From Nitrospirota bacterium (lineage in GTDB: Bacteria; Nitrospirota; UBA9217): DNA of 64,000 nucleotides. The position numbers and the translations under genes are program-made. The stretch covers positions 832,001 to 896,000 of the forward strand of contig CAWBNQ010000001.1 in the NCBI GenBank assembly GCA_963790205.1, given 5' to 3'. Below, in pieces: positions 1-64,000 of this stretch (its first letter is position 1; every line of letters begins with the position of its first letter). The notes under the pieces were generated by a model. That model was given only the letters and a program-made list of their open reading frames with translations, did not search any database and had not been told where the DNA came from.

Positions 1-675
1 AAGCGGAACGGGAAGACCGTGACCTTCATGCCCAAACCTCTTTTCGGAGATAACGGCTCGGGCATGCATACCCACCAGTCCATCTGGAAGGGCGGCAAGC
101 CCCTGTTCTCCGGTGACCAGTATGCCGGCATGTCCCAGATGGCGCTCCACTACATCGGCGGCATCCTCAAACATGCGAAAGTGATCGCCGCCTTCACGAA
201 CCCCACGATGAACTCCTACAAACGCCTGACCCCGGGCTTCGAAGCGCCGGTGAACCTGGCCTACTCGAGCCGGAACCGCTCGGCCTCGGTCCGTATCCCG
301 ATGTACAGTGCGAACCCCAAGACCAAGAGGATCGAGGTACGCTTCCCCGACCCGTCCTGCAACCCCTACATGGCCTTCGCTGCCATGCTGATGGCGGGCC
401 TCGACGGCATTGAGAACAAGATCGATCCGGGCCAGCCGCTCGACAAGGACATCTATGATATGGCTCCGGAAGAACTGGCGAACGTGCCTTCCATGCCGGG
501 ATCGCTTGAAGAGGCGCTGGACAACCTCGAAGCGGACCACAGCTTCTTGATGAAGGGCGACGTGTTCACCAAGGACGCCATCGAAATGCATATCAACTAC
601 AAGAGGACCAAGGAAGTGGACGCGCTCCGGCTCCGTCCCCATCCTTACGAGTTCTTCCTGTACTATGACATTTAA
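1..675 (+). CDS. glnA: Type I glutamine synthetase (5'-truncated by window edge)
   Basis: [43 protein letters not shown] motifs; adenylylation-loop DIYD. Confidence 0.97.
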
Positions 676-698
676 CAGTTGATTGATGCACTGCACTC

Positions 699-738
699 AA
701 AACCGGAACTCTCTTAATGAAAGGGTTCCGGTTTTTTT
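699..738 (+). terminator. Intrinsic terminator after glnA
   Basis: AAAACCGGAACTCT..AGGGTTCCGGTTTTTTT stem plus U tract. Confidence 0.8.
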
Positions 739-810
739 CGTCTGTAGCTTTTTCCCTCCGTCGCTTCACCTTGTTTGAACTTGTCGCCGGTCTCACGCTA
801 TAATATCATT

Positions 811-3800
811 ATGAAACTGTCCGATCTTCTTGACACTCGGGTCATCACCGTCAACCTGAAGGCACGGGACAAAAGAGGGGCTTTGGAGGAGATGGTCGGC
901 ATTCTCCGGAGGTCCGGGCGGCTCAGGGACTCCGGTGAAATAGTCAAAGCCCTTCTGGACAGGGAGGCCACCGAGAGCACCGCCGTGGGACGGGGGGTGG
1001 CGTTTCCCCACGCGAGGGTGGACGGCCTGAAGGACCCCGTTGCCCTCCTCGCTGTGTCAAAAAGGGGCGTTGATTTTTTTGCCAGGGATCATCATCCAGT
1101 CCACTTGTTCTTTCTTTTTTTGACCCCCACGGAAAAGACGGATGTTCATCTCCAGATTCTTTCCAAGTCATCCGCGATCTTTTCCGACGCCCCTCTTTAT
1201 CACACCCTCAAGCGGGTCAGGACCCCTCATTCCGCCCTCGGTCTCCTCCTCCATCATGAAAAGGGCGGGAAGGAGGTCTTCTTCCCGCTGCCTCTGGAGA
1301 ACATCTACGAGGAACTCGGCACGGATGCGTCCGGGCTGACGGAAGAGGAGGCATTGAAAAGGCTGGAACGCTACGGCCCCAATGTCCTGAAAGAGGTCAG
1401 GGGAAAGCCCCTCCTCTTACGGTTTATCGAGAACTTTACAAGTTTTTTCGCCCTCCTCCTCTGGACAGGAGGAATTCTGGCATTTTTCGCCCGACATGCC
1501 GGAGCTTGGCTGGGCCATCTTTGCCGTAATCATCATCAATGCGGTCTTCAGCTTCTGGCAGGAGTACAAGGCGGAACGGGCACTGGAGGCGCTCAAGAGG
1601 CTTCTACCCCGCATGGCCCGCGTCCTCCGGGCCGGGACGAAGAAGGAGGTGCCGGCAACGGACCTTGTCCCCGGGGACATTATTCTCCTGGAGGAAGGAG
1701 ACGCTGTCTCGGCGGATGCGCGGCTCATTGAAGCATCGGACATGCGGGTCGACAACTCTACACTTACCGGCGAGTCGAAGCCGATCCATAAAACAGCTGA
1801 GGCGGTCGCTGACGGCAGGGAGTTTCTCTGGACCGAGATCCCGAACCTCGTTTTTGCGGGCACAACGGTTTCATCCGGAAGCGGCAGGGGCGCGGTCATC
1901 GCAACGGGGATGCACACGGAGATCGGCAGGATCGCCTCCCTTACCCAGGAGCTGAAGGATGAAAAAAGTCCTCTTCAGCACGAGATAGAAAAGGTAACAA
2001 AAATCGTCACCATCCTCTCGGTGTCAATGGGCGTCCTCTTCTTCTTCATCGGGACCTCCCTCGGCAAGCTGAGCCTCGCCGCTGCATTCCTCTTCGCCAT
2101 AGGGATCATCGTCGCCAATGTGCCCGAGGGGCTCCTACCTACTGTTTCCCTGTCCCTGGCAATGGCAGTGCAGCGCATGGTCAAAAGGAACGTGCTGGTG
2201 AAAAAACTCTCGTCGGTAGAGACCCTGGGGTGCACGACGGTCATCTGCACGGACAAGACCGGCACGCTCACGACCAACGAGATGACAGTGACAAAGATAT
2301 GGGTCAACGGGAAAGTGATCGAGATAAGCGGTGCGCACTACGAGCCTGCTGGAAATTTTTATTACCAGGGGGTCTCGTTGTCGCGCGAGGAGATGAGGGA
2401 GAACGGCCTTTACCGGCTCTTTGACGCTTCGATCCTCTGCAACAGCTCTTCTTTGCTTCCTCCTCAAAAAGCCGGAGATAGGTGGTCAATTCTGGGAGAC
2501 CCAACCGAAGCTGCCCTCCTGGTCATGGCCGCAAAAGGGGGGATTGACATTGCTGCAAGGAGCCGCGCCTTCCCCCGGATCGGCCATCTTCCTTTCGAGT
2601 CCGTGAGGAAGCGGATGACCTGTATCAACCTTGTCGAGGGCAGGCCCGCGGCCCACGTCAAAGGAGCGCCTGCGGAGACCCTGGTGCTTTGCACGCACAT
2701 TCTTCTGAACAACAGAAGCGAACCGCTGACAGACGAGCTTCGCCGGAACATCCTGTTGGAAAACGATGCCCTTGCAAAGGACGGGCTGCGCGTGCTCGGG
2801 ATCGCAGAGAGGCCTCTTGAGTCCGATGGCGGATTCAGCGTCGAGAAGACCGAGAGGGACTTGATCTTCCTGGGACTCACCGGAATGATGGACCCGCCGC
2901 GGCCTGAGGTGCCCAAGGCCATGGAGCTTTGCCGCAGGGCGGGGATCAAAGCAATCATGATCACCGGAGACTACGGCCTCACTGCCCTCGCCATAGCGAA
3001 AAAGATCGGCCTTGCGCGGACGGAGAACCCGCGCGTTATGACAGGCCATGAGCTCTCCGAGATCGACGAGGAAGGCCTCAATCGGATTTTGAAGGAAGAG
3101 GTGATCTTCGCCCGGGTCTCGCCCGAGCACAAGATGAGGATCGTTTCAGCCCTGAAGCAATCGGGCGAGGTCGTCGCGGTGACCGGCGACGGGGTGAACG
3201 ACGCGCCTGCGCTTAAGAAGGCGGACATCGGCGTGGCCATGGGCATGCGGGGCTCCGACGTGGCCAAGGAAGCTGCGGCCATGATCCTCATTGATGACAA
3301 CTTCGCCTCCATCGTGTCGGCCATCGAAGAGGGCCGGGCCGTGTATTCCAATATCAAGAAGTTCGTGGCCTACATATTCGCGAGCAACATCCCCGAGGTC
3401 GTTCCCTTCATCGCCTTCGTCCTGTTCAAGATCCCTCTCCCGCTCACGGTGATGCAGATCCTGGCCGTGGACCTGGGCACGGACCTCGTGCCTGCCCTTG
3501 GCCTCGGAACAGAGCCGCCTGAGCCCGGCACCATGGACCAGCCCCCGAGACCGCGGGACAAAAGGCTCCTCGATCTGCCGCTTCTCCTTCGGGCCTACTG
3601 TTTTCTGGGGCCCATCGAGGCGGTTGCCAGTATGGCCGGGTTCTTCTTCATCTACCTCGAAAACGGGTGGAGGCCCGGGATAGAGATGGCGGATTCGGGA
3701 ACGCTATATCTTACTGCCACAACCATGTCCCTTGCCGGTATCGTGGCCTCTCAAATCGGCAATGTCTTTGCGTGCAGGACCGAGCGGGAATCGGTATTCA

Positions 3801-4009
3801 GTGCCGGGCTCTTTGCCAACAGGCTTGTCCTGTGGGGTATCGCAACAGAGCTCGCTATCATAACATGCCTGATTTATGCGCCTCCTTTGCAAAGGATCTT
3901 CGGGCTTGCCCCTCTCGCTATCAAGGAATTGGCCTTTCTTCTGATCTTCCCTCCTATCCTTCTGTTGATGGAGGAGGCAAGGAAGAGGATCGTAAGAAGA
4001 GCAGCGTGA
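811..4009 (+). CDS. PTS EIIA domain fused to a type II (IIC, Na,K/H,K-like) P-type cation ATPase; apparent +1 frameshift at 1490-1492
   Basis: N-terminal RE..ESTAVG.GVAFPHAR (EIIA), then Cation_ATPase_N GLTEEEA..RL..YGPN; second ORF has TGES, VANVPEGL, DKTGTLT, MITGD, TGDGVND. Removing one C from GCCCGAC joins them (..LAFFADMPELG..), about 1065 aa. Confidence 0.88.
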
Positions 4010-4041
4010 GACTCTGCACCACCCCCTTTCTCGAAACTCGC

Positions 4042-4108
4042 CTTTATGAAATTTTTATGTTTTTCGCGCCGTTCTTAGCAGCAATTTAATCCCGGATATG
4101 CTTATATT
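4042..4108 (+). promoter_or_regulatory. Putative KdpE-binding region and -10 of the kdp operon
   Basis: CTTTAT-N4-TTTTTATG-N21-GCAATTTAAT then TATATT; same arrangement repeated at 9353. Confidence 0.6.
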
Positions 4109-4132
4109 TATGCATGCAGAGGAGGTAGCCGG

Positions 4133-4213
4133 ATGGACATCCTGTTTGTCGGAATTACGATTGTGCTCTTCGTTGCAAGCTGGTTTTTCGTGAAACTTGT
4201 TGAACGAGTGTAA
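4133..4213 (+). CDS. 26-aa hydrophobic peptide upstream of kdpF (KdpZ/KdpG-like)
   Basis: GGAGG RBS; MDILFVGITIVLFVASWFFVKLVERV, single TM helix; below ORF-track cutoff. Confidence 0.7.
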   Translation: MDILFVGITIVLFVASWFFVKLVERV

Positions 4214-4235
4214 AAATTGCGGGAGGGGAGACGCG

Positions 4236-4328
4236 ATGGAAATCTTCTACTGGATAGGCGGCATTCTCGCCGCAGCGTTGTTGGTCTATCTCTTGATAGC
4301 ACTTCTTAAACCGGAGGCATTGTCATGA
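4236..4328 (+). CDS. kdpF: K+-transporting ATPase subunit F
   Basis: GGAGG RBS; MEIFYWIGGILAAALLVYLLIALLKPEALS with the YL..AL.KPE signature; ATGA overlap with kdpA. Confidence 0.88.
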   Translation: MEIFYWIGGILAAALLVYLLIALLKPEALS

Positions 4329-6127
4329 CCGGCAACGATCTTGTGCAAATAATTTTATATTTTGGCGTTTTGCTGCTCCTCGCAAAACCGCTCGGTGTCT
4401 ACATGGCGCGGGTCTACGAAGGACAGCCTTCGGGCCTGGACCGAATGCTCGGCCCTTTTGAACGCCTTTTCTACCGGCTTTGCGGCATTAAGCCGGAGGA
4501 GGAAATGAGCTGGAAGAAGTACGCCGGTGCAGTGCTTCTCTTCAGCGCAGCGGGATTTTCCTTCCTCTATCTTCTGCAACGGCTTCAGGGAATGCTGCCG
4601 CTCAATCCGCAAAAGTTCGCAGGGGTCCGGCCTGACCTTGCCTTCAACACGGCAGTGAGCTTCGTTACGAACACGAACTGGCAGAACTACGGCGGTGAAA
4701 CAACGATGAGCTACCTCACGCAAATGGCAGGGCTTGCGGTCCAGAATTTCGTGTCAGCGGCAGCCGGCATGGCAGTGCTCGTTGCCATGATCCGCGGGTT
4801 CAAGAGACACTCGGCTGACACCATTGGTAATTTCTGGGCCGATCTCACCCGTTCAACGCTGTATATCCTGATCCCGCTTTCACTGATCTATTCACTGCTG
4901 CTCGTTTCGCAAGGTGTAGTCCAAACGTTCAGCGAGTACAAGACCGTGCAGCTCATTCACGGCATCACCTACGATAATCCGAAGCTCGATGCCCAGGGCT
5001 ATTCGATCAAGGATGAAAAGGGGAATCCGGTGACTGAGAAGGCGGAGATGAAAGAGCAGGTCATCCCGCTCGGCCCTGCTGCTTCTCAGATCGCGATTAA
5101 ACAGCTTGGGACGAACGGCGGCGGCTTCTTCAATGTCAATTCAGCCCATCCTTTTGAGAACCCGACCGCGCTCTCCGATTTCCTGGAGGTCCTGGCGATC
5201 CTCCTGATACCTGCTGCGCTCTGTATCACCTTCGGCAAGATGGTCGGAGACATGCGCCAGGGGTGGGCCCTTCTTGCGGCGATGATTATTGTGCTTGTCA
5301 CGCTGACGACCCTGTGTGTCTGGAGTGAACAGCACGGCAATCCGCGTTTCGCATCCATCGGGGTTGATCAACAAGCAAGCGACATGCAGCCGGGCGGCAA
5401 CATGGAGGGAAAGGAAGCGCGCTTCGGGATCGTGAACTCCGCGATCTGGGCCACCGCTACCACGGCGGCTTCGAACGGTTCCATCAATTCGATGCACGAT
5501 TCCTTCACGCCAATGGGCGGTCTCTATCCCATGGTGCTCATCCAGCTTGGCGAAGTCATCTTCGGCGGAGTCGGATCGGGACTTTACGGCATGCTGGTCC
5601 TGGCCATTATTACGGTCTTCATAGCGGGCCTCATGGTAGGGCGCACGCCGGAGTATCTGGGCAAGAAGATCGAGATGTTCGAGATGAAGATGGCCTCGGT
5701 CGCGGTACTCGTTGTCAATGCCCTGGTCAAGATCGGCACGGCAGTCGGCGTTGCGACTACAGCGGGAGCAGCGGGAGTCGCGAACCCCGGCCCGCATGGA
5801 TTTTCAGAGATCCTCTACGCCTTCTCATCTGCAGCGAACAATAACGGCAGTGCCTTTGCGGGCCTATCCGCCAACACGATCTTCTATAACACTGCCCTCG
5901 GCATCTCCATGTTCCTCGGCCGGTTCTGGGTGATCATCCCGGTGCTTGCCATTGCGGGCTCGCTTGCGAAGAAGAAGCAGGTTCCTGCGGGCTTGGGAAC
6001 GCTGCCGACCCATACGCCCTTGTTCGTGGCGCTCCTGATCGGAGTCATTGTGATCGTAGGCGCTTTGACGTTCATGCCGGCCTGGGCGCTCGGGCCGATT
6101 GCTGAACATTTGATGGCCACACGATAG
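4325..6127 (+). CDS. kdpA: K+-transporting ATPase subunit A
   Basis: NTNWQ, GTNGGG, SNGS and NNGS selectivity-filter motifs. Confidence 0.98.
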   Translation: MTGNDLVQIILYFGVLLLLAKPLGVYMARVYEGQPSGLDRMLGPFERLFYRLCGIKPEEEMSWKKYAGAVLLFSAAGFSFLYLLQRLQGMLPLNPQKFAGVRPDLAFNTAVSFVTNTNWQNYGGETTMSYLTQMAGLAVQNFVSAAAGMAVLVAMIRGFKRHSADTIGNFWADLTRSTLYILIPLSLIYSLLLVSQGVVQTFSEYKTVQLIHGITYDNPKLDAQGYSIKDEKGNPVTEKAEMKEQVIPLGPAASQIAIKQLGTNGGGFFNVNSAHPFENPTALSDFLEVLAILLIPAALCITFGKMVGDMRQGWALLAAMIIVLVTLTTLCVWSEQHGNPRFASIGVDQQASDMQPGGNMEGKEARFGIVNSAIWATATTAASNGSINSMHDSFTPMGGLYPMVLIQLGEVIFGGVGSGLYGMLVLAIITVFIAGLMVGRTPEYLGKKIEMFEMKMASVAVLVVNALVKIGTAVGVATTAGAAGVANPGPHGFSEILYAFSSAANNNGSAFAGLSANTIFYNTALGISMFLGRFWVIIPVLAIAGSLAKKKQVPAGLGTLPTHTPLFVALLIGVIVIVGALTFMPAWALGPIAEHLMATR

Positions 6128-6146
6128 CAGGAACCATTGAGGAGAA

Positions 6147-8228
6147 ATGACAATGAGCAGTAAATCGAAAAAGAGGTCGCTCTTTGAACCGATGATCGTA
6201 AAAAAAGCATTATTGGATTCGTTCAGAAAATTGAATCCAGTTTACCAGATCAAGAACCCTGTAATGTTTGTCGTGGAAATCGGCAGCATCTTGACGACAC
6301 TCCTGTTTTCTCACGCAGTGCTGACGGGAAAAGGCGAGGCGTCGCCTTCCTTCATACTGCAGATCTCCGTCTGGCTCTGGATAACGGTGCTCTTCGCCAA
6401 CTTTGCGGAATCCATGGCAGAAGGCCGCGGCAAGGCCCAAGCCGATTCGCTTCGCAAAACGCGGTGCGAGGTCATGGCCAAGCGGCTTGCGAAGCCGGAA
6501 CCTGATGCGGATGCCACCCAAGTGTCCTCTTCGCAGCTAAAAAAAGGCGATGTTGTCCTCGTGGAAGCCGGCGACATCATTCCCATGGATGGCGAAATCA
6601 TCGAGGGGGTAGCCTCGGTCAATGAAAGCGCCGTGACCGGCGAAAGCGCGCCCGTGATCCGGGAAAGCGGCGGGGACCGGAGCGCAGTCACCGGAGGGAC
6701 CACAGTCCTGTCCGACTGGCTCGTCATCCGCATCACGACAAGTCCGGGAGAGACGTTCCTTGACCGGATGATCAGCATGGTGGAAGGCGCGAAACGACAG
6801 AAGACTCCGAACGAGATCGCGCTCGACATTCTTCTTGCGGGCATGACGATCATCTTCCTGCTCGTGTGCGTGACGCTCCTTCCCTATTCTCTCTTCAGCA
6901 TCAAGGCCGCAGGTCAGGGCGCACCGATTACCATCACCGTGCTTGTTGCCCTTTTGGTATGCCTCATCCCGACCACGATCGGAGGGCTCCTCTCGGCCAT
7001 CGGCATTGCGGGCATGGACCGGATGATCCAGGCAAATGTGATCGCCATGTCGGGCAGGGCCGTAGAAGCAGCCGGAGACGTTGACGTTCTGTTGCTCGAT
7101 AAAACCGGCACCATCACTCTCGGAAACCGGCAGGCCACCGAGTTTATTCCCGCACCGGGAGTGCACGTAGGCGCACTTGCTGACGCGGCGCAGCTCGCCT
7201 CATTAGCAGATGAAACTCCCGAGGGAAGAAGCATCGTCGTTCTTGCAAAGGAAAAATATGAGCTCAGGGCGAGAGACATCCACAGTATCGGAGCAACATT
7301 CGTGCCGTTCACTGCGCAGACGCGCATGAGCGGTGTTAATCTCGACAACCGTGAAATCCGAAAAGGCGCAGCAGACTCAGTTGAAAAGTACGCCCAAAAA
7401 ATGGGCGGGACCTTCCCTTCCGATGTTCGCTCGATCGTGGATGATATTGCCAAACAGGGCGCAACGCCGCTCGTGGTTGCCGAGGGACATAAAGTGCTCG
7501 GCGTCATCCGGTTAAACGATATCGTCAAGGGAGGGATCAAGGAACGGTTCGCGGAGATGCGCAAGATGGGGATCAAGACGATTATGATCACCGGCGACAA
7601 CCCGCTGACCGCCGCCGCGGTCGCGGCCGAGGCTGGCGTAGATGATTTCCTGGCCGAGGCAACGCCCGAGGCAAAGCTCAAGCTGATCCGCGAACACCAG
7701 AAAGGCGGAAGGCTCGTGGCCATGACCGGCGACGGCACGAACGACGCGCCCGCACTCGCACAGGCGGACGTTGCCGTGGCCATGCACACCGGCACCCAGG
7801 CGGCAAAGGAAGCAGGGAACCTCGTGGACCTCGATTCCAATCCCACGAAGCTCATTCAGATCGTCGAGATCGGAAAGCAGCTTCTGATGACCCGCGGCAC
7901 GCTCACGACCTTCAGCATCGCGAACGACGTGGCGAAATATTTCGCCATTCTGCCGGCCGCGTTCATTTCCATCTATCCGGCGCTGGGAGCGCTCAACATC
8001 ATGGGCCTGGCCACCCCGCAAAGCGCCGTGTTGTCCGCGGTGATCTTTAATGCTTTAATCATTATATTCCTGGTCCCCCTGGCGCTACGCGGAGTAAAAT
8101 ACCGGCCCCTTGGGGCTTCGATTGTTCTGCGCAACAACGCACTGATCTATGGAGTCGGCGGGTTGATCGTGCCGTTCATCGGCATCAAACTGGTCGACAT
8201 GTTGATAACTGCAATGCATATAGTTTGA
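6147..8228 (+). CDS. kdpB: K+-transporting ATPase subunit B
   Basis: [41 protein letters not shown]. Confidence 0.98.
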
Positions 8229-8229
8229 G

Positions 8230-8255
8230 AACCGTTTGAACAGTTTGAACGGTTA
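8230..8255. repeat. 9-bp tandem/palindromic repeat (GTTTGAAC-type) in the kdpB-kdpC spacer
   Basis: AACCGTTTGAACAGTTTGAACGGTTA; same unit at 12201-12278. Confidence 0.7.
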
Positions 8256-8269
8256 TAACCGGAGGAAAC

Positions 8270-8842
8270 ATGTTCACCATGATTCGTAACGCATTCATGT
8301 CCTTGTTGCTGTTTACAATACTCACGGGGATTATCTACCCCCTGGCTGTGACCGGGATCGCTCAAGTAGTCTTTCCCCGTCAGGCGAACGGCAGCGTCAT
8401 CACGAAGAACGGCAAAGCCGTCGGATCGAAGCTGATCGGTCAGCAGTTCGACGACCGGAAATATTTCTGGGGAAGACCGTCGGCGACGACACCCTATCCT
8501 TATAACGGCGGGTCATCGACCGGCTCCAACCTCGGCCCGAACAACCCTGACCTCATGAAGGCTGTGCAGGCGCGTATAGATGCTCTGCGTGCCGCCGATC
8601 CGGGCAACGGGGCAAAAATCCCCGTTGACCTGGTCACGGCTTCCGGCAGCGGTCTCGATCCCCATATCAGTCCGGCTGCTGCCGAATATCAGATACGCCG
8701 AGTGGCAAAGGCCCGGGGACTCGAGGAGGCCAAGGTCCGCGACATCGTTGTCAATAACACAACAGGACGCTGGCTCGGCATGATCGGCGAGCCGGTGGTT
8801 AATGTCCTGGAACTGAACCTCGCGCTCGATGAAGAGAAGTAA
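8270..8842 (+). CDS. kdpC: K+-transporting ATPase subunit C
   Basis: [37 protein letters not shown]. Confidence 0.98.
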
Positions 8843-8858
8843 CTGTGGAGGATACAAT

Positions 8859-9248
8859 ATGAAAAAGATTGCAGGGCTTCTTGCTGTTCTTCTTATCTTA
8901 TGCGCATGGCTGCCTCAGCTCGTCAACGCCGTTTCCTGGTCTCCCCTCCAGGAGGAACGTGAAGCGAAAGAAGCTAAGGGAATCATGGTGAAAGGAACAG
9001 TAGTATGCCTGTTTCAGAGCGGGACCTCGGACGTAAGGAAGGCGATCAATATTTATGATATCCTTCCTGTCTACCGGGAAAGTAGGTCCCATGAGATCCT
9101 GGAAGTAGGAAAGATCAAGGTGCTTTCCTATGTAGGGGAAGATTATTTGAAAGGCGAGGTTGTCGAAGGCGAACTGAAAGCCGGCGATATCGCGAAAAAA
9201 GGCGAGGCTGCCGGGCTGATAATATCGTCTGAAAACAGCTGTAAGTGA
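8859..9248 (+). CDS. Exported hypothetical protein within the kdp cluster
   Basis: GGAGGA RBS; signal-peptide-like MKKIAGLLAVLLILCAWL..; small, apparently beta-rich domain. Confidence 0.7.
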   Translation: MKKIAGLLAVLLILCAWLPQLVNAVSWSPLQEEREAKEAKGIMVKGTVVCLFQSGTSDVRKAINIYDILPVYRESRSHEILEVGKIKVLSYVGEDYLKGEVVEGELKAGDIAKKGEAAGLIISSENSCK

Positions 9249-9352
9249 GGTGCGCGTATATCCTCTCGACTACTCTTCCGGCAAGGCGAAACAAACGTAC
9301 CTTTGCGACCAACAGTTGAAACAGTGAAACTCCGCAGTTTACCTTCAACCAT

Positions 9353-9418
9353 CTTTATACAATTTTAATGCTTTCCGGTCCATTTTTTACGGCAATTTAA
9401 TGCAAGCCTGTCTATACT
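9353..9418 (+). promoter_or_regulatory. Second putative KdpE-binding promoter, upstream of kdpDE
   Basis: CTTTAT-N4-TTTTAATG-N21-GCAATTTAAT then TATACT; identical spacing to the 4042 site. Confidence 0.6.
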
Positions 9419-9504
9419 AAATATTCTGCACAGAATGCGCAAAATATGCGAAAATATAAATCATATAAGGTTTTCTCTGTTAATCTTTGGGAGCTTATAT
9501 ATAC

Positions 9505-12192
9505 ATGGAAGAACGCAGGCCTAGTCCCGATGAGCTTCTGGACAGAGTGCGCCGGGAAACCGAACGGAGTCGCGAGGGGCAGCTGAAGATATTCTTCGGC
9601 GCCGCTCCCGGTGTCGGGAAAACCTATGCCATGCTCGAGGCCGCACGCCAGAAGAAACGCGAGGGCCTGGAAATCGTGGTCGGTCTTGTCGAGACCCACG
9701 GCCGTATAGAGACCGAGGCGCTCCTCGAGGGACTGGAAGTCCTGCCCCGCAGGAACATCGAGTATCGCGGCTCCATCCTGAAGGAGTTCGATCTCGACAG
9801 CGCTCTTCTTCGCAAGCCTGCTATCATGCTTGTTGATGAACTTGCCCACACGAATGCCCCCGGCTCCCGCCACAAGAAACGCTGGCAGGACATCTATGAG
9901 CTGCTGGGGGCCGGCATCTCCGTCTACACCACCGTAAACGTGCAACACCTCGAAAGCCTGAACGATGTAGTCGCCCAGATCACGGGCATCAACGTCCGGG
10001 AAACCATCCCCGATTTTCTCCTCGACCGTGCCGATGAAATAGAGCTGATTGACCTGCCCCCCGACGACCTGCTTCAGCGTCTACGGGAAGGCAAGGTGTA
10101 CATGCCGGATCAGGCGGCCGCGGCCATCGAAAACTTCTTTCGCAAAGGCAACCTGATCGCGCTCCGCGAGCTCGCGCTCCGCCGCACCGCAGACCGCGTG
10201 GACGAGCAGATGCAGGTCTACCGGCAGGACAAGGGGATCAAGGACATCTGGCCTGCCGGGGAGCGGATACTGGTTTGCGTCGGGCATAATCCGCGCTCTA
10301 TTCGATTGATCCATGCTGCGCGGCGCCTGGCAGCGGGGCTTCGCACCGAATGGATCGCGGTGCACGTAGAGGCCCCCTCGCGGGTGCGCTCCTCGGAAAG
10401 CGACATCAAACAACTGGCCGACCATATGAGGCTGGCTGAAAGCCTGGGCGCCGAGACCGTTACGCTCTCCGGTCAGCGGATGAGCGAAGAAATTCTCACC
10501 TATGCCCGCAGCCGGAACGTGACGAGGATCATCATCGGCAAACCGACCCATGCGCGCTGGAAGGACAAGTTTTTCGGTTCACCCCTAGACGAGATCGTAC
10601 GCGGGAGCGGCGACATTGATGTCTATGTCATCAGCGGAGACGTTGCAGAACCCCATGTTCACCGTGATGCCGGCGCCCGGACCCGCACTTGGCGCAAAAG
10701 GGAATGGGCCTTAAGCGTGGCTGCCGTCACGGCGTGTACGGTCCTGGCACAGCTCCTGTCTTCCTACTTCGAGCGGCTGGACATCGCCATGATATACTTG
10801 CTCGGCGTCGTTTTCGTCGCGAGCCGCACGAGCAAGTGGCCGTCGCTCTTCGCCGCGCTCCTTTCCGTCGCGGCCTTCGACTATTTCTTCATCACTCCCT
10901 ACTATACCTTTGCCGTCAGCGATGTCCGGTACTTTATCACCTTCGCCGTCATGTTCATCGTTTCTTTCGTCATCAGCAGGCTCACGCTCCGGGTTCGCCA
11001 ACAGGCCGAGGCCGCGAGACTGCGCGAGCGCAGGACCGCGGCCCTGTACAACTTGAGCCGCGACCTGGTACGCGAGCGGGGGGCGATGCGGCTCTCCGAG
11101 ATCGCCATGAAACACATCGGCGAAGTATTCGACAGCCAGGTCGCGATCCTCCTTCCCGACGAGCAGAACCGCCTCGCCGCCGCAGCGGGCGGGACCTTTG
11201 CTTTCACCCCCGTGCAGCAGGAGCTGAGCGTTGCGCAATGGGTATACGAACACCGCCAGCCGGCCGGACTGGGCTCCGATACGCTGCCTGGCGCCAAGGC
11301 GCTTTATTTGCCGCTGATCGCCTCTGCCGGCGTCACCGGCGTCATCGGCATCCTTCCAAAATCCGCACCGGACGGGTTCGAGCCGGAACAGCTACACTAT
11401 CTGGAGGCATTTGCGAACCAGACGGCCATTGCCATTGAGCGCTCCTTTCTGGGCGAGGCGGCCCAGCGGGCCTTGCTGAAGGCGGAAACGGAAAGCCTGC
11501 GGAACACGCTTTTAAGCTCCATTTCCCACGACCTCCGGACACCGCTCTCGGCGATCACCGGTGCGGCGACGACGCTCCTGCAACGGGATGTTCTGCTCGA
11601 CACCGACAGTCGCCTCGACCTGGTCACGACCATCCAGGAAGAGGCGGAGCATCTGAACAGGATCATCAAGAACGTTCTCGACATGACACGGCTCGAATCA
11701 GGGGCCATTCAGGTGAACAAGGAATGGCAGTCCCTCGAGGAGATCGTAGGCGTGGTGCTGAACCGCCTCGGCGACCGCCTGAACGATCATCCGGTAACCG
11801 TGAAACTGCCCGGGAACCTGCCGCTCATTCCCTTTGACGGCCTGCTCATCGAACAGGTCCTGGTGAATCTCTTCGACAACGCAATCAAGTACACGCCCAA
11901 GGGTACGCCGCTGGAACTGTCGGCGTCGGAGTCGTTCTATACGGTGACCGTTGAGCTTGCCGACCGAGGTCCCGGCATTCCGCCGGGGGACGAAGAGCGC
12001 ATCTTCGAGAAATTCGTGCGCGGCCGGGGCGTCGCGGGCGGCGTGGGCCTGGGGCTCGCCATCTGCCGCACCATCATCAACGCCCACGGCGGCAGGATAT
12101 GGGCGGAGAACCGCGAGAACGGCGGGGCCGTATTCCGATTTACCCTGTCCTCGGCGGGGCTCCCGCCGGCGCAGAAGAAGGAAGAAGAGTGA
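9505..12192 (+). CDS. kdpD: Sensor histidine kinase KdpD
   Basis: GAAPGVGKT Walker A KdpD domain, Usp domain, 4 TM helices, GAF, SHDLRTPL, HATPase; ATG at 9505 preferred over TTG at 9487. Confidence 0.97.
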   Translation: MEERRPSPDELLDRVRRETERSREGQLKIFFGAAPGVGKTYAMLEAARQKKREGLEIVVGLVETHGRIETEALLEGLEVLPRRNIEYRGSILKEFDLDSALLRKPAIMLVDELAHTNAPGSRHKKRWQDIYELLGAGISVYTTVNVQHLESLNDVVAQITGINVRETIPDFLLDRADEIELIDLPPDDLLQRLREGKVYMPDQAAAAIENFFRKGNLIALRELALRRTADRVDEQMQVYRQDKGIKDIWPAGERILVCVGHNPRSIRLIHAARRLAAGLRTEWIAVHVEAPSRVRSSESDIKQLADHMRLAESLGAETVTLSGQRMSEEILTYARSRNVTRIIIGKPTHARWKDKFFGSPLDEIVRGSGDIDVYVISGDVAEPHVHRDAGARTRTWRKREWALSVAAVTACTVLAQLLSSYFERLDIAMIYLLGVVFVASRTSKWPSLFAALLSVAAFDYFFITPYYTFAVSDVRYFITFAVMFIVSFVISRLTLRVRQQAEAARLRERRTAALYNLSRDLVRERGAMRLSEIAMKHIGEVFDSQVAILLPDEQNRLAAAAGGTFAFTPVQQELSVAQWVYEHRQPAGLGSDTLPGAKALYLPLIASAGVTGVIGILPKSAPDGFEPEQLHYLEAFANQTAIAIERSFLGEAAQRALLKAETESLRNTLLSSISHDLRTPLSAITGAATTLLQRDVLLDTDSRLDLVTTIQEEAEHLNRIIKNVLDMTRLESGAIQVNKEWQSLEEIVGVVLNRLGDRLNDHPVTVKLPGNLPLIPFDGLLIEQVLVNLFDNAIKYTPKGTPLELSASESFYTVTVELADRGPGIPPGDEERIFEKFVRGRGVAGGVGLGLAICRTIINAHGGRIWAENRENGGAVFRFTLSSAGLPPAQKKEEE

Positions 12193-12200
12193 GTGTCTGA

Positions 12201-12278
12201 CGGTTCAAGCAGTTTAATCTGTTTAAACGGTTTAAACCGTTTGAACGGTTGTCACGGCTTGAACAGTTTGAACGGTTA
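12201..12278. repeat. Array of degenerate 9-bp units (CGGTTTAAA/GTTTGAAC) between kdpD and kdpE
   Basis: cggttcaag cagtttaat ctgtttaaa cggtttaaa ccgtttgaa cggttgtca cggcttgaa cagtttgaa cggtta. Confidence 0.8.
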
Positions 12279-12283
12279 TTACC

Positions 12284-12991
12284 ATGACTGAAGACAAAGA
12301 ACTTATATTGCTGATCGAGGACGAGCCGCAGATGCGGCGTTTCCTGCGTATCACGCTCCAGGGCCACGGTTATCGCCTGGTGGAGGCGGGGACTGCACAG
12401 GAGGGCTTGATGCAGGCGACGACGCGCAACCCCGACATCGTGCTCCTCGACCTCGGCCTGCCCGATCTGGACGGACTGGAAGTAACAAAAAGATTGCGCG
12501 AATGGACCCAGACGCCGATCATCGTCATTTCCGCGCGGGAACAGGAGCAGGACAAGGTGAAGGCCCTCGACGCGGGCGCTGACGACTACCTGACGAAGCC
12601 CTTCAGCGCCGGCGAGCTCATGGCACGGATCCGCGTCGCGCTCCGGCACGCGGCCCGCCAGACTGCCGGCAGGCAGGAGCCGGTTTTTATTCTCCAGAAC
12701 CTGCGCGTCGATCTGGCGCAGCGGCAGGCGTTTATCGATGATAAGGAAGTGCACCTTACGCCCATTGAGTATAAACTGCTGACGGTGCTGGTCCGGCATG
12801 CCGGCAGGGTCATCACCCACACCCAGCTTTTAAAGGAAGTCTGGGGGCCGGCTCACGTAAACGAGGTCCAGTATCTGCGTGTGTACATGACCCAGCTCAG
12901 ACATAAACTCGAAGCAGACCCAGCACGCCCCCGGTTTCTGATGAATGAGCCGGGGATCGGGTATCGGCTTAAATACGATCCGGAAGGATGA
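12284..12991 (+). CDS. kdpE: Response regulator KdpE
   Basis: OmpR-family receiver (DLGLPD) plus winged helix, YLRVYM.QLR.KLE.DP; follows kdpD. Confidence 0.96.
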   Translation: MTEDKELILLIEDEPQMRRFLRITLQGHGYRLVEAGTAQEGLMQATTRNPDIVLLDLGLPDLDGLEVTKRLREWTQTPIIVISAREQEQDKVKALDAGADDYLTKPFSAGELMARIRVALRHAARQTAGRQEPVFILQNLRVDLAQRQAFIDDKEVHLTPIEYKLLTVLVRHAGRVITHTQLLKEVWGPAHVNEVQYLRVYMTQLRHKLEADPARPRFLMNEPGIGYRLKYDPEG

Positions 12992-13231
12992 CGAGCCGCA
13001 AACGAGCCGCAAAAACCTGCACACGGTTTGATCATTTGTCTAAAAATGCGTCACCAAGGCGGCCCTTTCGCAACTCCGTGACAACCACCGTGGATTGCTC
13101 TCCTCGTAAAAACAACAACATGCCGAGAGGGCCATTCTTATTCTTGCAATGGTACATACCTTGCTTTATAATTACCCTCATTGCAGCGCAGAAGAGATAC
13201 AGCCGGAACGCCGGCGGATGTCAGCAGGAGT

Positions 13232-15241
13232 ATGAATTTCATGGACCAACCTGGTAAGCCGTCCCTGTTGCAGCAAATAAAACACCTGATCCTCGGCGGT
13301 AAGCACAACATTGATGATTCGTCGCTTTTCCACAAGCTCGCCCTTATCGCCTTCTTTGCCTGGGTCGGGCTCGGGGCCGACGGCCTTTCGTCATCCTGCT
13401 ACGGCCCGGAAGAAGCTTTTCTCGCCTTCAAGGGCCATGTTTACCTCAGTATCATTGTCGCCCTCATGTCGGGTATCACCGTATTTATCATCGCTACCAG
13501 CTACTCCCAGATCATTGAGCTCTTTCCCACGGGAGGGGGCGGATATCTCGTTGCCAGCAAACTGCTCTCACCCACAGCCGGCATGGTGTCGGGATCGGCG
13601 CTATTGATCGATTATGTGCTTACGATCACGATTTCCGTGGCCAGCGGAGCGGACGCCCTGTTCAGCTTCCTCCCGCCGGCATGGCTGCCGTACAGGCTCA
13701 CGTTTGCGCTCTTTGGTGTCCTGGTTCTTACCGTCATGAACATGCGCGGGGTCAAGGAATCGGTCCTTCCCCTGGTGCCGATTTTCCTTACGTTCGTTAT
13801 CACCCATGCTTTCATTATCGCCTACGCCTTGTTTGTGAATCTTGGAAGCTTCGGCGCAGTCGCCGCCGCAACGAGAGCGGACGTGGTACAAACGCAAGCG
13901 GAACTCGGTTTCGCCGGGATGCTTCTACTTATTCTGCGCGCCTACAGCATGGGCGCCGGCACCTACACGGGAATCGAGGCGGTGAGCAACGGCCTGCCGA
14001 TCCTCCGAGAACCGAAGGTCCAGACCGGCAAGCGGACCATGCGCTACATGGCGTTTTCCCTTGCTCTCGTGGTTATGGGCCTGATGCTCGCCTATCTCCT
14101 CTACCGGGTCGTGCCCCAAACCGGGAAAACATTGAATGCAGTGTTGTTCGAGACCATGACCAAGGGTTGGGGCAGGGGAGGGGCCGTCTTCGTGCTCGTT
14201 ACACTCCTGTCCGAGGCGGCGCTCCTGTTCATCGCGGCCCAGGCGGGTTTTCTCGACGGGCCGCGGGTGCTCGCGAACATGGCCCTGGACCGGTGGTTCC
14301 CGACCAAGTTCAGCATGCTCTCCGATCGTCTGGTGACGCAGAAAGGGATCCTGATGATGGGCGGCGCGGCCTTTGTCACGATGGTCCTGACGAACGGTTC
14401 GGTGAAATATCTGGTCGTCTTGTACAGCATCAACGTGTTTATCACGTTTTTCCTCTCCCAGCTCGGCATGGTCCGCCACTGGTGGCAGGTCCGCGGCAAA
14501 GAGGCCCACTGGGAGAAGAAGCTGTTCATAAACGGCCTGGGCATGACGCTCACCTTTTTCATTCTTTCGACCGTCACGATAATCAAGTTCCACGAAGGCG
14601 GCTGGATCACGATGATTCTCACGGGAACGCTCGTCGGCATTGCGGTGCTCACCAGGCGCCATTACCGCAATACGTTTCGGATCCTTCACCGGCTGGATGA
14701 GTTGGTGAACGTGGCGGAGTCTTCCTGTCCCGCGTTTCCCGGCGAACAGGGGACGCAAAAGGAACTGAAGGTGAAGTACGATCCTCAGGACAAGACCGCG
14801 GTCCTGCTCGTCAACGGCTTCAACGGCCTCGGGCTCCATACGCTGTTCAGCATCATCAGGCTCTTCGGCGGGACGTTCAAGAACTTTGTTTTCATCCAGG
14901 TCGGCGTGGTAGACGCCGGCAACTTCAAGGGGGCCGAGGAGATGTCCCGCATGAAGGCCGAGGTGAGGAAGGAGCTGGACCGCTACGTGCATTACATGCG
15001 GTGTCACGGATATTATGCCGCCGGGTATTCCTCATTCGGCACGGATGTCGTCGACGAAATAGACCGCCTCATGCCGCAGATCCTGGAGCGTTTTCCCAAT
15101 GCGATTCTTTTTGGCGGCCAGCTCGTGTTTCCGAAGACCTCGTTTTTATCCGGCGTTTTTCACAACTATACGATCTTCGCGGTCCAGCGGAGATTTTACA
15201 GCCAGGGTATTCCCGTTGTCGTCCTCCCGATCCGGGTTTGA
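13232..15241 (+). CDS. APC-superfamily transporter, KimA/YdaO-like K+ importer
   Basis: ADGLSSSCYGPEE, GGGGY, TGIEAVSNG motifs; many TM helices plus cytoplasmic C-terminal domain; CAGGAG RBS. Confidence 0.8.
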   Translation: MNFMDQPGKPSLLQQIKHLILGGKHNIDDSSLFHKLALIAFFAWVGLGADGLSSSCYGPEEAFLAFKGHVYLSIIVALMSGITVFIIATSYSQIIELFPTGGGGYLVASKLLSPTAGMVSGSALLIDYVLTITISVASGADALFSFLPPAWLPYRLTFALFGVLVLTVMNMRGVKESVLPLVPIFLTFVITHAFIIAYALFVNLGSFGAVAAATRADVVQTQAELGFAGMLLLILRAYSMGAGTYTGIEAVSNGLPILREPKVQTGKRTMRYMAFSLALVVMGLMLAYLLYRVVPQTGKTLNAVLFETMTKGWGRGGAVFVLVTLLSEAALLFIAAQAGFLDGPRVLANMALDRWFPTKFSMLSDRLVTQKGILMMGGAAFVTMVLTNGSVKYLVVLYSINVFITFFLSQLGMVRHWWQVRGKEAHWEKKLFINGLGMTLTFFILSTVTIIKFHEGGWITMILTGTLVGIAVLTRRHYRNTFRILHRLDELVNVAESSCPAFPGEQGTQKELKVKYDPQDKTAVLLVNGFNGLGLHTLFSIIRLFGGTFKNFVFIQVGVVDAGNFKGAEEMSRMKAEVRKELDRYVHYMRCHGYYAAGYSSFGTDVVDEIDRLMPQILERFPNAILFGGQLVFPKTSFLSGVFHNYTIFAVQRRFYSQGIPVVVLPIRV

Positions 15242-15355
15242 CCCTCCCCTCCTGACGAATGCCGCAGCACCTCTCGTGAAAGGGCCCTTATTTTCGCCGC
15301 AGGTCCCGTTTTTTTGGTTGACCCGGCCATTCACCTAGTTTACTATGGTAGCCGT

Positions 15356-18300
15356 ATGCTGCAAATCAGGCTCCATGCCAAATTCCTCGTCCTGGTCCTC
15401 GGCAGTCTTAGTATCTTCCTCGGTCTCTTGTCCTATGCCCTGGTTCAACGGGAATCGAACATCCTTGCTCAAAAAGCCGATGAAGAACAGCATGTTCTTG
15501 CCTTTACGGTTTTATCGGACCTGAAGCAGAGCATGCTGAAGGGGGAGCCGCGCAGGACCCTGGAACTCATGGACGGCATTCGCGGTACCTACGGACTCGT
15601 AAGGCTGCAGGTTGTGAGAAGCGACGGGAGCCCTGCCTTCGGCATCACGGGAGGCAGTCTCGTCGCCATGCCGCAGATTGACCGGGTAATCAAAACAGGC
15701 GAGGAGGTTTCCTTTCAGGAAAACGGCAACGTCCCTCTCCGCACCATCCTGTATCCGTTGAAAAACGAAGGCAGATGCAACAAATGCCACGGCAGGCAAA
15801 AAAACATTCTCGGCGTTCTGCTCGTCTCTCTCTCGCTGGAAAACGCCGTCAAGGAGATCCAGGAGAGCAAGAGAAACCTCACCTTCTCTCTCACGGCACT
15901 GATCCTCATGATCGGAAGCATGCTCTATTTCGCAATCCGGAAGGTCATCCTTTCCCCTCTCACCATACTCCACGAAGGCGTGGAACGTTTCGGCAGGGGC
16001 GAGTTTGAGCACCGCGTCAGCCTGTCTACGAATGACGAGATCCAGGACCTTGCCCGGTCATTCAACGCGATGGCCGGCCGGATCGAGGAGTCTTATTCGG
16101 GCCTCGAAAACAAGATCCGGGAACGGACGGCACAGCTTTCCGTCGCCATGGAGGAGGTCGAGGACAAGGCAAGACGCCTCTATGAGTTCAGCCGTGACAT
16201 GGCGAGCGTCTCGCGTCTTTCAACCAAGGTTTTCAATGCCGAACAATCGCTTGAGCAGCTTCTCGACCAGTTCATGTGGGCCATTGATCGAGGGTTAGGG
16301 TATAAACAGTCGCTGCTTTGCCTTGTCGACCGCAACCGGGTGCGACTGGACGTGAAGCGAGATTCGGGCCTGGGGGCCATGCTCGGAATCACGAGCCAAG
16401 CCCTTGCCGGGGACAGCCCCTTTGCCGCGCTGGTGCGCACGGGCAGGGAATTATACGTGCATGATGCCGGACGGGACCCGGTGTTCAACCGCCCTCAGCA
16501 ATCAGTTGCATCTGAAACACGCGGCCTGTATGTAATTCCCATCCTGAACGGCACGCGCAACAAGATGTGCTGGCGCGAGAAGAACTGTATCCGCGCCGAT
16601 TGTCCGGCCTACAAACGGGAAGACGAACTCTGCTGGCTCGTTGACAATACTCTCTGCGGGAATGCGCTGATCGAGTCCTACCACAATAAACTTGCCTACT
16701 GCATGACCTGCGAGGTATTTCCCGTTCTCGGCGTTCTCGTGGTCGGGGCCCGCCCCGGGCGGCCATTCAGAAGACGGGACGTGAGCGTCCTCCGTATTCT
16801 GGCTGCGGAAATGGGAGCGGCCCTCGAGAACCATCGACTCTACGGCGATAACCGGCAGGTGGTCAAGGAACTGCTCGAACTTCACAAGGTGACCGCGCTG
16901 GCGCTCGCCGAGCTTTCCCTCGACCGCACCCTTGAGGCGTTCACGGATTCGGCCCTGAAGTTTTCGGGGCTGGATACCTGCAATTTCTGGCTGTTGTCTG
17001 ACGACGGACGTGAGCTCATATACAAGGCCGGCGGTTGTCTCGGCCCGGACCCCGGTCCCGGTCCCGAGAGGATTCCGCTGGATGCCGGCGTGCTTGGCCG
17101 CGCCTTCAAACAGAATGCGATCATAACGGAGTATTATGAGGTATTCACCGATCCGACACCGCTGGGAAATGCAATGGCGGCACAGGGGCTCCCGTCGCTG
17201 CTTGCGGTGCCCCTGAAGACTGAGGGCCGCCCCCTCGGCGTGTTCACCGTCCATAAAAAAAGCACGGCCCCGTTTCTAGAGACCGAAATTGCGGCGTTCA
17301 TGCTCTTCGCCAACCACGCGGCCATGGCGATCAATGTCTGCTTACTGAGTGAAGAACTAAAGAGCCAGAACAGGGAGCTTGCGCGAAACATCAACCTCAG
17401 GGAGGGCATCCTCACGAGCATGTCGAGCGGCGTGATGCTTCTCGACATGACCGGCACGGTGGAGCTTATCAACCAGGCGGGCGCCGAGATACTGCATTCC
17501 CGCCCCGCGGAAGTGATGAACCGTCGGCTGACGGATCTGTTCCCCCAGGCCGCGGCGTTCCTGGCGTCATCGGTGGGCCCCTACCAGGAGGTCGAGATCG
17601 AAAGGCAGGACGGCGCGAGCGTTCCCATCGGCTTTTCAAGCGCCTATTGCCGCGCCGTATCCGGCGAGCGTGAGGGGATCATCGTGGTCTACCGCGACCT
17701 GACCGAGATCAAGGTGCTTCAGACCGAGGTGCTCAATAAGGAGCGGTTCGCGGCGATGGGAAGGATGGTCGCCGGCGTGGCCCATGAGATCAGAAATCCC
17801 CTGTTCGGGATCAGCTCTATCGGCCAGATCTTCGAGCGGGAACTGATGGATCCTGCCCACCGGGAATTGGCGCGCGCGCTGTTGTCCGAGACAAAGAGGC
17901 TGAATCAGCTTGTTGAAGAACTGCTGGTTTACGGCCGTCCGATGAAGCTCGTTCCCGGCTGGTGCGATCTCCTGGAGCTCTGGGAGGAAGTGATCGGAAT
18001 GCACCGGGACGAAATCGATGGAAAAGGGCGTCAAGATAAGCACCGGCCTCGATATCGGGCGGGCGCGCGCCTATTTGGACGCGAATCAGATCCGCCAGGT
18101 GTTCCTGAACCTGCTCCGAAATGCCATTGAAGCCACGCCCCCGGGCGGCGAGATCACGATCAGGCTGCTGCTCGAGGACCGGTTCATCATATTCAAAGTT
18201 GCCGACACGGGCGGCGGGATCCCGGCGGAAAATATCGACAAGGTCTTCGACCTCTTCTTCACCACGAAACCCCGGGGCACCGGCCTCGGGCTGGGGATCT

Positions 18301-18455
18301 GCAAAAAGATCGTTGAAGACCACGGCGGCGTGATATCAATAGAGAGCAGGCAAGGGGACTGGCTCGAGGAGCGAAAAGGGACGACGGTAACGGTAAAGCT
18401 TCCGTATCGGGGGATGCCGCAAAGCGCCGATGTCCAAGCATCAAATAACAAATAA
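15356..18455 (+). CDS. Multi-domain sensor histidine kinase (periplasmic CxxCH, HAMP, GAF with Cys-rich insert, GAF, PAS, HisKA, HATPase); +1 frameshift at 18022-18025
   Basis: CNKCH; DEIQDLARSFNAM HAMP; AHEIRNPL; N, G1, F and G2 boxes in the downstream frame 18018-18455. Confidence 0.88.
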
Positions 18456-18560
18456 ATTGCAAATGACACGCGCTCAACCGCAAGGCATTGGTCAATCGAG
18501 TTTTGATGATTTGGATAGTAATTGAAATCCGGGATCTGTAATTTGGGAATTTAAAATCAT

Positions 18561-19913
18561 ATGCCGAGTATTCTTATCATAGACGATGACCAGGCCATCA
18601 CCGAGATGCTGGTTCATTACTTTACCGCCAAACGTTGGGCCGCGGCGGGCGCCGAACGGGGCGAGCAGGGAAGAGAGCTCGCCGAGAAATGTTCGCCGGA
18701 CGTGATCCTCCTGGACGTGAAGCTGCCCGACATGGACGGGATCGAGGTCCTGAAGAAGCTCAAGGCCCAGGGAAGCACCGCCGCGATCGTCATCATGACC
18801 GGTGGGGGGTCCATTCCGAACGCCGTCGAAGCGATCAAGCTCGGCGCCGAGCAATACCTTACCAAGCCCCTGGCGTTTGCCGAGCTGGACAGACTGATGG
18901 ACCGGATCCTCGAGACGAGAAAGCTCAGGATCGAAAACCTCTATTACCGTAACCGCATGGACCATCCCCTGGCAGGCACCTCGCAGGAAATCCAGAAGCT
19001 CCACCACCTGATCGACCTCATGGCGGAGAACGCCGACACGACCGCTTTGCTGCTCGGCGAGAGCGGCACGGGCAAAGAGCTGGTGGCCCGGGAGATCCAC
19101 CGTCGGAGCGTCCGGAACGAGCGGCCTTTTCTCGATATCAATTGCGCGGTCCTGTCCGAAACGCTGCTCGAGAGCGAAATTTTCGGCCACGAACGCGGCG
19201 CTTTCACGGATGCGCGCGAGCTCAAGCGGGGACTGCTTGAAGTGGCGGACGGCGGCACGGTCCTGCTCGACGAGATCGGCGAAATGCCGTACGCGGTGCA
19301 GCCCAAACTGCTTCGGGTCCTCGAAACCCGGAGCTTCCGGCGTGTCGGCGGGACGAGGGACATTCCCGTCAATGTGCGCATCATCGCCGCCACGAACCGC
19401 GACCTGGAAAAGGCCGTGGGGGGAGGGCGCTTCCGGGAAGACCTCTACTACCGCCTGCATGTTTTTCCCATCCAGCTCCCGCCGCTGCGGCAGCGGCCGT
19501 CGGACATCCCGGCGCTGACTGCGTATTTTCTGGACCTGTTCAATGCTACCCTGAAGAAAGCCATGACGGGATTCACGCCGCGGGCCATGGAACTCATGGG
19601 ACGGTATTCGTGGCCGGGCAATGTGCGCGAGTTGAAGAACATCGTGGAGCGCGCGATGGTACTGTCGAGGAACGCGGTGATCGACATCGACATGCTCCCG
19701 CGGGAAATTGTGGGACTGCGGTATGACGGGGAAGAACCAATGCGCGAGCCTCAGGCCGGCAATGCTCATAAAAAAACACTGGGCGATATCGAGCGGGAGC
19801 ATATTCTGGACGTGCTTCGCGCCGAAGGAAGCAATCGGACCGCGGCGGCCAGGGTCCTCGGGATTTCCCGCTCCACGCTCCAGGATAAACTCAAGAAATA
19901 CGGAGTAACCTAG
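18561..19913 (+). CDS. Sigma-54-dependent response regulator (NtrC/AtoC family)
   Basis: Receiver domain; GESGTGKE; ESEIFGHERGAFTDA; WPGNVREL; Fis-type HTH. Confidence 0.95.
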   Translation: MPSILIIDDDQAITEMLVHYFTAKRWAAAGAERGEQGRELAEKCSPDVILLDVKLPDMDGIEVLKKLKAQGSTAAIVIMTGGGSIPNAVEAIKLGAEQYLTKPLAFAELDRLMDRILETRKLRIENLYYRNRMDHPLAGTSQEIQKLHHLIDLMAENADTTALLLGESGTGKELVAREIHRRSVRNERPFLDINCAVLSETLLESEIFGHERGAFTDARELKRGLLEVADGGTVLLDEIGEMPYAVQPKLLRVLETRSFRRVGGTRDIPVNVRIIAATNRDLEKAVGGGRFREDLYYRLHVFPIQLPPLRQRPSDIPALTAYFLDLFNATLKKAMTGFTPRAMELMGRYSWPGNVRELKNIVERAMVLSRNAVIDIDMLPREIVGLRYDGEEPMREPQAGNAHKKTLGDIEREHILDVLRAEGSNRTAAARVLGISRSTLQDKLKKYGVT

Positions 19914-20064
19914 CCGGCGGCAGGCCCGGCCCTCTGAATAAACAGAATGCGCACTTCTCGTCCAACGCCTGCTCCAGCCGGACATTTTTCTTGATTTTTT
20001 CCCGCGTTCATACGATAATGACCCTCTTGATGCAACTACTGACAATTTTGAGGAGGTTTGATAC

Positions 20065-20718
20065 ATGAGGATCATCTTACTAGGCGCGCCGGGCGCGGGC
20101 AAAGGCACGGTGGCAAAACTGTTGACGAAGCTGGACGGGTCGGTTCAGATCTCGACCGGAGATATCCTCCGCGGCGCGGTCAAGGCGGGCACGCCGCTCG
20201 GCAAAGAAGCGCAGGGTTACATGGACCGGGGCGATCTGGTCCCTGATTCGCTGATCATGGGCATCATGGAGAACAGGCTCCAGGAGAAGGACTGCCAGAA
20301 GGGCTTCCTGCTCGACGGGTTTCCGCGCACGATCCCGCAGGCGGACGAACTGGGCAAGATGCTCCAGAAACTGAACATCAAGCTCGATCTCGTGGCGAAC
20401 ATTGATGTTCCACGCGACGTGATCCTCGACCGTCTCACGACCCGAAGAACCTGTTCCAACACATCGTGCCAGGAGATCTATAACATCAAGAGCAATCCTC
20501 CGGCGCCCGGAGACAAGTGCAAGAAGTGCGGCAGCCCCACGATCCAGCGCGCGGACGAGACCGTGGAGGCCATCTCCAAACGGCTTGATACCTACAATGA
20601 AAAGACCGCGCCGCTCATCGGTTACTACGAGAGGAAAGGCATGCTCCTCACCATCCGCGAAGCCGGCAGCGACGGCGTCGTGAATGCGATCAAGAAGGGG
20701 ATTGCGGCGAAGAAGTAG
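20065..20718 (+). CDS. adk: Adenylate kinase (Cys-containing LID)
   Basis: GAPGAGKGT, STGDILR, LDGFPRT, C-x4-C..C-x2-C LID. Confidence 0.95.
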   Translation: MRIILLGAPGAGKGTVAKLLTKLDGSVQISTGDILRGAVKAGTPLGKEAQGYMDRGDLVPDSLIMGIMENRLQEKDCQKGFLLDGFPRTIPQADELGKMLQKLNIKLDLVANIDVPRDVILDRLTTRRTCSNTSCQEIYNIKSNPPAPGDKCKKCGSPTIQRADETVEAISKRLDTYNEKTAPLIGYYERKGMLLTIREAGSDGVVNAIKKGIAAKK

Positions 20719-20733
20719 GAAGTCCTAAAAGAC

Positions 20734-20763
20734 AGGGCGGGATGATGCAATCCCGCCCTTTTT
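20734..20763 (+). terminator. Intrinsic terminator after adk
   Basis: AGGGCGGGAT..ATCCCGCCCT TTTT. Confidence 0.8.
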
Positions 20764-20825
20764 CTACATCACGTCAATCACAAAAAAAGTGTTTTATGCT
20801 ATAGTTGCCGGTCAATAAAATTTCT

Positions 20826-21218
20826 ATGTTCAATCTCTCCGACAAGTCCATACTCGTTACCGATGATTCGTCGATCATGCGAATGTTCCTCGTGATGAGC
20901 TTGAAGCGTATGCTTACGGTCAATATTACGGAAGCAGTGAACGGGATCGACGCACTGGCGAAATTGAAGAGCGGCAAGTTCGATCTTCTCCTGACCGACA
21001 TGAACATGCCGGAAATGAACGGCGCCGAGTTGATCCGGTGCGTGCGCATCGGCATGAACAGCGACATCCCGATTGTGGTCATTACGACCATGGGAGAGAT
21101 AAAGGACCGGGAAGTCGGCATGTCGCTCGGCGCGAGCGGTTATCTTACCAAGCCGGTTAATCAGGCAGAGCTCATCAAGACGGTCTTAAAGCTTTTGGGA
21201 GGATATAACCTGTCGTGA
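20826..21218 (+). CDS. Single-domain CheY-like response regulator
   Basis: DD, TDMNMPEMNG and YLTKP receiver motifs. Confidence 0.88.
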   Translation: MFNLSDKSILVTDDSSIMRMFLVMSLKRMLTVNITEAVNGIDALAKLKSGKFDLLLTDMNMPEMNGAELIRCVRIGMNSDIPIVVITTMGEIKDREVGMSLGASGYLTKPVNQAELIKTVLKLLGGYNLS

Positions 21219-21262
21219 GATTTAATTAAGAAGATTAACAAAATTCGGATGTTTGTATACAT

Positions 21263-21296
21263 AAGGCAGGATGGGTTTAATCATCCTGCCTTTTTC
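21263..21296 (+). terminator. Intrinsic terminator at the left edge of the defence islet
   Basis: AAGGCAGGATG..CATCCTGCCTTTTT. Confidence 0.8.
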
Positions 21297-21297
21297 G

Positions 21298-21326
21298 TTG
21301 ACATCATCGAACAGCTCCCCTATACT
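21298..21326 (+). promoter_or_regulatory. Sigma-70-type promoter for the defence islet
   Basis: TTGACA-N17-TATACT. Confidence 0.7.
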
Positions 21327-21382
21327 CGCGAGTAATACGAAAAAAACTACTCATGTCGCTAATTCCGCATTCAGGGCTGCAA

Positions 21383-21520
21383 ATGACAAACCATAGCACA
21401 TGTCATCCCGAAGCCTTCTCCCGGGTCCTCATTGACCGTACCCTTTCCGATAGCGGCTGGGGGGATCTGCTGAGTTCCAAACAAGCCCCGTTCGAGTGTC
21501 ATGCGCTTAATGGACGCAAT
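21383..21520 (+). pseudogene. Possible remnant of a type I restriction subunit (HsdR) N-terminus
   Basis: PEAFSRVLIDRTLSDSGW..LL resembles the EA..R..ID..L..GW start of HsdR proteins; similarity ends after about 40 aa. Confidence 0.45.
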
Positions 21521-21576
21521 GTAGTGTCTATCTCGCCTAGAAACATCTACCAGGGCCATAAGGATAAGGGAATTAA

Positions 21577-23688
21577 ATGACACAAGAAGATATCATCCAA
21601 GCTACGCTCAAAGACAGTAGTTATCATCTTTCTCTTTTTTCCAAAGAGGAAATTGACGCGCTACGCACAAAAATTATCATCAAGGAATTAAAGGGCAAAA
21701 AAACGCCTTATGTCACGTGCATTGTTCGTGATAAGGATATTCAGCTTAAGCCGGAGGAAATCGTCCGCCAGCTTTATGCAGCAAGACTGATCGGCCAATA
21801 TGAGTATCCCAAAAAACGGCTTACCTTTGAGTATTCCGTTACGTTTGGCAGGGAGCAGAAAAGCGCCGACATTGTAGTTTTTGATAAGGACCGACCTGAT
21901 ACGCCGTACATCATCGTCGAGCTGAAAAAGCCGAAACTGAAAGAAGGCAAAGACCAGCTGCGTTCCTATTGCAATGCGACCGGCGCGCCGATGAGTGTAT
22001 GGACCAATGGCGAAAAGATTTCACATTACCACCGCAAAGACCCCAACTATTTTGAAGACATCACCGATATTCCAAAGGCAAGCCAAAGCCTTACGGACAT
22101 ACTCAGCGAGCGCTTTACCCTGAAAGATCTTATCATCAAAGATAAGCTCGCCAACGAACGGAAGTCCTTAAAGGACATCATTCTGGAAATGGAAGACGAA
22201 GTGCTGGCAAATGCCGGTGTGGACGTCTTTGAAGAGGTTTTTAAGCTCATTTTCACGAAGCTCTACGATGAATACCTGAGCCAGAAAGACAAAGGGATCC
22301 TTAATTATTTTTTGAAACAAGTTACTAAAACCGCAGTTGCTGAATCTGTCCCGAAATATGGCGAGAAACCCGGCTATCTTGATGGCTCCGATTATGATGC
22401 TTTAAAGGCTGCTGTAAGCGGAATCTCTGATGAAGGTTTCAGAGTGATGGAGTTCAGGAACTCCGGCCAGACAGATACGGAACTGAAAAACAAGATTCAG
22501 GGCTTGTTTGATAAAGCCAAGAATCAATGGACAGGTGTATTTCCCGAGGGTGCCGCTTTTGATTTGTCCGACAGCCACTTGGCGGTCTGCGTATCCAGCC
22601 TGCAGGACGTAAAACTCTTCAACTCCAATCTTCTGGTTGTAGACGAGGCTTTCGAATATCTGGTGAATAAATCCGCCAAAGGCGAGAAGGGGCAATACTT
22701 TACACCGCGCCATGTCATTGATATGTGCGTGCAGATGCTAAACCCCAAACGGGGCGAGTATATGATCGACACTGCTTCCGGCAGTTGCGGATTTCCAGTC
22801 CACACCATCTTCAAGCTCACAGGCCATCTTTTCACCAATGAGGAAATCCCGGAACAGGACAAAGAGTATGTGCTAAGAGTTTTCGGTATTGACTTTGACG
22901 AAAAGACCGTGCGTGTAGCACGCACCTTGAATCTCATCGCCGGGGATGGAGAAACCAATGTCCTGCATTTGAACACGTTGGATTATGACCGTTGGAGCGA
23001 CAAAACCGAAAAGGACCCAAAGTGGATTAACACCTATGGCAAGGGGTTTGAACGGCTAAAGAAGCTGGCCGTTGATAAAGGCAGCAATAAACAATTCTGC
23101 TTTGATCTGCTTATGGCCAATCCGCCCTTTGCCGGGGACATCAAAGAGAGCCGCATTCTGCATCAGTACGAACTCGGCTTTAATTCCAATCACAAAGCAC
23201 AATCCAAAGTCGGTCGAGATATTTTGTTTATCGAGCGGAATCTCGACTTTCTCAAGCCAGGCGGCCGCATGGCGATCGTTCTGCCGCAAGGCCGATATAA
23301 CAACACAACGGATAAGCCTATTCGTGACTTTATTGCCCAACATGGACGCATTCTGGCAGTTGTCGGTCTGCATGGCAATACCTTCAAACCGCACACCGGT
23401 ACGAAGACGAGTGTTCTGTTTGTACAGAAGTGGGACGATAAGCTTTGTCCGAAAGTCGATGACTATCCCATCTACTTTGCGGTCAGCGAAAAAGGCGGCA
23501 AGGACAATTCTGGAGATTACATTTTTGTCAAAAACGGCAATGGTCAGTATAAGCTCGATAAAAACGGCCACCTTATCGTTGACCATGATCTGCATAACCA
23601 TAATGGTGAACTGCCTGACGGTATTGCAGAGGCGTTCGTGAAATTCGCCAAGACGGAAAAGTTCTCGTTCTGGGCTGGAGATAAATAA
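21577..23688 (+). CDS. Fused restriction endonuclease (HsdR_N-type PD-(D/E)xK) and N6-adenine DNA methyltransferase
   Basis: PEE.VRQ, ADIVVF..IVELKK nuclease; GQYFTPR, DTASGSCGF motif I, NPPF motif IV. Confidence 0.92.
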   Translation: MTQEDIIQATLKDSSYHLSLFSKEEIDALRTKIIIKELKGKKTPYVTCIVRDKDIQLKPEEIVRQLYAARLIGQYEYPKKRLTFEYSVTFGREQKSADIVVFDKDRPDTPYIIVELKKPKLKEGKDQLRSYCNATGAPMSVWTNGEKISHYHRKDPNYFEDITDIPKASQSLTDILSERFTLKDLIIKDKLANERKSLKDIILEMEDEVLANAGVDVFEEVFKLIFTKLYDEYLSQKDKGILNYFLKQVTKTAVAESVPKYGEKPGYLDGSDYDALKAAVSGISDEGFRVMEFRNSGQTDTELKNKIQGLFDKAKNQWTGVFPEGAAFDLSDSHLAVCVSSLQDVKLFNSNLLVVDEAFEYLVNKSAKGEKGQYFTPRHVIDMCVQMLNPKRGEYMIDTASGSCGFPVHTIFKLTGHLFTNEEIPEQDKEYVLRVFGIDFDEKTVRVARTLNLIAGDGETNVLHLNTLDYDRWSDKTEKDPKWINTYGKGFERLKKLAVDKGSNKQFCFDLLMANPPFAGDIKESRILHQYELGFNSNHKAQSKVGRDILFIERNLDFLKPGGRMAIVLPQGRYNNTTDKPIRDFIAQHGRILAVVGLHGNTFKPHTGTKTSVLFVQKWDDKLCPKVDDYPIYFAVSEKGGKDNSGDYIFVKNGNGQYKLDKNGHLIVDHDLHNHNGELPDGIAEAFVKFAKTEKFSFWAGDK

Positions 23689-25094
23689 TGCAAGTAACGG
23701 TTGCAAAATTCTCAGAGGCCGAGAGAAACGAGAGAATCGATGCACAATTTTTCAAGCCTGAGTATGTAGATAGCTACAATAAAGTAATTACTGGGCGATA
23801 TGCGCTATTAAAAGACATTGCCCACATCACGGATGGTAATCACCTCAAAATAGCGGAAGATTTTGATGCGGTAGAAGGTGTTCGGTACTTACGAGGTCAG
23901 GATTTAGGTGCTGACATGATGCTTAACGACAGAAATGTCGTTTATATTCCAGAAACAGTCTATGACACGCTTAAACGATCCCATATTTACAAAAACGATG
24001 TGCTGATAACGATAGTCGGAGCGAATACGGGACTGGTGGGACTCGTTTACTCTCCCCCTCCGAAACTTGTCGCTAATTGCAAGCTGGGGATAGCGAGAGC
24101 TTTTAAAGGGGAAATCTTATCAGGATATTTATACGCTTTTTTGACCAGCAGATATGGACAACATCAAATATTGCGTTCCATCCGTGGTGGAGGCCAGACG
24201 GGGCTTATATTGCCGGATATGAGGCGGCTGGTTATCACCCGCCGATCAGACGCGTTTGAAAACGCAGTAAACGATATTGTCTCGACCGGCCACAAAAAAA
24301 CTCTCGACTCAAAAGAAGCTTTTTTAAAAGCACGGGGCTTTCTTTTGTCAGCGTTAAGCCTTTTGAATTGGCAGCCGAAACACACGCTTGCCTTCGTTAA
24401 AAATTTTTCCGATACCAGCACCGCCGACCGCATTGATGCTGAATATTTTCAACCCAAATATGATGAAATCGTCAAAGCCATAAAAAGCTATCCGGGCGGC
24501 TGGGATGTGCTCGCTAATTTGGTTAAGTTGAAGGACAATAATTTTACCCCAGCAGGTGAAATTGAATATAAATATGTCGAGCTATCCAATATTTCCGGCA
24601 ATGGCGAAATTACGGATTGCATGCTTGAAAAAGGGAAGGACTTGCCGAGCAGGGCAAGAAGAAGAGTGTCGACTGGAGATGTAATTGTTTCCTCAATTGA
24701 GGGGTCGCTATCAAGTACTGCTCTGATAGAGAAGGAATATGATCAAGCCCTTTGTTCAACGGGATTTTATGTTGTCAACTCCAAGTTTTTCAATTCTGAA
24801 ACCTTGTTGGTCCTCTTGAAAAGCATGGTTGGTCAATTGCAGTTGAAGAAGGGATGCAGCGGTACGATATTGACCGCCATCAACAAAGAAGAACTCACCA
24901 AGATTGTTTTGCCTAAAGTCAATGAAACCATTCAGGCTCAAATCAAACAAAAAATCACCGAGTCTTTCGACTTGCGCAGACAGTCCAAGTATCTGCTGGA
25001 ATGTGCCAAGCGGGGAGTGGAGCTTGCCATAGAGCAGGATGAAGACACGGCAATCAAGTGGCTGCAAGAGCAAACGCATGCGAGGGTACCGTAA
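23688..25094 (+). CDS. Restriction-modification specificity (S) subunit
   Basis: Two internal repeats starting RIDAQFFKPEY and RIDAEYFQPKY with TRD-like halves; 1-nt overlap with the MTase gene. Confidence 0.85.
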   Translation: MQVTVAKFSEAERNERIDAQFFKPEYVDSYNKVITGRYALLKDIAHITDGNHLKIAEDFDAVEGVRYLRGQDLGADMMLNDRNVVYIPETVYDTLKRSHIYKNDVLITIVGANTGLVGLVYSPPPKLVANCKLGIARAFKGEILSGYLYAFLTSRYGQHQILRSIRGGGQTGLILPDMRRLVITRRSDAFENAVNDIVSTGHKKTLDSKEAFLKARGFLLSALSLLNWQPKHTLAFVKNFSDTSTADRIDAEYFQPKYDEIVKAIKSYPGGWDVLANLVKLKDNNFTPAGEIEYKYVELSNISGNGEITDCMLEKGKDLPSRARRRVSTGDVIVSSIEGSLSSTALIEKEYDQALCSTGFYVVNSKFFNSETLLVLLKSMVGQLQLKKGCSGTILTAINKEELTKIVLPKVNETIQAQIKQKITESFDLRRQSKYLLECAKRGVELAIEQDEDTAIKWLQEQTHARVP

Positions 25095-25105
25095 GCGGGT
25101 CTCAC

Positions 25106-26002
25106 ATGACAGAATATTATAAGATCATTAACCTGCGTTTTGATAGCCCGGAAGTCATTGAGCAGCTCGGAAGTAAACCGAAGTTCTGGTTCCGTATGTC
25201 TGATGATGAACAGCCGTGGCTTTTCAAATATACCCGTGAAAATACGGGCGAGGATTGGTCGGAGAAGATCGCCTCCGAGTTGGCCCATCTTTTGGAAATC
25301 CCAGCGGCTCAGGTCGAGTTGGCTATGTTCATGGGCAAGCGCGGAAGCGCTTCCCGCTCATTTGTGCTTACGACACAGGGCTTTGACTTGATCCATGGAA
25401 GCGAAGTACTTTCGGGCCGCGTGCTTGATTACGAAAAATCGAAGCAATGGCACCAGAGCCAACATTGCATCAAGAACATTATTACGGCAGTGGAATTAAC
25501 ATTCACACCGAGACAACGAATTCAGCAACTGCGAACACTCGCCGGTTTCATTGTTTTGGATGCCATAATCTGCAATACCGATCGGCACCACGATAACTGG
25601 GGTTTGCTGCACGGCCCATTTGGACGTGGAAAGGCAAGGCATCAGGTTGCCCCATCGTTTGACCACGCCTCTTCTTTGGGACGAGAACTCGGGGATGAAC
25701 GTCGTAAGGCAATGCTTGTCTCCAACGGGATTGAAAAGTATGTAATGAAAGGACGTGGCGGTATCTTTTGGGAAGATAGTGATGAGAAGGGCGAAAACCC
25801 GCTATTGTTGGCTATGAAAGCGGCAAAGGCTTATCCGACGTACTTTGCTCCCTGGCTGCAAAAGGTGAATAGGCTTGATTCCGTAGATATGGCTGGAATT
25901 ATCGAGCGCATTCCGGTACAATATATAAGTAGCGAAGCAAAAGAGTTTTGTCTCGGTCTCATGACCTATACTATTGCAAAACTAAAAGAGGCAACCCTAT
26001 GA
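25106..26002 (+). CDS. HipA-homologous (CtkA-like) Ser/Thr kinase
   Basis: LGSKPKFW, WLFK, GEDWSEK, NTDRHHDNWG catalytic loop, PSFDHASSLG. Confidence 0.85.
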   Translation: MTEYYKIINLRFDSPEVIEQLGSKPKFWFRMSDDEQPWLFKYTRENTGEDWSEKIASELAHLLEIPAAQVELAMFMGKRGSASRSFVLTTQGFDLIHGSEVLSGRVLDYEKSKQWHQSQHCIKNIITAVELTFTPRQRIQQLRTLAGFIVLDAIICNTDRHHDNWGLLHGPFGRGKARHQVAPSFDHASSLGRELGDERRKAMLVSNGIEKYVMKGRGGIFWEDSDEKGENPLLLAMKAAKAYPTYFAPWLQKVNRLDSVDMAGIIERIPVQYISSEAKEFCLGLMTYTIAKLKEATL

Positions 26003-26757
26003 AAACACTTTTCCTTGCATGGCAGGATAAGACGTCAACCCGTGCATGGTATCCCATCGGGCGGCTCGATGCGGATGTCAAAAAAAATCACTTTCAATTC
26101 CGTTATACGCAGGGCGCGGAAATGGCCCATAAGAAAGCAGGGTTGGAGCCACTCGATGCCTTTCCCGATTTTCATAAGATTTATGAATCTGCTGATCTCT
26201 TTCCGCTGTTCCGCAATCGTATTTTAGGCGAAGGCCGGGAGGATTTTCAGGAGTACTTAAAGCAACTTGACCTGAGTCCGGGACATGCCGATCCGTTGGA
26301 AATTTTGGCGCTAACCGGCGGGGAACGACAGACCGACAATCTGGAAGTGTTTCCAAAAATCGAACGCAGCAAAAGCGGTGGGTTCAATTGCCGTTTTTTC
26401 CTGCATGGCTGGCGTCATGTCAATGAGCCGGCGCAAAAAAAGCTGATTGAACTAAAAGGGGGTGAACATCTGCGGGTGGCTGTTGAGTTGAACAATCCGG
26501 CAACCGTTCTCGCGTTACAACTGCAAACCCCCGACGATTATCATATGATCGGGTGGGCGCCGCGTTATTTGGTAAAGGACTTGTTTCAGGCAATTTGCGA
26601 AGCGCCTAACGATCTTACCGCTACTGTTGTGAAGGTTAATCTTTCGCCTGCTCCCGCGAAGCAGCGGGTGCTCATTGAGATCAAGGGGCGTTGGTTGGAA
26701 GATTATGAACCAATGTCAACTCAGGAATTTCAGCCCTTGATGGCAGTTGCTGCATAA
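25999..26757 (+). CDS. HIRAN-domain-type protein with HipS-like N-terminus, partner of the kinase
   Basis: LFLAWQ..WYPIGRL..F.Y..G, LFPLF.NRI, TGG.RQTD; C-terminal ELNNP..A..L..IGWAPR (HIRAN-like); ATGA overlap with the kinase. Confidence 0.72.
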   Translation: MKTLFLAWQDKTSTRAWYPIGRLDADVKKNHFQFRYTQGAEMAHKKAGLEPLDAFPDFHKIYESADLFPLFRNRILGEGREDFQEYLKQLDLSPGHADPLEILALTGGERQTDNLEVFPKIERSKSGGFNCRFFLHGWRHVNEPAQKKLIELKGGEHLRVAVELNNPATVLALQLQTPDDYHMIGWAPRYLVKDLFQAICEAPNDLTATVVKVNLSPAPAKQRVLIEIKGRWLEDYEPMSTQEFQPLMAVAA

Positions 26758-26790
26758 GTTCACGACCTAAATATTGAACTGAAAATTTAT

Positions 26791-26830
26791 AAAGCCCGGC
26801 AATTTTGAAACTGTCGGGCTTTCATTTTTT
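26791..26830. terminator. Terminator between the defence islet and hisF
   Basis: AAAGCCCGGCA..TGTCGGGCTTT plus T tract. Confidence 0.7.
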
Positions 26831-26910
26831 AGACACAATGACAAATTGATTGATCTTCGGACTTTTCTACATTTTCTTTTAGCGACCGGTTGAACTCCCG
26901 CGACGAAGTA

Positions 26911-27768
26911 TTATAACCTCACCGGTACGCCGCGTTCCCTCAAGTATTCCTTCGCCTGCCTGATGGTGTATTCCCTGAAGTGAAAGATCGAGGCCGCGAG
27001 CGCGGCATCGGCCTTGCCCTTGGTAAATCCCTCATAGATGTGCTCAAGATTTCCAACGCCGCCTGAAGCGATGACCGGGACCGAGACCGCCTCGGCCACT
27101 GCGCGCGTGAGCGCAAGGTCATAACCGTTCTTCTGGCCGTCCTGGTCCATGCTCGTGAGCAGGATCTCTCCCGCGCCGTACTCCTCCATCATTCGCGCCC
27201 AGGCCACGGCATCGATGCCCATGGGCTTTCTGCCGCCGTGGGTGTATACTTCCCACTTCAGTTCGGAGTTCAGGGTTCGGAGTTCGGAGTTCGAAAGGAA
27301 TAGAACTTTATACTTTGGGTCATCTGCCCATTTGAGGGGCGGCTTGAAGTCAGGGTCATGAGCCACGACCTGCTTGGCGTCGATGGCGACGACGATGCAC
27401 TGGCTGCCGAAGCGCATGCTTGCGGCCTTGATGAATTCCGGGTCATGGACTGCGGTCGTGTTGATGGAGACCTTGTCGCAGCCCGCGAGGAGAAGGTTTC
27501 TGATGTCGTCAAGGTTTTTGATGCCCCCGCCGACCGTGAGCGGCATGAATACCTGCTCGGCGGTCCGGCGCACGATATCGAGAATGATGCCGCGCTCTTC
27601 GTGCGACGCGGTGATGTCCAAAAACGTGAGCTCGTCAGCGCCCTGCTCGTCGTAGACCTTCGCGATCTCGACGGGGTCGCCGGCATCCCTGAGGTTTACG
27701 AAGCTTACGCCTTTTACGACCCGTCCTGCTTTTACGTCGAGGCAGGGGATGATGCGTTTAGTTAACAT
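26911..27768 (-). CDS. hisF: Imidazole glycerol phosphate synthase cyclase subunit, with a long loop insertion
   Basis: [38 protein letters not shown]. Confidence 0.97.
27260..27294 (-). repeat. Five 7-bp tandem units (CCGAACT) inside the hisF coding sequence
   Basis: + strand AGTTCGG AGTTCAG GGTTCGG AGTTCGG AGTTCGA; encodes [12 protein letters not shown]. Confidence 0.85.
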
Positions 27769-27802
27769 ATCTTACTTAACTCCAAAAGCCAAAAAGATAT
27801 CT

Positions 27803-27877
27803 CTCGCGGAGGCGCGGAGAACGTAGCGAAAAATTAAATATGAATGCATTGCTCGGTGAGCTCTGCGCCTCTGCGAG
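27803..27877. repeat. Intergenic palindromic element (hisA-hisF)
   Basis: CTCGCGGAGGCGCGGAG ... CTCTGCGCCTCTGCGAG around an AT-rich loop. Confidence 0.75.
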
Positions 27878-27891
27878 GAAATGATTTGGTC

Positions 27892-28639
27892 TTATCTTGC
27901 GCACCGATTGTCGTTCATTTTTATGAAAGTTATCGCTTCCTTCAGATCAAGGGAACCGCTGTAAATGGCCTTGCCCGTGATCACGCCGGAAACGCCGGAG
28001 TATCTCACGGCAAGCAGGTTTTCAATGTCCTTCATCGTGTGTACCCCGCCCGATGCGATGACCGGGATGCGGATCGCTTCGGCGAGCGCTTTTGTCGCCT
28101 CGATGTTCGGGCCCGAAAGCATGCCGTCGCGCTTGATGTCCGTGTAGATGATGGCGATAACACCGTGGTCCTGCATCTGCTTCGCCAGGTCAACGGCCTT
28201 CACCTTCGTCACTTCGGCCCAGCCTTTGATCGCCACCATGCCCTCTTTCGCATCGATGCCGACAATGATCCTACCGGGGAACTTTTCGCAGGCCTCCCTG
28301 CACGAAGGCGGGGTTCTCGATGGCCGCGGTGCCGAGGATGATCCGGTCGATGCCGATCTTGACCAGTGTTTCGATCGTGGCCGTGTCCCGGATGCCGCCG
28401 CCCACCTCGATGGGGATCTTGATGGCGCCGCGGATCGCCTTGATGGCGTCGAGATTCTTCGGCGCGCCGGCAAAAGCGCCGTTCAAATCGACGACGTGCA
28501 AAAGCTCGGCGCCTTGCGCCTCCCAATGTTTCGCCGTGATCGCGGGGTCATCGGAGTAGACCGTGGCCTTGTTCATGAGCCCCTGTTCGAGGCGCACGCA
28601 CTTGCCTTCTTTTAGATCGATTGCAGGAATGATTAACAT
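27892..28639 (-). CDS. hisA: ProFAR isomerase; +1 frameshift at 28296-28298
   Basis: [16 protein letters not shown] and VGGGIR in one frame; [13 protein letters not shown] and IASGGV in the next; removing one G restores 248 aa. Confidence 0.93.
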
Positions 28640-28650
28640 AAAGGATTGTC

Positions 28651-28723
28651 TCTCGCAAAGCTCGCAAAGAACGCAAAGGGAATCATATCTTTAAAACCTG
28701 ACGCCCTTTGCGTCTTGGCGAGA
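28651..28723. repeat. Intergenic palindromic element (hisH-hisA)
   Basis: TCTCGCAAAGCTCGCAAAGAACGCAAAGGG ... CCCTTTGCGTCTTGGCGAGA. Confidence 0.75.
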
Positions 28724-28731
28724 AAATGGTT

Positions 28732-29350
28732 TTATGATTTTTGCTCTCCGAATTTCTTTAGGATCGATAAACCCAAAGACTGGCTTTTCTCGGGATGAAA
28801 CTGGACCGCAAAAATATTGTCCTTCCAGACGCTCGAAACGAATTCGATCCCGTACGGCGTTGTTGTCGCGATCACTCCCTTGTCTTCAGGAACCACGTGA
28901 AAGGAGTGTACGAAGTACACATGACTGTTGTCCGGAACGTCCCTGAGCGCCGGGGCCCGGCGCTTGATCGATATCGAGTTCCAGCCCATGTGGGGAATCT
29001 TGAGACCTGAAAATTCAGGCCCTTTAAACCGGACCACGCGGCCTTTGATTATGTCCAGGCCCTTTGATATGCCGAACTCCTCGCTTTCCGTAAAGAGCAG
29101 CTGCAGTCCCGAGGCAGATGCCGAGAAAGGGCTTGCCGGAACGGATGCTCTGCTGAACCGCGTCGATGAGGCCGTACTCGCGGAGGTTGCGCATGCAGTC
29201 CGGAAAGGCCCCTACGCCGGGCAGGACGACCTTGCTTGCGCTCAGGATCGTTTTGGCGTCGCTCGTGACCACGGCCTCGTGGCCCACGCGCTCAAAGCCC
29301 TTCTGAACGCTCCTGAGATTTCCCATTCCGTAATCGATGATCGCAATCAT
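28732..29350 (-). CDS. hisH: Imidazole glycerol phosphate synthase glutaminase subunit; +1 frameshift at 29108-29110
   Basis: IIDYGMGNL, PGVGAF, GICLG|LQLL, PHMGWN, QFHPEKS; 205 aa after removing one G. Confidence 0.93.
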
Positions 29351-29360
29351 AAAAACCCCA

Positions 29361-29438
29361 ACCACAGAGGTCACAGAGAGAGAAACACGAAAGTTGTTTT
29401 TCTTCAAGACCTTGCTTTTTCTCTGCGTGCTCTGTGGT
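29361..29438. repeat. Intergenic palindromic element (hisB-hisH)
   Basis: ACCACAGAGGTCACAGAG ... CTCTGCGTGCTCTGTGGT; sister copy at 40141. Confidence 0.8.
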
Positions 29439-29444
29439 GAATGA

Positions 29445-30035
29445 CTAGATTTTGCCCTTGGTCGAGAGCACACCCTTGATCCTCGGATCGAGGCTTGTGG
29501 CCTGGTCCAGGGCGCGGCCGAAGGCCTTGAATATGGCTTCGAGCATGTGGTGGACGTCGCGGCCGTAATGGAGGCGGATGTGCAGGTTCATGCCGGCATG
29601 GTTCACAACGGACTGGAAGAAGTCCTCTGCCAGTCCGGGGTCGAAGTCCTTGAGCTTGTACTTCTTCGGCAAATCCACCTGGTATGCCAGGTAGGGCCTG
29701 CCGGACAGGTCCATCACCACCTGGGCCAGGGTCTCGTCCATGGGCACGGTCACATCTCCGTACCGGCGGATGCCTTTGCTGTCGCCGAGGGCTTTTTTGA
29801 GAGCCTGGCCGAAGGCGATGCCGAGGTCCTCGACCGTATGGTGGTCGTCGATCTCCGTGTCTCCCTTGGCCTTGAGCGTGAGGTCGAAAAAGCCGTGCCT
29901 GGCGATGTGAGAGAACATGTGGTCCATGAACGGCACGGACGTCCTGATGTTATATATGCCCGTCCCGTCGAGGTCCAGGGAAATTTTAATGTCCGTTTCC
30001 TTGGTCTTGCGTTCGATCGTCGCTTTGCGAGCCAT
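29445..30035 (-). CDS. hisB: Imidazoleglycerol-phosphate dehydratase
   Basis: [31 protein letters not shown]. Confidence 0.97.
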
Positions 30036-30131
30036 CCGGCCCCCTTCTTCTGGTACCTTAATGAAGTATGGAGTTAAATGTCGCGAAGGTCACCGAAAAC
30101 CTTCCCGCTCCTCAGCTCCCGAGCTGCTCTG

Positions 30132-31211
30132 CTACCGCTTCAAAATCTTATGGAGATGCTTGATGAACTCATTATTTTCTTCCGGCGTGCCCACGGTCAC
30201 GCGCAGACAGTTCTTGAGCGGCCCGGGCCTGTTCAGGTCCTTGATGAGGATGCCCGCCTCTTTGAGCTTTTCATGGATGCGCGTAGCATCGGTCGAGGTC
30301 CTGAAGAGGATAAAATTGGTTTCCGATGGATAGGCCGTGATGCCTTTTATGCCAATCAATTCATTATATAGTCTTTGCCGCGACGAAATCAACAGGGAAA
30401 TCTGCTGGTTCAGGACGTCCCTGCGTCCGAGCGCCGCCACCGCAGCCGCCTGGGAAAGGGTATTGATGTTATACGGCAGTCTGATCTTGTTGAGCTGGTC
30501 GATCACTTTCGCCGACGCCGTCAGCACGCCGATCCGAAGTCCCGCAAAGCCGATCTTCGAAAGCGTGCGCAGGATGATCATGTTCGGATACTCTCTCAGC
30601 ACGGGAAGATAGGACTTGCCGGAAAAGCTGAAATAGGCTTCGTCAATGACCACGGCGGCGCTGGTCTTGTTCAATATTTTTTGCACGGCCTCATCCGCGA
30701 AACGGTTCCCGGTCGGGTTGTTGGGATTGGCGAGAAAAATGACCTTGGCCTTGGCCTCCTTCGCTTTTTTGAGCATCTTGTCCGCGTTGAGGCTGAAGTC
30801 TTTGCCGAGCGGGACAACGGCCACCTCCTGCGAGAGCGCCCGGGAGGAGATGTCGTACATGGCAAAGGTGGGCGCCGGGATGAGGACCGGGCCGCCGAAA
30901 GCGAGAATGATCATTTGAATAAGTTCATCCGAGCCGTTCCCGAGGATCATCCGCTTCGTGCCGATGCCCCACAGCTCGGCAATGGCCTCTTTCAGCTTTG
31001 CGGCGGAAGGGTCGGGATAGCGGTTGACGGCTGCACCCTTGACCGCATCCAGGATGTTCTGCCTCACGTCCTCGGGCAAGGAAAAGGGGTTTTCCATGGC
31101 ATCGAGCTTGATGCGAAAAGGCGTTTCTTCCACAAAATAGGCCCTGAGCTTCCGCACCTCAGGCTTGACGAGCTTACTGATGTCCTTTGACTTTGGCGGC
31201 TTTCTCTGCAT
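30132..31211 (-). CDS. hisC: Histidinol-phosphate aminotransferase
   Basis: GNGSDELI, PNNPTG, IDEAY, RTLSK, GLRIG; ATG at 31211 preferred. Confidence 0.95.
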   Translation of the reverse strand: MQRKPPKSKDISKLVKPEVRKLRAYFVEETPFRIKLDAMENPFSLPEDVRQNILDAVKGAAVNRYPDPSAAKLKEAIAELWGIGTKRMILGNGSDELIQMIILAFGGPVLIPAPTFAMYDISSRALSQEVAVVPLGKDFSLNADKMLKKAKEAKAKVIFLANPNNPTGNRFADEAVQKILNKTSAAVVIDEAYFSFSGKSYLPVLREYPNMIILRTLSKIGFAGLRIGVLTASAKVIDQLNKIRLPYNINTLSQAAAVAALGRRDVLNQQISLLISSRQRLYNELIGIKGITAYPSETNFILFRTSTDATRIHEKLKEAGILIKDLNRPGPLKNCLRVTVGTPEENNEFIKHLHKILKR

Positions 31212-31316
31212 AATACGACGAATATACAAGAATCCGAAAAGATGTACAAGCAAAAATTACGCTGATTTCCGGGGACGAGTCCGTTTGCCGAGGCCGGAAA
31301 AGAGGTATCATGAAGT

Positions 31317-33173
31317 ATGAAGAAGATCGCGGCGATCATTTGTTGCCTGATGCTGGCGTATCATTTCGCGGGGGCGTCGGAATTCCGCTTTTCGTCCCGG
31401 CCTAACAAAGCCGGCCTGGTCCAATGGCGGGCCTGGGGCCCGGAAACCCTTGAAGAGGCGCGCAAAAAGGACCGGCTCATTCTGCTTTCCCTGAGCGCGG
31501 TCTGGTGCCACTGGTGCCATGTGATGGACGAGACGACCTACTCGAACGAAGAGATCATCGCGTTCATCAATGAACACTTTATTCCGGTGAGGGTCGATGC
31601 CGACATGAGGCCCGACATCGACAGCCTCTATAACCAGGGAGGCTGGCCCAGCACGGCGATCCTGACGCCCCAGGGGGAGGTGATCAGCGGCGGCACCTAT
31701 ATCCCGCCCGGGGAAATGCTCGCACGGCTCAAAAGGGCCTCGGCGCTGTACAAAAGTGACCGCAAAACGATCGCCTCACGGATCGAAGACATGAAGACCA
31801 AGAAGGAGCAGGGCGACTTTGGGAACAAGACGATTTCCGGCCGGCCCGGGAAAGGCGATCTGGAGAACATCGTCCGGCTCGTCAAAGGCTCTTTTGATGA
31901 AAAAAACGGCGGGTTCGGAATCGGCCAGAAATTTCCGGCGCCAGAGACCGTGGATTTTCTCCTTTCAATGTATGTAAAGAACAGGGACCCGGAGATCGAA
32001 AAGATCATAACCCTCACGCTCGACCGCATGGGCAAAGGAGAGATCTTCGATGACCGCGAAGGCGGTTTTTTCCGCTATGCAACGAAGCCCGACTGGTCAA
32101 GGCCCCACTACGAAAAAATGCTCGAGGTGAACGCAGGCCTGATCAAAAACTATGCCGAGGCTTCGCTGGTGTTCGGAAGCAAGGAATACGGGAGGATCGC
32201 CGAGAAATGTCTGGGCTATATTCAGTCTACTCTATTCGATCCCGGGACCGGCGCTTTCTTTGGGAGCCAGGACGCTGATGAGGAGTATTACCGGGCGAAG
32301 GACCGGAAGCATATGAAACCGCCCAGTGTGGACAGGATCGCGTATACGGATTCCTCGTCTCTCATGGTGAGCGCTTTTGTTTCAGCCTACGGCGCCACCG
32401 GCAACAAGCATTATCTTGAAATGGCGAAGCGTGGGACTGAATTCATACTTCAGAAACTGTACGGAGGGAATAACGGTGTTTATCATTTTTACCGCGAGAA
32501 GACAAGGCGCCTGCCGGGGCTGTTGTCGGATAATGTTCTCTTCGGCTTGGCGCTTCTTGATCTTTATAATGCAACGGGCGAGGGACGGTATCTGAGGACA
32601 GCACAGGAGATCGGGCAGTTTATCGCGACCCGGTTCTATGATCACGGGGCGAAGCGCTTTCGCACTTCCCTTGATGCTTCGCTGAAAAAGCCGGTCACAG
32701 CCGGCATGCTGGCAGTTGTCAACGAAGACCTTGCAAATTACCGGGCCCTTCGCTTTCAGGCCAGGCTTGTATACAATGATGAATCCCTGAACGTAAAAGA
32801 GACCAGGGATGCTTCTGCAGCTTCCCTGGCCGGCGGCTATCAGCGTTTTTCGCCCTACGCCGCGGTATACGGCAGCGCGCTCCTGTGGGTCCTGTATGAT
32901 CCGGTCCGGATAACAATCATTGCCGACGGTGCGGCCCGGCGAGACTATGTTGCGGCGGTCAATAGCGTCTATGTCCCGGAGAAGGTAGTCACCTTTCTGT
33001 CACTGTCGCAAGATGCCGAGCAGATCAGGAAGCTCAAATACGCAAAGAAGGAATCGGTGTATCTGTGCTCCGGGAGACGGTGTTCGAAGCCCATTTCAAA
33101 ACCCGAACAGCTCAAAATAACGCTCAGGCAATTCATGGAAGTGTCGGTTGAACAGCCGGGTGGACAGCGCTGA
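31317..33173 (+). CDS. Exported thioredoxin-domain / alpha-alpha toroid protein (YyaL/DUF255 family)
   Basis: Signal peptide; WCHWCHVM, GGWP, GGF..KFP, GGFFRY, PHYEKML. Confidence 0.85.
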   Translation: MKKIAAIICCLMLAYHFAGASEFRFSSRPNKAGLVQWRAWGPETLEEARKKDRLILLSLSAVWCHWCHVMDETTYSNEEIIAFINEHFIPVRVDADMRPDIDSLYNQGGWPSTAILTPQGEVISGGTYIPPGEMLARLKRASALYKSDRKTIASRIEDMKTKKEQGDFGNKTISGRPGKGDLENIVRLVKGSFDEKNGGFGIGQKFPAPETVDFLLSMYVKNRDPEIEKIITLTLDRMGKGEIFDDREGGFFRYATKPDWSRPHYEKMLEVNAGLIKNYAEASLVFGSKEYGRIAEKCLGYIQSTLFDPGTGAFFGSQDADEEYYRAKDRKHMKPPSVDRIAYTDSSSLMVSAFVSAYGATGNKHYLEMAKRGTEFILQKLYGGNNGVYHFYREKTRRLPGLLSDNVLFGLALLDLYNATGEGRYLRTAQEIGQFIATRFYDHGAKRFRTSLDASLKKPVTAGMLAVVNEDLANYRALRFQARLVYNDESLNVKETRDASAASLAGGYQRFSPYAAVYGSALLWVLYDPVRITIIADGAARRDYVAAVNSVYVPEKVVTFLSLSQDAEQIRKLKYAKKESVYLCSGRRCSKPISKPEQLKITLRQFMEVSVEQPGGQR

Positions 33174-33321
33174 TTCTTCTCCCTATTAGAAAATTAAATC
33201 TCATTTACTGGAAGAGCCATCAAGCGGCCCCGATTTAAAAAATCCGCCAGCACAGCCGCGTGGCAGCAAAGCAGGCGCGGCCGGGGGGGCGCTGCGTCTT
33301 ATGGCGGGCCGTTCACGAGCT

Positions 33322-34347
33322 TCACCGCCTTGCCATGAACTTCACGAACTCCTTCCGCGCCCGGTTGGCCTCTTTGCACGTCGTTACCTTCCTCAGTCTG
33401 ATCCCGAACCGCGTTGCAATCGGCTCCAAAATCAATTTAGCTTCATCCTGGGCGACAAGAATTTCCATCGGCAGGAAGCCCGTTTTTTCCAGCGCCTCGA
33501 TAAAACTATTCGCGAATTGAGTTGGGTATACATCCGGAGGGACCATGTGGTTGTGAAAAATGAAGCCGGTGTCATGGTCCGCGACGATAAGAAGACAAGG
33601 GAAAAAGGGGCGGCCTGTTTCCTTGATCGGGATATCAGCGAAGGCATAATCGAATTCCCAGATACCTTGCATTTTCAATTCCCGTGATTTAAGTCTTTGA
33701 ACCCGGAGTTCATCGAAATGGACTGATAGCGGTTTCGGTTTGACCGGTGCCGGCTTCGTCCAGCAATCGCGCCAGGTGAGTGTGTCGCCATTAAGCTCGG
33801 GGGTCCGGACGAGATATTCGCCGCGCGCGGGAGGGTCGAGAAGTGTCCTTTGCTCTTTGAAGCGTAGACAAACATCTTCCGCCTGCATCAATGCCTGCGT
33901 GAGATAAACGGCTTCGTCGGCAGTGATGGACCAGGGCAAATAACCCGGCTTGAGGTTCTTGAAGATAGGATATGCGTTCCTGCCCCGTAAACTTAGCCCC
34001 AGTTGTTTGATGATCTCGTGCTCTTCCTTGTGAACGTACTTCCTGTCGTCGAAGGTTAGGCTCAGGCAATTATGAAGAAGAAGGCCTTCGATACTGCCGG
34101 GCGGTCTTCTTTTGGCCCTTAGTTTTCTGAAGCCTTCCAGTCCCTCGGAGCCCAGATATACGATCAGTCCGAAAACCTCGCCGAGGCTTCCGATTACGCA
34201 GCAATATCCGATTTCACCGGTTTTGGGGTCCTGGATTCCGAATAAGTTTTCCTCGATCATCCAGGTCCAGCACGCGAGCCGTTTGAACTGGAGCGCTTGC
34301 TCGTAAAGAGCTTTCCATTGAGGCAATGTCGGAGATTGTTCAGACAT
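33322..34347 (-). CDS. Conserved hypothetical protein
   Basis: 341-aa ORF with protein-like composition and an RBS-like GGGGA; no motif I can name confidently. Confidence 0.75.
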   Translation of the reverse strand: MSEQSPTLPQWKALYEQALQFKRLACWTWMIEENLFGIQDPKTGEIGYCCVIGSLGEVFGLIVYLGSEGLEGFRKLRAKRRPPGSIEGLLLHNCLSLTFDDRKYVHKEEHEIIKQLGLSLRGRNAYPIFKNLKPGYLPWSITADEAVYLTQALMQAEDVCLRFKEQRTLLDPPARGEYLVRTPELNGDTLTWRDCWTKPAPVKPKPLSVHFDELRVQRLKSRELKMQGIWEFDYAFADIPIKETGRPFFPCLLIVADHDTGFIFHNHMVPPDVYPTQFANSFIEALEKTGFLPMEILVAQDEAKLILEPIATRFGIRLRKVTTCKEANRARKEFVKFMARR

Positions 34348-34371
34348 GTGAAAATTCCCCCGTCATGAATC

Positions 34372-34398
34372 AAAAAGCGGCCTTGTTGGCCGCCTTTT
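34372..34398 (-). terminator. Terminator after hisG
   Basis: AAAAAGCGGCC..GGCCGCCTTTT. Confidence 0.65.
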
Positions 34399-34402
34399 GA
34401 TT

Positions 34403-35323
34403 TTACGGAATGACTTTATTCAGCGGGTACTCCACGATCCCCGATGCGCCGCGGCGCTTGAGCCGGGGGATGAGGTTGCGGGCCACTTTTTCGTCCAGGA
34501 TGACCTCGAGGCTCACCCAGGCGGGGTCGGTCTGGTGCGAGATCGTGGGCGCGTGCATCGAGGGGAGGAGGCCGCAGATCTCTTTCAGGTTCGCCTTGGG
34601 CGCGTTCATCTTGAGGCCGACCTTTTCCTCGGCTGCGAGCGCGCCCTGGAGCAGCATGGCCATGCTCTCGATCTTTTTCCGTTTCCAGGGGTCGTTCCAG
34701 GCCTTTTTATTCGCGATGAGCCGCGTTGTGGACTCAAGCATGACCTCGACGATCCGGAGCTTGTTCGCTTTTAGGGAGCTGCCCGTCTCGGTCAGCTCCA
34801 CGATGGCGTCGGCGAGCGTCGGCGGTTTCACTTCCGTGGCGCCCCAGGAGAACTCGATGTCGGCGGTGACCCCCTTGGATTTAAGATAACGCTTGGTGTA
34901 ACCTACGAGCTCCGTAGCGATGCGCTTGCCTTTCAGGTCCTTGATGGACTTGATGGTCGAGTCTTCCGGCACGGCTACGACCCAGCGAACGGGATTCAGG
35001 CCGCCCTTTGCGTAGCGGAGCTCGGCGACCTCGACAACGTCGGCATTCTGCTCCAGGATCCAGTCTTTGCCCGTGAGGCCCACGTCGAAGATGCCGTTGT
35101 CCACGTACCGGGCCATCTCCTGGGCGCGGACCATGATGCACCCGATGTCGGGATCGTCGATGCTGGGGTAGTAGCTTCGCGAGCTTACCTGCACGCGGTA
35201 GCCGGCTTTGTTGAAGAGCTTGAAGGTCGCTTCCTGCAGGCTCCCCTTAGGCAGGCCGAGCTTCAGTTTTTGGCCCGCCGTGACGACGGCTTTCGATGAT
35301 GCCTTCTTCGATTTCGTCGGCAT
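34403..35323 (-). CDS. hisG: ATP phosphoribosyltransferase (long form)
   Basis: [36 protein letters not shown]-terminal regulatory domain. Confidence 0.95.
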
Positions 35324-35344
35324 GTGTTCTCCTCTGAAAAATAC

Positions 35345-35409
35345 TTGACTGGATAACGGATAACCAATGAGACTGTAACATATCCCGTCGATCCTGTAAA
35401 TCCCGTCAA
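35345..35409. repeat. Intergenic palindromic element (hisD-hisG)
   Basis: TTGACTGGATAACGGAT ... ATCCCGTCGATCCTGTAAATCCCGTCAA (9-mer periodicity). Confidence 0.6.
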
Positions 35410-35421
35410 AAAATTATTTTG

Positions 35422-36714
35422 CTATTTTTTCGCCATTCTCACCCGGATCGTGTTTCCATGCGCCTCAAGGCCTTCCACATCGGCAATTTGCATGATGGCT
35501 TCGCCGACCTTGTCCAGGCCCTCTTTCGTATAAAAGATCAGGCTGGATTTTTTCATGAAGCTGTCCGTGGACAGGGGGGAGAAAAACCGCGCAGTCCCGC
35601 CGGTGGGGAGCACGTGGTTTGGGCCGGCGATGTAGTCTCCCACGGACTCAGGCGTGTAGTGGCCGAGGAAGATGGCGCCGGCATTCCTGATCAATCCGAG
35701 GAGCTCGAAGGGTTTTTCCACGGCAAGCTCCAGGTGCTCCGGAGCGATGGAGTTCGATACCTCGGCCGCTTGCGGGAGGGTCCCGACGAGGACAATGGCC
35801 CCGAAGCGGTCAATGGCCTTGCGCGCGATCTCTTTTCTCGCGAGGTTGGCGAGCTGTCGCTCGACCTCAGCCCCCACCTTTTCAGCAAGGTCCCGTGATG
35901 TCGTCACAAGGATCGACGAGGCAAGCTCGTCATGCTCGGCCTGCGAGAGCAAATCAGAGGCGACGAACTCCGGGTCGGCGCTCTGGTCGGCAATGATGAG
36001 TATTTCGCTCGGCCCTGCGATCATGTCGATGTCAACCTGACCGAAGACGTAGCGCTTGGCAGTGGCAACATAAATGTTTCCAGGGCCCACGATCTTGTCA
36101 ACCTTCGGGATGGTGGCGGTCCCATAGGCCATGGCAGCGATGGCCTGCGCTCCGCCGATCTTATAAATATCGCTTACTCCCGCGATGTCGGCCGCGACGA
36201 GAATGTAGGGGTTCATGTTGCCGCCCGGGGCCGGAGAACACATGATGAGCTGCTCCACGCCCGCCACCTTCGCCGGGATCACGTTCATCAGCACCGTCGA
36301 AGGGTAGCACGCCTTGCCGCCAGGCACGTAGACGCCTGCGCTCCTTATGGGCCGGGCAAGCTGGCCCAGGATAACGCCGTCCGCCTCCTGGCTGACCCAG
36401 GAACTGATCTTCTGCTTTTCGTGGAAGGCGCGGATCTTCTGCGCTGCAAGCTTGAGCGCTTCGACCTTCTTTGTGTCCACTTTGTTATAGGCGTCCCGGA
36501 TCTCGTCAAGAGAAACCTTGATGTCCTTGAGCGTGAGCTTCACCTTGTCGAACTTCTCGGTGTATTCGAGGACCGCCGGATCTCCCTGCTTTCGCACCTG
36601 CTCAACGACGTCCTTGACCGCCGCGGCCACTTCCTCGGTCGCGGTTTCGCCGCGGTTCACGATCCGCTTTAATTCAGTTGCGATGTCTTTCTGCTGCGAG
36701 TCGATGACCTTCAT
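35422..36714 (-). CDS. hisD: Histidinol dehydrogenase
   Basis: YVPGG.A.YPS, GPGNIYV, IDMIAGPSE, QAEHD, APEHL, NHVLPT. Confidence 0.97.
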   Translation of the reverse strand: MKVIDSQQKDIATELKRIVNRGETATEEVAAAVKDVVEQVRKQGDPAVLEYTEKFDKVKLTLKDIKVSLDEIRDAYNKVDTKKVEALKLAAQKIRAFHEKQKISSWVSQEADGVILGQLARPIRSAGVYVPGGKACYPSTVLMNVIPAKVAGVEQLIMCSPAPGGNMNPYILVAADIAGVSDIYKIGGAQAIAAMAYGTATIPKVDKIVGPGNIYVATAKRYVFGQVDIDMIAGPSEILIIADQSADPEFVASDLLSQAEHDELASSILVTTSRDLAEKVGAEVERQLANLARKEIARKAIDRFGAIVLVGTLPQAAEVSNSIAPEHLELAVEKPFELLGLIRNAGAIFLGHYTPESVGDYIAGPNHVLPTGGTARFFSPLSTDSFMKKSSLIFYTKEGLDKVGEAIMQIADVEGLEAHGNTIRVRMAKK

Positions 36715-36729
36715 GAAAACCCCTTACCT

Positions 36730-36826
36730 ATTTCGAATTGCGGATTTTGGATTTCGCATGCCGCAATCTGTTTGCACCCGCGCTCACGAGTGCATAGCGC
36801 GAGTACAGGGTGCAATCCGCAAATCG
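36730..36826. repeat. Heptamer-based palindromic element (murA-hisD)
   Basis: ATTTCGA ATTGCGG ATTTTGG ATTTCGC ... AATCCGCAAATCG. Confidence 0.65.
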
Positions 36827-36828
36827 TA

Positions 36829-38076
36829 TCATACTCTCTTGATGTCCGCGCCCAAGGCAGAAAGCTTCTGCTCGATGTTCTCGTAGCCGCGGTCCAGGTG
36901 ATAGATGCGCGACACCACGGTCTGGCCCTGGGCGGCGAGGCCCGCGAGAATGAGCGAGGCGCTTGCCCGGAGGTCAGTGGCCATCACCGGAGCGGCTGAA
37001 AGCTTCTGCACGCCTCTGACAACGGCGCTTCGGCCCTCGGTCTGGATGTCGGCGCCCATGCGCCTGAGCTCGGCCACGTGTGTAAACCGATTTTCGAAGA
37101 TGGTTTCGTTGATCACGCTCGTGCCCTCGGCAAGTGCCATGAGGCTCATAAACTGCGCCTGCATGTCCGTGGGGAACCCGGGATACTCCAGCGTTTTGAT
37201 GCCGACAGGTCTGATCTTGCGCTGGCCGATTACAAGGATGGTTCCATCGTCCACATTTATCTCTGCACCCGCTTCGGCCACCTTGGCAAGCACCGCATCC
37301 AGGTTTCCGGGATTACAGTCCTTGATCAAGACCGAGCCGCCGGTTATGGCAGCGGCGATAACGAAGGTCCCGGTCTCAATCCGGTCCGGCATGACCGTAT
37401 AACTCATCGGATGGAGTCGCTCAACGCCCTGGATCTTGATGATGTCCGTGCCTGCGCCCTCGATCTTCGCGCCCATCTGCGCGAGGGCGTTTGCAAGATC
37501 AACCACTTCGGGCTCGCGTGCAGCGTTCTCGATCGTGGTCTCTCCCTCGGCAAGCACGGCGGCCATCATGATGTTTTCCGTGCCGGTCACGGTCACGGTG
37601 TCAAAATAGATATGGGCTCCCCGCAGCTTCCTGGCCTTTGCGCTGACATAACCATGTTCGATCTGGACGTCGGCGCCGAGTTTCTCAAGGCCCATGAGGT
37701 GGAGATTGATGGGCCGGGCCCCGATGGCGCATCCGCCCGGCATCGAGACACGCGCTTTGCCCATCCTCGCCACGAGAGGACCCAGCACGAGCACCGAGGC
37801 CCGCATGGTCCGAACGAGGTCATAGGGCGCCTCTGGGTTCGTAAGCCCGGTGGCGTCGAGGAGAATGTCGCGGCCTTGCCGTTCAAACGTCAGACCCATG
37901 TTCTGGAGGATCCTTCCCAGCGTAGTGACGTCGGCCAGGTGGGGGACGTTCGAGATCCGATGCTTCCCCTCGCACAAAAGCCCGGCCGCGATGATCGGGA
38001 GCGCGGCGTTCTTCGCCCCGCTGATCGTGACCTCACCGTTCAGTTTTTTACCGCCGTTAATGACAATAGTTTTCAT
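36829..38076 (-). CDS. murA: UDP-N-acetylglucosamine 1-carboxyvinyltransferase
   Basis: [32 protein letters not shown]. Confidence 0.97.
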
Positions 38077-38120
38077 GATATTCGCAGCCAAGGACGAGCA
38101 GGGTGTATCGCAGCTGCACG

Positions 38121-38990
38121 TTACTTTTTCTTTACGACGAGTGTCCGGTCGATTCCCGCCAGATCTTTGAGCATCTCCGGCTTGTCATAGGTCCCTGCCT
38201 CATCAACCATTCGCTTCAGTATCTCCGCCTGGCCCATGCCCAGCTCCATGATGAGCGTGCCATGCTTCTCTAAAAAATCTGACGCATGCTCGATGATTTT
38301 CTGCTGGACCTCCGTGCCCTCCCTGCCCGCTATGATAGCGAGCTCCGGTTCGTAGTCCCTTACCTCGCGTTGAAGCATCGGCAGGTCGCCTGACCGTATA
38401 TACGGCGGATTTGCCGTGATGACGTCCACCAGGCCGCGGATGTCGAGTTCCTCCAGAGGTGCGTAAAGATCTCCCTCGAGGAACCGGATGCGGTCCGCTA
38501 CGCCGTGCCTTTGCGAGTTTTCCCGGGCAACGACGAGCGCCTGACTTGACTTATCAACAGCAAAGATGTGTGTATCCCCGAGCTCTTTCGCCAGGCTTAT
38601 AGCGATGCAGCCTGAGCCCGTGCAAAGATCAACGATCGTTGTCTGCCTGCCTGCATCCCGCAATATCCCGATTGCCGTCTCGACGACCAACTCCGTTTCA
38701 GGCCTGGGGATAAGGACATCGTGGGTCACCGTAAATTCAAGGCCCCAGAATTCTTGTCTGCCAATAATATACTGGAGAGGCTCCCGCCTGGACCTGCGAT
38801 CGATTGCGTCTTCAAAGAGCTTATGTCTCTTGTTATCGAGACAGTCGTTATTATGGGTGATGAGCCAGACGCGGTCCCTCTCTAACAAATGGGAAAGAAG
38901 CACTTCCGCGTCGAACCTGGCGTTTTGTATTTCCGCTTGCACCAGGCGTTCAGTTGCGTACCGTATTGCATCGGCGATCTTCAATGGCAA
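38121..38990 (-). CDS. prmC: Release factor glutamine methyltransferase
   Basis: [26 protein letters not shown]; follows prfA. Confidence 0.95.
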
Positions 38991-39058
38991 TATTTTTGAT
39001 GACTGGATTCACGATAAAAATGAGCATGCAGGAACCATGCATCCTGCATCGAGCACTG

Positions 39059-40126
39059 TTACAGGTTTTTCAGTCGCTCGGCATTCGCCGCCGCAGTCAA
39101 GGCCTCGATGAATTCATCGAGATCGCCGTCGAGCACAGCATCGAGCCGGTAGAGAGAAAGCCCGACGCGGTGGTCGGTCACCCTGCTCTGCGGGAAGTTA
39201 TAGGTCCTGATCTTTTCGCTCCGCTCGCCCGAGCCCACCTGGGATCTGCGGTCCTGGGCGGTCTCGGCCTCCTGTCGCTCCCGCTCCCGCTCGAGGAGGC
39301 GGGACTTGAGGATCTTCATGGCCTTCTCGCGGTTCTTAAGCTGCGAACGCTCGTCCTGGCAGGCAACAACTTCTCCCGTGGGGATATGGGTGATCCTGAC
39401 GGCCGAGTAGGTCGTGTTCACGCTCTGGCCGCCGGGACCCGATGAACAGTACGTGTCGATGCGCAGGTCTTTCTGCTCGACCTGCACGTCCACATCGTCA
39501 GCCTCGGGCAATACCGCAACGGTGACCGTGGAGGTATGGATCCTGCCGGCGGCCTCGGTCGCGGGGACGCGCTGCACACGGTGCACACCGCTTTCGTACT
39601 TGAGCCTGCTGTACACTCCCTTGCCCTGGACCTGGGCGATGACTTCCTTTACGCCCCCCACACCGCTTGTGCTCATGTCGAGGAGCGTCACCTTCCATCG
39701 CTTTTTTTCAGCGTAACGCGAATACATGCGGAAAAGCTCGGCAGCGAAAAGCCCGGCTTCGTCCCCTCCGGCGCCGGCACGGATCTCAAGAAAGACGTTT
39801 CTCTCGTCCCTGGGGTCCTTCGGCACGAGCATCAGCCGGAGGTCCTGCTCCATCTGCGCGATGCGGGGCCGAAGCTCCTTGAGTTCGGAGTCGGCCATTT
39901 CACGCAGGTCGGCATCCACCTTTTTATCCTTGGTGATCTCCTCAGCCTCGCGGATTTGCTTCAGGATGTCCCGATAAGCGCGGTAGTTGGTCACCACGTC
40001 TTCTATCTCCGACCGCTCACGGGAGTATTTCTGATACTGCTGGTGGTTGCCGGCAACCGCGGGATCGGACAGAAGCCTGGTGAGTTCGTCGTATTTTTCC
40101 GCAACAGCGTCTAATTTTTTCAACAT
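39059..40126 (-). CDS. prfA: Peptide chain release factor 1
   Basis: HRVQRVPATE (PxT), GGQ, RTYNFPQ. Confidence 0.98.
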   Translation of the reverse strand: MLKKLDAVAEKYDELTRLLSDPAVAGNHQQYQKYSRERSEIEDVVTNYRAYRDILKQIREAEEITKDKKVDADLREMADSELKELRPRIAQMEQDLRLMLVPKDPRDERNVFLEIRAGAGGDEAGLFAAELFRMYSRYAEKKRWKVTLLDMSTSGVGGVKEVIAQVQGKGVYSRLKYESGVHRVQRVPATEAAGRIHTSTVTVAVLPEADDVDVQVEQKDLRIDTYCSSGPGGQSVNTTYSAVRITHIPTGEVVACQDERSQLKNREKAMKILKSRLLERERERQEAETAQDRRSQVGSGERSEKIRTYNFPQSRVTDHRVGLSLYRLDAVLDGDLDEFIEALTAAANAERLKNL

Positions 40127-40140
40127 AAGAATACAGCCTA

Positions 40141-40201
40141 ACCACAGAGGTCACGGAGAACAAAAGAAGCGACACGGTCTAATCTCTGTGCGCTCAGTGG
40201 T
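40141..40201. repeat. Intergenic palindromic element (DUF1385-prfA)
   Basis: ACCACAGAGGTCACGGAG ... CTCTGTGCGCTCAGTGGT. Confidence 0.8.
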
Positions 40202-40232
40202 GAGAATTTTTTTCCAACAAAAAAACCCCGCT

Positions 40233-41138
40233 TCAGCGGGGTTCCATCGCGAGAGCCTCGTTCATCGCCCTGATGGCGACTTCAAGTTGATCATCCGAGG
40301 GTTCCCGTGTCGTGAGCCGCTGGAGCCAGAGCCCGGGCAGAATCAACAGTTCGATCAGCGGGTGACCGCGTTTTTTTGCGCTGTACTTGAGAAATTCGTA
40401 TCCCAGCCCGGCGATCAGCGGCAGCAGTGCGATGCGCGAAAGGCCTTTTGCCCAGAGAGGCCAGAAACCAGGGATGAGCGAGAAGAGCATGATGGAAAGA
40501 GCCATCACGATAAGCAGGAAACTTGTGCCGCACCGCGGGTGGATACAGGAGTACGGTCTCGCGTTCTTCACAGTCAGTTCCATGCCGGCCTCGTATGCGG
40601 CTATCGTCTTATGTTCGGCGCCGTGGTATTCGAAGACCCGGCGAATGTCCTTCATGAATGAAATGCCGGACACATACCCCAGGAACAGGGCGACCCGGAA
40701 CACGCCGTCGGTAAGGTTGAACAGAACGCTGTTTTTGCCCAGGGCTGCGTATTTCAGGCCGAGAAAGTTGGTGAGCAGGAGGGGGAGCGCCAGGAAGAGG
40801 CCGAGCGCGAAGGCTACGGCAACGATCATGGTCCCGGCCATGGCAAGCGGGCTTATCTCTTCCTTTTTCCCGTCCTCGCTTTCGAGCGCTTCATTGGCCG
40901 AGTAATTAAGCGCCCTGATCCCGAGCCACATCGCTTCAAAGAGCGCTGCCGAGCCCCGAATGATCTTTTTCTTGAACAGGGGAAACCGCTCTCCGAGCGG
41001 CTGGAGCTCCTGCTTGAAAATGGCGATCCCGGCTTCGGGCCTGCCGCCTTTTCGTACGGCCACCGTGAAGGCCCGCGGAGAGCGCATCATTACGCCTTCG
41101 AGCACGGCCTGGCCGCCTATGTTCAATTTTTCCGTCAA
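40233..41138 (-). CDS. DUF1385 family membrane protein
   Basis: GGQAVLEGVMMR, YHGAEHK, HPRCGTSF, LTTREP; conserved rpmE-DUF1385-prfA context; start may be 41162. Confidence 0.92.
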   Translation of the reverse strand: MTEKLNIGGQAVLEGVMMRSPRAFTVAVRKGGRPEAGIAIFKQELQPLGERFPLFKKKIIRGSAALFEAMWLGIRALNYSANEALESEDGKKEEISPLAMAGTMIVAVAFALGLFLALPLLLTNFLGLKYAALGKNSVLFNLTDGVFRVALFLGYVSGISFMKDIRRVFEYHGAEHKTIAAYEAGMELTVKNARPYSCIHPRCGTSFLLIVMALSIMLFSLIPGFWPLWAKGLSRIALLPLIAGLGYEFLKYSAKKRGHPLIELLILPGLWLQRLTTREPSDDQLEVAIRAMNEALAMEPR

Positions 41139-41189
41139 GGTGAGGACCTCGCGACAGAGCATGTCGCGGAGAGAAGCGACACTGGTCGG

Positions 41190-41390
41190 TTACGCCTTAT
41201 TGTATTTTTTCCGGAATTTGTCGACGCGGCCTTCGGTATCGATGAGCTTCTGTTTGCCGGTGAAGAACGGGTGGCAATGGGAGCAGATGTCGAGCCTTAT
41301 ATTCTCTTTGGTGGACCGGGTCTGGTACTTTTCTCCGCAGGCGCAGTGGACCTCCGCCAATTTGTAGTCCGGATGAATTCCCTGTTTCAT
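41190..41390 (-). CDS. rpmE: 50S ribosomal protein L31 (Zn-binding type)
   Basis: [23 protein letters not shown]. Confidence 0.97.
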
Positions 41391-41617
41391 GTTCTGTTCT
41401 CCTTCTGATGGAAAAACCGCGCCACAGCTGATTGCCGTGGCTCGTATGGTTAAGGCCGGAATAATATACCAAATTACGCAAAAAGACAAGCAAAAAAAGA
41501 GACCTCTCATGCCAACCGCTTCGCTATGGTGCAAAGGGGCCGGAATGCCGGAGGGCGCTATTCTGTCTGATAGATATCGTTTCGATATACGGATAAGACC
41601 CTTCGCCGTGCCTCAGG

Positions 41618-41651
41618 GTGAAATTTTCGTCCTCAGAGACGAAAATTTCAC
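41618..41651. terminator. Perfect hairpin overlapping the rho stop codon
   Basis: GTGAAATTTTCGTC-CTCAGA-GACGAAAATTTCAC. Confidence 0.6.
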
Positions 41652-42895
41652 TTGTTCATGGAGTCGAGGAAATCGCGGTTGGTCTTGGCCTGCTTGAGTT
41701 TTTCGAGCAGGAATTCCATGCTCTCCACGGTGGAGAGCGGGTTCAGGACCTTCCGGAGGACCCACATACGGTTCAGGTCGTCCTTGTCCACGAGCAGCTC
41801 TTCCTTGCGGGTTCCGGACGCATTAATGTCGATGGCCGGGAACACGCGCTTGTCCACGAGTTTCCTGTCGAGGTGGAGCTCCATGTTGCCCGTGCCCTTG
41901 AACTCCTCGAAGATCACATCATCCATGCGGCTGCCCGTGTCAACAAGGGCCGTAGCGAGGATAGTGAGGCTGCCGCCTCCTTCGATGCTCCGGGCAGCGC
42001 CGAAGAAGCGTTTGGGCCGTTGGAGCGCGTTGGCGTCCAGACCGCCGGAAAGCACTTTACCGGAGGCAGGGATGATGGCATTATGGGCCCGCGCAAGCCG
42101 GGTAATGCTGTCTAACAGAATAACGACATCCTTCTTGTGCTCCACGAGGCGTTTTGCGCGTTCGCTCACCATATCGGCCACCTGCACATGTCTTTGGGGC
42201 GGCTCGTCGAAGGTCGAGCTGATGATCTCAGCCTTGACCTGACGCTGCCAGTCCGTGACTTCCTCGGGCCGCTCGTCAATCAGGAGCACGATCAGTTTGA
42301 TCTCCGGATGGTTCTTGATGATCGCCTTCGCAATTGACTGGAGCAGCATGGTCTTCCCGGTCCGTGGCGGCGCCACGATCATGCCGCGCTGGCCCATGCC
42401 GATGGGGGTGACAAGATCCATGGCGCGGGTCGTGTAGTCGGTAGGAGCATGTTCGAGCTTGATCTTTTTTTCGGGATAGTAAGGCGTGAGGTTGTCGAAG
42501 AGAATCTTGGTCCTGGATATTTCGGGATCTTCATAATTGATGGCGTCGACTTTGAGAAGTGCAAAATACCGTTCCCCCTCTTTCGGGGGCCGTATCTGGC
42601 CGGAGACGGTGTCCCCGGTGCGGATACTGAACCGCCTGATTTGCGAAGGGGAAACATAGATATCATCAGGGCCGGGGAGATAGTTATAGTCGGGCGCCCG
42701 AAGGAACCCGAAGCCATCGGGTAGTATTTCGAGCACGCCCTCGCCGAATATCATGCCGTTCTTTTCGGTCTGGGCCTGCAGGATGGCGAAGATCAACTCC
42801 TGCTTGCGCAGGCCACTAACGCCTTCGATCTTCAGCTCGTCTGCCATGGCGGTCAGCTCGGAGATGTCCTTGCCTTTAAGTTCTACTAAATTCAT
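41648..42895 (-). CDS. rho: Transcription termination factor Rho
   Basis: [41 protein letters not shown]. Confidence 0.99.
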
Positions 42896-43193
42896 GCGGT
42901 TGCTCCTTGGCCCGTGGTTTCCCAGGGCAGATGGGGTCAGTGCCTTCTCGAGGGGTAGGTTTGGTGGTGTATGTTACTCCCGGCAGTTAAGGTCAAAAAG
43001 GAAATTGTCGTTACAAAAGGCGAGCAAGTTCCGTCGATTTCTAGTTTGCGTGCTGGCGGCAAAGCCGCCGTCCGGCTGCGGTTTACTCCGTTTTTGTGAA
43101 ATTGCGGTTTGTTTTTATTCTACCTGGCTATTCTATTATGGTTAATCTGTTGGGTTTGATGATAACTGGGGTTATGGTCAGATATACGTAAAA

Positions 43194-43222
43194 ACTATAC
43201 CGCATATACAGTAGTTTGTCAA
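43194..43222 (-). promoter_or_regulatory. Sigma-70-type promoter of rho
   Basis: TTGACA-N17-TATAGT on the minus strand, about 290 nt upstream of the ATG. Confidence 0.7.
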
Positions 43223-43368
43223 TATTAATTTATTTTAGTTCGTTGTAAAGTTAACGTGTTCGCATAAAAATAAAACAACGCGTTGAAAATATACCGGAAG
43301 TCGTGGACGCGCGCCCCGAATCGAGAATTACGATTGACACTGCCCTTTGTTCTGGCGTAGTATAAAAA

Positions 43369-43821
43369 ATGGAAAGAAGCCGAAGGGAATTCATCAAGAA
43401 GGCGCTCTACGGCATACTTGCGCTCCTCGGGCTTGGCTTTCTGGCTCCGGGTGTAAAAATGTTATCGCCCCTGAAAGAGCGCAAGAAGGAACTCATCTTT
43501 TTCCCGCTGGTTCCGGAGGAGGATATTCCCCGGTCGGGTGTAAAGAAGGGCGAACTCGTGTACACCGCTTCGGGCAGGGAGCGAAAAGCGCGGGTGTTCA
43601 TTGTTTCATCTCACGAAAAACTGACGGTCCTTTCCGCTACTTGTTCGCACCTGGGATGTCTTGTTAACTACAGCAAGGAAAAAGGCCAGTTCATCTGCCC
43701 CTGTCATGGCGGGAGATATGATCTGAGCGGGAAAAACATCGCAGGGCCGCCGCCTGCCCCGCTGGGCCGCATTCCCGCAAAGATCGAGAATGGCATGGTG
43801 CTGGTCGGAATCAAGGTATGA
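43369..43821 (+). CDS. Rieske 2Fe-2S subunit of a Rieske/cytochrome b complex
   Basis: Tat-like SRREFIK anchor; CSHLGC and CPCHG; GPPPAPL. Confidence 0.93.
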   Translation: MERSRREFIKKALYGILALLGLGFLAPGVKMLSPLKERKKELIFFPLVPEEDIPRSGVKKGELVYTASGRERKARVFIVSSHEKLTVLSATCSHLGCLVNYSKEKGQFICPCHGGRYDLSGKNIAGPPPAPLGRIPAKIENGMVLVGIKV

Positions 43822-43869
43822 GGAACTTGTGGCCAGAAAGGCGCCAAGAGACGGACAAGGGATAAATAT

Positions 43870-43983
43870 AAGTTCTAAATCCGAAACTCGGGACCCTAGA
43901 TGGTTATCGAATGCCGAAACACATAATTTAATACATTCGCATTTTGTAATTGTTTAGGGTTTAGTAATTCGCGCTTAGAATTT
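43870..43983. repeat. Heptamer-based palindromic element (Rieske-cytochrome b)
   Basis: AAGTTCTAAATCCGAA ... TTCGCGCTTAGAATTT. Confidence 0.55.
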
Positions 43984-44020
43984 CATCGACCCTGTGTCTC
44001 AGTGGCGATAATGATGATTT

Positions 44021-44665
44021 ATGCGAATCTTCGACTATCTCAATACCCGCCTGGGCTTCACGCGCAGGCATCGGGGCGTGATGGACAAGCCTGTGCCCGG
44101 ATGGATCAACTATTTTTACTGCTTCGGCGGCATAACGTTTACGCTGTTTATCATGCTGCTCTTGACGGGTCTGCTCTTGTCCGTCTACTATACTCCTTCG
44201 GAAAGCGAGGCGTACCGGAGCATCCAGCGGCTGCAGGGCGAGGTGTCCCTCGGGATGATTGTCAGGGCTGTGCACCACTGGGCGGGCAACCTCATGGTGG
44301 TCATGATCGTGCTCCATATGCTCCGGGTCTTTGCAACCGGCTCGTATAAAAATCCGCGGGAGCTGCACTGGGTGGCGGGTTCCCTGCTCTTGCTCCTGAC
44401 CCTTTCTTTCGGCTTCACGGGCTATCTTCTGCCCTGGGACCAGAAGGCGTACTGGGCCACGGTTATCGGCGCGAACATGGTCGGCTCGGTGCCCGTGATC
44501 GGCCCGTTCCTCGGCGGACTGGTCAGGGACGGCGCGGATGTGTCCGGACTGACGCTCCTCCGGTTCTACAGCATACACGTACTGTGGCTCCCGCTGCTCA
44601 CCGGTGTGTTCCTCTGGCTTCATTTCCATATGATCCGGAGGACGGGGATCTCGGGAGGAATGTGA
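44021..44665 (+). CDS. Cytochrome b6-like subunit
   Basis: YCFGG, R.VHHW, LHMLRVF, PRE..W, GY.LPWDQ, RFYSIH..LP, HF.MIR. Confidence 0.93.
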   Translation: MRIFDYLNTRLGFTRRHRGVMDKPVPGWINYFYCFGGITFTLFIMLLLTGLLLSVYYTPSESEAYRSIQRLQGEVSLGMIVRAVHHWAGNLMVVMIVLHMLRVFATGSYKNPRELHWVAGSLLLLLTLSFGFTGYLLPWDQKAYWATVIGANMVGSVPVIGPFLGGLVRDGADVSGLTLLRFYSIHVLWLPLLTGVFLWLHFHMIRRTGISGGM

Positions 44666-44683
44666 TGAAGGGACGAATCTCGA

Positions 44684-45073
44684 ATGCGGAATGACAATGA
44701 AAATGAGAAAAAATTCTTTCCCTATTACTTCTTCGAAGTAACAGTTGTGGTGCTGTTCACGGTCGAGATAGTGCTCCTGCTCGCGGTCATGTTCCCGCCA
44801 TCGACCGGCAGGGAGATCGACTTCTCAGCCCAGTACAGCCCGCGGCCGGAGTGGTATTTTCTCTTTTTGTACCAGCTCACGAAGTATTTTCCCGGCAGGT
44901 GGACATTCGTCGGGGCGGTGCTGCTGCCGGGGCTCGCGTTCAGCATGCTCCTCCTGGCGCCGTTTTTGGACAGCGGCAAATCGACGTCGCTTCGGCAGCG
45001 TAAGGCCGCCGCGGCCGCCGGCTTCGGTCTCTTTGCGGCTGTCGTGGCGTTGACCATTGCCTCCCTGCTATGA
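44684..45073 (+). CDS. Cytochrome b C-terminal part / subunit IV
   Basis: PEWYFLFLYQ, PFLD; 3 TM helices. Confidence 0.9.
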   Translation: MRNDNENEKKFFPYYFFEVTVVVLFTVEIVLLLAVMFPPSTGREIDFSAQYSPRPEWYFLFLYQLTKYFPGRWTFVGAVLLPGLAFSMLLLAPFLDSGKSTSLRQRKAAAAAGFGLFAAVVALTIASLL

Positions 45074-45451
45074 GCAACAACGAGTACTGCTCAGGTCGGA
45101 CGATCATCTCTGCGCCAGCGGCAAGCCGGCGAGAGGGAGTACGGTGTGTGGGGCAAGAACAAGGATTGAGCTGACGAAGCCCCAGCGCATAGCCTCCCGG
45201 CTTAAATTCCTCTCACCTGAAATGCCCCGTCTTTTTTACTTGTCATTGCGGATGAATGTATAGTACGCTCTTCCTGCGAGAGCCCGGGCATCCGGTCTGT
45301 ACTGTAAAGGCTTCAAACCCCTCATGAGAAGGGATCTCACCGTGGGTTCGTCGTCATGGCCTGGGCAGGGCAGGACGCGAAAGACATTCTTTAGCCGTTC
45401 CAGCGGCGCAGGCCTTGCCAGTGCCCGGACCCCTGATTTGCGGAGAACCAT

Positions 45452-47074
45452 GTGTCTGAAAAAGAAATAGTAAACAGCCTAGGAAGCAGCGATGAACGAT
45501 TTCGAGCACTGTACGAAAATTCACCCCTCGGCATTGAATTATACGATGCCGAGGGGATCCTTGTCGATGTGAACCGTGCCTGTCTGGACATCTTCGGTAT
45601 TGATGACGCTTCGGTGGTGAGAGGGTTCAGGCTGTTTGATGATCCGAACCTCAGCGAACAGCACAAAAGGGATCTGCGCGAGGGCAGGCCGGTTCAACAG
45701 GAGATCATCTTTGATTTTGATAAGGTAAGGGAACACCACCTCTATCCGACGTCAAAACAAGGGACACTTTATCTTGACCTGTACATATCGCCTCTCGTAT
45801 CGTCCGGCAGGAAGGCGAATTCCGGCTACCTGGTTCATGTCCGCGACATCACTCAACGCAAAAATGTTGAATTAATGCTGCTGGAGCAGAAAAAGTTTGC
45901 CGAGAGCGCGATCGACAGTTCCGCGGTGGCCACCTTTGTTCTTGACCGCGACCATAAGGTAATTCTCTGGAACGGGGCATGCGAGGAACTCACCGGGGTC
46001 CGCGCCGGGGAGATGCTGGGCACCGGCGACCACTGGAGACCGTTTTACGATCACCGACGGCCGACACTCGCGGACATCATCATCGATAAAAAACACGGGC
46101 CGGTCCATACCTTATACGGGAAGAGCAGCCGGTCGACCCTCGTTCCGGACGGCATCCACGCGGAAGGCTGGTATCCGAACCTGAACGGAAAAGACCGCTA
46201 CATTGTTTTTGACGCCGCGCCCATCTACGACACCAAGCATCAGCTCATCGTCGCCATCGAGACCCTGCAGGACATGACTGATTACAAGCGGGCCGAGGAG
46301 GAATTGGAAAGGAAGACGCAGGAACTCACGCGGTCGAACTCGGAACTTAAGCGCTTTGCCCATGTTGCGTCGCACGATCTGAAGGAGCCGCTGCTGTCCA
46401 TCGGAGGGTTTGCCGAAGTATTAGACAAAAAATACGGGGACCGGCTCGATGATAAAGGCCGGATGTTTCTCTCACGCATTATCGAGGGAACGGCCCGCAT
46501 GGAAGACTTGATTAACGATCTTCTGGCGTATGCCCAGGTGACCACGCGGTCCAGGCCCTTTGGGCGCGTACCGTGCAATGCCGTGGTCGGCGCGGTCCTT
46601 GCCAACCTCAAGTCGGCGATCGACGAAAGCCATGCCGTGGTCAGGGTTGGCGATCTCCCGGTTGTAACGGGTGACGAAACGCAGCTTGTGCAATTGTTCC
46701 AGAACCTGATCGGCAATGCAATCAAATACCGGCGCGACGCCCCTCCGGCCATCCGGGTCTCGGCCAAACCGGTTTCAGGGCCATCAGGCCCGGGGTCTCA
46801 AGCTGTTGATGAACAAGCGCCTGGCCGCGATCTCCCTGCCGACGCCGGAAGGGGATGGACTTTTTCCGTCTCGGACAACGGTATCGGCATCGCCCCGCTT
46901 TATTTCGAGCAGATATTCAAAGTTTTTCAGCGCGTCCCTTCGAATGAAAAAAGATACCCGGGAACGGGCATCGGCCTCGCCATCTGCGATAAAATCGTGG
47001 CGCGACACGGCGGCCGCATCTGGGTCGAGTCCGAGCTTGGCAAGGGCTCCACTTTTTATTTCACGATCCGGTGA
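45452..47074 (+). CDS. Cytoplasmic PAS-PAS sensor histidine kinase
   Basis: Two PAS domains; FAHVASHDLKEPL; QNLIGNAIKY, DNGIG, GTGIGL. Confidence 0.9.
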   Translation: MSEKEIVNSLGSSDERFRALYENSPLGIELYDAEGILVDVNRACLDIFGIDDASVVRGFRLFDDPNLSEQHKRDLREGRPVQQEIIFDFDKVREHHLYPTSKQGTLYLDLYISPLVSSGRKANSGYLVHVRDITQRKNVELMLLEQKKFAESAIDSSAVATFVLDRDHKVILWNGACEELTGVRAGEMLGTGDHWRPFYDHRRPTLADIIIDKKHGPVHTLYGKSSRSTLVPDGIHAEGWYPNLNGKDRYIVFDAAPIYDTKHQLIVAIETLQDMTDYKRAEEELERKTQELTRSNSELKRFAHVASHDLKEPLLSIGGFAEVLDKKYGDRLDDKGRMFLSRIIEGTARMEDLINDLLAYAQVTTRSRPFGRVPCNAVVGAVLANLKSAIDESHAVVRVGDLPVVTGDETQLVQLFQNLIGNAIKYRRDAPPAIRVSAKPVSGPSGPGSQAVDEQAPGRDLPADAGRGWTFSVSDNGIGIAPLYFEQIFKVFQRVPSNEKRYPGTGIGLAICDKIVARHGGRIWVESELGKGSTFYFTIR

Positions 47075-47229
47075 CCGTGAACGGCGCGAAAGGCCATGGC
47101 CGGGCATCGGCATCAAGAACGTTGTGAAAAAACTGGCCGTGGTCATCAGAGGGACAACTGAGCGGCCTTGCGAAGAAGCCCGGCGGCGACCACGGGGCCT
47201 GCGCGAAAGACCCTGTTCCCAGGAGAAAA

Positions 47230-48048
47230 ATGCCTGCGAAGAAAATCTACATTATTTCCGACGCCACCGGCCAGAGCGGCCTGCATATCCTGAGGGCGGC
47301 CATCGTGCAGTTCGAGCATGCCCGAACAAAAATGATGCTTTTTCACGACATCGATTCAAGGGCCGCTTTAAAGAAAATCCTCGACCAGGCCAGGGCGGAC
47401 AAGGCTCTCATCGCTTTTACCTTTGTCAGGAAGGTAATGAGGGACTACGCCAGTGAATACTGCCTAAAGCACAACATCTATCATCTCGACATCCTGGGTC
47501 CGCTCATAAGCAATCTCTCTTCCTACCTGGGTTTGGAACCGCTCGAAACACCGACCCTGCTCAGAAAGGTTGACGAACGGTATTTCAAGCGCATCGACGC
47601 GATCGAGTTCACGCTCGGGCACGACGACGGCAGGGGCGCCGAGCGCCTGGGAGACGCTGACATCGTTCTCGTCGGCCTCTCGCGGACCTCCAAGACGCCG
47701 ACTTCGTTTTTTCTGGCCCAGGAGGGCTACAAGGTCGCGAACGTTCCCATCGTTCCGGGGATCCCCTTGCCTGAAGAGCTCTTTGAAATCGACCAGCACA
47801 AGATCGTCTGCCTCAACGTAGATCCCGAGGTCCTCCAAAAAGTGAGAAAGGTGCGCCAAAAACATTCCGGTTTGCAGCCGAGTTACAGCGACCTCAAAAA
47901 AATATTTGCCGAGGTCGAGTATGTCCGGGACCTTATCAGAAGGCACCGGAACTGGAAAGTCGTCGATACTACGAACAAATCCATCGAGGAGACCGCGTGG
48001 GAGGTCATTCACTACGTTTTTGGAGAAAAACACGAGGAGTATACTTAA
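47230..48048 (+). CDS. Pyruvate,phosphate dikinase / PEP synthase regulatory kinase-pyrophosphorylase (DUF299)
   Basis: ISDATG, YFKRIDAIEF...HDDG, GLSRTSKTPTS, KSIEE. Confidence 0.92.
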   Translation: MPAKKIYIISDATGQSGLHILRAAIVQFEHARTKMMLFHDIDSRAALKKILDQARADKALIAFTFVRKVMRDYASEYCLKHNIYHLDILGPLISNLSSYLGLEPLETPTLLRKVDERYFKRIDAIEFTLGHDDGRGAERLGDADIVLVGLSRTSKTPTSFFLAQEGYKVANVPIVPGIPLPEELFEIDQHKIVCLNVDPEVLQKVRKVRQKHSGLQPSYSDLKKIFAEVEYVRDLIRRHRNWKVVDTTNKSIEETAWEVIHYVFGEKHEEYT

Positions 48049-48238
48049 GGTATGCAGGAATAAGCTTCTTCTTAAAATGGAAAGAGGTTTTTTACCGCTC
48101 ATTTTCACGGATGAACATGAACAACTGCCAATGAAGCCGAAGGCTTTGGTGTTTTACCATTAACAACGCTCTTCGCAGTGACATCCAAAGGGTTTTTCAA
48201 CAGCCTGAGAACAGGTCAGGCGCGTAGAGCGCCGGGAC

Positions 48239-48265
48239 CGGTAAGGGCGAAACCCGCCCTTACCG
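48239..48265. terminator. Hairpin downstream of cydB
   Basis: CGGTAAGGGCG-AAACC-CGCCCTTACCG. Confidence 0.55.
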
Positions 48266-48298
48266 TCGGGAGAATTATATAGCTGTTTGCTTGAAGGA

Positions 48299-49327
48299 TC
48301 AATATGTCTGCTCGTTTTTCATGACCGTATCTGCCGTTACCCGTGAACGGAACACGCGGTAGACCCAAATCTTGTATGCGATCACGATCGGAACAAACAC
48401 AAAGGCCACCACGGTCATGATCTTCAGCGTGTAGATGCTTGAAGACGAGTTGAAGATTGTCAGACTGTAAGCCGTATCCGTGCTGGAGGGGATCAGGTTC
48501 GGGAAGAGCCCGATCATACCGGTGAACACTATCATGACGATTGTTATGCACGATGAAGCAAAGGCCATGAGCATCCTGCCCTTCACGAGGAAGACCTTGA
48601 TGCCGATCAGCGCGGCCACAGCCAGGAGCGGAACGACGAGAAGCGGCATCGTCGTCATATAATTGTTATAAAGCCTGGTCGCGAACGCGGTTGCAATAAG
48701 AAAAACCACGGCAACGAGCAGCAGGGCGGGCCAGAGCTTGTTCGCCGTTGCAGATGATTTGTCGCACAGATCACCTTCGGTCTTGACGCATGCATAGAGG
48801 CTGCCGTGAGTCAGGAACAGAAGGACGAACAGCGCGCCGGTCAGCAGCCCGTAAGGATTCAAGAGCGAAAGGAATGAGCCGTGATAACCCGCGGCGTCCA
48901 TGGGGAGGCCGCTGAAGATGTTCCCGAAGGCCACTCCGAGCAGGAGCGCGGGAAGCGCGCTGCCGATGAAGATACCCAGGTCCCATGTTTTTTTCCACCC
49001 ATCGTTGTTGATTTTTCCTCGAAATTCTATGGACACTCCGCGAATGATCAGCGAAAAAAGAAGGAGCAGCAGGGCCGAGTAAAGATAGCTGAACATCAGC
49101 GCATACGTCTTGGGGAATGCAGCAAAGGTTGCGCCGCCCGCGGTCACGAGCCATACCTCATTGCCGTCCCAGACCGGTCCGACCGTGTTGATCATGATTT
49201 TTTTATCCTGATCATTCCGTGCCAGATAATGGTGCAGCATGCCGGTGCCGAGCACGAATCCGTCCAGCATGAAATAGACCGCCCATAAAACGCCCCAGAG
49301 AATGAACCATATGATCTGAAATTCCAT
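48299..49327 (-). CDS. cydB: Cytochrome bd quinol oxidase subunit II
   Basis: LDGF.LG, GPVWDGNEVW, FAAFP, IRGVS.EFR. Confidence 0.96.
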   Translation of the reverse strand: MEFQIIWFILWGVLWAVYFMLDGFVLGTGMLHHYLARNDQDKKIMINTVGPVWDGNEVWLVTAGGATFAAFPKTYALMFSYLYSALLLLLFSLIIRGVSIEFRGKINNDGWKKTWDLGIFIGSALPALLLGVAFGNIFSGLPMDAAGYHGSFLSLLNPYGLLTGALFVLLFLTHGSLYACVKTEGDLCDKSSATANKLWPALLLVAVVFLIATAFATRLYNNYMTTMPLLVVPLLAVAALIGIKVFLVKGRMLMAFASSCITIVMIVFTGMIGLFPNLIPSSTDTAYSLTIFNSSSSIYTLKIMTVVAFVFVPIVIAYKIWVYRVFRSRVTADTVMKNEQTY

Positions 49328-49337
49328 GATATGCCTC

Positions 49338-50678
49338 CTATTTCGTCGGTTTTAAGAGAGCCGAAAGGTCGTCATCGGGACCTTTTTTGGCGAACTTAGA
49401 CAGCAGGTAAATATCGATCACGCCGAGCGCTCCGTAGAGGACGGTAAAGCCCAGAAGCGAAGCGTATACCTGAATAGTGCTGATGGACAGAGATACGGCG
49501 GCAGACGTTTTGAGCACGCCGTAGACGATCCATGGCTGTCTCCCCACCTCGGCCACTACCCATCCGAGCTGACCGGCAAGATAGGGCAGGGGAATGGAAA
49601 AAAGCATGAGCGTGAGGAAAAGACGATGCGCTTCCAGCGTGCGACGTTTTGAATAGATGACCGCCAGGAACGAGAGGAGCATCATTGCAAAACCGAGAAG
49701 GACCATCAGGCGAAAGCTCCAGAACGTCGGGAGTACCGGCGGACGCTCTTCTTTAGGAAAGGCCTTCAAGCCTTTTATTTCCGCCTCGGGAGTATGGAAG
49801 GCCAGGTAGCTCAGTAAACCCGGTACGCAGGGCCCTTCCAGCGTGTTGCATTCCTTTTTTGTATCGGGAATAATAAAAAGATTATACCCGACATTTTTTT
49901 GCGTTTCCCAGAGCGATTCCATGGCTGCAAACTTGGTGGGTTGCGTCCTGGCCACTTCCGCTGCGTGGAAATCTCCGATCGCCGCTACGAGGATCGTAGA
50001 TGTTAGCCCGAAGACCGCGGCGATTTTAAATGAGCGGTTGAAAAATTCGAGCTGGTTCTTCTTCAACAAGTGGTAGGCCGACACGCCCATGACAAAGAAG
50101 GCCGCGACCACATATCCTGATGAGAGGGTATGGCCGAACTTGAGCCAGCCGTAGGGGTTCGTTAGGAGCGCCCCGAAATCCGTCATCTCCGCGCGTCCGT
50201 TGCGGAGCACGTACCCCACCGGCTTCTGCATCCAGCCGTTCGCCAGGAGGATCCAGAGGGCGGACAGGTTGGTCGCCAGAGCAACGAGCCAGATAGACAG
50301 GGCGTGCGTCTTTTTCGATATCTTGTTCCAGCCGAAGATCCAGACACCGATAAAGACGGACTCGAGAAAGAACGCCATGGTTGCTTCAATCGCAAGGGGC
50401 GCGCCGAAAATATCCCCCACATATTTTGAATACTCGGCCCAGTTCATGCCGAACTGGAACTCCATGGTGATGCCGGTCACGACACCGAGAGCGAAATTGA
50501 CGAGGAAGAGTTTGCCCCAGAATTTCGTCATTCTGAGGTACAGCTCGTCTCCGCTTCTCACGTACCGTGTCTCCATATATGCCGTCAAAACGGAGAGCCC
50601 CAGGGTGAGCGGCACAAAGATCCAGTGAAACATGCTCGTGAGGGCAAATTGCAACCTGCTCAATGCGACAGTGTCCAT
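49338..50678 (-). CDS. cydA: Cytochrome bd quinol oxidase subunit I
   Basis: H..FVP, EFQFG.NW, AFFLES, QPTKFAAME, EVGRQPW. Confidence 0.97.
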   Translation of the reverse strand: MDTVALSRLQFALTSMFHWIFVPLTLGLSVLTAYMETRYVRSGDELYLRMTKFWGKLFLVNFALGVVTGITMEFQFGMNWAEYSKYVGDIFGAPLAIEATMAFFLESVFIGVWIFGWNKISKKTHALSIWLVALATNLSALWILLANGWMQKPVGYVLRNGRAEMTDFGALLTNPYGWLKFGHTLSSGYVVAAFFVMGVSAYHLLKKNQLEFFNRSFKIAAVFGLTSTILVAAIGDFHAAEVARTQPTKFAAMESLWETQKNVGYNLFIIPDTKKECNTLEGPCVPGLLSYLAFHTPEAEIKGLKAFPKEERPPVLPTFWSFRLMVLLGFAMMLLSFLAVIYSKRRTLEAHRLFLTLMLFSIPLPYLAGQLGWVVAEVGRQPWIVYGVLKTSAAVSLSISTIQVYASLLGFTVLYGALGVIDIYLLSKFAKKGPDDDLSALLKPTK

Positions 50679-50814
50679 AATTCAATCTCCTTTCACGATA
50701 GTAAAAAAGAGCGTATAAAAGTACGTAACGGACTAATTTCCTCAAATTATACCGCAAAAAAACGCTGGTCATAAAAGCTTCGCAATGGCACGCTTTTTCA
50801 GGGAGGGGGGCTTT

Positions 50815-51223
50815 TCGGGATTCACGATGAATGCGCCTCTCAGCGCATTTCCTGAAGGCTCGTCATGGACTCCGAAAAGACATGAGCGTTGCCGTGCGAT
50901 TGGATTCCCATGGGATTTTCGGCTTTCTCAAGCATCTTCTCGTGTCGGTGCCGGGTGAGATGGACGAATTTGGTATCGGTGCTGACCGTAATGACGTCGG
51001 CCCCGGGTTCTTAAATTCCTCGTGCTGTTCTGCCAGAGCAGCGAACTCGGTTGCATGGACAAAGGTAACGTCAACAGGATACAAAAAAGATGATCCATTT
51101 TTTCGCAATTTTCTGTGCGGCAGGGCCGATTCCGCCGAAACCACCTTGTGTTGGTTCAAAAGTGTCGAGCTTGAAATCCGGAACACTCTGACCAACTTGC
51201 ATGGCGCAGCAATCACTTGACAT
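50815..51223 (-). pseudogene. Decayed AhpC-type peroxiredoxin
   Basis: Across several frameshifts: VGQSVPDFKL..KWIIFF / YPVDVTFVHATEFAALAE / ADVITVSTDTKFVH / ALRGAFIVNPE; peroxidatic position reads His; 3' part missing. Confidence 0.8.
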
Positions 51224-51231
51224 ATTAAAAC

Positions 51232-51309
51232 GTCGAGCGGCACGACGGACGCATCTGGGTCGAGTCCGACCCGGGCAAGGGATTTACCTTTTATTTTACG
51301 GTCCGGTAA
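51232..51309 (+). pseudogene. Orphan 3' end of a histidine kinase gene
   Basis: VERHDGRIWVESDPGKGFTFYFTVR*, closely similar at DNA level to 46997-47074. Confidence 0.7.
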
Positions 51310-51525
51310 TAGCGGACAGCGAAGAAGACGCCGAACCTCATGTCTCGGGAGCAGATCACATCCTTGATACTAAAAGCATCGTTCAGGACCGGTGTCCAGC
51401 GGCCGATTTTTTGAATGCCGCTGCCTCACCATAATGGCGCTGCTATAAGTTGCTTGTGCTTGCCTATTACAACCGTAAATACGCCGGTTTCTTAGTTGCT
51501 AATATATGAAACGATAAAACGTGTG

Positions 51526-51554
51526 TTGACATGGTTCACCGTTTTTGCTAAGGT
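51526..51554 (+). promoter_or_regulatory. Promoter of the yeeD-yeeE-like operon
   Basis: TTGACA-N17-TAAGGT with extended TG; duplicated at 59169. Confidence 0.65.
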
Positions 51555-51741
51555 ACTTTACCTGTCGGCACGACCATGTTTTTTCATTCTCGGCATTACG
51601 AACTTACCGGGGGGTGATGTCCTGACACAGTGATTGTACTGCGCTTCGATGTTCCTGTCTAATTCCGCCGAGCACGAAGCGGGCTGTTTACAGCGGCCTG
51701 CTCGAATCGTATCACCACTTTTACCGAAGGAGGAAACCAGT

Positions 51742-51990
51742 ATGTCAGTCAAAACTGCGACACCAGATCAGATGTTGGACACGCTTGGAAGGGTCTGTCC
51801 CTATCCGCTGCTTCTAACAAAGAAGGCGCTCGAGAAACTGGGGAGCGGCCAGACGCTGAAGGTCCTCTGCGACGCCCCGGCATCGGCCGAGGACAGCATC
51901 CCGCGCTACTGCGAGAAGAACTGCTTCGCGTTCGAGGCCGTGAAGCTCGAAGACAAGGGCATGTGGGAGCTCTACGTCAAGAAACCGTAA
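51742..51990 (+). CDS. TusA-family sulfur carrier (YeeD-like, CPYP)
   Basis: AAGGAGG RBS; LDTLGRVCPYP..KKAL..L..G..LKVLCD. Confidence 0.92.
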   Translation: MSVKTATPDQMLDTLGRVCPYPLLLTKKALEKLGSGQTLKVLCDAPASAEDSIPRYCEKNCFAFEAVKLEDKGMWELYVKKP

Positions 51991-52074
51991 CGGATCATCG
52001 GGCGGGAAACGGTTGGACCCGCCGGTATCCGGTGCAAAAAATACGAAAGGTAAAACCATAAGGAGGGGGAGAGA

Positions 52075-53160
52075 ATGGTTTCTACAATAGGGTTTATCAT
52101 ATCCGGCCTGCTCATCGGGCTGGCGTTCGGTTATGTTTTGCAGCGCGGTCGGTTCTGCGTGAACTCCGCGTTCCGGGAGGTGCTTTTTCAGGACTACACG
52201 ATGCTTCGTGCGTATCTTCTTGCCGTGGCAATAACGATGATCGGCGCCAATCTGATCGAGGACATGGGCTGGCTCCAGCATGTCAGTGAGACCGGGGTCA
52301 TGGTGACGGGAACGCTCTACCGCCAGGGCTTTGCGCCCTATGCGAACATCATCGGAGGATTCATCTTCGGCATGGGCATCGTGCTTGCCGGCGGCTGCGG
52401 GAGCGGCATCCTCTACCGCGTCGGAGAAGGGAACCTTGCCTATGTATTGGCAGTCTGCGGGTTCTTCTTCGGCATCGCCATAATGAGGTTTGGCTTTCTC
52501 AAACCTGTCTTTGACGCCCTGACGTCCTATCAGGTGTTCGTCGGCGGGGACCAGGTCCCGACGCTCTACAACGTCACCGGCATCAACAAGTGGATCATCA
52601 TCGCAGTGGTCGCGGCGCCGATCTTCTATTTTGTGTTCCAGGGAAAACCGTTCCAGAAGGCCAAGAAGGGCTACTCGTGGTCGCTCGCCGGACTCCTGGT
52701 GGGCATCATCGCCGTGGCCGCGTTCTGGGCCTCGGACCATTTTACCGGAAGGGCGCGCGGGCTCTCGTTCACCGGACCGGTCCGCGAATTCTTCCTCGCT
52801 GTGTTATTCGGGAACTCCCAGGTCCCGGCTCCCGAGGCTCATACGTTCCTGGGCATCACGATGTCCTGGAGCGCGCTCTACGTGCTGACAGTGCCGATCG
52901 GCGCGTTTCTGAGCGGCAAGCTCTTGAACGAGGTCAAGCTCAAGGTCCCGCCGGCCGATGAACTTTTCAAGGTGCTCCTGGGCGGGTTCCTGATGGGGCT
53001 TGGTGCACAGCTGGGCGGAGGCTGCAACATCGGCCACAGCCTCACCGGCGTATCTACCCTCGCTGTCTCGAGCTGGGTGGCCAACATCTTTATTATCCTG
53101 GGTAATTGGATGATGGTGTATTTCCTGCTCATCAGGCCGATGAGAGATTTGGACGTATAA
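52075..53160 (+). CDS. YeeE/YedE family thiosulfate/sulfur-compound transporter
   Basis: QRGRFC, LAGGCGSG and GGGCNIG Cys motifs; multi-TM. Confidence 0.93.
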   Translation: MVSTIGFIISGLLIGLAFGYVLQRGRFCVNSAFREVLFQDYTMLRAYLLAVAITMIGANLIEDMGWLQHVSETGVMVTGTLYRQGFAPYANIIGGFIFGMGIVLAGGCGSGILYRVGEGNLAYVLAVCGFFFGIAIMRFGFLKPVFDALTSYQVFVGGDQVPTLYNVTGINKWIIIAVVAAPIFYFVFQGKPFQKAKKGYSWSLAGLLVGIIAVAAFWASDHFTGRARGLSFTGPVREFFLAVLFGNSQVPAPEAHTFLGITMSWSALYVLTVPIGAFLSGKLLNEVKLKVPPADELFKVLLGGFLMGLGAQLGGGCNIGHSLTGVSTLAVSSWVANIFIILGNWMMVYFLLIRPMRDLDV

Positions 53161-53174
53161 GCAAGACGTGCAGG

Positions 53175-53204
53175 CCGGGCAGGCCTACCTGCCCGGTTTT
53201 TTTT
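53175..53204 (+). terminator. Terminator after the yeeE-like gene
   Basis: CCGGGCAGG-CCTA-CCTGCCCGG TTTTTTTT. Confidence 0.8.
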
Positions 53205-53329
53205 GACTCAAAAATAAATAAAACACTTGTTATAATGTTAAAAAAATGATAAGCTTCGGGCACCTGATCTCGTCAGGACAATAATAAGAATAAGTCGCTA
53301 ATATTATTATTTATAAGGAGGTGATTTTC

Positions 53330-53635
53330 ATGGCAACTGAGATGCTGGGTATCATGGTAACGAAGTACGAGAACCTGGACCATATCGCGGGCGTTGTGAA
53401 AGCGGCGCGGGCGGCGGGTAAGTCGGTGACGCTTTTCATGACCGACGCGGGCGTTCGCTTCACCACAGACCCGAAGTTTCTCGAACTGATGAAGGTAGGC
53501 GGCGTGGAGTTCTCCTGCTGCGACCACAGTTGCGAGCGGGTCGGGCTGCACGACAAGACCGAAGGCATATCATACGGCAGCCAGTACAACAACGCGGGCA
53601 TGCTGCACGACAGCGCGAAAGTGCTGGTGTTCTAA
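53330..53635 (+). CDS. DsrE-family sulfur relay protein
   Basis: AAGGAGGT RBS; V.LFMTDAGV, SCCDHSC, GSQY, D..KVLVF. Confidence 0.85.
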   Translation: MATEMLGIMVTKYENLDHIAGVVKAARAAGKSVTLFMTDAGVRFTTDPKFLELMKVGGVEFSCCDHSCERVGLHDKTEGISYGSQYNNAGMLHDSAKVLVF

Positions 53636-53660
53636 CAATCCAAAAGACAGGAGTATACCG

Positions 53661-53939
53661 ATGGGTGATACCAAAAAAATAGCAGTCATTGTCAGGGACC
53701 GGCCGGGAGAAGCGCTCCGCGTTGCGGGGGGGCTCACGCTGGCCGACGACACGATCGAAGTCTTTGTTCTCGACGGTAAACTCGACAAGAACGATCCCGA
53801 TGTCGCGACCCCGCTTGAACTGGTCGCCGAGCTCGACTTGAAAATATATTCCAATAACCCCGAAAACGGCTACGCCACGATGACCCTGGAGGAGATGTCG
53901 AAGAAACTCCTGGAGTATGATGTCGTGGTGCCGTACTAG
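53661..53939 (+). CDS. DsrF-like small protein (YTD-cluster conserved hypothetical)
   Basis: KKIAVIVR...EALR.A.GL....V.VFVLD; C-terminal YDVVVPY. Confidence 0.75.
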   Translation: MGDTKKIAVIVRDRPGEALRVAGGLTLADDTIEVFVLDGKLDKNDPDVATPLELVAELDLKIYSNNPENGYATMTLEEMSKKLLEYDVVVPY

Positions 53940-53960
53940 GAGAGAGACGGAGGCCATCTC

Positions 53961-54131
53961 ATGAAGATATTGCACATTTTGAAAAAAGCGCCGGACGCGA
54001 GCACCAGAAAGATCATTGAAGTCCATGCGGCGGGCAATCAGGTGAAAACCGTCGAGCTTTACAAGGGCGGGGTATCCTATGACAAACTCGTGGCCGATGT
54101 ATTTGCTCATGACAAGGTTTTTTGCTGGTAG
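53961..54131 (+). CDS. 56-aa DsrH/TusB-like protein (missed by the ORF track)
   Basis: GGAGG RBS; MKILHILKKAP...SYDKLVADVFAHDKVFCW. Confidence 0.78.
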   Translation: MKILHILKKAPDASTRKIIEVHAAGNQVKTVELYKGGVSYDKLVADVFAHDKVFCW

Positions 54132-54223
54132 CGCGCTAAGAATTCCAAACCCGGCGTCGGGATTGCTGAACGCTGTATAGACAGGGGCCTCCCTGGCACC
54201 GGCAATAACATGCTGTTTTGCTC

Positions 54224-54257
54224 AAAAAACCGGTCCTGTTGAAGGACCGGTTTTTTC
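54224..54257. terminator. Bidirectional terminator between the converging sulfur operons
   Basis: AAAAAACCGGTCCT..AGGACCGGTTTTTT. Confidence 0.85.
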
Positions 54258-54287
54258 GTGTTCCCTGTATGGTTATGGTACGCGGGC

Positions 54288-54761
54288 TTAAATGAAAAGA
54301 TTGATCTGAGAATCAGCCGCCACATCCAGCCACGTGGCCGCGCCGCCGAACTCAACGCCGTCGATGATGTTTTCCTGCTTGACGCCCATCACGTCCATGG
54401 TCATCTGACAGGCGATGAGCTTCACGCCGCTTTCCTTGGCAAGCTCAAGCAGCTGGCCGATCGTCGCAACGCCGTGCTTTTTGAACATGGACTTCATCAT
54501 GGCACCGGCAAAAGCCTGCATGCCCGGCAACGCTGCAACGAGCGCTGGAACAGGCACCGGCATGGGCATGGCGGGATTTCCCAGGGGGGAGATTTTAAGA
54601 CTGTCCGCGTTCCCTTTTTTAATCAGCTCAAGCCCGTAGAATGTAAAAAATATGGTCACGTCAAAGTCCATGGCTGCGGCCGTGGTGGCAAGGATCAGAG
54701 GAGGATAAGCCATGTCCAAGGCGCCCTTGGACGCGATAATCGTCATTTTTTTCTGTGCCAT
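54288..54761 (-). CDS. DsrE2-type sulfur carrier
   Basis: KG.LD.AYPPLILA, FFTFYGL, IACQMTMD.MG. Confidence 0.88.
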   Translation of the reverse strand: MAQKKMTIIASKGALDMAYPPLILATTAAAMDFDVTIFFTFYGLELIKKGNADSLKISPLGNPAMPMPVPVPALVAALPGMQAFAGAMMKSMFKKHGVATIGQLLELAKESGVKLIACQMTMDVMGVKQENIIDGVEFGGAATWLDVAADSQINLFI

Positions 54762-54776
54762 TGCGGATGATCTCCT

Positions 54777-55019
54777 TTATGCGGTCTTTTTAATGTAAAA
54801 CGTGAACGTTCCCGAGCTTTCCTCCACACTCAAAATCTCATTCCCCGTTCTCTTTGCCCAGGACGCCATATCGTTCTTTGACCCCGGGTCCGTTGTTAAG
54901 ACTTTTAAAACCTGGTCCTTTGCAAGCGCTTCCACGGCCTTCTTGGTTTTCAAAATCGGCAGCGGGCAGCTTAATCCCTTTGCATCGAGCACTTGATCGA
55001 CTTTCATATCTGCTGACAT
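54777..55019 (-). CDS. tusA: TusA-family sulfurtransferase (CPLP)
   Basis: GGAGGT RBS; LDAKGLSCPLPILKTKK, TDPGS..D. Confidence 0.9.
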   Translation of the reverse strand: MSADMKVDQVLDAKGLSCPLPILKTKKAVEALAKDQVLKVLTTDPGSKNDMASWAKRTGNEILSVEESSGTFTFYIKKTA

Positions 55020-55042
55020 ATCAGTCACCTCCTTCGCAATAA

Positions 55043-55954
55043 CTATTTCTTTCCCCCTGCGGCCTGCGTCAGGGCTTTACGGATCGCTTCGGGGCTCTTC
55101 ATGATGTCCATGAAGCTGTGGCTTCCCATCATGGAAAGGTCCGGGAAACTGATGGCGATGCGGAACCGGGCATACAGCGCGTAGACCTTGTTGCCCGAAA
55201 CCAGCATCTCATAGGGCAGGTGCGCAGTAGACCGGATGTCCTTGAAATCGATCACGCTCATGATGAACTTGTCGTCCATATACTTGTCAGCTTCGGTTGC
55301 GCCCTTCAGGGCCACCCCGAACACCGCCTCTTTCTTCCCGGGAACATCGATCCGGTACACCTTTGTCACGCCGCCCCGCCCCGCGGCAAGGCCTGCTTCA
55401 ACGGCGGCAGCAGCTTCTTCGAAACTGCCGTATTCGGCCAGCACACTGGGCTCATTAAAATATTCCATTCCGAACATGTAGTGATAGGACCGAAGTTTTT
55501 TGGCCGTCAGACCCTTTGCGCCGAATTCCTCTTTTTTGCCGAGGGCCGCGGCAAGCTTTGCGGCAACGCCGGTCAGGTCGCCCTGCATGCGGTAAGCATT
55601 GGCCATGTAGACGGGGTTCGTGTACGCTACCTGCACTTCATTCTTCACCCGGGTAACCGAAACGCGGACTGCCGCCCCGAACCCGCCGAATTCGGATTTC
55701 TCCGCATTGCTCTTCAGTTCGTTATTCGTTGTAACGATGACAACGGCATCGGGATACGGCGTGTACTCCCCGGCTATGGTGAACCCCTGTTCCGTGAGGG
55801 CGGACTCGACGGCAGTTGCCTTTTCCGCCACCGTACCGGGGCCGAGGGACCCGAGAACAAACGGCTTCAGGAGCGCTTCATCAGCACCGGCGGAGCTCAA
55901 TAAGAAGATCACAAGCAACGATGCCAACGTCAGTCTTTTCAATACCGTCTTCAT
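55043..55954 (-). CDS. Periplasmic conserved hypothetical protein
   Basis: Sec signal peptide; YHYMFGMEYF, AHLPYEML and RFRIAISFPDLSM blocks; no Cys. Confidence 0.85.
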   Translation of the reverse strand: MKTVLKRLTLASLLVIFLLSSAGADEALLKPFVLGSLGPGTVAEKATAVESALTEQGFTIAGEYTPYPDAVVIVTTNNELKSNAEKSEFGGFGAAVRVSVTRVKNEVQVAYTNPVYMANAYRMQGDLTGVAAKLAAALGKKEEFGAKGLTAKKLRSYHYMFGMEYFNEPSVLAEYGSFEEAAAAVEAGLAAGRGGVTKVYRIDVPGKKEAVFGVALKGATEADKYMDDKFIMSVIDFKDIRSTAHLPYEMLVSGNKVYALYARFRIAISFPDLSMMGSHSFMDIMKSPEAIRKALTQAAGGKK

Positions 55955-56042
55955 GTTGCCTCCCTTGCGAAAAATTAAGGGCTATAGTTTCCCATAGCCC
56001 TTAATCTCATTATCATCAGCTGTTTCGGTTTATCGTTCTCAC

Positions 56043-57380
56043 TTAGAACCGGTAACTGTACATCACCTGGGCATTGGTCTGGTAGTGTGATACCGTGATC
56101 CCATCAGGGGTTGTGTCATGGACTTTCGGCGCATAGGTGAACGAAGCGTCAACGCTCGACGCCTTGGTCAGCATATATCCCGCGCCGACCATATAGTGGT
56201 TCTTAATGGTAGCCGGGAAGAGCGCATTCAGATACGTATCAGGGATCGGGTTGCGGGAGAGGTTCGCGCCCGCGCGCACGGTGAAGGGCTCGGTCACCTT
56301 GTAGCCTAAGCCGAACTCATACACGGTCTGGTTCTTCCAGTTCTGCGGCAGAGCAAAGTTGATTGCCGTGGGAGCTCCGAATACTCCGCCCTCGTATTCC
56401 ATCTTGAAGCTTTTCATGACGTCCTTCCATTCAATGAACTTGATGTCCGCGACGATCATGAGGTCCTTGGTGGCATTCCATGCCGCGCCGGCCCCATAGG
56501 TCGCGGGCCACTGAAAGTCCCGCACGATGATCGTGCCGTTTCCAACGAGGCCAGCGCCTGCTGCGCTCAAGTTAGCGCCGTTGCCCTTGGTCGTCAGATC
56601 GCTCAAGTCGGTCTTTGTATGGTACGTGGCGCCCACGGTCAAGTCAGGGGTGATCTTGTAGGTAGCCCCGATCTTCGCGGCCACGCCATCGCCCGTGGCC
56701 GCGCCGTTGAAATTGCCGCCGCCCGTAAAGTCGATACGCGCCCAAGGTGCGCCGGCCAAGGCGGGAAGAGCAGCGCATCCGGCGCCACCGCAACCGGTTA
56801 CCATGCTCCCCAGTTGTTTGCCCGAGGCGGCCATCTCGAGATCAAGGGACGCCCAAACATAATCGATGCTGCCGCCGATGGTAAGGTTCGGCGTTGCGTT
56901 ATAAGCGATCGGGAAAATGACCCGCCCGACACCGAGCTCCGAACGCACTTCCTGGCCCGAGCCCATTGCCATGAATGAATTCGCGTCATAATCCGTGCCC
57001 ATGCCGCCCTGGGAAAACATGCCAACGCCATAGGTGACGTCCCCGGTCTTTTTCGCCAATCCGAATGCCGGCATGAAAAAAGCGTCTGCCGACGATTTGG
57101 CGTCTGGCGCTCCGGGCATGCTGGACGTGATGTGGGGTCCCAGGTATCCGAAATCCACGTCGAGCCGGTCGCCCTCGGGCATCAGGCCGAGCGTCGCGGG
57201 GTTATTCATCATCGCCGCTGTGCCGTTGTCATAGGCGAAGGACGCGCCGCCCATACCCGTCGCGACCGGACCGTACCCCTCGAGGTTCATACCGTTCGTC
57301 GCATGGACGGTTGAAGCAAAAAACAGAGACACAACTGCGAGAACCACCGGGTAAAACACTGCTAAATTCTTTTTTTTCAT
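56043..57380 (-). CDS. FadL/OmpP1-family outer-membrane channel
   Basis: Signal peptide; ATNG..LEGYG....GMGGA, NNPA hatch motif; C-terminal YSYRF. Confidence 0.9.
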   Translation of the reverse strand: MKKKNLAVFYPVVLAVVSLFFASTVHATNGMNLEGYGPVATGMGGASFAYDNGTAAMMNNPATLGLMPEGDRLDVDFGYLGPHITSSMPGAPDAKSSADAFFMPAFGLAKKTGDVTYGVGMFSQGGMGTDYDANSFMAMGSGQEVRSELGVGRVIFPIAYNATPNLTIGGSIDYVWASLDLEMAASGKQLGSMVTGCGGAGCAALPALAGAPWARIDFTGGGNFNGAATGDGVAAKIGATYKITPDLTVGATYHTKTDLSDLTTKGNGANLSAAGAGLVGNGTIIVRDFQWPATYGAGAAWNATKDLMIVADIKFIEWKDVMKSFKMEYEGGVFGAPTAINFALPQNWKNQTVYEFGLGYKVTEPFTVRAGANLSRNPIPDTYLNALFPATIKNHYMVGAGYMLTKASSVDASFTYAPKVHDTTPDGITVSHYQTNAQVMYSYRF

Positions 57381-57536
57381 ATCACCCTCCCCCCCTTATT
57401 TAGGAAACGTTCTCTTTGACAAGTTTCACAAAATACGGCCCTTGAGGACCGTCTCGTAGAGGTTTGTTAAGGAACTCCTCAGTCTGTTCCTGTTAACGAA
57501 GAGTCCCCCTCGGCACGGAATACTACTAATTCATAG

Positions 57537-57647
57537 GGTACGCGATTAATAAATATGATGTCATTAAACGACGCAATTATTTCCAAGTTACACGGTTAAC
57601 AAGTTATGAAGGTACGCAATTATGTATTAAAGCTATTTTTTTGTCAA
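57537..57647 (-). promoter_or_regulatory. Promoter and three repeated operator-like sites of the FadL operon
   Basis: TTGACA(57647-57642)-N17-CATAAT; ACGC(A/G)ATTA repeated at about 57540, 57571 and 57614. Confidence 0.55.
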
Positions 57648-57903
57648 GGCCTTATTTTCACGCTAAAATTGTAATTTTACGTGTTGAGAGACACGCTGCA
57701 GGCCCGCTTGGTAACTTTCAGCATTTTGCCCGCCAACACGCGAAAATTCAGTTTATGCGACAACGTGCTTTGTAAGAACGCATTTGTCAGCAACTCGTAA
57801 AGGCTTTCGCGTTTCCTGGCCTTGACCAGAGAGATCGTGTTCAAGAAGATCGGAGAAAGCGCAGAATCTGCGGAGCGGGAAAGGCGGGCAGCTGCAATCT
57901 AAA

Positions 57904-57938
57904 CCCGGAGGAGCGGGGACTATCCCGGCTCCTCCGGG
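57904..57938 (-). terminator. Hairpin after the cytochrome gene
   Basis: CCCGGAGGAGC..GCTCCTCCGGG followed by TTTA on the minus strand. Confidence 0.65.
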
Positions 57939-57953
57939 CCATCGCAAGAGCCG

Positions 57954-58766
57954 TTATTTTTTCGCGGTGGGAGGAGACGGCACGTTCGAGCCGTGGCATT
58001 CCGTGCAATTCTGCTGTGCCGTGATCCCGACGCTTCCGGCGGGAGCCCAGTCGGCTTTTGAAACATACTTGCCGTCCTTCCAAACATTCAAATCCTGAAC
58101 GAGCTTATAGGCAACACTTGCCGCGACCCGCGCACACCGGTCCTTCCGTTCCGGACTGGCAAGGGCATAGCCGGATGCTTTCATCCATTTACCGACCGAT
58201 ACATGGCAGAGAGGCGACTGGCTTGTCGTCTGTATGATCTTTGTTTTTTGTTTCGGCTCCTGGGGAGTATATACCGGAAGCGGTGTTCCCGAATACCACT
58301 GCAGCATTTCCGATCCGATCAAGGCCCCATTTTCGCACTCCGGTCCCGCGATACGGGGGCCGATGATCATATTGCTGACAATATTGGCGCCCGCATTGGA
58401 GCCGCATACCGTTCCCCATCCTACCATGCCGCCTTCCAGAAAAACGAAAGCGTCTCCCGGGAATGACTTATAGGGCTCGCCCACTTTTTCACGGAGCTGG
58501 CTGAACACGCTGTTGATGACTGCGGCTCCGCAGAACACGCGGTACCATTCATTGTAAGCGATGTCGCTGGTCTTCTGCGGGTCCAGTTTCACGTACGGCC
58601 ACGGCCACTTCTCCGTCGGCCCGCCCAGGGCCTCCGCCCTTGGCACCAGCCCAGGCGCTACTGACGCGAGCGCGGCGAGCCCCGCTGCCCCGAGCGCGCA
58701 TTTCCCCGCGCCGATAAGAAGACCTCTCCTGGTCAACTCCGAATCAACTTTCTTCTCGCATTTCAT
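57954..58766 (-). CDS. Split-Soret cytochrome c-like protein (C-GCAxxG-C-C family)
   Basis: Tat signal TRRGLL; FC, GG..GWGTVCG, LCHVSV.KW, RCAR, C-terminal CTECH; GAGGAGG RBS. Confidence 0.8.
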   Translation of the reverse strand: MKCEKKVDSELTRRGLLIGAGKCALGAAGLAALASVAPGLVPRAEALGGPTEKWPWPYVKLDPQKTSDIAYNEWYRVFCGAAVINSVFSQLREKVGEPYKSFPGDAFVFLEGGMVGWGTVCGSNAGANIVSNMIIGPRIAGPECENGALIGSEMLQWYSGTPLPVYTPQEPKQKTKIIQTTSQSPLCHVSVGKWMKASGYALASPERKDRCARVAASVAYKLVQDLNVWKDGKYVSKADWAPAGSVGITAQQNCTECHGSNVPSPPTAKK

Positions 58767-59168
58767 TTCGCGCACCTCCTCTAGGGTTTTTATTACTGTC
58801 CTGGAAAACCTGGACGCTGCAAAGAACCACGTGAAGACACGAGAGCTCTCTTGATACCCGCGACCTGAATTGATCATTGCTCCCTATTGACTATAGCAGA
58901 TATTTTTGAGACAAAACGATACTTTTTGCACCGTCCGTGTCACGTTATCTAAAGAGCAATACAGCGATAAAAGCGCTTCAAACGGGCATAAGGCGTATAT
59001 TTTTGTCCCTCACTGATCCCTAAGAAAATCAGGAGATAAAAAAATAGGAGCAAAGGCCGCAACCCCCGTCATAAACTCTCATTATGGCGCAATGAGAGAT
59101 TTTAATAGGAACGGCGGCAGCGCGAGGACGGCCTGTCAAATAATTTTTTAACATCTGAAAAACGAGTA

Positions 59169-59197
59169 TTGACACGCGAGATAGATTTTGCTAAGGT
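59169..59197 (+). promoter_or_regulatory. Promoter of the second YeeD-like gene
   Basis: TTGACA-N17-TAAGGT sharing TTTTGCTAAGGTA with the 51526 site. Confidence 0.65.
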
Positions 59198-59430
59198 ATT
59201 ACCGCTATTGTTCGGAAGTCTATATACCCGTACCTGAGGAAGAATTGAGAAAGAACAGCCGTCGGGCGATAGGTTGTTGCGGCCGCGGCATGGACTCTCT
59301 TCCCGGCGTCCTTCTGCATTAAGGGAGTCGTGAAAGCGCCACACTATAATAATATATGGATCCTGTAACGGCAAACGGGTAAATTAGACGGCCCGAATTT
59401 GATATTCATTATAAGTGAGGAGGAACTATC

Positions 59431-59679
59431 ATGGCATTGAAAGATGAAGCACCGAAAGAAACGCTGGATACTCTTGGAAGGGTCTGCCCTTATCCGCTCC
59501 TGTTGACCAAAAAGGCCCTGGAAAAACTCGGAAGCGGCCAAATGCTCAAGGTGCTCTGCGATGCCCCTGCGTCCGCAGAGGACAGCATCCCGCGGTACTG
59601 CGAGAAGAACAAATTTGCCTTCGAGTCCGTGAAGGTCGAAGACAAGGGTATGTGGGAGCTCTTTATCAAGAAAGCGTAG
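59431..59679 (+). CDS. Second TusA-family sulfur carrier (YeeD-like paralogue)
   Basis: Nearly identical to 51742-51990 (LDTLGRVCPYPLLLTKKALEKLGSGQ). Confidence 0.93.
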   Translation: MALKDEAPKETLDTLGRVCPYPLLLTKKALEKLGSGQMLKVLCDAPASAEDSIPRYCEKNKFAFESVKVEDKGMWELFIKKA

Positions 59680-59985
59680 GCGCCACATCGAGGATCGCCG
59701 ACTACGGCTTCCCCTGGTTCGCGTAACGTGCATACCGTTGGTCCTAGAAACGCAACCTGACCTTACGATAGCCAGGCAGATCAATTCTGCCCGGCTATCG
59801 TATCTGTGCGGCCCGCTGGGACGCTTCCCGTTCTTCAAGCAGCAGGCAGCCGACAGCTTGGGTGCGCCTGTTCATTCCCCACCCTTGTGTTTTCTCCTTC
59901 CGTTACTGTATCATATGCCGCAGCGCTTCCGTTTTACGTTGATAAATCCTTCCTCAAGTTTCTGATTTTCAGCACATTGCAGTTC

Positions 59986-60001
59986 TGGCAAGGGTATTGC
60001 T
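59986..60001 (+). promoter_or_regulatory. Candidate sigma-54 (-24/-12) promoter
   Basis: TGGCAA-N5-TTGCT, about 105 nt upstream of the next ATG. Confidence 0.5.
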
Positions 60002-60106
60002 AATAAACAGGCGTACTCAGCGTGCCTGTCATTGGCGGGCCGCGGAGGTCTGAATGCCGGACCCCGCGCCTATAGGAACTTTCATTTGCTGCAGGGAGCT
60101 TCAATT

Positions 60107-60859
60107 ATGCATTGCCCGGACTGCAACATTGTTAACGATCCCGATGCCCGCTCCTGTAGTGAGTGTGGAAGGACTGTTAGCGGGGACGAAAAAATCCCGT
60201 CCGCCATAACAACAAGAGCGTACTTTTTTGCGCTCCTCCTCATTCCCGCCGTCGCGCTGGCGTGCGGACTCGGCTATTACAAATTTATTTTACCCGAAGG
60301 CGTCGCTACCGTGGTCAACGGCGAGGAGATCAAACGCGCGGAGCTCGATTCGGCCGTTGCCCTAGCACAGGCGAAGAACGGCGAAGAGAACTTCAAGGAC
60401 GACCATGCAGCGCAGCACGCCGGAAGGCTTCGGTACGAGGTCCTGAGCGGGCTTATCACGGAAAGGCTTGTGCTGCAGGAGGCGCGGAAAGCGGGAATAA
60501 GCGTCTCGCCCGTGGATGTTGCTTCAGCTGTGTCCCGTGCACAAACGTCCTCGGGCATGGATAAGGATAACCTTCATGCATTGGCCGGGCGGCGGTTTAG
60601 GGTCATTCCCTCGTTCGAAGAGAGGGTATGGTGCGAACTTATTATTGAACGACTTATCGCCAGGCAGGCCGTACCGCAGACCGTTGACGCGGTGAACGCG
60701 TGGTTGCGGGATCTGTCAGCGCACGCGTCGGTCCGGATCGCGCTTTCCGAACAATGGTCCGGAACGGGGTGCGGGTGCGGTGACCTGAGCAGGAACATAA
60801 CAGACTCTACTATGAAGGAAGGAGCCAGAAGAAATGCGTTAAATGCGGCGCAGAGGTAA
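60107..60859 (+). CDS. Zinc-ribbon plus membrane-anchored SurA N-terminal-like domain protein
   Basis: CPDC..CSECG, TM helix, VA.VNGEEI..EL, LI.ERLVLQEARK.GI.V; GGGAG RBS. Confidence 0.7.
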   Translation: MHCPDCNIVNDPDARSCSECGRTVSGDEKIPSAITTRAYFFALLLIPAVALACGLGYYKFILPEGVATVVNGEEIKRAELDSAVALAQAKNGEENFKDDHAAQHAGRLRYEVLSGLITERLVLQEARKAGISVSPVDVASAVSRAQTSSGMDKDNLHALAGRRFRVIPSFEERVWCELIIERLIARQAVPQTVDAVNAWLRDLSAHASVRIALSEQWSGTGCGCGDLSRNITDSTMKEGARRNALNAAQR

Positions 60860-60951
60860 GAGCATGCTACATACTGCAAGGTCTGCGGATCAAGCCTCCC
60901 GGGAGCGGGCGCCTATACGAACCTTCACATGCGAGTCAGGGGCAAAAAATA

Positions 60952-61599
60952 TTAAAACTCAAACAGTAAACCCCCAAAATAGCTCGTGCCGCCGAGATTG
61001 ACGGAACTGCCTGAAACCGTGTCAACCATGGCGCGCGTGTATTTCGCTTCGAGGAAAAAATAGGTATGGTACACGCCGTTGTTCAGGTAGAGGCTGTTGG
61101 CCGCATCCTGATCGATGCCGTCCAGCAGGAATTGGAGCCCGGCCCTGGCGTGGTATCCGTTCGCTGCGCCTCGGGCCACCCCCTGCTTCTCAACTTCCTC
61201 CTCGTAGAAGACGCGGGTCCATCCTCCACCGACGTAGGGGACCACCCACTGCCTCTCGCTGAAAACTCCACGCGCTAGAACAAAAACGTTCACGGGATAG
61301 AGCTTGTAGGTGACCTTGCCGGCGGCTATATTATGGATCGGCGCCAGGCCTTGTCCTATGTCCTCTATATAGCTGCCCTCAATACCCACCTCAAGCGGTC
61401 TGAATACTTTATATGCCAGCGAACCGCCATACTCCCTGGTGTATCTTTTTCCATAGGACTGTGACCAGTTGTCGATATCAGGTATGAAATCGCCGCCTTT
61501 GACCTCGATGGACCAGTGAGGGCGCTCCGCAATCGGCTCCGCCGCAAGCAAAACGGTCGGCGAGATGATGAGGACAAAAATCAGGATGAATTTTTTCAA
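60952..61599 (-). CDS. Outer-membrane beta-barrel protein (MXAN_2562-like)
   Basis: TTG start overlapping the upstream stop; signal peptide; PYVGGG, alternating strands, C-terminal GLLFEF. Confidence 0.75.
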   Translation of the reverse strand: MKKFILIFVLIISPTVLLAAEPIAERPHWSIEVKGGDFIPDIDNWSQSYGKRYTREYGGSLAYKVFRPLEVGIEGSYIEDIGQGLAPIHNIAAGKVTYKLYPVNVFVLARGVFSERQWVVPYVGGGWTRVFYEEEVEKQGVARGAANGYHARAGLQFLLDGIDQDAANSLYLNNGVYHTYFFLEAKYTRAMVDTVSGSSVNLGGTSYFGGLLFEF

Positions 61600-63404
61600 C
61601 GCGCTCCTCCTGAATGCACGTGCTTTCGTCTCTGCATTAAAAAGCCTGCCAGTATGCCGGCCAGGATCAGAACGGCCAGCTTGGTGAGCAAAGAGGTCCT
61701 TGTCATGAACAACGCGCCTCCGACCGCGGGCAAAAGCGCGATCCGGACGACCGGCTTCAGCCACGCATGGGTGTTTATGAACTCCGCGCCGATCGGGCCG
61801 TAGCGGTAGTACCATTCGACGAAGGCCCTGCCCGGCGCGCTCGCCATGAGATATTGGTCCCGGAAGGCGCGCAGGGCCTGCACCTGTGGCGCGGAATAAT
61901 ACCCGTACGCGGCCGTGGCGATAAAGCAGCCTTTGTTCGGAAGGTTGGGGTTGGGAACGATGGCTTCCGGAAAATCCGTTACGACGGCTGAGTTGCCGCT
62001 TTCCAACATGGTGCCAACGACGACTGATGCCTGCGGCGAGTAAACGCTTTCATGCTCAATTCCGGAGTCGTAAGTCGGGCCAACATTGTCGAGAGCAGAT
62101 ACTGAGATAAGGTAGATCGGCACGGCATAAGCGGAGACCGCTATCTGGTACTTTTGCCCGTTGGTCAGTCCGAAAAGCGTATAACTGGTAGTGAATTTAA
62201 CGTCAATTGTATTTTCACTCACCGACGCGATGCCATAATGGATTTTATACCCCGTTGCACCGTTCGAAGAGGTCCACGAAACATCAAGCGCACTGTCGCT
62301 GGGACTCGTCGATGTGATCGTCGGAACAGGGGGGATCGGAACTGTTGACGTCAGTCCGCTGAGGATCGTACTGGTTGCTGTGCTTGGAATGTTCACTGTG
62401 GTCGTAGCCGACGAAAAAATGTAACGAACATTATAGCTTCCCGGGTTCGACGGATCAGTCACCAAGTATGAATTATTGGGGTCCCAGCTTACCGATATAG
62501 ATGTTGAAGTTGATGTCGGAGCGGACACCGGTTCTGGCACCGGGAAAGGGATGCTGTCGGCGTTCGGACCGCCATACGCTCCGATATCGCTTCTAGTCCC
62601 GTCAATCCCGTCTGTTATTGCCGGGTCACCCTGGTCAACACAGGGTGAGGGCGTCGGTGTTCTTAATTGAATATGGAAGTCTCCGTTAGCAGGTTTAACA
62701 AACAGCGGGTCAGGATTCACAAGCGCTGGTACAAGGGAGTTTGGTATAAAGTTCGTACCCGTGGGTCCATTTAGGGCTGGGAAAAAAAGGTTGTACGAAA
62801 TACTGTTTTGCGTTATTCCGGCGCCTTGGTTGATCTGAACGGTATTGGCAGAATTATAAAAAATATTGTTGGTAATTGAGCCGGAATCGCTGTCCCGCAT
62901 AATGGCGGTCCCGTTCTGATAAAAAGTATTGTTGACGATTGACGATGCTGGTGAATTCTGGATCTGCACTGCAATACTACTCGGTCCGGTCTGAAAAATA
63001 TTGTTTGTAATGCTCACTGACGAATTTCCGGTTACCAGAATGCCTGTTGTGGCGTTTGTGATGGTAAAGTTCCTGAAGGAAACGCCGGTCACTCCATTCG
63101 CGGTCACTGCAGTACCAGTACCTCCGCCGGAAATAATTGTTCTCGCGGTCTCCCGTCCCGACACAGGTATGCTGCTTTTCAGCGTGATTCCACCGGCATA
63201 GGTGCCCGGCTCGACAAACACGGAATAACTGTTCCCGGGATTTAGTGACAGCTGTAATGCAGCATTGTCAATCGCCGGTTGTATGGTTGAAAAATCATGA
63301 GGAACGTTCAGTGTGACACTTGTTGCCAGCAGAGTTCTCGGGATAACTGTGAGGTAAAGAAGGACAATAAGAGTGGTGAAGAGTGCAACGTATTTTGTTC
63401 TCAT
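61596..63404 (-). CDS. Secreted beta-helix plus fibronectin type III protein with a CFI-box-CTERM tail
   Basis: TIQ.AID..V..GTY, I.NNIF repeats, DIGAYGG, FN3 (VSW..GY.I.Y..GL.NG..Y..AVSA), GCFIATAAYG..LR.FRD..G..FV..YY, TM and basic tail. Confidence 0.85.
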   Translation of the reverse strand: MRTKYVALFTTLIVLLYLTVIPRTLLATSVTLNVPHDFSTIQPAIDNAALQLSLNPGNSYSVFVEPGTYAGGITLKSSIPVSGRETARTIISGGGTGTAVTANGVTGVSFRNFTITNATTGILVTGNSSVSITNNIFQTGPSSIAVQIQNSPASSIVNNTFYQNGTAIMRDSDSGSITNNIFYNSANTVQINQGAGITQNSISYNLFFPALNGPTGTNFIPNSLVPALVNPDPLFVKPANGDFHIQLRTPTPSPCVDQGDPAITDGIDGTRSDIGAYGGPNADSIPFPVPEPVSAPTSTSTSISVSWDPNNSYLVTDPSNPGSYNVRYIFSSATTTVNIPSTATSTILSGLTSTVPIPPVPTITSTSPSDSALDVSWTSSNGATGYKIHYGIASVSENTIDVKFTTSYTLFGLTNGQKYQIAVSAYAVPIYLISVSALDNVGPTYDSGIEHESVYSPQASVVVGTMLESGNSAVVTDFPEAIVPNPNLPNKGCFIATAAYGYYSAPQVQALRAFRDQYLMASAPGRAFVEWYYRYGPIGAEFINTHAWLKPVVRIALLPAVGGALFMTRTSLLTKLAVLILAGILAGFLMQRRKHVHSGGAR

Positions 63405-63687
63405 TATGTTTCGCCCTCGCAGAAAGTAAGTGCCTTATTTACCTTGCACATTAACATAAATCAGATTCAAAAGTCAAACCAACGCCCATGCTGTCGACAT
63501 CCTTTAAACACTAAAATATCTGTATGGAAAATTTTTAGTTGTATGTTTTGTATTTTGTGGTATTATGCTATTATTCAAAAAATATTAAAAAGCCGCCAGC
63601 CGTCATGCCGGCTAGCCGGAGCGGGGTGAGGCAGTAAACAACAGCTAAACCCGCCTGCCTTTATCCTGTTCGGTACGGAGGAGTTCG

Positions 63688-64000
63688 ATGCCAAGATCCA
63701 TGCGTTCTACCTCTATCCTGACCTTCCTTGCTTTCTTCTTCATTATTACAACAGCAGCCCAGGCCTACCAGCAGATCGAATTCGTCCGCGAGATCGGAGA
63801 AGTTGGGAAAAAGTTCGATCAGCGGCTGCTGCACGAACCGCGGGCGATAGCTCTTTTCGGGGAAAAGATTTACATCGCTGACACGGACGCCCACCGGGTG
63901 CTTGTGCTCGACCTGAACGGCAAGATCGTGCGCACCTGGGGCGCGAAAGGGGACAGGCCCGGACAGTTCAGGTCGCCTGCAGGAATTGCAGTTGACGAAA
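63688..64000 (+). CDS. NHL-repeat beta-propeller protein (3'-truncated by window edge)
   Basis: GGAGGAG RBS; signal peptide; IYIADT.AHRV, G..G..PGQF.SPAGIAVD. Confidence 0.8.
   Translation, partial: MPRSMRSTSILTFLAFFFIITTAAQAYQQIEFVREIGEVGKKFDQRLLHEPRAIALFGEKIYIADTDAHRVLVLDLNGKIVRTWGAKGDRPGQFRSPAGIAVDE

Follow-up and report, generated by a model that had tools for sequence, protein, structure and literature searches.

We found that a minus-strand locus in a Nitrospirota genome encodes a FadL-family outer-membrane channel, a 303-residue protein with a DUF302 fold and the sulfur carriers TusA and DsrE2. The gene set is likely to be a sulfur route across the outer membrane, because relatives of the 303-residue protein were found almost only in sulfur oxidisers. 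The four genes may form an envelope module in which lateral diffusion would bring in zero-valent sulfur, to be picked up in the periplasm and then passed through YeeE to TusA and DsrE2, a reading to which we give somewhat less than an even chance. The locus lies in a 64,000-nucleotide stretch of DNA, referred to below as the window, and its features are listed in Table 1.

Organization of the locus

The genes follow one another in the order fadL, 303-residue ORF, tusA and dsrE2, with spacings of 88, 23 and 15 nt. The 23-nt spacing takes the tusA ATG at 55019, which has an RBS-like site before it; with the GTG at 55028 chosen by the ORF caller the gap is 14 nt. An initial annotation of the DNA had described four co-oriented genes with these gaps, a promoter and a shared terminator, and this picture was borne out by the ORFs, the protein families, the promoter motif and a hairpin between dsrE2 and the convergent YTD cluster that is common to both. 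The sigma-70-like site upstream of fadL ranked first of 15 sites found, where 6.8 were expected. A 12-nt repeat occurs here twice, with 5′ ends at 57622 and 57548, and one copy overlaps the -10 box of this site; on sequence grounds the repeat is a candidate operator, and it has two further matches elsewhere in the 4.3-Mb genome. A search for sigma-54 motifs gave no match around the fadL operon, the YTD cluster or a second tusA-dsrE2 copy. The claim of one promoter for all four genes held only in part: the promoter-like site is there, but a strong terminator-like hairpin with a U-run splits fadL from the 303-residue gene, and therefore a single uniform transcript is not assured. A hairpin 3′ of fadL was also present in 41 of 51 related fadL-partner pairs, compared with 7 of 255 in shuffles.

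Table 1. Coordinates of features in the window
Feature	Position	Strand	Remarks
YTD cluster	51742..54131	+	tusA 51742-51990; yeeE 52075-53160; dsrE-like 53321-53635; small ORFs 53661-53939 and 53961-54131
Terminator-like site within YTD cluster	53172-53199
Bidirectional terminator-like hairpin	about 54224..54256	both	A-tract/stem/T-tract; z -3.8 and -5.0
DsrE2 sulfur carrier	54288..54761	-	NF047629 above cut-off; PF13686
TusA-family sulfur carrier	54777..55019	-	PF01206; single Cys in CPLP motif
303-aa ORF	55043..55954	-	signal-peptide-like start; no Cys; DUF302 fold
Terminator-like or transcript-stabilising hairpin with U-run, fadL/303-aa intergenic	about 55971..56008	-	fold z -5.2
FadL-family outer-membrane channel, 445 aa	56043..57380	-	PF03349
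Sigma-70-like promoter site	57619..57647	-	11/12 matches; about 240 nt upstream of fadL

The operon TusA matched PF01206 with 88 bits and DsrE2 matched NF047629 with 213.5 bits (cut-off 210); the two genes are co-oriented neighbours, each encoding a Cys. The second tusA-dsrE2 copy lies beside dnaA (C1:575963-576672), with 99.4% identity over 711 nt. In the YTD cluster, yeeE scored 233 bits against PF04143, tusA matched the Pfam-confirmed tusA copy at 59431 at 83%, and the dsrE-like gene reached 21.2 bits with the DsrE profile, short of the cut-off of 22.7. Neither small ORF of this cluster had a match in Pfam or NCBIfam; the pair is putatively read as DsrF/H type II, after the available text of PMC13293266. 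The host also carries dsrABD, dsrC, dsrMKJOP, DsrE/F/H-like genes and aprA; dsrA is broken into parts in the assembly, which counts against the module reading.

The channel

The channel scored 101.5 bits against PF03349 (cut-off 29.7), and its nearest characterised relatives were TbuX (8e-60) and TodX (2e-53) rather than E. coli FadL. Identity to the TodX/TbuX/XylN/StyE-type aromatic channels was about 30%. In the phylogenetic tree, the sister group of the window channel clade comprised XylN, StyE and a channel of a toluene-monooxygenase system; the supports are FastTree local values, and a bootstrap tree had the same topology for 42 of 90 sequences. The model is a 14-stranded barrel with an N-terminal plug (mean pLDDT 73, low for residues 1-46) and has a TM score of 0.82-0.88 to TodX. 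A Gly-Gly-x-Gly kink sequence aligns with TbuX at the sequence level (S2 bulge/S3 kink), and the S3-kink position is occupied by a Met (M127). This column, which may be equivalent to Leu105 of TodX, holds Met in both sulfur-linked FadL clades (20/20 and 45/46 sequences), and elsewhere L, L, V and I in four aromatic channels and L in E. coli. Met makes up 5.5% of the channel versus 2.3% of the TodX-type aromatic channels.

The DUF302-fold partner

The 303-residue protein is predicted to be periplasmic from an N-terminus judged by eye to be signal-peptide-like. Residues 29-141 adopt a TT1751-like DUF302 fold, with Z-scores of 13.1 (1q9u) and 12.9 (1j3m) at an rmsd of about 2; an unrelated fold came next at 7.2. 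The PF03625 profile gave no match at E<=0.01 on the window protein; precomputed PF03625 matches are recorded for some of its close homologues and for 30-35% of the proteins in the top Atlas clusters. The protein probably holds a second, C-terminal DUF302-like domain: in the model, the C-terminal half has the same helix/strand order as the first domain, at a profile-profile probability of only 1% and with no internal repeat detected by profile-profile comparison. The protein had no matches at E<=10 among sequences of solved structures and no pairwise similarity to the single-domain 192-aa DUF302 lipoprotein type (E 0.86). A plasmid collection gave no match. Longer homologues were considered as FadL fusions and rejected, since nine of the ten scanned carried DUF3313 and one a peptidoglycan-binding domain.

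Cys is absent from the protein, and across 89 homologues no column exceeded 30% Cys, so that the conserved active-site Cys of persulfide carriers of the TusA, DsrE and rhodanese type is missing; conserved instead are M163, M275, H158 and H245. The protein had been called Met/aromatic-rich, and its composition is indeed above typical, but modestly so, with Met at 3.9% (92nd percentile) and F/W/Y at 10% (80th percentile) when ranked against 2532 filtered long ORFs of the host genome.

Distribution and gene neighbourhoods

In a class sample of 299 genomes (301 minus the seed and the unscored G382), 118 genomes carry dsrA, soxB or both, and 61 of these have the 303-residue family; of the 181 that carry neither gene, 2 have it. 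This profile supports the enrichment in sulfur metabolisers that had been anticipated. P-values were set aside because related genomes are not independent. The gene is missing from 57 of these 118 sulfur oxidisers, which argues against the module reading. A 121-genome family sample gave 17 of 31 dsrA-positive genomes and 1 of 90 dsrA-negative ones, the lone exception having soxB, and the family is present in cultured genera such as Sulfuricella. For the channel clade, 5 of the 21 class-sample genomes with a match have neither dsrA nor soxB, arguing against sulfur exclusivity; the surroundings of three full-length cases among them are housekeeping genes. In the family sample, each of the 10 genomes with a match at E<=1e-120, a boundary placed at a gap observed in the data, is dsrA-positive; of the 8 with weaker matches, 2 are. 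A name search of the proteome table of Desulfurivibrio dismutans, an S0 disproportionator, returned no FadL, OmpP1, DUF302 or 'outer membrane protein transport'; its porin RS05170 was considered as a FadL and rejected on its annotation as ExtI.

Among the best 80 of 578 GTDB loci of the 303-residue family, FadL was encoded within 8 kb at 39, DsrE2 at 28 and TusA at 25, and a core sulfur gene was found at 54. YeeE was close in only one of these 80, which counts against the YeeE link. The gene orders seen included soeABC-tusA-dsrE2-fadL-303, rhd-tusA-dsrE2-(lipoate genes)-fadL-303 and dsrLJOPN-cysG-303. The fadL gene lay immediately upstream of the 303-residue gene at 16 of 18 family-sample loci, and for the top 30 class loci the distance was at most 1.5 kb in 21. 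Among the 15 relatives in the host's family that have the 303-residue gene, by contrast, only 2 have fadL adjoining it, a point against the module reading. DUF302-fold genes of three architectures directly adjoin fadL in unrelated lineages.

The window FadL clade was represented in a metagenome set by 44 loci with at least 3 kb of flank. A sox, soe, yeeE, tusA, dsrE or rhodanese gene was found at 27 of them and no sulfur gene, by the query set used, at 17; a DUF302-type partner, sometimes a single-domain DUF302 protein, was encoded at 12. The exact gene order of the window recurs in three loci (L187, L194 and L195), and a few loci have lipid-type neighbours (thiolase in L244, enoyl-CoA hydratase in L249 and phaC in L214/L215). 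Clustering with hydrocarbon genes, which the initial annotation had named as evidence against its proposal, was not seen: no hydrocarbon oxygenase occurred among the 60 proteins scanned of 99 unassigned neighbours at 80 FadL-clade loci. Its statement that no fatty-acid genes are nearby holds for the 21 ORFs of the window between 44 and 64 kb. The module was found across phyla, with the same gene set in rearranged order in another phylum, and the synteny analysis tied it strongly to dissimilatory sulfur oxidation genes, as had been expected. Channel and 303-residue trees were incongruent, closely related 303-residue proteins following three different FadL clades, and the fadL, 303-residue and carrier genes were each also found singly.

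Proposed route and alternatives

FadL channels work by lateral diffusion, TusA and DsrE2 carry persulfide, and in cable bacteria transfer runs through YeeE, TusA, DsrEFH and DsrC. In the series of steps that we infer, S8 rings or uncharged polysulfanes would slip sideways from the TodX-like channel into the outer membrane, and the predicted periplasmic DUF302-fold protein would pick up sulfur non-covalently. The YeeE of the convergent YTD cluster could then provide the inner-membrane step, in the cytoplasm the sulfur would travel as persulfide on the TusA and DsrE2 of the operon, and DsrEFH type II, DsrC and DsrAB would be the end point. Coupling between channel and partner is probably loose, via the membrane rather than a fixed complex. 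Of the trans-envelope relay proposed earlier, the sulfur linkage stood, whereas the conserved hairpin after fadL, the incongruent trees and the occurrence of the genes singly speak against a tight relay. It also counts against a sulfur cargo that the nearest characterised relatives of the channel carry monoaromatic hydrocarbons.

The module could serve sulfur metabolism while its channel takes an organic hydrophobic cargo, which we consider unlikely. Such a cargo might be an organosulfur compound, with CS2, dimethyl sulfide and dialkyl polysulfides as examples, or it might be octanoate/lipoate destined for sulfur carriers that bind lipoate. The characterised FadL channels in the portions of the literature covered all carry organic molecules, and at Sulfuricella-type loci fadL comes immediately after a lipoate-assembly block (presumably an H-protein-like gene, two radical SAM genes, a ligase and a FAD protein gene). 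However, this block was found at only about 8 of 80 loci and has no close counterpart in the host, where no radical SAM match was found at E<=1e-8 and only H-protein (38%) and ligase (24%) matches were obtained, and at most loci fadL is tied to tusA-dsrE2, soe, sox or yeeE.

We regard as less likely still that the channel serves for exit, or for exchange in both directions, and so releases surplus zero-valent sulfur that was formed in the periplasm or cytoplasm. A passive channel carries no inherent direction, the genes are often beside sox, SQR/FCSD and dsr clusters able to form S0, and in 10 of 14 measured same-contig cases no more than 9 kb separated the 303-residue gene from soxB. That the genes are linked to those of TusA and DsrE2, which accept sulfur in the cytoplasm, nevertheless fits inward flow. 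So does the repression of the FadL protein CT2230 of Chlorobaculum tepidum on sulfide relative to S0 and thiosulfate, given in the available text of bioRxiv 10.1101/172254, if CT2230 is assumed to be orthologous to the window clade.

Next in order of probability, and improbable in our view, is that the channel imports sulfur while the 303-residue protein shares only the regulon with it and plays its own accessory part in periplasmic sulfur oxidation, perhaps by binding haem or a soft metal through its conserved His and Met residues. This would suit a Cys-free protein with two conserved Met and two conserved His residues, the Gallionellaceae loci in which its gene stands without fadL behind dsrLJOPN-cysG, the hairpin separating the two genes and their incongruent trees; shared regulation alone, however, hardly accounts for the presence of three DUF302 architectures next to fadL in lineages that are not related. 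That this is simply a channel for hydrocarbons or fatty acids whose sulfur-carrier neighbours are incidental, as its aromatic-channel sister group and three acyl-CoA dehydrogenase matches in the genome might suggest, is very improbable and largely refuted by profile and synteny, given the low identity to aromatic channels, the lack of an oxygenase among the 60 scanned neighbours and the recurrence of the gene set, rearranged, in another phylum.

Returning to sulfur entry, it is conceivable, though doubtful, that on at least three occasions FadL-type channels became dedicated gates for elemental sulfur, converging on a Met-lined lateral gate, and that DUF302-fold proteins are Cys-free periplasmic shuttles for S8 or polysulfane. 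Sulfur oxidisers and disproportionators of different phyla would then share one general way of bringing sulfur through the outer envelope, and DUF302 would have its first function. The module itself, if it works as proposed, would give FadL channels an inorganic substrate, DUF302 a function, and genomes with reductive-type dsr a marker for S0 use. For the passage of water-insoluble sulfur across the outer membrane it points to two specific proteins, which about half of the sampled sulfur oxidisers have.

Comparison with known systems

The initial annotation had presented the locus as an undescribed system, which goes too far where the channel is concerned, since the available text of bioRxiv 10.1101/172254 already proposes sulfur transport for CT2230, in one sentence and without a transport test. 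That text describes the co-transcribed neighbour of CT2230 as homologue-free, whereas the window channel has a DUF302-fold partner. We found no paper linking a tandem-DUF302 protein or the whole gene set to a FadL channel in Creative Commons PMC and bioRxiv. A Solemya symbiont paper mentions FadL solely as a fatty-acid exporter, and a 2026 proteomics paper states that the outer-membrane import step for thiosulfate is still unidentified (PMC13490349). YTD (yeeE-tusA-dsrEFH type II), which is probably present beside the window operon on the opposite strand, a juxtaposition rare among related loci, is described in the available text of PMC13293266 and PMC12998232 as supplying an inner-membrane transporter and a path for sulfur to DsrC where the host's dsrAB is of the reductive type. 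The main texts of both use 'outer membrane' zero times and name no outer-membrane step.

The window channel shares the barrel-and-plug fold of TodX, TbuX, CymD, XylN and StyE and resembles them in its N-terminal and S3-kink sequence, and its clade is sister to theirs (bioRxiv 10.1101/2020.05.11.088534, as far as available). It differs from TodX-type channels in the Met of the kink column, about twice the Met content, sulfur neighbours in place of oxygenases and the DUF302-fold partner. The TodX/TbuX subfamily is characterised by aromatic-degradation genes nearby and a host that degrades aromatics; here none of the 60 clade neighbours scanned was an oxygenase, and TIGR03200, a marker of anaerobic aromatic-ring hydrolases, was not found in the 98% complete host genome. 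Like the 303-residue protein, a 191-aa DUF302 protein of a Thermithiobacillus sox cluster is tied to sulfur oxidation genes (PMC5037610, available text). The 303-residue protein has its fold in common with DUF302 (PF03625) and is twice the size.

A sulfur relay encoded by rhd-tusA-dsrE2 reportedly operates in Allochromatium vinosum and other sulfur oxidisers. The window operon resembles it in a TusA with the CPxP Cys and an adjoining, co-oriented DsrE2 above the NCBIfam cut-off. It lacks the rhodanese gene, which does occur upstream of tusA-dsrE2 at Sulfuricella-type loci, and has the 303-residue gene in that upstream place. A further difference from the relay is that genes for the FadL-family channel and for a partner predicted to be periplasmic are added to those of the two carriers.

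Organization of the fadL operon

The initial annotation described four co-oriented genes, separated by 88, 23 and 15 nt, that were read from one promoter towards a terminator shared with the convergent tusA-yeeE-dsrE-ORF-ORF (YTD) cluster. All four genes were found with these gaps, a predicted bidirectional hairpin lies where the two gene sets converge, and a sigma-70-like site precedes fadL, but the single transcript is made less certain by a strong U-run hairpin (z -5.2 by fold computation) that splits fadL from the 303-aa gene. A U-run hairpin was located 3' of fadL in 41/51 pairs versus 7/255 shuffles, and its conservation suggests that fadL mRNA may exceed the downstream mRNA.

In PMC13293266 the YTD cluster is reinterpreted as yeeE-tusA-dsrEFH type II. 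One copy of a 12-nt repeat overlaps the -10 box, with just two further matches in the host genome, and the repeat is a candidate operator. The Split-Soret cytochrome c-like gene has near-identical paralogues on host contigs C9 and C10, and such a gene is likewise upstream of a fadL-303-tusA-dsrE2 operon at another locus (L194). Counting the operon's own, the window holds three tusA genes.

Features of the fadL operon and its surroundings (window coordinates)
Feature	Position	Strand	Remarks
FadL-family barrel (fadL)	56043-57380	-	PF03349
303-aa protein	55043-55954	-	neither Pfam nor NCBIfam match
TusA	54777-55019	-	third gene of operon
DsrE2	54288-54761	-	NF047629, score above cut-off
Sigma-70-like site	57647-57619		11/12 matches
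Hairpin	about 54224-54256		A and T tracts on either side; predicted terminator, both directions
tusA-yeeE-dsrE-ORF-ORF cluster	51742-54131	+	opposite strand to fadL operon
12-nt direct repeat	57548 and 57622	-	copies 74 nt apart
Split-Soret cytochrome c-like gene	57954-58877	-	upstream of fadL operon
TusA paralogues	59431-59679 and 51742-51990		flank region; 83% mutual identity
Peroxiredoxin-like region	about 50700-51340	-	ahead of cydAB; appears broken across several frames; NF040737 match weak

The 303-aa protein has a DUF302 fold

Homologues of the 303-aa protein numbered 4394 at E<=1e-5 among 7999 scored candidates, and 538 among 50%-identity representatives. In a confident structure model (pLDDT 95), residues 29-141 matched two solved DUF302 structures, 1q9u and 1j3m, at Z 13, and the second half had the same helix/strand order as the first; no internal repeat was detectable at the sequence level. 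Its Atlas neighbours were DUF302 clusters. The protein had been called Met/aromatic-rich, which holds only modestly (Met 92nd, aromatics 80th percentile). Conservation among 89 homologues was highest at M275 (98%) and M163 (89%), followed by H158 (61%) and H245 (54%). Cysteine is absent, and a TusA-type persulfide carrier role was therefore ruled out. Longer homologues (P0132, P0133, P0135-P0137, P0141, P0175, P0198 and P0210) carry DUF3313 N-terminal to the 303-aa domain, connected by a long linker. In the tree the window protein nests within betaproteobacterial sequences, suggesting that the gene may have moved between phyla, in one direction or the other.

Association with sulfur metabolism

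In samples of 121 genomes from the family of Ca. Desulfobacillus (G041) and 299 from the class of Sulfuricella sp. T08, both including kin and incomplete genomes, the expected enrichment of the 303-aa family in sulfur metabolisers was borne out: it occurred in 17/31 dsrA+ versus 1/90 dsrA- genomes of the family, that one dsrA- carrier having soxB, and in 61/118 class genomes with dsrA or soxB versus 2/181 without. The window FadL clade was also enriched (10/10 strong family hits were dsrA+) but not exclusive, since 5/21 class hits had neither dsrA nor soxB; in three of these five, the clade fadL was orphaned among housekeeping genes.

A sulfur-related role of some sort is very probable, and far more secure than either substrate or direction. 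The most likely reading, a tentative one, is a route in which zero-valent hydrophobic sulfur would pass the LPS layer via the FadL channel into the bilayer, the DUF302-fold protein would pick it up in the periplasm, YeeE would carry it over the inner membrane, and TusA/DsrE2 would supply DsrEFH-DsrC-DsrAB.

Among the best 80 of 578 GTDB loci with the 303-aa gene, labelled mostly Sulfuricella, Sulfuritalea, Rhodocyclaceae, Gallionellaceae and Burkholderiales, FadL lay <=8 kb away in 39/80, DsrE2 in 28/80, TusA in 25/80 and YeeE in 1/80. A core sulfur gene was found in 54/80, and neither this nor FadL in 16/80. The recurrent orders with fadL were soeABC-tusA-dsrE2-fadL-303 and rhd-tusA-dsrE2-lipoate genes-fadL-303. 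An organic sulfur compound or lipoate is an unlikely cargo. For the window FadL clade (best 80 of 322 metagenome loci), the 44 loci with flanks >=3 kb had a sulfur gene in 27/44 and a DUF302-type partner, tandem or single-domain, in 12/44; the window's exact gene order recurred in three clade loci. Export is rather improbable.

An independent role of the 303-aa protein is also doubtful. In its favour, a recurrent order among the best 80 of 578 loci was dsrLJOPN-DUF4202-cysG-303, without fadL. Two genomes (G043, G045) had tusA-dsrE2-fadL and the 303-aa gene at separate sites, and in the host's family the gene was present in 15/24 relatives, adjoining fadL in only 2, the remaining 13 proteins showing 46-59% identity and mixed contexts. 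FadL was immediately upstream in 16/18 family-sample cases. One fixed genomic slot had three different FadL clades upstream of closely related 303-aa proteins, and a specific protein interface is therefore disfavoured; the arrangement would fit a membrane-unloading channel plus a soluble collector. The fadL-303 hairpin and the varied channels argue against a tight relay.

An ordinary hydrocarbon or lipid channel is very improbable: a Pfam scan of 60/99 unassigned clade-fadL neighbours found no hydrocarbon oxygenase, but thiolase, enoyl-CoA hydratase and CoA transferase each turned up in single loci. A search of the host genome (98% complete) gave no match to the anaerobic aromatic marker TIGR03200 but three to acyl-CoA dehydrogenases.

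Two genomes of another Nitrospirota family with two dsrA copies had a different protein between fadL and dsrE2 (L142:8040-11084 on G029 C31; L143 on G038 C71), the order being orthologous fadL, a 195-aa protein, dsrE2 and a second fadL. The 195-aa protein has a signal-like start, is predicted to be secreted and lacks a Pfam match; it may be SCP2-like.

Other neighbours were also recorded. In Gallionellaceae loci (L066-L111) the 303-aa gene ends the dsrLJOPN-DUF4202-cysG run, often followed by petABC, with DUF4202 a constant uncharacterised component. A 208-aa CMD-Rieske fusion gene is immediately upstream of clade fadL in about 20/80 metagenome loci (L190-L251), often preceded by soeABC, tauE or sulP. 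In loci of another Nitrospirota family (L144 in G037, L145 in G028), an RND-type system is followed by rhodanese genes together with a distant fadL and a single DUF302 gene.

Sulfur genes of the host

The host genome (4.34 Mb, 14 contigs) encodes dsrB, DsrD-like, dsrN, dsrC, DsrE/F/H-like, dsrMKJOP and aprA, most dsr/apr names coming from reading of translations and BLAST matches. The host most likely belongs to Nitrospirota, the label carried by homologues with 81-86% identity. Its dsrA is in two frames (C14:63709-64855), as in the relative G005 (C2:327037-328180), broken at a different place; both are possibly assembly or long-read errors. A second tusA-dsrE2 copy beside dnaA, outside the window (C1:575963-576672), was 99.4% identical to window 54279-54989 over 711 nt, differing in the tusA start and upstream region; it could have arisen by recent duplication or by gene conversion, or it may reflect a repeat in the assembly.

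Comparison with known channels

The fadL-303-tusA-dsrE2 set is a genuine, non-random feature in which a channel of known family stands next to an uncharacterised partner, in surroundings that are new for it and strongly tied to sulfur. For the Chlorobaculum tepidum FadL protein CT2230, bioRxiv 10.1101/172254 proposes passage of hydrophobic sulfur chains, and PMC5037610 notes a 191-aa DUF302 gene within sox clusters; no paper on the fadL-DUF302-tusA-dsrE2 set was found in the open literature searched, mostly main texts. The set makes S0 passage across the outer membrane directly testable, S0 being a candidate substrate.

By sequence search, the nearest solved relatives of the window channel were TbuX, TodX and CymD, in agreement with the model (TM 0.82-0.88 to TodX); E. 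coli FadL gave no match at E<=0.01. Plasmid matches were about 30%, and in 3/5 regions examined they lay beside toluene, xylene and styrene genes. In a tree of 90 sequences, omitting fragments and duplicate loci, the window clade (support 0.99) was sister to these aromatic channels (0.98), and another sulfur-linked clade sat elsewhere. In TodX and CymD, as described in part of bioRxiv 10.1101/2020.05.11.088534, substrate exits sideways into the outer membrane via the S2/S3 opening. The S3-kink column is Met in 20/20 and 45/46 members of the two sulfur-linked clades, whereas four aromatic channels and E. coli have Leu, Val or Ile.
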